DNA from: a virus
Taxonomy: Duplodnaviria; Heunggongvirae; Uroviricota; Caudoviricetes
Direction: 5' to 3' (one strand)
DNA: 27,306 bases
IMG/VR virus record: IMGVR_UViG_3300000301_000054
In this document: piece by piece, positions 1 through 27,306 of the stretch
Numbering within the stretch: the stretch's first letter is position 1
Layout: each line of letters starts with the position of its first letter
The notes under the pieces: generated by a model
Seen by the model: only the letters and a program-made list of their open reading frames with translations
The model's database searches: none
What the model was told of the DNA's origin: nothing
Made by a program: the position numbers and the translations under genes

Positions 1-339
1 CCTTTTCCCTGTATGGACCGAAGGCTGACCGTAGGGGTGTTACGGGGGGTAAAATCAGGAGTTGAATAAATACGAAAAAGGAGGCGACACCCCTCCTTCC
101 CTCCCCACTTATACATACCTGGCTTCTTCGCTATACATGTTGTGTTTTATTCGTGTTTTATCTGTCTCAACCTCTCTATGGGCGTTAATGCACACTCCTT
201 CCAGAACGTTCTATACGGCGACTAATTCTGTTGGTGAATTGGGTGTGTTGTTTTCTCTGTCGGTGTCTGTGGTTTCGTTCGTTTTGCGGTGGTTCTTCTA
301 TGGGGTGTTCTCGTCGTTTTGGTGATTGTTCTTCTCCGT

Positions 340-735
340 GTATGGAGTAATGGCAGGTGGGCGATTCCTTTCGTTATTGTGTTTGAGTTGTTTGTCTGGA
401 GTGTGTGAAAGGCTTTTGTAGTTATTCGTGTATTGGGTAATGGCGTTTCCCGTGATTGTTATGTTTCGTGTCTTTTGGGATTGAGAGAAACCTTGCGGTT
501 ACAGGCTTCGTTGGGGTTTCAGCGGTTCAGGTGTTTCTTCGCTGTTTGGGTAATGGCGTGTCGTGGGTATCGCGCGTATGAATGTTTTCGGATTGCCTGT
601 GAAAGTTAGGTTGGTTGTCCGGTAGCCTGGGGAGAAGAGGTGGGTCTTTTCGGTAGCCTGGGGAGAAGAGGTGGGTCTTTTCGGTAGCCTGCCATAAAGA
701 GGTTGGTTGTTTTTGGTAATGGCATATGTGTTATT
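340..735. repeat. GT-rich block with a periodic GGTAATGGC-type motif (about 4 copies at roughly 90-170 bp spacing)
   Basis: Motif copies near 349, 437, 549 and 715; plus strand strongly G+T rich, almost no A-runs; no credible ORF. Confidence 0.5.
620..692. repeat. Tandem direct repeat, 31-bp unit CGGTAGCCTGGGGAGAAGAGGTGGGTCTTTT x about 2.3
   Basis: Two perfect copies at 620..650 and 651..681, third partial copy 682..692. Confidence 0.85.
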
Positions 736-1192
736 TAGTTGTTTTGTTANNNNNNNNNNNNNNNNNNNNNNNNNNNNNNNNNNNNNNNNNNNNNNNNNNN
801 NNNNNNNNNNNNNNNNNNNNNNNNNNNNNNNNNNNNNNNNNNNNNNNNNNNNNNNNNNNNNNNNNNNNNNNNNNNNNNNNNNNNNNNNNNNNNNNNNNNN
901 NNNNNNNNNNNNNNNNNNNNNNNNNNNNNNNNNNNNNNNNNNNNNNNNNNNNNNNNAGAATTACGGGTATAAGCAGTGATGTGTGAAAACGTCAATTTTT
1001 TAGACCAAATCGGGTGAAAGCGTTGATGTTTCGTTGATCTGTTATTCAGTTGTTTTCTTATTGGTATAAACAACTGTAACCTATTGATATTTAAGGATGT
1101 GATTCCAGGCATGGAAGGGGAGTAGTGGCGATCAACGGATTCTTATAGAAAAGAATCAAATTGTGACCGCCATTATCAATGAGTTGCAACCG

Positions 1193-1762
1193 TTAGTTGT
1201 TCAGATAAACATTTGGAACACGGACGTAGAAGTTCCTGTCGCCGGTAAGTTCCAGAGTAATGTTAATGTCATTACCATTGTCTAGTGTAGCCGTTGCTCT
1301 ATAGAACTTATCCGTCACCTTGTCCTCTATTGTCACCTTCATACATTTTGGTGCAGTCGAACCGTTATTCTCTTTCAGAATAGTTGTCACGAGAGGGCAG
1401 GCTGCTTCTTCAAGAGCAACCTCGTCCTTGTGTGGGATGCCGATGAAGATAATCCAAGCCAGCGACGCAACGATTATGATAAATGGCACTCTGCTGCCTT
1501 TTGTAATAGTCGCGCGCTTCCAGAGATAGACAGGCAGGAGGAATACCCCCCATAGAATTGAAGGTGGTTCACAGCCAGACTCCGATAGAGCCATTCTGTC
1601 AGCTACTAACAAACCGATGGTAGTTACACCCCCAATTATAATAGCGTAATTGGTATACTCTTCCGGCGATACTCCAAAGAAGAAAGGCATGAACGCTAGA
1701 ATCCACGCATAAATGTTATTCAGAGGTTTTGTTTGTTGGTTCTGGGTTTCCATCACATCCAT
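1193..1762 (-). CDS. Hypothetical membrane protein: four predicted N-terminal TM helices plus about 70-aa C-terminal soluble domain
   Basis: 189-aa ORF; hydrophobic segments IYAWILAFMPFFFGV, YAIIIGGVTTIGLLVA, ILWGVFLLPVYLW, VPFIIIVASLAWIIFIGI; AT-rich promoter-like region upstream (1763..1914). Confidence 0.5.
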   Translation of the reverse strand: MDVMETQNQQTKPLNNIYAWILAFMPFFFGVSPEEYTNYAIIIGGVTTIGLLVADRMALSESGCEPPSILWGVFLLPVYLWKRATITKGSRVPFIIIVASLAWIIFIGIPHKDEVALEEAACPLVTTILKENNGSTAPKCMKVTIEDKVTDKFYRATATLDNGNDINITLELTGDRNFYVRVPNVYLNN

Positions 1763-1914
1763 TCCATCACATAAAAATCGCGTTTATATATTATCAATTT
1801 TCTCACTTGTATAACCTAAATACGCATCCGTTTATCAATCCACCTTCCACAAACATCAGCTTTAGCTATGAAAAATAACAATCTCAAAGTGAAAACCATT
1901 ATCATAGGAAACGA

Positions 1915-2178
1915 TTAGATGAGATGGTCTAATTCATCATCTATCATTGCTTTAACACTTGAGTCATTAACCCCGTATTGATTTATGAACCGTTTCAGCT
2001 CCGGTGAAAACTGAAGGTAGATATCGTGAGCGTTTTTCACTGTAGNNNNNNNNNNNNNNNNNNNNNNNNNNNNNNNNNNNNNNNNNNNNNNNNNNNNNNN
2101 NNNNNNNNNNNNNNNNNNNNNNNNNNNNNCGCCACGCATTTCAAGCGCCTTTAGTAGATATGAGTCTTCTTTAAGCAT
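1915..2178 (-). CDS. Hypothetical small protein (interrupted by N run 2046..2129)
   Basis: ATG at 2178 with GGAG 6-7 nt upstream; 36-nt spacer after the upstream gene; true length unknown because of the gap. Confidence 0.35.
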   Translation of the reverse strand: MLKEDSYLLKALEMRGXXXXXXXXXXXXXXXXXXXXXXXXXXXXXTVKNAHDIYLQFSPELKRFINQYGVNDSSVKAMIDDELDHLI

Positions 2179-2214
2179 AAATTCTCCGTTGTCTAGTATG
2201 AAGCGATTGCCGGA

Positions 2215-2514
2215 TTACCATTGCCAGCACTCTAGCCCTTCAACGACCGGTGCACCACAATCAAAATGTACAGAGTCAAAGCCTACATCAAGTACTTTCT
2301 GAATGTTCGCAATCGCGCCCTCGGATATACCATATCGACGCAACTCATCTTTCCAGTCATCGTCCTGTAACCCGGCGTGGACAATGCAACCGTACTCAAT
2401 TTGTGAAACCCAATCCAGCTCATTGCTTGCGATCATGAATCGGCGAGCATCTTCCTCTGATGTATGAGATGAACTGATCAATGCCACCTGGTAGGCTTGG
2501 GTAATGTTCAACAT
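2215..2514 (-). CDS. Hypothetical small protein (about 99 aa from the ATG at 2514; the ORF track begins at a GTG at 2523)
   Basis: GGAG about 8 nt upstream of the ATG at 2514; palindromic leader element directly upstream. Confidence 0.45.
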   Translation of the reverse strand: MLNITQAYQVALISSSHTSEEDARRFMIASNELDWVSQIEYGCIVHAGLQDDDWKDELRRYGISEGAIANIQKVLDVGFDSVHFDCGAPVVEGLECWQW

Positions 2515-2527
2515 TTCAACCACTCCG

Positions 2528-2540
2528 AAACAATTTGTTT
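2528..2540 (-). promoter_or_regulatory. Palindromic leader element AAACAA-T-TTGTTT, 2 nt upstream of the SD of the 2215..2514 gene
   Basis: Perfect 13-bp palindrome; member of a family recurring at 2578, 15079, 15807 and 26517. Confidence 0.5.
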
Positions 2541-2577
2541 TCTTATGTGGCTTATTATCTCAATCAACAAAAGGTAG

Positions 2578-2592
2578 AAAACAAATTGTTTT
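2578..2592 (-). promoter_or_regulatory. Palindromic leader element AAAACAA-A-TTGTTTT; flanking AAAAGGTAGAAAACAA also present at 10175..10190
   Basis: Perfect 15-bp palindrome; 16-nt identity with the leader of the gene starting at 10111. Confidence 0.5.
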
Positions 2593-2675
2593 AGGGCTTG
2601 TGTAAATCAGGAGGGATTGTGTCTATATGAAAATGCCCAGCGTGTTGCCGGGCATTGTGAAGAATGGTTGTTTAG

Positions 2676-4709
2676 TTACTTAACTTGGTGGCCTGGTTTA
2701 GCACCAGCATCCGGGCTTAACAGGAAGATATCTTTTCCGCCAGGGCCAGCAGCCATCACCATGCCTTCAGAGATACCGAAGCGCATTTTACGCGGAGCCA
2801 GGTTAGCCACCATAATTGTGTGACGACCAATCAGTGCCTGTGGGTCTGGATAAGCAGAACGGATGCCTGAGAAGACATTACGCTTTTCACCACCGAGATC
2901 CAGTGTCAGGCGCAACAGTTTGTCAGAACCTTCAACAAACTCCGCGTTTTCAATCAGCGCCACGCGCAGGTCAACTTTGGCGAAGTCATCAAAGGTGATG
3001 GTTTCCTGAATCGGATCGTCTGCCAGCGGGCCAGTAACTGGCGCGGCAGTGGCTTTCACTTCTTCTTTAGAGGCTTCCACCAGTGCTTCAACCTGCTTCA
3101 TGTCGATGCGGTTATACAGTGCTTTGAACGGATTAACTTTGTGCGCCAGCAGCGGTTGCTGGATGCCATCCCAGGTCAGTTCCGTATTGAGGAATGCTTC
3201 TGCACGCTCGGTCAGTTTCGGCAGTACCGGTTTCAGGTACGTCATCAGTACGCGGAACAGGTTAATGCCCATTGAGCAAATCGCCTGCAGGTCGGCATCG
3301 CGACCTTCCTGTTTCGCCACCACCCACGGAGCCTGTTCATCGACATAGCGGTTAGCCAGGTCAGCCAATGCCATGATTTCACGGATAGCTTTACCAAATT
3401 CACGGCTTTCCCATGCTTCGCCAATCACTTCAGCGGCATCAGTAAAGGTTTTGTACAGTTGCGGGTCAGCCAGTTCGCTTGCCAGCACGCCGTCAAAACG
3501 CTTGTTGATAAAGCCTGCATTACGGGAGGCCAGGTTAACCACTTTGTTCACGATATCGGCATTCACGCGCTGAACGAAATCCTCCAGGTTGAGATCGATA
3601 TCATCAATGCGCGAAGAGAGTTTCGCAGTGTAGTAGTAACGCAGGCTGTCAGCGTCAAAATGATTCAGCCAGGTGCTGGCTTTAATAAAGGTGCCGCGAG
3701 ACTTGGACATCTTCGCGCCGTTCACCGTCACATAGCCGTGAACAAACAGGTTGGTCGGCTTGCGGAAGTTGCTGCCTTCCAGCATGGCAGGCCAGAACAG
3801 GCTGTGGAAGTAAACAATATCTTTACCGATGAAGTGGTACAGCTCGGCGGTGGAGTCTTTCTTCCAGTATTCATCGAAGCTGGTGGTATCGCCGCGCTTG
3901 TCGCACAGATTCTTGAAAGAACCCATGTAGCCAATCGGTGCGTCCAGCCAGACGTAGAAGTATTTGCCTGGTGCGTTCGGAATTTCAAAACCGAAGTAAG
4001 GCGCATCGCGGGAGATATCCCACTGTTGCAGGCCGGATTCAAACCACTCCTGCATTTTGTTTGCCACCTGCTCCTGCAACGCGCCGCTGCGGGTCCATGC
4101 CTGCAACATTTCGCTGAAAGAAGGCAGATCAAAGAAGAAGTGTTCGGAATCACGCATTACCGGGGTAGCGCCAGAAACCACCGATTTCGGCTCGATCAAT
4201 TCAGTCGGGCTATATGTTGCGCCGCAGACTTCACAGTTATCGCCGTATTGATCTGGCGCTTTACATTTCGGGCAGGTGCCTTTTACAAAACGATCCGGCA
4301 GGAACATGCCTTTTTCCGGGTCGTACAACTGAGAGATAGTGCGGTTTTTAATAAAACCGTTCTCTTTCAGGCGAGTATAGATAAGCTCAGACAACTGACG
4401 GTTCTCTTCGCTGTGCGTCGAGTGATAGTTGTCATAGCTGATGTTAAAGCCTGCGAAATCAGTCTGGTGTTCCTGACTCATTTCGCCAATCATCTGCTCC
4501 GGTGTGATACCAAGCTGCTGTGCTTTCAGCATGATCGGCGTACCGTGGGCATCGTCGGCACAGATGAAATTAACCTCGTGGCCGCGCATTCGCTGGTAAC
4601 GAACCCAGACATCAGCCTGGATGTGCTCCAGCATATGGCCGAGGTGGATTGAGCCGTTAGCGTACGGCAGCGCGCACGTCACCAGAATTTTCTTCGCGAC
4701 TTGGGTCAT
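2676..4709 (-). CDS. metG: Methionine--tRNA ligase (677 aa)
   Basis: Translation from [29 protein letters not shown] (class I HIGH motif), KMSKS present, C-terminal tRNA-binding domain; near-identical to enterobacterial MetG as recalled. The ORF-track start at 4838 is a 43-codon upstream extension; ATG at 4707..4709 chosen. Confidence 0.95.
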
Positions 4710-4866
4710 AGTAGGCATTACTTCTTTGTAGTGAAAAGGGGCTTGATAGTAACAAAATGGCCTTATGTCTGCCATGTGATAACAGCATTTCTCATAAATG
4801 ATTAAATGTCGTAGCTGGAGTACACTACAAGGCGACAATTGCGCAAATTAAAATAAAGGAGACGGG

Positions 4867-6126
4867 ATGAGCGAGTCCAAATCGCCGGATGCCCTGAGAG
4901 CAATGGTAGCCGGTACGCTGGCTAATTTTCAGCACCCAACCCTGAAACACAACCTGACTACGCTTAAAGCGTTACACCATGTTGCGTTGATGGATGACAC
5001 ACTGCATGTCGAACTAATCATGCCTTTCGTGTGGAATAAGCCTTTTGAAGACCTGAAAGAGCAATGTAGTGGTGATCTGCTCCGTATCACTGGCGCAAAG
5101 GCTATTGACTGGAAGCTGTCGTACAACATTGCCACGCTTAAGCGCGTCAAAAACCAACCAGGCATTAATGGCGTTAAGAACATTATCGCCGTCAGCTCAG
5201 GCAAGGGCGGCGTGGGTAAATCCTCCACAGCGGTAAACCTGGCACTGGCTTTGGCTGCTGAAGGTGCGAAAGTTGGTATTTTGGATGCCGATATCTACGG
5301 GCCATCAATTCCAACCATGCTTGGNNNNNNNNNNNNNNNNNNNNNNNNNNNNNNNNNNNNNNNNNNNNNNNNNNNNNNNNNNNNNNNNNNNNNNNNNNNN
5401 NNNNNNNNNNNNNNNNNNNNNNNNNNCAACTTCACCGGACGGTACTCACATGGCACCGATTATGTCTCATGGCCTGGCAACCAATTCAATTGGTTATCTG
5501 GTCACTGACGACAATGCGATGGTGTGGCGTGGACCGATGGCCAGCAAGGCGCTGATGCAGATGTTGCAGGAAACACTGTGGCCTGATCTGGACTATCTCG
5601 TTCTCGATATGCCGCCGGGCACTGGTGATATTCAGTTGACGNNNNNNNNNNNNNNNNNNNNNNNNNNNNNNNNNNNNNNNNNNNNNNNNNNNNNNNNNNN
5701 NNNNNNNNNNNNNNNNNNNNNNNNNNNNNNNNNNNNNNNNNNNNNNNNNNNNNNNNNNNNNNNNNNNNCATCGCGCTGATCGATGCGAAGAAAGGCATTG
5801 TGATGTTCGAAAAAGTCGAAGTGCCGGTACTAGGTATCGTCGAAAACATGAGTGTGCATATTTGCAGTAACTGCGGTCATCACGAGCCAATTTTTGGCAC
5901 CGGTGGCGCACAGAAACTGGCCGAGAAATACAACACGCAGTTGTTAGGCCAAATGCCTCTTCATATCTCTCTTCGTGAAGATCTGGATAACGGAACACCA
6001 ACCGTTATTAGTCGTCCAGATAGCGAATTTACGGCTATTTATCGTGACCTCGCAGATCGCGTTGCTGCCCAAATGTATTGGCAAGGTGAAGTAATACCTG
6101 GCGAAATCGCATTCCGCGCAGTGTGA
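4867..6126 (+). CDS. apbC: Fe-S cluster carrier ATPase ApbC/Mrp (interrupted by N runs 5325..5426 and 5642..5768)
   Basis: Three segments read [16 protein letters not shown]...[21 protein letters not shown] (deviant Walker A), [15 protein letters not shown]...[12 protein letters not shown], and ...[16 protein letters not shown]...EIAFRAV; segments fall in different frames only because of the N runs. Confidence 0.9.
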
Positions 6127-6132
6127 TAAAAA

Positions 6133-6151
6133 GGCGGTGCAATGCACCGCC
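6133..6151. terminator. Hairpin GGCGGTGC-AAT-GCACCGCC between convergent apbC and the UmuD'-like gene; U-tract on the minus-strand side
   Basis: Perfect 8-bp GC-rich stem; flanked by AAAAA on plus (TTTTT on the minus transcript). Confidence 0.6.
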
Positions 6152-6163
6152 TAATCAGTTCTC

Positions 6164-6626
6164 CTACATCACGGGACAATCATCAAACTCGCCACTTCTT
6201 GCGTCGTTGATAATGTGAGTGATCACACCAAACACGGCATTGCTGCCCGTGCATCCATCGTCATCCTTTGGCAATGCTTCCTTCTTACCGGTTCTTAAAT
6301 CCTCCAGATGCTGACGTGGGTACTTCCGGTATCTTTTTNNNNNNNNNNNNNNNNNNNNNNNNNNNNNNNNNNNNNNNNNNNNNNNNNNNNNNNNNNNNNN
6401 NNNNNNNNNNNNNGCGATATTCCCCATCCAGAGCGCATACAAGCAGAGAACCATCAACCGGGGTAAGTGAGGAATCGACCACCAGCAATGCACCCTGTAA
6501 TATTCCCTCACGATGATGACTATCAGCTGCCCTCATGAAGTAGGTCGCTGAAGGATGTCTAATTATCTGCTGATCAAGAGAAATACGGCTCTCAGCATAA
6601 TCCGCCGCAGGAGAAGGGAAGCCCAT
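6164..6626 (-). CDS. UmuD'-like S24-peptidase-domain protein, N-terminally truncated at the position of the UmuD cleavage site (interrupted by N run 6339..6413)
   Basis: Starts MGFPSPAADYAESRISLDQQIIRHPSATYF...LLVVDSSLTPVDGSLLVCALDGEY, aligning to UmuD from Gly25 onward; C-terminal segment ...AVFGVITHIINDA matches the UmuD C-terminus; SD AAGAGG upstream. Confidence 0.7.
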
Positions 6627-6641
6627 AATACTCGCCTCTTA

Positions 6642-6661
6642 ATACTGTATATACATACAGT
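6642..6661 (-). promoter_or_regulatory. LexA (SOS) box TACTGTATATACATACAGTA overlapping a sigma70-like promoter (TTCAAA-17-TATACT) for the UmuD'-like gene
   Basis: CTGT-N8-ACAG palindrome matching the LexA consensus; 16-35 nt upstream of the ATG at 6626. Confidence 0.7.
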
Positions 6662-6962
6662 ATATGTTGAAGCTATATATTTTTGAACTCTATCTCTTAA
6701 AAAAAGATGTTAATAAGATGCTAACTATTGAAAGGCATAAATATATACAATTCCAACAAACGTTATTTTTAACAAATTTTTTCTCTCTGTTGACTTTTGC
6801 GAAAGCCTTGTCTGGCCTAAATTGCGCGGAAGCTACTTTTTCCTTCCTGAGTTATCCACAGAGTTATGCACTTGCATGCATAACCTATACACACTATCTT
6901 AATTCGCAAGACACTGATGTTGCGGTATTGAAGGTTCATTGGGTTAAAAATAGACATTAAAA

Positions 6963-6990
6963 AGCCCAGTTGACTAGGCTGGGCTTTTTA
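6963..6990. terminator. Rho-independent terminator hairpin AGCCCAG...CTGGGCT flanked by A-run and T-run (bidirectional)
   Basis: 7-bp stem, about 8-nt loop, TTTTT at 6986..6990 and AAAA upstream. Confidence 0.7.
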
Positions 6991-7026
6991 AAAGGAAACA
7001 GAGTTTGCGGCTCTGTTCCTGAGCCA

Positions 7027-7215
7027 TAAGTATCTGGCGACTGAATTAAGATTAACCGAATGTACTGGATTCATCAAGAAACGTTGAGTGGTCATACCAG
7101 GTAATAATGACCATTTACTAAACATCGTTGTTCTCAAAGAAGATTTAAGTCCAGGTTTTTGGTGACTCTAAAACCTTACCTTAACTCGAAATCGTGCCGT
7201 AAGTATCTGGCGACT
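7027..7215. repeat. 16-bp perfect direct repeat TAAGTATCTGGCGACT (7027..7042 and 7200..7215); second short repeat AAATCGTGCCG (7188..7198 and 7310..7320)
   Basis: Read directly; located in the non-coding junction between the UmuD'-like gene and the phage-type gene run. Confidence 0.7.
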
Positions 7216-7289
7216 ACAGATATTGCAACTGCAAAGGCAAGCCCAAAGGTATTTGCAGCTAGGCGCGATAAAACTAAGTGAGGCCTGTT

Positions 7290-7373
7290 ATGGTTAACTT
7301 ACTGTTCAAAATCGTGCCGCCGATGTTCGCGATTATCAAAGCGATCATTGAGTACGTAAACCAGCGTCCATAA
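7290..7373 (+). CDS. Candidate 27-aa hydrophobic peptide MVNLLFKIVPPMFAIIKAIIEYVNQRP
   Basis: GTGAGG SD 6-7 nt upstream of ATG; followed by terminator hairpin 7387..7411 and a T-run; not in the ORF track because it is under 60 aa. Confidence 0.3.
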   Translation: MVNLLFKIVPPMFAIIKAIIEYVNQRP

Positions 7374-7386
7374 CGCTAGTTGCTAC

Positions 7387-7411
7387 AGGCCCCATCAAGA
7401 GCATGGGGCCT
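7387..7411 (+). terminator. Hairpin AGGCCCCAT-CAAGAGC-ATGGGGCCT followed by a T-rich tract
   Basis: Perfect 9-bp stem; T-rich downstream on plus strand. Confidence 0.55.
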
Positions 7412-7428
7412 CTTTATCGTACTATTGC

Positions 7429-8094
7429 TTATTTTTTACGGACTGAGTTGTTCACTGCTCTGGCAATCTTCTCCCGCAATTGCTGCGTTCCGTGGTACTG
7501 AACCGCAATATCTCTCAACTCGTTCACCAGTTCTCGAATCTGGTGATCTTTAAGCTCATTATTTGGGTGATTGGTAACAACTCTGGTTAATTCACCCTTG
7601 TCTTTTGCTCTTACGTATGCAGCTCTTGTGCATTCGACCCATGTATTACCGCCTACATTAACTTCGTAGATTAGGCTGGACTTATCTGTCAATTCGGAAC
7701 AAATACGGGCCGTGGTCTGGCAACTAGAGCATTCGCAGTTATCGCGGAAACCGTGGTCTACTGGCTTCGGTTTCACATCATCAACTTTTTCTACCCTATC
7801 GGAATTTAAATACTTCGAAGCCTTGCTATGCCAATCGCTGGTTTTAGGATCTTGTCCATCCATCAAACGCCAGGCTTCAGCGATTAACTCATAACTAGTG
7901 ACTGTAGCTTCCTGCGCATCACCAATAAGTCGTGTAATCTCTCTTTCAAGCCGACCGCCTAACTCCGTTTTAGTGCAATGTTCTGACCAATCGCCAGCCT
8001 CAAGAAGCGCGAGAATGCTTAAAATATCGTCCAATAGAACGGTAGTATTATCGACTTCCTTCTGAAACTCACCGGCTACTGATTTATGCATCAT
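7429..8094 (-). CDS. Hypothetical phage-type protein (221 aa), last gene of the minus-strand run
   Basis: Start overlaps the stop of the upstream gene by 4 nt; Cys cluster CECSSC. Confidence 0.55.
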   Translation of the reverse strand: MMHKSVAGEFQKEVDNTTVLLDDILSILALLEAGDWSEHCTKTELGGRLEREITRLIGDAQEATVTSYELIAEAWRLMDGQDPKTSDWHSKASKYLNSDRVEKVDDVKPKPVDHGFRDNCECSSCQTTARICSELTDKSSLIYEVNVGGNTWVECTRAAYVRAKDKGELTRVVTNHPNNELKDHQIRELVNELRDIAVQYHGTQQLREKIARAVNNSVRKK

Positions 8095-8744
8095 TCGTCA
8101 TCCTCATCCGAGTCATCCTCATCACAGGATGAGAGTAGTGGGTTAGTCATTCGCCCTACTTGAGTGGCGTAGCCACGCCGACAGAGATTGCGCAGCACAC
8201 TGTATATTTCGAACATCTCGGTTCGTTCATCGCCAACATCAAGCTCAGATGCTATAGCGTGGCATTCAGTCGCGAGAGCCGATATTTTCTGAAATAACTC
8301 TGCATTATTCACTGTTCGACTCCTGCGGCGTTCTGGTAGTGGCATCCAGTGTGTGACATTGCTAATCAGACCATATTCATTAGTTTGAGGATGGTTGCCG
8401 TTATCGTCTCCGTATTTAAGACTCTCCATAAAGCCATAATGCCTATCACCATTAACGCTCACAAAGCCGTAATAAGCAGGTATAACGCCGATCTCACACG
8501 TAATCAGCAAAGGAAAACCAGTTCTCCAATTTAGCTCGCCGATTACAGGCATTCGCTCACTACAGCTTATCCAACCATCCTTAGATGCGGCTGTATTGGC
8601 ATAGGCCTTACGGTGCTTCTGTAGCTCTGCTGCAATCGCTCTCACGACTTCAACTGGTGCCCTTGCAGCAAACTCAATGTTGGTGATCAGCTCATTAAGA
8701 TATTTCTCGCTTGGGTAGCATTTCTTATTGTTAACGGTGGTCAT
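8091..8744 (-). CDS. DUF551-like phage protein with acidic C-terminal tail
   Basis: DGWISCSERMPV...VTHWMPLPE, the hallmark of the DUF551 family common in enterobacterial phages; C-terminal DEDDSDEDDE. Confidence 0.6.
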   Translation of the reverse strand: MTTVNNKKCYPSEKYLNELITNIEFAARAPVEVVRAIAAELQKHRKAYANTAASKDGWISCSERMPVIGELNWRTGFPLLITCEIGVIPAYYGFVSVNGDRHYGFMESLKYGDDNGNHPQTNEYGLISNVTHWMPLPERRRSRTVNNAELFQKISALATECHAIASELDVGDERTEMFEIYSVLRNLCRRGYATQVGRMTNPLLSSCDEDDSDEDDE

Positions 8745-8929
8745 TAGGCAGCTCTCTCAACAACAAGCAATTCGTCGTAGTCATAATCAGTTTCGGAACC
8801 ATCCGTACCGAACAGAGTCACTTTGTCATTTTCCATCCAAAAAGATTTAACCGCACATTGTTGACCTTTAGATGTTATGAGCACATCACCAGGGATTACG
8901 TCTTCAGCGCGAACCTCTAGTGTTCTCAT
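8744..8929 (-). CDS. Hypothetical small phage protein (61 aa)
   Basis: Stop/start overlaps with both neighbours. Confidence 0.45.
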   Translation of the reverse strand: MRTLEVRAEDVIPGDVLITSKGQQCAVKSFWMENDKVTLFGTDGSETDYDYDELLVVERAA

Positions 8930-9486
8930 CGTGCTGCCCCCTCTTTGGTGAAAATGCCTGCTGCAATGCTGTTTATGATGCTGTCAGTGCATGGAGTAGA
9001 AAGCTGGGCATCTCCAGCAATTTTCATGACCTCAACATCCGCATATCGAATACCGAGGTGTATCAGACCGGCTATGCCTGACTTAAGCCGAGCATTTTCC
9101 ATAAACAGATCCTTTGCCCGCTGTTTTTCTGCCTCAAGCTCAACGCGCAACTTCCCTACCGTTAACGCAATCTCCTCGTTCTCCTGGTCGCGGCGTTTGA
9201 TGTATTGCTGGTTTCTTTCCCGTTCATCCAGCAGCGTCAGCACAGTAGCCGGATTGGCTGCGGCGATGAATTCAGCATTGGCCTGCTGTTCCATTTGGAA
9301 ATCTTCATCGAAACCGCTTTCAGGATGCGCTCCTTCAATTCTGCAAATGGGAATATATCCAGCAGCCTCGCGATGAATTAGTGCATCATCACCATCAAAT
9401 CGGCCCTCTCCATACTCGAGCGACCACACACCACACGTTGCTTTCTCTGCTATCTCACGCAGTGCCTGATAGTCAATCTTGCTCAC
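8926..9486 (-). CDS. ead/Ea22-like protein
   Basis: LLDERERNQQYIKRRDQENEEIALTVGKLRVELEAEK, recalled as characteristic of lambdoid Ea22-family proteins. Confidence 0.6.
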   Translation of the reverse strand: MSKIDYQALREIAEKATCGVWSLEYGEGRFDGDDALIHREAAGYIPICRIEGAHPESGFDEDFQMEQQANAEFIAAANPATVLTLLDERERNQQYIKRRDQENEEIALTVGKLRVELEAEKQRAKDLFMENARLKSGIAGLIHLGIRYADVEVMKIAGDAQLSTPCTDSIINSIAAGIFTKEGAAR

Positions 9487-10111
9487 TGGATGACTCCTTT
9501 ACGAAGCAGTTCAGCAATACTTACGCATATCTCTGCGCCTCTAATCAGCCCCGGAACGTTCTTGTTTGGCCCAACTTCACCATCAACAAAATCAATCATC
9601 GCGTTACGAGCCATATCCACGCCCTGCGCACGTACTTCAGCCAGAAAAGCATCGGTGGCTGGAGTTTCTATGCACTGCATTTCATGCAATGTCTGCATGT
9701 CCATAAAATCCCCGTCAGGCTCTGTGATAGTGGCGTTATATGCCGAGTAAATTTTTGACGCTTCATGTGNNNNNNNNNNNNNNNNNNNNNNNNNNNNNNN
9801 NNNNNNNNNNNNNNNNNNNNNNNNNNNNNNNNNNNNNNNNNNNNNNNNNNNNNCGCAGCCTTAGATCGCAATGCCACATTCTCCGCCGCTAATGCGTCTC
9901 TCTGCGCCCGCAACTTCTCAATTTCGGCAGCCATGTAGTAACCAACCATAGCGAAGACGGCAAAAGAGTTGTCTGCCTCATCAGGCGACACTGAGGCCAT
10001 TAGCAGGCCATCGTAAAAATCGTGACTCCCATTGGTGATCGCCACCGCATAGGAGTCGTGGTTCTCGCGCTTGTGAATGAGAACTACGGGATTTTCGATT
10101 TTGTTACTCAT
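9483..10111 (-). CDS. Hypothetical phage early protein (interrupted by N run 9770..9853)
   Basis: N-terminal segment from ATG at 10111; C-terminal segment ends at 9483 overlapping the next start; coiled-coil EIEKLRAQRDALAAENVALRSKAA. Confidence 0.45.
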
Positions 10112-10248
10112 GTGTTTTTCTCTTCTTTGCTGTTACATAAGCACTACCAAGTGCTGGTTATTTTCACAAATAAGAAAAGGTAGAAAACAATTTATTTAAG
10201 GCCACAACTTATGGCCTTTATTTATTCATGCCGAAGGATTTGTAGCGT

Positions 10249-10629
10249 CTAATTGCCGGATAAAATGGGGTGAGGTGCTTGCCAGTAGGCTCCACCGGTC
10301 CATGTGAACCCCATGCGAATAAGAGTGTTTATTGCGGCTTTGGTAGACTCTGATTCGACACTGACTTTTCGAAACTCTTGAACCTCTTTAGCCAACCTGT
10401 ATGTAATTGTGCAGGGGACGATTGCAGCCCAGCCTTTCTCATGACTGTTAATGACCATCTGGATGTGACCATCCAGAATAGGTTGATTAGGCATGTTATT
10501 GAAAATGTCTGCCTGTTTTTGAATGTGAAGAAAAAGCCTTGCCAGCTCCATTTGCTCACTACGAGACAAGGGATTATCAAGAGGGCTTTTTGCAAAAGCG
10601 GCTATACGCTGTGCGTCAATGCCAAACAT
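10249..10629 (-). CDS. Hypothetical phage protein (126 aa)
   Basis: Start overlaps the stop of the upstream gene at 10629. Confidence 0.45.
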   Translation of the reverse strand: MFGIDAQRIAAFAKSPLDNPLSRSEQMELARLFLHIQKQADIFNNMPNQPILDGHIQMVINSHEKGWAAIVPCTITYRLAKEVQEFRKVSVESESTKAAINTLIRMGFTWTGGAYWQAPHPILSGN

Positions 10630-11414
10630 CAGCGCACCTCACCATCTTTATGGCTGGAGTTAACTTCCGCCATTAAATGTCCGACGTAATCGACAAGAGA
10701 GCCACCTGGTGGAATCTGGCATTCCTCAACTAACTGGAAGTAGATATCCGCTGCATTACGTGTATTACTACCCTCGCATATTCTTTCTTCCCGAAGTGCA
10801 TGAAGCTCGTTGATCAAACGGTCACACTCTCCGTTACGCTGATCCACAACGGCCTCAAGCTCTGCGACGCGTTCACCTGGCGTCTTACCTTCTTTGTGTT
10901 GGATGNNNNNNNNNNNNNNNNNNNNNNNNNNNNNNNNNNNNNNNNNNNNNNNNNNNNNNNNNNNNNNNNNNNNNNNNNNNNNNNNNNNNNNNNNNNNNNC
11001 GCCAATTGCAGGGACGTTGTAATCCAGCTCAAGGTAGTTTTTGGCACCGCTGCGGACGAACTCACCCGCGAACATGGTGGCGAACATCGCAGAGGCCACT
11101 TCGCCGTTGAAAAGTGACTCCAGATCTAACGGAGTCCCGGCAGCAATAGCCTCTTTTGCTGTATCCATTGCATCCATGAACCGATCAAACTCACTAGCGC
11201 GCTTTTCCAGGTCTTTCCATTGCTCGCTCCAACGTTTGGCAACGAAGTCTATGAATGTTTTCGCGGATTCATCAAAATTCCCCTCAAACTTAACGATGCC
11301 TTTATCAATAATGATCTGGCCTACCGCATCCTCTGCATAACCTTTCAATGTAAACTTGAAAGGAAAATCGGAATGTCCTGTGACGTTAAAATGCTCTAAC
11401 TGGAGGTTGCTCAT
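10629..11414 (-). CDS. Hypothetical phage protein, coiled-coil C-terminal part (interrupted by N run 10906..10999)
   Basis: 261-codon ORF across the gap. Confidence 0.5.
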   Translation of the reverse strand: MSNLQLEHFNVTGHSDFPFKFTLKGYAEDAVGQIIIDKGIVKFEGNFDESAKTFIDFVAKRWSEQWKDLEKRASEFDRFMDAMDTAKEAIAAGTPLDLESLFNGEVASAMFATMFAGEFVRSGAKNYLELDYNVPAIGXXXXXXXXXXXXXXXXXXXXXXXXXXXXXXXXIQHKEGKTPGERVAELEAVVDQRNGECDRLINELHALREERICEGSNTRNAADIYFQLVEECQIPPGGSLVDYVGHLMAEVNSSHKDGEVR

Positions 11415-11475
11415 GTGTTTTTCTCTTATCGTTTAGTTACTACATTCTTACACAAATTAAGTAAGCATTTACCTA

Positions 11476-12095
11476 TCATTTAACGCGTTTGAAAACGTAT
11501 ACGCTGACTGTGATCCCGGTATCTTCAAACTCGTTGGTAAACGACTTCCCTCTGGCATAAACGTAATTATCCATCGTCATCCAGCTCAGGATTGGCGCAG
11601 TGCCCGGCAATACTGCTACAAGACGCCCGCCGACTTTCAGATGCCCCAGCGCAGCCAGCGTGTGCTCTCTATGACGACCAAGCGAGTACGGCGGGTTCAT
11701 AACGATTTTGTCGAACTGATAACCTGCGTTGTCCTCAGACCACTTTATGAAGTCGCAGCAAATCGTGTTCGTATACCCTTTTCCACGCAGGATATCAGCG
11801 AAGAGAGGTGCGATTTCTATGCAGGTAACATCTTCCAGATCGGCGTTAATATAGGCCAGAAGATCCCCACGTCCGGCTTGAGGCTCAAGCAGCTTCTCAC
11901 CAGGCTTCAATTCAGTGGCTCTGGCAACGTACTCAGCAATCAAGCGTGGGGTAGGGTAGAACTGGTGTGATTTTGTATCCGGTATTAAACCGGTAGCCAC
12001 AATCGTATTTAGCGTATGGCCGATGTCATACGGGAACTGCCAGTGCTTTTTCTCCTGCACGCCGCCAATGAAGCTCAGTGTGCGCTCAAGCTCTT
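11476..12095 (-). CDS. N6-adenine DNA methyltransferase catalytic domain (gamma-type motif order); 5' end lost in N run 12096..12220
   Basis: FYPTP (motif X), LEPQAGRGDLL (SAM-binding motif I), IVMNPPYS (motif IV NPPY); reading frame stays open upstream into the gap. Confidence 0.6.
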
Positions 12096-12509
12096 NNNNN
12101 NNNNNNNNNNNNNNNNNNNNNNNNNNNNNNNNNNNNNNNNNNNNNNNNNNNNNNNNNNNNNNNNNNNNNNNNNNNNNNNNNNNNNNNNNNNNNNNNNNNN
12201 NNNNNNNNNNNNNNNNNNNNTGTCTTTGCTCAATCGCCCGTCACGAAGCGCAGTGCGAACCGGCACGGAGATCGTCTTCTGGATTAACCCGAACTGCTTT
12301 GGTGCCCGTGTTTTTGGCGCAGTTCGGCATGGCGCGGGAATTGCAGCAGGCATACTGTAAGCCAGCACCTCATTCAACTTCCAGGCCACGTCAGGATGTA
12401 TTTCAAAGTGAACGTTGCCGTTNNNNNNNNNNNNNNNNNNNNNNNNNNNNNNNNNNNNNNNNNNNNNNNNNNNNNNNNNNNNNNNNNNNNNNNNNNNNNN
12501 NNNNNNNNN

Positions 12510-13320
12510 ACATCTTCACGCGCATCAGATTTCCATCGACGTTCATCCAGTCACCGGTCTGGCAGTCGTTTGCCCGATACGCAGCTGATAGCACCTCAGC
12601 AGTGCGGTTGATGGTAATAAATTCTTTGTGCGCGAAGAAATGAAGCAAGACACGCAGATCGTCGATGTAGTCCTCTTTGCGATAGTTCACGCTAACGCTG
12701 TCCCGCCAGAAATCAGAAATGCAGTCAGCGATTATCAGCCGCTCGCTGAAACCGTTTGTCTTATTTGTCTTGTGCGCAGGACTCAGCGCCTTAAACAAGC
12801 CATACACGCGCTCAGAGAGATATTTGTGCCTGTCATTCAGCAAATTAAGCATCGTGGGTATGACCGTTTCTGCTTTGAACTCCGGTACACCAACGAACTC
12901 TTTAACCTTCATCTGGTAGCCGGTTCTGTCAGTTTTGATGACTTCCTGTTTGCCCTCTATAAACTGCTCGCGCCACTCATCTCGACGGGAAGCTGGCATG
13001 ATCAGCAAAACGTTAGTCATGTCCGTGACCTTCCTCCAGTACTCGGCCCAAATATTCTGTTTCACCCATTCCAGATCGACTTTATCCAACCAACCTCGAT
13101 TTAAACGCGAGCGATCTTCATCTGGTCGATGGTTTAGTCTCAGCAGGCGATTAATCATGTTGTGGCGTTCGTCGCCATAAACGAAGTCGTGAACCTGATA
13201 CATGAAGGCGATCTCTTTCTCGCACTCGGCCACAATTTCGTGGATGACGTTCATTTCCTGCCGATAGTCGATAGCAGTGTTTGAGTTGGCATCGTCGATG
13301 ATGGAAAGGGCTGTATTCAT
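12510..13320 (-). CDS. Hypothetical protein (at least 270 aa), truncated by N run 12423..12509; immediately upstream of the methyltransferase
   Basis: Long ORF from ATG at 13320 running into the gap; no motif I can assign. Confidence 0.5.
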
Positions 13321-13423
13321 AATTGCACCATTAAGAAGTGATTTGTTTAATGGTGCAATTATTTCAAAAATGAAAAGGTACTAAATAGAAATAAACAGGC
13401 AATCCTTCAAATAAAGGCATTGG

Positions 13424-14095
13424 CTAATCATACTTGGAGGTATTTATCACCAGAATTTTGTTTGTATAAATTTTCTTAATATCCCATGTGACATTACCGG
13501 AATACCATTGACCGTTATATACTTGGTTTCCAGTTGCACCTGTCATTGTTACATAGACAGGTCTGTCGTAATCGGTTCGTCTATAGTTATATACTCCAAC
13601 CATAGCAGGCATTACCGCACATGGATACCCCATATCTATTGTAAATTGAGGGTCAGAAATAGTGATAAGTTTCGCATCAAGGGGCATCATCTCACCGTGA
13701 TACACCATTGCGCCTGCGCTGTTATACATGGCAATGCCATAGCCAGAATGTGGTAACACCATATCAGAAAAAGCATAAACTGTTATTGTTCCGGGGCTAC
13801 CATTTACCTGATGCAATCTGAGAGCATTGTATCCGTTACTATGCTCATGAATAAACATCATGTTCGCCTTATTACTGCTTTTTATGAAAAAAAAACATGA
13901 TTTGTTTGATGGGATTGATGTTTGAAAAACAGAACCTTTAGATGTAGACATTGTCCCTTTATTAATCAGATTTTGCGGAGTAAATTCTGGACTCATCCAC
14001 AAACTTCCATCTGATTGAGTAATTGACATCCCGAACATAATTATCCCCAGTATGTGTATATGTAAGAACCAAGCCCCGTATATAAATTTGACCAA
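13424..14095 (-). CDS. AT-rich hypothetical protein (moron-like); N-terminal hydrophobic segment, Tyr/Gly/Asn-rich body
   Basis: 223-aa ORF in a markedly AT-richer segment; further ORF fragments (14201..14435) broken by N runs 14133..14200 and 14320..14380 may belong to the same or a second gene. Confidence 0.4.
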   Translation of the reverse strand: MVKFIYGAWFLHIHILGIIMFGMSITQSDGSLWMSPEFTPQNLINKGTMSTSKGSVFQTSIPSNKSCFFFIKSSNKANMMFIHEHSNGYNALRLHQVNGSPGTITVYAFSDMVLPHSGYGIAMYNSAGAMVYHGEMMPLDAKLITISDPQFTIDMGYPCAVMPAMVGVYNYRRTDYDRPVYVTMTGATGNQVYNGQWYSGNVTWDIKKIYTNKILVINTSKYD

Positions 14096-14463
14096 CTAAC
14101 CGTATTTCCATTAATAGTAACTGTTGGAACAGNNNNNNNNNNNNNNNNNNNNNNNNNNNNNNNNNNNNNNNNNNNNNNNNNNNNNNNNNNNNNNNNNNNN
14201 AAATTAATGTAGTTGTCGTTGTTAAGAGGCATCAATGACCACACGGCATGTAGCGATTTACCCGGTGGCGGATTGGAGTACGTCTTAGAGCCTGATGACG
14301 CAGTAAATCGATCAAGAAANNNNNNNNNNNNNNNNNNNNNNNNNNNNNNNNNNNNNNNNNNNNNNNNNNNNNNNNNNNNNGGAAGCCAGTAACGTTAATT
14401 CCTTTATTGTTGTAAATCCCTGTACCGTATGCCATTTTTCATCCTTGTTTTTTATCAACACAA

Positions 14464-14487
14464 TATGGCCGATCATGCGGCCATATC
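14464..14487 (-). promoter_or_regulatory. Perfect palindrome ATATGGCCG-ATCATG-CGGCCATAT in the 55-nt spacer between the gene ending at 14491 and the ATG at 14435
   Basis: 9-bp arms, 6-nt centre; followed on the minus strand by AAGGA SD and ATG. Confidence 0.5.
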
Positions 14488-14490
14488 AGA

Positions 14491-15060
14491 TCAATTAGAG
14501 CTTTGAAAGGCTTTGTGTGGCTGTGTTGCGAGGTTATGTCGATGGCTTAACTCACGCATCATGTCTTCAAGCCGACTCTTTGTGTCGTCGAGTTGGTCGG
14601 CCATTGCTCCCAAAAGCTGACGAACGGCCATCGGATCATCGCTGTTTAGTGATGGCATTTTATAACCCGCCTGAGAAGACATAAGATTGAACGCAGACAT
14701 CAACATCGTTAGAGAGGATTTAAGCCCAGCAATTTCACGATCTTTGCTGGCAATAATCGCCTCACTCTTGTTAGTGTCATCAGTTCGTTGAGTCTCGCTC
14801 ACCATATCCAAAGTCGCCTGCAACTTATCAGCGCGCTCTTTTTCAGCAAGATAATGAACACCGAAATGATGTGCTAAAGCTACAACCTGAGTTGGCTCTT
14901 CAAAGGTGGACTCAAAATTAAGTGCTGTAACCACTCTCTCAAATATGGAAACGTCTTCTATTCCTCGAAGAATGGCTAACATTTTGACCAGTTCATTAGC
15001 ATCCATTTCTTCGAATAAGGCGTTTTGTTCATCAGCTATCGCTTTGCATTTCTTGCACAT
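14491..15060 (-). CDS. Hypothetical protein (189 aa)
   Basis: Leader carries the palindromic element 15079..15091 and an AGGA SD. Confidence 0.5.
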   Translation of the reverse strand: MCKKCKAIADEQNALFEEMDANELVKMLAILRGIEDVSIFERVVTALNFESTFEEPTQVVALAHHFGVHYLAEKERADKLQATLDMVSETQRTDDTNKSEAIIASKDREIAGLKSSLTMLMSAFNLMSSQAGYKMPSLNSDDPMAVRQLLGAMADQLDDTKSRLEDMMRELSHRHNLATQPHKAFQSSN

Positions 15061-15078
15061 GTGTTTTTCCTAATGCTT

Positions 15079-15091
15079 AAACAAGTTGTTT
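15079..15091 (-). promoter_or_regulatory. Palindromic leader element AAACAA-G-TTGTTT, about 20 nt upstream of the ATG at 15060
   Basis: Perfect 13-bp palindrome; adjacent GTTGTTTTCTTATTGG also occurs at 1049..1064. Confidence 0.5.
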
Positions 15092-15176
15092 TCTTATTGG
15101 CTTTATTGTGATGTGGCATAAAAGGGGAGCAAGCTAAACGTAAAGGTGCAAACTCTCTATTTCGGTCAACGAAACA

Positions 15177-15196
15177 CAAGGGCCATTTGGCCCTTG
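15177..15196 (-). terminator. Hairpin CAAGGGCC-ATTT-GGCCCTTG downstream of the small membrane ORF
   Basis: 8-bp stem; partially U-rich tract follows on the minus strand. Confidence 0.4.
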
Positions 15197-15202
15197 TCAT
15201 TA

Positions 15203-15358
15203 ACACGTTGCTTTACGGACTAGCGGATAAGCGAAGTAGATCGCCAGACCAATGAGGACGCCATCAGAAATGACAGACATCATCTTTCCCGTAAAATCCA
15301 CCAACACCGCCATCACCAGAAGAGCAATGACGATCACAAGCCGGAATCTCTCAAGCAT
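15203..15358 (-). CDS. Candidate small hydrophobic protein (about 51 aa, MLERFRLVIVIALLVMAVLV...), start overlapping the stop of the TerB-like gene
   Basis: ATG at 15356..15358 overlaps the TerB-like gene stop (15358..15360) by 1 nt; two hydrophobic stretches. Confidence 0.35.
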
Positions 15359-15783
15359 TAGAGATAAGCATCCAGTGACAACTGAAGCGCCTGGGCGATC
15401 TTTTTAAGTGCCTGCTCTTCTTGTTCACCAATGCCGTCCTGATCGGCAATATCAAGGCACAGACACAGTACATCTACTGCATCATTAGTCCCGGCCACAT
15501 CAGCCAGCTCACGTAAAGCCTGGGCATTAGCGCGGCGCGGTGAGGCTTCGTATTGAGCACGGATATTGGCGCTCATTTGGGCAATCTCACCAGCAAACGG
15601 AGAAAACGCAGGCAGAGCTGCAATTGTTTTCTCAAGAATGGAAATTTCCTTTGCGTCGCATGTGCCATCGGCATAGGAGATCATGTACGCGCCCCACACG
15701 GTGGCTTCAACCGCATCTCGGTTCTCCATTTTTTTGACCTCGATAACAGCTTTACGAGTTTTCTTTTTGAATAAACCTAACAT
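15358..15783 (-). CDS. TerB-like (tellurite-resistance TerB fold) protein
   Basis: Duplicated ADG-type motifs MISYADGTCDAKEISILE and LDIADQDGIGEQEEQALKKIAQALQL typical of TerB-like domains; palindromic element and AAGGAA SD in leader. Confidence 0.55.
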   Translation of the reverse strand: MLGLFKKKTRKAVIEVKKMENRDAVEATVWGAYMISYADGTCDAKEISILEKTIAALPAFSPFAGEIAQMSANIRAQYEASPRRANAQALRELADVAGTNDAVDVLCLCLDIADQDGIGEQEEQALKKIAQALQLSLDAYL

Positions 15784-15806
15784 GTGCTTTCCTTTTGTTA
15801 TTTGTT

Positions 15807-15821
15807 AAAACAAGTTGTTTT
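15807..15821 (-). promoter_or_regulatory. Palindromic leader element AAAACAA-G-TTGTTTT, about 24 nt upstream of the TerB-like ATG
   Basis: Perfect 15-bp palindrome. Confidence 0.5.
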
Positions 15822-15876
15822 CTAGTTACATGAATTGCTTACGAAAAGACGGTCAATGCATATGCACTAACAACCG

Positions 15877-16065
15877 TCAGAAATAACCAAGTACCGAACC
15901 AACTGGAAAAACAAAAATCCCAACAACACGAGCCAAGGTCATACCAGCCTGAAACTGGAGATCGCCAGAGCAAACAAGTTTTATAATGTTCGATACCCAA
16001 CCGGCGGCCATGAGGGCAAGAATTGCCAGCCAAATTTTTCCAAAGTGATTTGAAAACCAGTTCAT
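15877..16065 (-). CDS. Small membrane protein (62 aa, two hydrophobic helices)
   Basis: MNWFSNHFGKIWLAILALMAAGWV...; ATG overlaps the stop of the upstream small gene (ATGA). Confidence 0.4.
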   Translation of the reverse strand: MNWFSNHFGKIWLAILALMAAGWVSNIIKLVCSGDLQFQAGMTLARVVGIFVFPVGSVLGYF

Positions 16066-16280
16066 ACAACCGCCTTAGTCACAACATGATCCTGAGTAAC
16101 TGGATGAACTTGAGGTATCGCATCCACCGTCATCCCATCCAGAGTGACAGGACGCTCTACTGGAGTGGTGGTAATTGTCGTCGACGGAGGTGTGGTGATG
16201 GATGAATCCGGCATCAAAAGGCTCTGGCCGGCTGGAACGGCTACCGTCGCCAGTGAAACTATAATGAGAACGTAGGCCAT
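16062..16280 (-). CDS. Small secreted or lipoprotein-like protein (72 aa from the internal ATG; signal-peptide-like N-terminus, Thr/Pro-rich middle)
   Basis: MAYVLIIVSLATVAVPAGQS...; AAAGAGG SD 9 nt upstream of the ATG at 16280; stop overlaps the next start. Confidence 0.4.
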   Translation of the reverse strand: MAYVLIIVSLATVAVPAGQSLLMPDSSITTPPSTTITTTPVERPVTLDGMTVDAIPQVHPVTQDHVVTKAVV

Positions 16281-16569
16281 TGGTTTCAGCCTCTTTCTTT
16301 GAAAATTTTCCATTCGAACTGTCCTTGTTGTTTTTCTCCTTCACTAAAGGCCGTGCATTTTTCGCTTGGTGTGAAGAACCAGAGGTAACAATCGCCCCCA
16401 CGTTCGCAACAACTGACGCTTGCTTATCTAAACGTTCATTCAGCAACCGAACGGTAGTCTCCAGTTCATCAAGACGTGACAGAACACGACCGCTAAATAA
16501 TTCGGCCAAAATTTGACGTAGTGAACGAGGACGTTTAGTTGCAGAAGTGAAATAGGTTTGACGTGCCAT
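16075..16569 (-). CDS. Hypothetical protein; only the N-terminal half (coiled-coil LSRLDELETTVRLLNERLDKQ) looks protein-like
   Basis: The 3' half overlaps the better-supported 16062..16280 gene in another frame; true end uncertain. Confidence 0.3.
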   Translation of the reverse strand: MARQTYFTSATKRPRSLRQILAELFSGRVLSRLDELETTVRLLNERLDKQASVVANVGAIVTSGSSHQAKNARPLVKEKNNKDSSNGKFSKKEAETNGLRSHYSFTGDGSRSSRPEPFDAGFIHHHTSVDDNYHHSSRASCHSGWDDGGCDTSSSSSYSGSCCD

Positions 16570-16714
16570 GTGGACTCCATCCAGTGTCAGAAAGAGTTGC
16601 GGCTGGCGATTGCCAGCCGCCTTTCTCGTTCCATCCTGGAACTGTGTCTTACCGACACATTGTCATCCTGACGCCGATAAGATACATGATTTAATATGAT
16701 AGGTAAACACTTAC

Positions 16715-17308
16715 TTACCACTTGTTGTAAATAAAACCAATGTCTTTCTTGTGAGGCGTATCGGCTGCGGAAAAAGCTGCGATCTTCGCGAGTCGATCAC
16801 ATATTTCATTTTCACGATGCCCGGCGTGACCTTTAACCCACTTCCAGCGAACATTATGTCGACTTGCGGCCTCATCCAGACGTTTCCACAGATCAACATT
16901 CTTTACCGGTTTTTTATCAGAAGTCATCCATCCATTACGTTTCCACCATTTCATCCACTGTGTCATGCCGTTTTTCAGATACTGGCTATCAGAGTACAAA
17001 ATAACGTTGCATGGATATTTCAAACGCTCCAGCCCGATAAGTGCGCCCATCATCTCCATGCGGTTATTGGTGGTGCTATGAAAACCATCTGAGAACTCGC
17101 GTTCCTCACCACGATACTGGAGAACGATACCGTAACCACCCGGGCCACCCGGATTTTTAAGGCAAGAGCCATCACTGAAGATTTTCACGGTTTTAAGCTG
17201 GGGATTGAACTCTACGACAGGCGTTGTGGGATTGGTGCGGGGAGAATTTTTGTTTTTGGCTTTTTTGCGAGTTTTTGCTTGCGATCGGGCTGGTGTCTTC
17301 GTCGTCAT
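16715..17308 (-). CDS. rnhA: RnhA-type ribonuclease H with a basic N-terminal extension
   Basis: [65 protein letters not shown] align along E. coli RNase HI; ATG at 17308 with AGGAG 6 nt upstream preferred over the ORF-track start at 17359. Confidence 0.8.
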
Positions 17309-17966
17309 ATAAACTCCTGAATCAAGCGCCGCGCCGATTTTTTCCTCGCGCGTGCGCACACGCGTGCGTGTTAATAATTATTAAAATAAACAAATTACTT
17401 CCCAGAACAGGTTTTTATAAACCTGAACTGAACGAACGAAGTGAGTGAAGTTCACCTCGAACGAAGTGAGAGGTTGTCTTTTCAGGTAATACTCTCCCAG
17501 GGAGGTGAGTACAAAATTTCCTCACCAACCTGGTCGTTTCATAACCTGAAAAGTTATGACCTAAGTCTACTGCCAGCTTAGGCTTGGGAAGTTATGGATG
17601 ACAGCACCCCAGAACCGAGATCTTCCCACACTTTATGAAGGGGAGTACTGGATTCAACCTCTCGAAACACTCCAGACTCGACAATCATAAAGTGACCCTT
17701 CTNNNNNNNNNNNNNNNNNNNNNNNNNNNNNNNNNNNNNNNNNNNNNNNNNNNNNNNNNNNNNNNNNNNNNNNNNNNNNNNNNNNNNTTTGGTTCCCCCT
17801 TCCCCAACCCCTAAACGGTGCCGGTTCTACGCTGGTAGTGAGCTTTTTTAAACCTGACGCCAGTGACGCTTACCCCCACCCATCAGGTCGAGTCTCCAGT
17901 CTACGACTGGAAACTATCAGATCTTAGCACTTACAATTCACTTTATAAATAGTTTGTACTTATCTA

Positions 17967-18221
17967 TCATTGTGATTGATTATTTTCTCGACCATGTAGT
18001 TGAACATTCAAGGCAAACACCTCATTGATCAACTCACCTAAAAGCTGTTCAACAAGTTCGCGATGCTCGCCAAGATGCAAGCACTTAATTGCCCACTCGT
18101 ACAAGTTGAAAGCCTGCTCACGATCTTTCATCATTTCACGAGCCTGGGCCAGAAAATCGCTCTCTACGAGCGCAACGACATTAGTCGGGTATGACATGTT
18201 GGTTTCCTTAAAGTGGTTCAT
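17967..18221 (-). CDS. Hypothetical small phage protein (84 aa)
   Basis: ORF only. Confidence 0.4.
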   Translation of the reverse strand: MNHFKETNMSYPTNVVALVESDFLAQAREMMKDREQAFNLYEWAIKCLHLGEHRELVEQLLGELINEVFALNVQLHGRENNQSQ

Positions 18222-18418
18222 AAAATCGATTTTAAAGCGTCTGGGAAGGGGTTCTAGTGGATTCTGTAGTGGTGTTCAGGTCTGGGAGTCTCTGATATAA
18301 AACAGCCTGCTTCCGTATATTAATAATTAATATGTAGTTATTTATATATACAGAAGCAGGCTAATTACAGACGCCAGAACAAACTAAGCAGCCTTCTTTG
18401 ATGGTCTTTTTTTCCTGA

Positions 18419-19131
18419 TCACATTCGCAGGATCATANNNNNNNNNNNNNNNNNNNNNNNNNNNNNNNNNNNNNNNNNNNNNNNNNNNNNNNNNNNNNNN
18501 NNNNNNNNNNNNNNNNNNNNNNNNNNNNNNNNNNNNNNNNNNNNNNNNNNNNNNNNNNNNNNNNNNNNNNNNNNNNNNNNNNNNNNNNNNNNNNNNNNGA
18601 GCATACTGCCACCGGGGTTGATGTTTACTTCTACCTGACCCAAATTGACGTCAGGCTCGACAAACGCTACGCGGCCACCAGACAGAATAATCGTCTCATT
18701 CGCACACTCTGTTGCACGCTCATACCACTTTGTATCGAGGGATTGAGGAATTAGCATCACTGTTGTAACTCCGCGAGCCTNNNNNNNNNNNNNNNNNNNN
18801 NNNNNNNNNNNNNNNNNNNNNNNNNNNNNNNNNNNNNNNNNNNNNNNNNNNNNNNNNNNNNNNNNNNNNNATCAATCCAGGGGGAGATTTTGGAGTAGGG
18901 TGGATTGAGGAAGGCAATTGTACCTGGCTGTCCCCATTCAGATTTCAAAGCATCACGCTCAACGCCTATGAAATTAGGCAGCTTCGCATTGTCCTTGTTG
19001 CAGGCAACGTCAACATCAAATGTCACTCCAAGATAACGTTGAATGGCAGAAAACAGCCAGTCAGGTGTTCTCCAGAGGTCACGAAGAGAGTTGTCGCGCT
19101 TTCGCTGTTTGATTTTTTCGGCTGCAATCAT
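18419..19131 (-). CDS. Phage Dam-family N6-adenine DNA methyltransferase (interrupted by N runs 18438..18598 and 18781..18870)
   Basis: WRTPDWLF, DVACNKDNAK and NPPYS match the phage Dam (N-6-adenine methyltransferase) family as recalled. Confidence 0.6.
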
Positions 19132-19314
19132 CTTCTTTCTCGATAGGTAAGTGATTACCTATTTTTGCATTTGATTTTATGTCTGGCAATCAAATAAAAC
19201 GCGCCAGAAATGCAAACGAGAAGCTCTCTGGCGCGTTTTTGTGGTGCTGGATATGTGATTGGCTTACCCAGCACTATAAAGCTCTCTATGGGCTTTATTT
19301 TCAGTAGGGGGACG

Positions 19315-20300
19315 TCATCCAATAGTGTACTCCGCTACAAACTTCTTAACGATCGGTGATTCTTCGTTCAATGTTAGATTTCCACCGTCTCTAACGGCAA
19401 CTCCTGTCGCTGGAAATACAGCCATCATTTGCCCAGCCTGAGTTGACGCAGTGTTAAGCGGATACGGTTTTTCTGGATTGCTCATTAAAGCAATCTTAAT
19501 ACTATTACTTGTAGCCTTCTTTTCTGTGAGAAGGTGTCTCATGGAAATTACCGTGTAAACACTAATGTCTGGACCTCCGCTAAACCAATTAAGAAGGTTT
19601 AATATCTTATCCTTTGCTTTGACAGGCGCGTTTTCGTAAGCGTCTAAGAAAATATCTGTTTCTAAGCCTGCTTTATTGAAAAACGAATCATCTTTATCAC
19701 TTAAAGTAAAACGAGGACCTCTTGCAGTACGCGCTTTTTTATTTGTGTTGCTATCATTTGACTGTTGAACTTTTAATTCATCATTAACATCAACACACTC
19801 TTCAACCTCAATCAATCCCAATTGTTCTGGCTCGTTTTCGGCAGATTCAACACTTTCAGCGTTAATTACGTTTATAGGCTCATGCGCTAACTCCAACTCA
19901 TTTAAAGCAGAGCTGAAATCACNNNNNNNNNNNNNNNNNNNNNNNNNNNNNNNNNNNNNNNNNNNNNNNNNNNNNNNNNNNNNNNNNNNNNNNNNNNNNN
20001 NNNNNNNNNNNTGCTTTTTCTTCATTGAACAGTTCTTCGGCAACATCATCAGAACTCATGGCTACGCCAGCATCGAGGCCGAGCAGCAGATCGTCAATAT
20101 CATCAGTATTTTCAACCTGTGCGGCTTTTTTTACTGGTTCATCAAGTGATTGCAACATGGCTGTCAGCTCGTCCAGATCATCATTTGTCATTACATTTNN
20201 NNNNNNNNNNNNNNNNNNNNNNNNNNNNNNNNNNNNNNNNNNNNNNNNNNNNNNNNNNNNNNNNNNNNNNNNNNNNNNNNNNNNNNTCAACCGAACTCAT
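19315..20300 (-). CDS. Hypothetical highly acidic protein (interrupted by N runs 19923..20011 and 20199..20286)
   Basis: ATG at 20300 with AGGAGA SD; acidic segments on both sides of the gaps. Confidence 0.4.
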
Positions 20301-20460
20301 GTAAGTCTCCTTCTGCTTGGTTACATTTGCGTTTCGATAGCTACATTTTGACTAAACCTATCAGGCGGAAAAGTATTAAATACAGGCAGGAAATGATTGA
20401 AAGGCGGCTGTTCTTTAAAAGAAAGCCTGCTTTAAACTCTCTTTAAAGCAGGCTTTTGTT

Positions 20461-21018
20461 TTACACAATTTCAGAGGGTAATTTAAAAAATCCGTACTTA
20501 TTACGTGCCTTAAAGAAGCATTGCATCATTAAGTTTGTGTCATATAAGGCACTATGTGCTTTGGCATGATCGTATATAAAGCCAAGAGAGAAGGCCAACT
20601 CTTCAAGGCGGGGACGTTTACCGTCTTCTGTGGCCCACAATCCCGATAACATAGTATCTATAACAGGAACTTCTGGCAGTCTTACTCCATACCCTGAAAA
20701 CTCGTGTCGAATAAATGGTATATCAAATGCTTCGCCGTTATGAGCAACCCACACACTACATGCCCCCATATAAGCGCCAATTTCGCTGGCATGATTTGAC
20801 AACAAAGGTTCAGCTGCGAGCTGTTCCAATGAAATGCCATGAACGGCTTGAGCTTTCGGATCTATGTTTCTGCGAGGGTTAAAACGCATCTCCAGACTAT
20901 CAATATGTCTCTGTGTCTCCAGTTCATAGCGGGTAATTGCGATTTCAATAATTTTATGACCAGCAAGGAAATCCAGTCCCGTAGACTCGATATCGATGCC
21001 TGCAACAATCGTTGTCAT
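20461..21018 (-). CDS. DnaQ-like (DEDDh) 3'-5' exonuclease
   Basis: Exo I GIDIESTGL, Exo II VAHNGEAFDIPFI, Exo III HSALYDT. Confidence 0.65.
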   Translation of the reverse strand: MTTIVAGIDIESTGLDFLAGHKIIEIAITRYELETQRHIDSLEMRFNPRRNIDPKAQAVHGISLEQLAAEPLLSNHASEIGAYMGACSVWVAHNGEAFDIPFIRHEFSGYGVRLPEVPVIDTMLSGLWATEDGKRPRLEELAFSLGFIYDHAKAHSALYDTNLMMQCFFKARNKYGFFKLPSEIV

Positions 21019-21027
21019 CAGAACTCC

Positions 21028-21447
21028 TTACAACTTCTTAGCGCCCTTAAGTAGTGCGCTACGTACAAATTGAGCCGCTTTTTTCAAAGTTTCTTCACTG
21101 GTTTCACAGACAATCGGATCTTTCCACTTACCTGACACAGTGTTGAGAATATTGATTTGGTTGCTATCCAGACAAACAGAGATATAAAGCACCGTGCCAC
21201 CAGCCAGCATCAAATGCATAGGAAACAGAGGCTTTTTACTGCCTTCACTGAACTGAGACATGGCGATGTTAATGGCTTCACCCACTTGTGTACCAACAAG
21301 CCCCTGCGCAGTTTCGAATATGGCACGAATAGCCAGACGAGCCTCTCGATCGCTCATAAGCGACCGGGAATGTTCGTCCGCTACACGAATCAAAGCCTCT
21401 GTTGTTTTCCGATCCAGTTCATCTTCAAGCAACATTTCACTAAACAT
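21028..21447 (-). CDS. Hypothetical protein (139 aa)
   Basis: ORF only. Confidence 0.4.
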   Translation of the reverse strand: MFSEMLLEDELDRKTTEALIRVADEHSRSLMSDREARLAIRAIFETAQGLVGTQVGEAINIAMSQFSEGSKKPLFPMHLMLAGGTVLYISVCLDSNQINILNTVSGKWKDPIVCETSEETLKKAAQFVRSALLKGAKKL

Positions 21448-21508
21448 TTTTTATCCTTAACCCATTTTGAGAGTTTTATTGTCGCAATGTCGAAGAGGCG
21501 AACAATTT

Positions 21509-22153
21509 CTAATGAACGGTCACTCGGCCACAGAACCGGTTTTCTATCTTTTCTACAGCGTTATCTAGCATTCTCATCACTGATCTGGCTCTTGCTTCAA
21601 CCGTGCGATATCGGTTGGAAACGACGAAGGTTTGCAGATCTCCCCTTTGCGGATGCAGGTGAATTTTTGTCAGTTCCCCGCACATCAACGCATCAATACG
21701 AGCGACATACAGACGGTCTAATGATGCTCGTTGTGATCGCAAGTAATCTCGCTCTGAGAGAGCGACTCCCGGGCGTAAGCCAGCAATGGCGTTAAAGTTT
21801 GAAATAGCAGTTTTGTGGCAAAACTTTTCGATATCGAGGGCTAACTCAATACACCGATCTTCATTTGTATGGCCGACCAAATCCAACGTGTAGGCCATAA
21901 CATCAGCAGGTGTGCGATCGATAACAAAGCCTTCAACACCACGCGTAAGTAGCTCTATATGCTTTGCTATTTCCATTTGAATCTGAAGCCGCTCATATAG
22001 AGGCATAGAATCACCTACTCGAACACCGAGGCGGCTCATCAAACTTCCGACACCAGCATCCACGTAAGGGATTCCGTAATGTTTGTCGATATATTTAGCC
22101 AGGGTTGTTTTCCCACTGCCCTGAGCACCAGTGATCCCAATCCGGTAATCCAT
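21509..22153 (-). CDS. P-loop nucleotide kinase (putative deoxynucleoside monophosphate kinase)
   Basis: Walker A GITGAQGSGKTT at N-terminus; start overlaps the DHFR stop (TAATG). Confidence 0.5.
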   Translation of the reverse strand: MDYRIGITGAQGSGKTTLAKYIDKHYGIPYVDAGVGSLMSRLGVRVGDSMPLYERLQIQMEIAKHIELLTRGVEGFVIDRTPADVMAYTLDLVGHTNEDRCIELALDIEKFCHKTAISNFNAIAGLRPGVALSERDYLRSQRASLDRLYVARIDALMCGELTKIHLHPQRGDLQTFVVSNRYRTVEARARSVMRMLDNAVEKIENRFCGRVTVH

Positions 22154-22629
22154 TACGACCTTCTGTATACGATCTGCGAAAAGCCAGGCTCTTCCTCGCT
22201 GGCTCGTTGGGTATAAGCTGTTTCAACAGGCACAAAGCCTAAATTACGCATCATGCTTGCCGGGAAGAATGCATCGGCGTTTGGCACATCAACGCCGATG
22301 TGGGAGAGCCAAATCTCTTCAACATGCGGCATGAATAGCGAGTAAATTTGTTCCCCGCCAATCACCCACACAGGCTCTGGTAATCGCAACACATCATCCA
22401 CACCAGCAGGGTAGAATCCATTTGGTACAAAGCCATGAGAGCGCGTCAAAACGAGGTTATGACGCTCTGGAAGAGGGCGTTTGAGACTTTCCATCGTTTT
22501 ACGCCCCATAACGACAGTGGCGTTTTTGGTGAGTCTCTTAAATAGCTTCAGATCGGTAGAACAACGCCAGGGGAGTTCATTCGCTATGCCGATCTCATAG
22601 TTACGGCCAACAGCAGCGATCATCTTCAT
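22153..22629 (-). CDS. folA: Dihydrofolate reductase
   Basis: MKMIAAVGRNYEIG...LPW...DLKLFKRLT...VVMGRKT..S...PLP.R.N.VLTRS...VIGG.QIY aligns with E. coli FolA; GAGGTG SD. Confidence 0.8.
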   Translation of the reverse strand: MKMIAAVGRNYEIGIANELPWRCSTDLKLFKRLTKNATVVMGRKTMESLKRPLPERHNLVLTRSHGFVPNGFYPAGVDDVLRLPEPVWVIGGEQIYSLFMPHVEEIWLSHIGVDVPNADAFFPASMMRNLGFVPVETAYTQRASEEEPGFSQIVYRRS

Positions 22630-22638
22630 TTGCTCACC

Positions 22639-23118
22639 TCATAGATNNNNNNNNNNNNNNNNNNNNNNNNNNNNNNNNNNNNNNNNNNNNNNNNNNNNNN
22701 NNNNNNNNNNNNNNNNNNNNNNNNNNNNNNNTCGATGGTGAGAGTCGGCTAAAGCGGCACGGAGTCGAGGATCGTGCACCAGCGCAGCGATAAGCAGATC
22801 GCCTTTATGCTCCGCTAATGTGCGCTTAATATGCTTCTCATAACTGGTGCCATTCGGTACGAGATGAAGCCAGTCATAATCAACGCCAAAATCTTTCAGC
22901 CATCGTTTAGTTGGCGCTTCAAGAGTTTCAGAGCGGCTACTGATAAGCACCACTTCAGCCCCTGAGCGAGCAAAACCACGCAACATACGGCTGGTGGGGA
23001 AAATGAGTTCATCACCGGCAATGAGCTGGCCTGCATCCGCGTCAGATACTGATTTACGATGGCTGGCATTTGCCAGCACACCTTCAATTTCGCATAAGAC
23101 ATACATACCTCTTGCCAT
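22639..23118 (-). CDS. Putative HAD-fold hydrolase (candidate nucleotidase) with non-canonical E-x-E in place of the D-x-D motif (interrupted by N run 22647..22731)
   Basis: MYVLCEIEGVL resembles HAD motif I but with Glu for Asp; VVLISSRSE is motif-II-like; ATG 1 nt after the ThyA stop. Confidence 0.3.
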   Translation of the reverse strand: MARGMYVLCEIEGVLANASHRKSVSDADAGQLIAGDELIFPTSRMLRGFARSGAEVVLISSRSETLEAPTKRWLKDFGVDYDWLHLVPNGTSYEKHIKRTLAEHKGDLLIAALVHDPRLRAALADSHHRXXXXXXXXXXXXXXXXXXXXXXXXXXXXXL

Positions 23119-23119
23119 A

Positions 23120-24223
23120 TCACACCGCCACTGGAACCTTGATCCACGGTAGAGGGTCATAGCCAAGAATTAAAACCTCGTCCCATTTGAAATCATCCAA
23201 CTCTGACCATTCATGAGGGAAAATAACGACCGGATCTGAATGCTCTGGAGCCTGTCGTTTCATTAGCTCACACACACCTTCCATGTGGTTGTTGTACAAA
23301 TGCACGTCAAAGCCAAAATGCACAAATGCACCGGCCATGTGACCCGTAATCTTCGCGAGAAAATGAGTGAGAATGCCATAGCCAGCAATATTGAATGGCA
23401 TACCAACAAAAGTGTCTACGCTACGCTGTACGAGGCAGGAGTTGAGGATGCGTTTGGGGATTCCAAGTTCATCCAGTTCAGCTTCAGTAACACTGCCGTC
23501 CATCTCCAGATCGTATAGCATCTTGGTGTAGATAGACTCGTAACCGAGGCGACTGTGTTGAAGACCAATGTCAGTTGCCATCGTTAAACGGGTTTCAAAA
23601 TCCAGCTCACGACTCCACAAAGAGAAGACAAAGTGGCAAGGTGGCAGTTTCATATCCTCAAGCTCGCCTACGTTCCATGCGTTAAGCATGATGCGACGAT
23701 CGGTAGGGTTCGTGCGCAGTGTATCGACAATACGCTGTAGCTGATCGATTTCACGGGACAGCACTACGCGATCTTCACTGATACCCAGGTATCCCTCGAC
23801 TTTGTACCCGCGTTCACGGAAAGTAGCGATCTTGCTCAGATATTCACTATGGCTCACGATGCGGGTATCTTCCCATCGACGCCACTGCTTACCGTAAACC
23901 GGCCCCAAATCGCCATTCTCATCGGCCCATGCATCCCAAATCTTAACGCCGTTATCCTTGAGAAATTGGATGTTGCCCGTGCCTTTCAGATACCACTCAA
24001 GTTCGACAAGTAGTGGCTTAAGATTTACCGCCTTTCCAGAAATAAGCGGCACAGTCCCACCAGTAAGCATGTAGTAAGAGGGAACGTAGCAGGTGCTTAA
24101 AGTGCCAGTGCCTGTGCGATCATCAGCCTGCACGCCGCTTTTAAGCACCGTCTCAATAACTTTTGCATACGATGCGTTTGTTACCTGACCGTTCGTATGC
24201 TCTCGATTCAAAAGGAGTGACAC
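23120..24223 (-). CDS. thyA: Thymidylate synthase (ThyA family) with two insertions of about 30 and 45 aa; GTG start
   Basis: DRTGTGT, WADENGDLGPVYGKQWR, RRIMLNAWNVGEL, LPPCH (catalytic Cys), PFNIAGYGILTHF (Asn retained), GYDPLPWIKVPVAV; 367 aa. Confidence 0.8.
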   Translation of the reverse strand: MSLLLNREHTNGQVTNASYAKVIETVLKSGVQADDRTGTGTLSTCYVPSYYMLTGGTVPLISGKAVNLKPLLVELEWYLKGTGNIQFLKDNGVKIWDAWADENGDLGPVYGKQWRRWEDTRIVSHSEYLSKIATFRERGYKVEGYLGISEDRVVLSREIDQLQRIVDTLRTNPTDRRIMLNAWNVGELEDMKLPPCHFVFSLWSRELDFETRLTMATDIGLQHSRLGYESIYTKMLYDLEMDGSVTEAELDELGIPKRILNSCLVQRSVDTFVGMPFNIAGYGILTHFLAKITGHMAGAFVHFGFDVHLYNNHMEGVCELMKRQAPEHSDPVVIFPHEWSELDDFKWDEVLILGYDPLPWIKVPVAV

Positions 24224-24307
24224 AAAAACCTCACAAAGATAAGTAATTACTTATTCATCGTGTGAGTTTACATTCATTGAGAGAACAAGACCAGACAGAT
24301 AAAAAAA

Positions 24308-24327
24308 TGGTGGCCATAGGCCACCAA
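24308..24327 (-). terminator. Hairpin TGGTGGCC-ATAG-GGCCACCA with a U-run on the minus strand, between the MazG-like gene and thyA
   Basis: 8-bp stem; TTTTTTT follows on the minus-strand transcript. Confidence 0.6.
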
Positions 24328-24393
24328 AACGAATAGTCATTCCAGAGTTTTATTACGCATGTTAAATATACACAGATAGATAACTACCTACAA

Positions 24394-25263
24394 TTATTTT
24401 TTGATCATTCCGTACATTGCTGAGGCTTTAGCTTGCTCAACAAAGGAGGATAAATCGACATCACTATAGGTTGGAGACTTCAGAATCTTTCCATCGGAAA
24501 TTCGAAAACCGATCATCTTATCGGTGCCATCAGCATGGCGGAATCCCAGATCTGAAGAGTCGTATTTGCAGTTGGCCACAGCCTGGCGACGTTCCTCAAC
24601 ATCAGCAGGCCATAATTTTGTCATGTTAGACCGATGAATTTCGCCAACCAGCTCGACGACATTGATACCGAGGAAATCAGCCAGTCGATAAGTCATCATG
24701 CACGCCACATAGATTTTGTTCATTACACGGCGCAGTTCCTGAATCAGCTCAGAATCCTTAACAGTCTTCTTCTCAAGTTTATCTGCCAGCTCTTCGAGCA
24801 TACATGACGCCTCACGAGCTTCCTGAAATGGCATTGCCATATCATCGAAAACAGTGTTACCGGGCACAAAAATTGTCTGCATAAAGCGATCAATGCTCTG
24901 TTCCTGCGTGTAATAGGTCATGCCGGTAGAAATACCACCTTTGATGGAGACCATCGTACCAACACCAACGTATAAAAAGTCGGCCATTGCATCCAGCAGT
25001 TGCTCAATATCCCCATTCATTGCGGCTGGAATACCTTCCACTACAGCTTCTTCATGAATCAGGCTTGCACGGAGACGAAGCAGCTCTGGTGTCGGCATAA
25101 CGCGTCTCGGATGCTGGAAGAGTTCATGAAACTGATCGACCATCTTGTAAATACTTTCAGTGGCTACACCATGGCCTTCATGCAACTCATATGGTTCTGG
25201 CTTAAATCCAATGAGTCGATCGGTGGCAAGTTTCAGGTGGTCAGTCAGTTTGGTAAAGTTCAT
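24394..25263 (-). CDS. Putative MazG-like all-alpha nucleotide pyrophosphohydrolase with C-terminal extension
   Basis: LIHEEAVVEG (EExxE-like) followed by DIEQLLDAMADFLYV (E-x-x-D), a motif arrangement resembling MazG/HisE-type NTP-PPases; 289 aa. Confidence 0.4.
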   Translation of the reverse strand: MNFTKLTDHLKLATDRLIGFKPEPYELHEGHGVATESIYKMVDQFHELFQHPRRVMPTPELLRLRASLIHEEAVVEGIPAAMNGDIEQLLDAMADFLYVGVGTMVSIKGGISTGMTYYTQEQSIDRFMQTIFVPGNTVFDDMAMPFQEAREASCMLEELADKLEKKTVKDSELIQELRRVMNKIYVACMMTYRLADFLGINVVELVGEIHRSNMTKLWPADVEERRQAVANCKYDSSDLGFRHADGTDKMIGFRISDGKILKSPTYSDVDLSSFVEQAKASAMYGMIKK

Positions 25264-25340
25264 GCTAGTTTTGTTCCTTCTTAATTCTTGTGATCCATTG
25301 TGGCCCAGCGTTGCCAGGCCACATAATGCTTTGTATCGGT

Positions 25341-26483
25341 TTACAGGTCTGCAAACTGGCTTAGAGAAGCCTTATCCACGGTAGAATCGATCTGACCTAC
25401 CAGATATGTGCTTTGCTCTGCCTCTTGTGGTGCAATTTGCAGTGTGTCGGTTAACAACCACTTGTTCATCCAGACCAGCGGATCTGTGGTAACTTCTGGA
25501 AATAAAGCCTTCAGGCCAAGACGATTCATAGCCAGATTGGTGCGGTATTTTACATAGGTCTTCAGAATATCCGCGTTTAAACCAATCATCGAACCGTCTT
25601 TGAAGAGATAGTCTGCCCAGTTCATTTCTTGTTCGGCGACTGATTTCATGGTGTCGTAAATGACGTTTTCTTCATCAGCAGCAATCTCTTTCCACAATAA
25701 ACCTTCGCGACCGGTACGCATGAAGCGGATCATGCGTTCAGTTCCTTCGCAATGCAGAGCTTCATCACGGGCAATAAAGCGCATAATTTTGGTGTTACCC
25801 TCAAGCAACTTCCGTTCGCCAAAGGCAAACGTACATGCAAAACTTACATAGAAACGGATCGCCTCAAGCGCATTAATGGACACCAACGTGCGGAAAAGCT
25901 GACGATGCAAAGGGTATGGCTCCCAGCCATATTCATTTACGTACAGACGTTCAAACTCCTTCTCACCTAACGACTGGCGCTCGCATGTCATCCCATAAAG
26001 CCTGTCATATTCAGCAGAGATACTGATCGCTCGGTTGATGATTTCTTCATCCGTAACAATACCGTCAAAAACAATACTCGGATCGTCCACCATGCCACGA
26101 ATAATGTGGGTGTAGCTACGGCTATGGATAGTCTCAGAGAAAGACCACGTTTCAACCCACGTTTCCAGTTCAGGAATAGAGATAAGCGGCAGCAGCGTTG
26201 CATTTGGGCTACGTCCCTGAACTGAATCGAGTAACGTTTGATAACGGAGATTGCTCAGAAAAATGTGACGTTCGTGGTCCCGCAGCTTCGTGTTGAAGTC
26301 GATACGATCGCTCGAAATATCAACTTCTTCCGGCCGCCAGAAGAAAGACAATTGACGTTCAATCAACTTTTCAAAATCACGGTATTTTTGCTGATCGTAA
26401 CGTGCCACGTTGACAGATTGTCCGAGGAACATAGGCTCTTTGGTTGCATCATTAGCACCCAAACGGAACGTTGAATATGACAT
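25341..26483 (-). CDS. nrdB: Ribonucleotide reductase class Ia beta subunit
   Basis: [64 protein letters not shown]; diverged from host NrdB (roughly two thirds identity as judged by eye). Confidence 0.9.
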
Positions 26484-26516
26484 GTGTTTTTCCTTTTTCT
26501 TTTTTTGGTGCGTTTA

Positions 26517-26527
26517 AACAAGTTGTT
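26517..26527 (-). promoter_or_regulatory. Palindromic leader element AACAA-G-TTGTT upstream of nrdB; GTTTAAACAAG direct repeat at 26513 and 26538
   Basis: Same element family as 2528, 2578, 15079 and 15807. Confidence 0.45.
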
Positions 26528-26566
26528 ATCTTATGTGTTTAAACAAGGCTTACAAATCAAAGAGAA

Positions 26567-26585
26567 GGTGGGGATATCCCCCACC
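26567..26585 (-). terminator. GC hairpin GGTGGGG-ATAT-CCCCACC in the nrdA-nrdB spacer (terminator or attenuator)
   Basis: 7-bp G/C stem immediately downstream of the nrdA stop; U-rich tract follows on the minus strand. Confidence 0.5.
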
Positions 26586-26590
26586 ATATG

Positions 26591-27306
26591 TCAGATTTTG
26601 CAGGCTCCGTCGCACTCATCTTCTGGCTCGACGGCTACAGCTTGCGCCAGTGGATTCTGCGGTTCGTCGTCATCACGCTTTCCTGCACCATCTCTGGTGT
26701 TGTGGTAGTAAAGCGTTTTAACTCCCATCTTGTAGGCGAGAAGCAAATCTGACAGTAGCGTCATCATTGGGACTTTATCGCCTTCAAAGCGAGAAGGGTC
26801 ATAGTTGGTATTGGCTGAAATAGCCTGGTCAAAGAACTTCTGGATGATCGCCACCTTTGTCAGATAGCCGCGGTTGTCCGGCATATCCCACAGGTATTCA
26901 TACTGTTCCTTCAGTTTTTCAAACTCAGGCACGACCATCTTAACGATGCCGTCCTTAGAAGATTTCACCGACACCGGGCCACGAGGCGGTTCGATGCCGT
27001 TGGTGGAATTAGTGATCTGGCTGGAAGTCTCGCATGGCATTTGTGCCGTCAGTGTGGAGTTGCGAAGGCCGTATTTTGCAATACGTTCACGCAGTTCTTC
27101 CCACGGCATCTTTAACTCAAAGTTGGTTTCGCCACTTTCGTCTAATGAAGAACGGTAATGGTCGATCGGCAACTGACCAATTGCGTATTTGGTCTGCTCA
27201 AACCAGTCACACTCACCTTTTGCTTCAGCAAGTCGGCAGCTGGCATCAAGAAGGTAATACTGGATAGCTTCGAACGTTTCATGCACCAGTTTATTGCCAG
27301 CGGTAT
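26591..27306 (-). CDS. nrdA: Ribonucleotide reductase class Ia alpha subunit, C-terminal part (gene continues beyond the window end)
   Basis: LRNSTLTAQMPCETSSQITNSTNGIEPP, QKFFDQAISANTNYDPSRF, KTLYYHNTRDGA and C-terminal ...CDGACKI redox tail. Confidence 0.9.
   Translation of the reverse strand, partial: TAGNKLVHETFEAIQYYLLDASCRLAEAKGECDWFEQTKYAIGQLPIDHYRSSLDESGETNFELKMPWEELRERIAKYGLRNSTLTAQMPCETSSQITNSTNGIEPPRGPVSVKSSKDGIVKMVVPEFEKLKEQYEYLWDMPDNRGYLTKVAIIQKFFDQAISANTNYDPSRFEGDKVPMMTLLSDLLLAYKMGVKTLYYHNTRDGAGKRDDDEPQNPLAQAVAVEPEDECDGACKI

Follow-up and report, generated by a model that had tools for sequence, protein, structure and literature searches.

Locus and phyletic spread

The window, as we term the whole stretch of 27,306 nucleotides (nt) analyzed here, comes from an SSU5-like phage-plasmid that is near-identical to pLF82 of Escherichia coli LF82 and phage Cyrano, the whole element being 108 kb. 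A first-pass annotation had noted a long gene-free space beside the RNase H gene; the space is present, and the sequence features listed for it all exist. Although the gap is real, its boundary had been set by a GTG at 17359; the spacer runs instead from 17309 to 17966, since the RNase HI gene begins with the ATG at 17306-17308, which is the start annotated in Cyrano and has CAGGAG just before it. The landmarks of the locus are as follows.

16715..17308, minus strand: RNase HI gene, 197 aa (Pfam RNase_H, E = 1e-45), the downstream neighbor, outside the RNA
17703..17787, no strand: scaffold gap of 85 N, hiding about 10 nt by comparison with Cyrano
17967..18197, minus strand: gp80 (CYRAN_80, 76 aa, phrog_5343), the upstream neighbor

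The part described earlier as masked does consist of 85 N, but its length is not true: the run corresponds to about 10 nt in the Cyrano record, which is ~100% identical, and the true spacer is therefore 583 nt. On the RNA strand the N run stands in for a sequence like GTGGGCAGAG. The spacer between gp80 and the RNase HI gene holds a real, new, and large structured noncoding RNA (ncRNA) gene, and gp80 precedes this RNA in every examined lineage with a complete copy. The predicted fold of gp80 has three helices (pLDDT 80), and its model found no significant match in the PDB, none having an E value below 6.

For comparative analysis we used about 140 related loci with 49 distinct upstream variants. 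Alignment A1 comprises 49 sequences from close relatives, and alignment A2 comprises 15 sequences, with 69-82% divergent homologues included; the divergent homologues were reached solely via the neighboring gp80 protein, and lineage L175 was left out because it derives from bisulfite-converted reads. The element is found in 687 PLSDB plasmids and in 232 of 5,426 complete E. coli genomes (~4%), and the RNA is annotated in none of them; it is likewise unannotated in RefSeq, and a full-text literature search returned no mention of an RNA or an origin at the spacer locus. In blastn searches of the 5,426 E. coli genomes, matches occurred in phage-plasmids only, save for two chromosomal places that were not inspected, and partial matches were absent, every matching record covering at least 80% of the query; given this distribution, we discarded host mimicry. 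Exact-pattern scans recovered the spacer in genome contigs from three species and in 74 viral contigs, all at least 88% identical to the Cyrano spacer. Public assemblies and contigs tend to break inside the RNA because the assembly graph branches at the identical segment, and contig ends were accordingly rejected as indicators of transcript ends.

Promoter and 5'-terminal hairpin

Upstream of the conserved region, a promoter and a hairpin can be recognized.

17921..17949, minus strand: sigma-70 promoter of the RNA, with -35 element TTTATA (17944-17949), a 17-nt spacer, and extended -10 element TGcTAAGAT (17921-17929)
17892..17914, minus strand: H0, the 5'-terminal hairpin (GUUUCCAGUC-gua-GACUGGAGAC), which pairs in all lineages

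A TAnnnT hexamer ends 26 to 29 nt ahead of the core in all 49 distinct upstream variants (140 loci), is preceded by the TGn extension in 40 of them, and is accompanied 16 to 17 nt upstream by a TT[TC]A.. hexamer, despite diverged surroundings. A promoter scan picked the same site independently in SSU5 and in a Klebsiella-type element. Judging from the position of these elements, transcription is predicted to start at about 17914-17915. The position of H0 is occupied across lineages by at least seven unrelated sequences, each of which forms a stable hairpin (-4.5 to -18 kcal/mol, versus a shuffle mean of -2 to -7) that stops directly before a conserved CUCG.

A large pseudoknotted fold on the minus strand

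The conserved core contains at least 10 helices and a long-range pseudoknot, which are assigned as follows.

17394..17892, minus strand: conserved RNA core, 422 nt in real length
17851-17889, minus strand: H2
17837-17842, minus strand: 5' arm of H3, the 3' arm of which is concealed by the N run
17804-17824, minus strand: H4
17685-17694 with 17629-17638, minus strand: H8
17671-17679 with 17643-17652, minus strand: H9
17655..17663, minus strand: 5' strand of the pseudoknot, GAGAGGUUG, in the apical loop of H9
17622-17628 with 17585-17591, minus strand: H11
17596-17609, minus strand: H12
17559-17583, minus strand: H13
17540-17553 with 17478-17491, minus strand: H14
17497-17533, minus strand: H15
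17468..17476, minus strand: 3' strand of the pseudoknot, CAACCUCUC, followed by the invariant single-stranded ACUUCGUUCGAG (17456-17467)
17433..17470, minus strand: H16 (CGAGGUGA/UCACUUCG), corresponding to the 13-nt direct repeats CGAACGAAGTGAG of the plus strand and their spacer
17408-17425, minus strand: H17

The core spans 499 positions of the window because the N run inflates its length. Both strands of the region fold with a z score of about -3.6, the consensus fold reaching -143 kcal/mol on the minus strand versus -115 on the plus strand. In alignment A1, examined with RNAalifold and pair counts, 99.6% of the cells are paired and 66 cells are changed on both sides, a number attained in none of 500 shuffles. 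In alignment A2, 98.4% of the cells pair and both-side changes affect 27 of the 84 pairs; again none of 500 shuffles, which gave 7.2 +/- 2.0, reached this value, and slid controls gave such changes in 1 to 5 pairs. The covariation score of A2, 0.198, likewise exceeds that of the slid controls, which is at most 0.063 (3 to 5 times lower). Compensatory changes, as would be expected of a structured ncRNA gene, thus stand above the phylogeny-preserving controls.

Several observations bear on the strand and on the nature of the folding molecule. There are 727 G-U cells on the minus strand that would be A-C if read on the other strand, and in H4 GAAA and UUCG tetraloops swap between lineages; together, these features point to an RNA rather than to DNA, and to the minus strand. 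H0, H4, H9, and H15 have been rebuilt from unrelated sequences in different lineages, the per-lineage folds of H9 and H14/H15 agree with one another, and lineage L173 deletes a C-G pair on both sides of the H14-H15 hairpin. A local hairpin formed by CAUAACUU/AGGUUAUG was considered in place of H14 and rejected, as H14-H15 is the minimum-energy fold in every lineage. The complementary segments noticed in the first pass, namely CTTTTCAGGTAAT/ATAACCTGAAAAG, GGTGAG/CTCACC, and CAGGTTT..AAACCTG, turn out to be genuine helices of the conserved RNA. The palindromes GTGAAGTTCAC and CTCCCAGGGAG are also present, but their 5-bp arms flank a single base and cannot form a hairpin; they are by-products of other helices.

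The pseudoknot joins GAGAGGUUG to CAACCUCUC, to which it is complementary over 9 nt, about 180 nt further downstream. In A2, 97.8% of the cells of this element pair, and L173 combines GAGAGUUUG with AAACUCUC, which constitutes one compensatory change from G-C to U-A. An invariant internal loop of the RNA also contains a palindrome centered on GAUC. Taken with the conserved promoter, the covariation in most helices, and the G-U strand asymmetry, the pseudoknot lends strong support to the earlier suggestion that the nested stems reflect a structured RNA.

The 3' end and the downstream hairpin

Two elements follow the core.

17371..17408, minus strand: 3' end region, with the second copy of GUUCUGGG (17398-17408) and then a U-rich tract (17371-17394)
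17326..17370, minus strand: GC-rich block of alternating purines and pyrimidines that folds into a hairpin (loop of A5-A9) and closely precedes the RNase H ribosome-binding site

The motif GUUCUGGG does not vary among the 15 lineages of A2; its second copy is able to close a small CCYR-UUC-UGGG hairpin, and the RNA probably ends with the U-rich tract beyond it. Since the U run begins 7 nt past the stem and no canonical intrinsic terminator was called after the core in the window's own lineage, we infer this end from the arrangement of the sequence. In the divergent clade, a terminator-like site, ACCCATTCTGGGT followed by a T-rich stretch, is called at the end of the RNA. The RNA has transcription signals of its own, the promoter in every upstream variant and a 3' signal that is clear in the divergent clade only. 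The GC-rich hairpin is kept in the lineages that were folded, with a variable poly-A loop, and persists as a mere remnant in the L170/L174 clade; on the plus strand of SSU5, the block reads as a terminator-like site. It may act as a weak terminator or attenuator, and its belonging to the RNA is uncertain; a transcript extending past it would measure ~530 nt.

Purifying selection, coding capacity, and flanking genes

The core is under extreme purifying selection. Its identity among relatives is 0.90 to 0.99, versus 0.34 to 0.60 at the fourfold sites of the flanking genes, the synonymous sites of which are saturated where the core stays 90-99% identical, and it is better conserved than most second codon positions of these genes. 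When Cyrano is compared with SSU5, no other block of the genome at an identity of at least 95% is as long or as well conserved. The Cyrano core is a mosaic, and part of the sequence uniformity comes from recombination between lineages.

The region lacks coding capacity: neither strand has an open reading frame (ORF) whose start, frame, and length are shared by the lineages, type I toxins of the hok/sok kind included, with the exception of ORFs of 14 to 20 codons that lie wholly within near-invariant sequence and are uninformative. A 44-aa ORF, CYRAN_81, is annotated here in Cyrano; indels of 1 and 2 nt disrupt its frame, and the versions found in relatives measure 17 to 75 aa, and we therefore reject it as a protein gene. 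Two existing annotations, CYRAN_81 and the start of SSU5_090, are corrected by this analysis.

The RNA matches no described RNA family. The covariance-model scan proposed in the first pass gave no match across the window with the 4,227 models of Rfam 15 (among them riboswitches, T-box, ribozymes, RNase P, tmRNA, 6S, CsrB, group I/II introns, GOLLD, ROOL, and C4) at the gathering threshold; relaxing the E value up to 10 on the unmasked Cyrano region yielded chance-level matches far under the gathering score, and the divergent homologues returned nothing from Rfam. ARAGORN detected no tRNA or tmRNA in the window, and visual inspection of the RNA showed no tRNA-like stem with CCA after it.

The RNA is also independent of the gene that follows it. 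That gene may be RNase H, a cassette encoding proteins of 222 and 315 aa, cassettes on the opposite strand, or an unrelated gene of 200 aa, and the RNA is retained where the RNase HI gene is replaced or interrupted (L075-77, L089, L179, and L170/L174). In L089 and L179 the next genes lie on the opposite strand and are convergent with the RNA. A separate promoter, overlapping a palindrome (operator), serves the next gene in the L170/L174 clade, where the RNA ends at a terminator-like site.

Alternative explanations

The 13-bp direct repeat had suggested an iteron-type origin, that is, a DNA-level origin or protein-binding site. Two perfect copies of CGAACGAAGTGAG do exist, at 17433-17445 and 17458-17470 and not at 17442 and 17457, with an AT-rich tract nearby, and both copies are invariant within the main lineages; in L170, L173, and L174, however, the second copy is absent and a small hairpin, GAGG-GAAA-CCUC, takes its place. 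The two copies in the window are the only ones in the 108-kb genome at 12 nt or more, their spacing of 25 bp is not helically phased, and at least two matches (with up to two mismatches) arise in 13 of 100 shuffles, so the repeat is not significant on its own. In the RNA the copies make up the two sides of a helix, and neither the G-U strand asymmetry nor the tetraloop swaps would make sense for duplex DNA. The RepA initiator, with iteron-like repeats of its own, lies about 17 kb away, leaving the spacer with neither phased repeats nor a nearby cognate initiator, and the cumulative GC skew rises monotonically, following gene orientation, with no inflection at the spacer, although as a test for an origin the skew proved uninformative. 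The argument that the region sits beside replication and nuclease genes weakens because several lineages keep the RNA but have unrelated genes in place of RNase H. The iteron-type reading is thus largely refuted, and we give it very little credence. An origin of another type is conceivable, in which the transcript would act as a primer or in an R-loop at a lytic origin, on the pattern of ColE1 RNA II, T4 oriF/oriG, or the mitochondrial LSP-CSB system: it would remain paired with the template close to the AT-rich tract at its 3' end, and processing by RNase H would leave a primer from which the phage replisome begins leading-strand synthesis. The layout is suggestive, with a promoter, a long structured RNA with a G-rich 5' half (GC skew of +0.31 to +0.35 over the first 200 nt), and an AT-rich tract of 25 to 35 bp, and in most lineages this arrangement is followed immediately by the RNase HI gene. 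Further, the element encodes a T4-like set of proteins (UvsW, which unwinds R-loops in T4, UvsY, a gp32-like SSB, UvsX/RecA, and a gp46/47-like SbcCD) along with its own helicase, primase, and Pol III alpha, and no lytic initiator was identified in it. ColE1 RNA II is comparable in being a structured RNA of about 0.5 kb made by the host polymerase in a plasmid replicon, with a G-rich segment and a link to RNase H. It differs in that here no plus-strand, RNA I-like promoter site directed into the 5' 200 nt of the RNA was found in three lineages, a RepA/iteron replicon lies elsewhere, and there is no Rfam similarity; moreover, with gp80 lacking a significant PDB match, nothing points to a Rop-like fold, an accessory that is optional in that family. 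The triad of RNA II, Rop, and RNase H was accordingly rejected, as several lineages, and the divergent clade throughout, no longer have RNase H next to the RNA. A G-quadruplex was dropped as well, because E. coli-type and divergent relatives do not keep the G4-like run GGGGTTGGGGAAGGGGG intact. In comparison with T4-type R-loop origins, the promoter and the AT-rich tract are both present, but the tract is 450 nt downstream of the start. A primer role would explain neither the near-invariance of 420 nt nor the pseudoknot, and we regard it as improbable.

A different alternative arises from the transcription of the downstream genes. In the main lineages, the ~110 nt that separate the RNA from rnhA contained no promoter-like site, and the RNA may therefore be simply the 5' part of the rnhA-operon mRNA. 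It would then be a cis-acting 5' leader of the early/accessory operon beginning with rnhA and control read-through, either as a factor-independent processive antiterminator acting on the transcribing polymerase, like HK022 put, or as a regulated attenuator. Its promoter is the nearest one upstream of rnhA and about 20 co-oriented genes in the main lineages, and the U-rich tract and the GC-rich hairpin with its U-rich tail resemble weak terminators to be overridden. The downstream operon is patched together from exchanged cargo genes, among them a Tad2-like anti-defense gene, and would gain from terminator-insensitive transcription. As with the HK022 put and EAR RNAs, the RNA is placed downstream of an early promoter of the host polymerase and upstream of a long operon, with terminator-like elements following, and contact with the highly conserved host polymerase would explain its conservation across host genera. 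However, the known antiterminator RNAs are 65 to 120 nt long, the RNA described here being 4 to 6 times larger and having a multidomain pseudoknotted fold, and a leader fits less readily with the lineages in which the next genes are convergent or have a promoter and operator of their own beyond a terminator-like end. We therefore consider both forms of the leader unlikely, if still deserving of serious attention. A terminator/antiterminator switch based on the duplicated UGGGAAG (CUUCCCA with the 3' UGGGAAG) was evaluated separately and discarded: covariation is seen at three pairs of H11, and no compensating change accompanies the shift of the 3' copy to GGGUAU. Lastly, the region might have no function of its own, being uniform through phage-plasmid recombination, or might encode the CYRAN_81 protein. 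The recombinant nature of the Cyrano core, the breaks of assemblies within the identical segment, and the annotated ORF could be cited in its favor; yet recombination cannot make compensatory changes, indel-tolerant loops beside invariant stems, or a conserved promoter, and the frame of CYRAN_81 is disrupted among relatives. This explanation is scarcely credible.

A candidate trans-acting RNA

Weighing these findings, we favor, with a confidence that falls a little short of even, an autonomous ncRNA gene of about 460 nt on the minus strand, the product of which would act in trans. Host RNA polymerase would start at the conserved extended -10 sigma-70 promoter, in the same direction as the flanking genes, and the transcript would open with H0 as a protective 5' hairpin. 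The following ~420 nt would fold compactly: two hairpin domains at the 5' side, H2 and an H3 that encloses H4, would be succeeded by the long hairpin H8-H9, by H11, H12, and H13 as a three-way region, and by H14-H15 as another long hairpin. The 9-bp pseudoknot would form between the loop at the tip of H9 and the single-stranded stretch 180 nt downstream, and the RNA would end in the small UUC-loop hairpin and the U-rich tract. Released as a separate, stable molecule, it might use its invariant unpaired nucleotides, namely, UUCUGGG (twice), CUGGC (twice), ACCAGCG, GAUCU, and ACUUCGUUCGAG, to contact a highly conserved protein or nucleic acid of the host or phage. A mode of action of this kind has been proposed for further large "ornate" RNAs carried by mobile elements. 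Against action in trans, no partner or target emerged from the 108-kb genome, in which there are no second copies or complementary trans targets of 14 nt or more; the complementary 9-mers common to Cyrano and SSU5 are uninformative, as they fall within conserved sequence that is either coding or upstream of repA.

Large "ornate" RNAs such as GOLLD, ROOL, OLE, raiA, and HEARO were recognized by comparative genomics before their function, and large bacterial RNAs so structured and conserved have repeatedly proved to be ribozymes, riboswitch-like sensors, or ribonucleoprotein cores. The RNA reported here resembles the five named classes in its length of several hundred nucleotides, its many helices and pseudoknotting, and its many invariant unpaired nucleotides, and it resembles GOLLD and ROOL in being carried by temperate phage genomes. 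It differs from them in showing no sequence or structure match (Rfam 15), in residing in phage-plasmids of Enterobacteriaceae, in its far greater sequence conservation, and in not being located beside tRNA genes. A parallel is also suggested by the immunity RNAs of phage-plasmids and satellites (P1/P7 c4, P4 CI, and N15 CA), which are likewise ncRNAs of an early region with short motifs repeated within the transcript; in SSU5, moreover, an antirepressor gene lies three genes downstream of the RNA. Those RNAs, however, are 70 to 80 nt long, are excised by RNase P, and base-pair with target repeats close by, whereas here there is neither an Rfam C4 match nor a complementary target.

We offer, as a tentative extension for which the case is weaker, that this RNA is the first representative of a new class of large RNAs with pseudoknots, specific to SSU5-type phage-plasmids and indispensable to them, and that it might be a ribozyme or a ribonucleoprotein core engaging an invariant host machine. 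If so, the machine could be the polymerase, the ribosome, or an RNA-processing enzyme, and such contact would explain why the rate of evolution of the RNA lies below that of its neighbors' second codon positions. SSU5-type phage-plasmids, which occur commonly among clinical E. coli, Klebsiella, Enterobacter, and Salmonella, carry resistance and anti-defense genes; their most conserved sequence is an unannotated RNA of ~460 nt rather than a protein gene, and the conserved block provides a sensitive marker for the family. E. coli LF82 with Cyrano and Salmonella with SSU5 are genetically tractable hosts in which the function can be tested directly. In lineage L176, an unrelated and strongly folding RNA candidate fills the same slot beside gp80; if it is truly an RNA, gp80 followed by a structured RNA would be a conserved functional module.

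Conservation of the spacer between gp80 and RNase HI

The long spacer that the first-pass annotation noticed beside the RNase H gene is real, with a true length of 583 nt between the start of RNase HI (rnhA; ATG at 17306-17308, with the Shine-Dalgarno sequence CAGGAG) and the end, at 17967, of the gene for the 76-aa upstream neighbor gp80 (CYRAN_80). The 701 bases around it are 100% identical, the N run excepted, to Escherichia phage Cyrano (plasmid pLF82 of E. coli LF82) and 88 to 97% identical to Salmonella phage SSU5 and Klebsiella phage-plasmids. Relative to these records, the window is reverse-complemented, so all genes around the spacer lie on its minus strand. None of its 17 N runs (e.g., 750-956, 17703-17787, 18438-18598, and 20199-20286) is length-true: in the Cyrano alignment, those that can be anchored on both sides cover real gaps of 0 to 127 nt, and the 85 N at 17703-17787 represent about 10 nt. 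They are scaffold gaps whose lengths are unrelated to the missing sequence; consequently, any ORF or distance that spans one is inflated.

Between Cyrano and four divergent relatives, the identity per 100-nt window is 60 to 80% in the flanking genes versus 85 to 100% at about 17400-17880. RNase H and gp80, on either side, have reached saturation at fourfold-degenerate sites (identity, 0.34 to 0.60), and the identity of the 422-nt conserved core (0.90 to 0.99) exceeds that of most second codon positions in the flanks. Genome-wide, Cyrano and SSU5 show a median 150-nt identity of 0.79, and no block of at least 95% identity is longer or better conserved than the spacer (record positions 78551-79010). 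It is carried by 687 PLSDB plasmids from Klebsiella, Escherichia, Enterobacter, Salmonella, Citrobacter, Cronobacter, and others and by 232 of 5426 complete E. coli genomes, with no annotation under it in either set. The homologue family is narrow, every member being at least 69% identical.

Recombination between lineages adds to this uniformity, the Cyrano core itself being a mosaic. This core (positions 6085-6530 of the Cyrano locus, L001; window 17384-17904) has both breakpoints within the RNA in comparison with loci L010 and L046; 14 positions separate it from other E. coli-type cores despite 99 to 100% identical flanks, and only 5 from Salmonella/Enterobacter-type cores, the flanks of which have reached saturation at synonymous sites. 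Independent metagenome and Logan contigs (L164-L169 and L173) stop inside the core, several at one shared base, most likely through assembly-graph branching at an identical segment common to co-occurring phage-plasmid lineages. In a Buttiauxella gaviniae contig (L087, 4831-5163), the RNA is reduced to its 3' 333 nt (97.6% identical); it is fused to an SbcD-like ORF immediately upstream, and the genes after it are unrelated and chromosomal-looking. This is a degraded remnant with a breakpoint within the RNA.

A pseudoknotted RNA encoded on the minus strand

On comparative sequence evidence, we identify the element as a gene for a large, pseudoknotted noncoding RNA, with the following features (helices are numbered H0 to H17).

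17944-17949 and 17921-17929, minus strand: RNA promoter, recognized by conservation; -35 TTTATA, 17-nt spacer, TGcTAAGAT
17892-17914, minus strand: hairpin H0, between the -10 element and the core; per-lineage folds
17655-17663, minus strand: 5' strand of the pseudoknot, the H9 apical loop GAGAGGUUG, in a 9-bp long-range pairing
17468-17476, minus strand: 3' strand of the pseudoknot, CAACCUCUC, partner of the H9 apical loop
17371-17408, minus strand: predicted 3' end region; second copy of the invariant motif GUUCUGGG, then a U-rich tract
17326-17370, minus strand: conserved GC-rich alternating purine/pyrimidine block between the RNA and rnhA, forming a hairpin
About 17578-17712 plus N (L001 6279-6413), overlapping the RNA: CYRAN_81, hypothetical ORF, frame not conserved
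SSU5 record 79147: annotated start of the RNase H SSU5_090, which extends the N terminus by ~57 codons into the GC block and the 3' end of the RNA

On neither strand is there an ORF whose start, frame, and length are all preserved across lineages, except for ORFs of 14 to 20 codons, which sit in near-invariant sequence and are hence uninformative on coding. For CYRAN_81 (44 aa), 1- and 2-nt indels break the frame, and lengths among lineages range from 17 to 75 aa. Both it and the SSU5_090 start are probably misannotations.

For 49 distinct close relatives, RNAalifold predicted 128 pairs, with 99.6% of cells pairing and compensatory changes at 8 pairs. Because variation among these relatives is too low for a test of half of the helices, divergent homologues were sought; exact-pattern scans returned close ones only, and divergent loci were reached via the small gp80 protein family (spacer identity of 69% in L170, L172, and L174, 82% in L173, and 88% in L179). 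On a 15-sequence alignment including loci found in this way, an 84-pair structure has 98.4% of cells paired and changes on both sides at 27 of the 84 pairs, a count reached in 0 of 500 shuffles (7.2 +/- 2.0); the covariation score is 0.198 versus at most 0.063 with partners slid by 1 to 3 columns. One further Logan contig (L175; SRR8137545), in which C is read as T throughout, was left out, as bisulfite-converted reads mimic a highly diverged homologue.

At the level of predicted structure, this alignment confirms helices that are invariant in close relatives: H11 (UGGGAAG/CUUCCCA to AGGAAGG/CCUUCCU), H3 (CUCACU/AGUGGG to CCUGUU/AGCAGG), H8 (7 of 10 pairs covarying), H13 (5 covarying pairs), H9 and H15 (rebuilt with unrelated sequences), H14 (a C-G pair lost on both sides in L173), and H4 (capped by GAAA in L170 and UUCG in L174). 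H14, H16, and H17 rest on per-lineage folds rather than column-wise covariation, since MAFFT misaligns indels there. The 9-bp pairing of the H9 loop is kept in all lineages, with a compensatory G-C to U-A change in L173. The consensus fold reaches -143 kcal/mol on the minus strand versus -115 kcal/mol on the plus strand; the 727 G-U cells of the former would turn into A-C mismatches on the latter. Combined with the tetraloop swaps and the promoter, these results identify a minus-strand RNA and not duplex or cruciform DNA.

Predicted promoter and ends of the RNA

Across 49 distinct upstream variants from 140 loci, the sequence upstream of the core diverges freely among lineages. A TAnnnT hexamer ending 26 to 29 nt before the core is present in all 49, as is a TT[TC]A.. 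hexamer 16 to 17 nt further upstream; 40 also have the extended -10 TGn. A promoter scan independently picked out this site in both SSU5 and a Klebsiella-type element. From this conservation, we infer that the RNA is transcribed from its own promoter. H0 is represented by at least 7 unrelated sequences among lineages, always stable and always ending directly before CUCG, as would be expected of a 5'-terminal stabilizing stem-loop at the predicted 5' end. A Dam site (AGATCT, 17919-17924) overlaps the -10 element in E. coli-type elements, and in Salmonella-type elements GATC falls inside the promoter spacer. Within the RNA, a second AGAUCU (17617-17622) falls in a stretch that is invariant and unpaired, and a Dam-family methylase gene is found two genes upstream.

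At the 3' end, the second copy of GUUCUGGG can close a small UUC-loop hairpin. In the divergent clade, a scan called the RNA 3' end a terminator-like site, and a separate promoter, which overlaps a 12-bp palindrome, serves the next gene. For the lineage of the window itself, the scan called neither a canonical terminator after the core nor a promoter-like site ahead of rnhA, so read-through into rnhA is possible. The GC block may act in both directions as a terminator or attenuator ahead of rnhA. Its hairpin loop is a hypervariable poly-A, ranging from A5 to A9 even among close relatives, and in SSU5 the plus strand of the block has the form of a terminator-like site.

Neighboring genes

Most lineages have RNase HI (Pfam E = 1e-45) as the downstream gene. 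A two-gene cassette (222- and 315-aa ORFs) replaces the RNase HI N terminus in L075-77 (500-2500), opposite-strand genes follow the RNA in L089 (5150-6770) and L179 (2395-3231), and L170 (3329-4416) has an unrelated 200-aa gene and then a Tad2-like anti-Thoeris gene. Across the loci compared, the slot directly downstream is a cargo hot spot in which unrelated cassettes replace or interrupt RNase HI, with the RNA intact throughout. Besides the 222- and 315-aa ORFs and the 200-aa gene, the cassettes comprise two opposite-strand ORFs (one phrog_21495) and a UvrD-like helicase. Upstream, gp80 is present in every examined lineage; its predicted three-helix fold had no match in PDB. In L176 and L178 (1726-2440), a syntenic 710-nt spacer between gp80 (70% identical) and two RNase H-like genes shows no sequence similarity to the window's RNA, no Rfam match, and no occurrence in PLSDB; its sense strand folds much more stably than shuffled sequence (z -5.7, versus -2.1 for the antisense strand), and it may be an unrelated RNA in the same slot.

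Possible functions of the RNA

The first-pass annotation had proposed either an iteron-like origin or a structured RNA. The repeats and palindromes it listed are all present, but two of the "palindromes" are unable to fold around their single-base centers, and the first copy of the 13-mer direct repeat lies at 17433, not 17442. Two copies are by themselves not significant; they lie inside an RNA helix, the second is missing in divergent clades, the genome has no further copies, and RepA is 17 kb distant, so an iteron-type origin is very unlikely. Pair covariation, the pseudoknot, the conserved promoter, and the minus-strand bias uphold the structured RNA. It belongs to no Rfam family: the covariance-model check suggested in that annotation gave no match for the spacer, and ARAGORN detected nothing there. 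It is alike in kind to GOLLD, ROOL, and OLE, large orphan RNAs of phages and mobile elements, but differs in host, fold, and its much stronger sequence conservation. Full-text searches on SSU5, pHCM2, pLF82, and phage-plasmids yielded no description of an RNA or origin at this locus.

We tentatively favor an autonomous, trans-acting RNA, because it persists where the downstream genes are convergent or separately promoted, because the divergent clade has a terminator-like RNA end, and because the single testable alternative-pairing switch is refuted by covariation. A scan of the 108-kb genome for complementarity of 14 nt or more found no partner or target. The preference over the second reading, a cis-acting leader such as a processive antiterminator for a mosaic early operon, is only modest. 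A less likely possibility is an RNA-primed origin of the ColE1 RNA II or T4 R-loop type; the genome carries UvsW, UvsY, gp32-like, UvsX-like, and SbcCD genes, and no lytic initiator was identified in it. However, such an origin would here operate with neither an antisense RNA nor a Rop-like protein, the RNase H link is lost in several lineages, and the conservation would be left unexplained.

The plasmid origin is likely to lie upstream of repA, where iteron-like repeats (GGTCTCTTTG and GTTCTCTTTG; Cyrano record 61900-61960, outside the window) are conserved in SSU5. A 9-mer, GAACCAAAG on the repA strand, is common to these repeats and the RNA.
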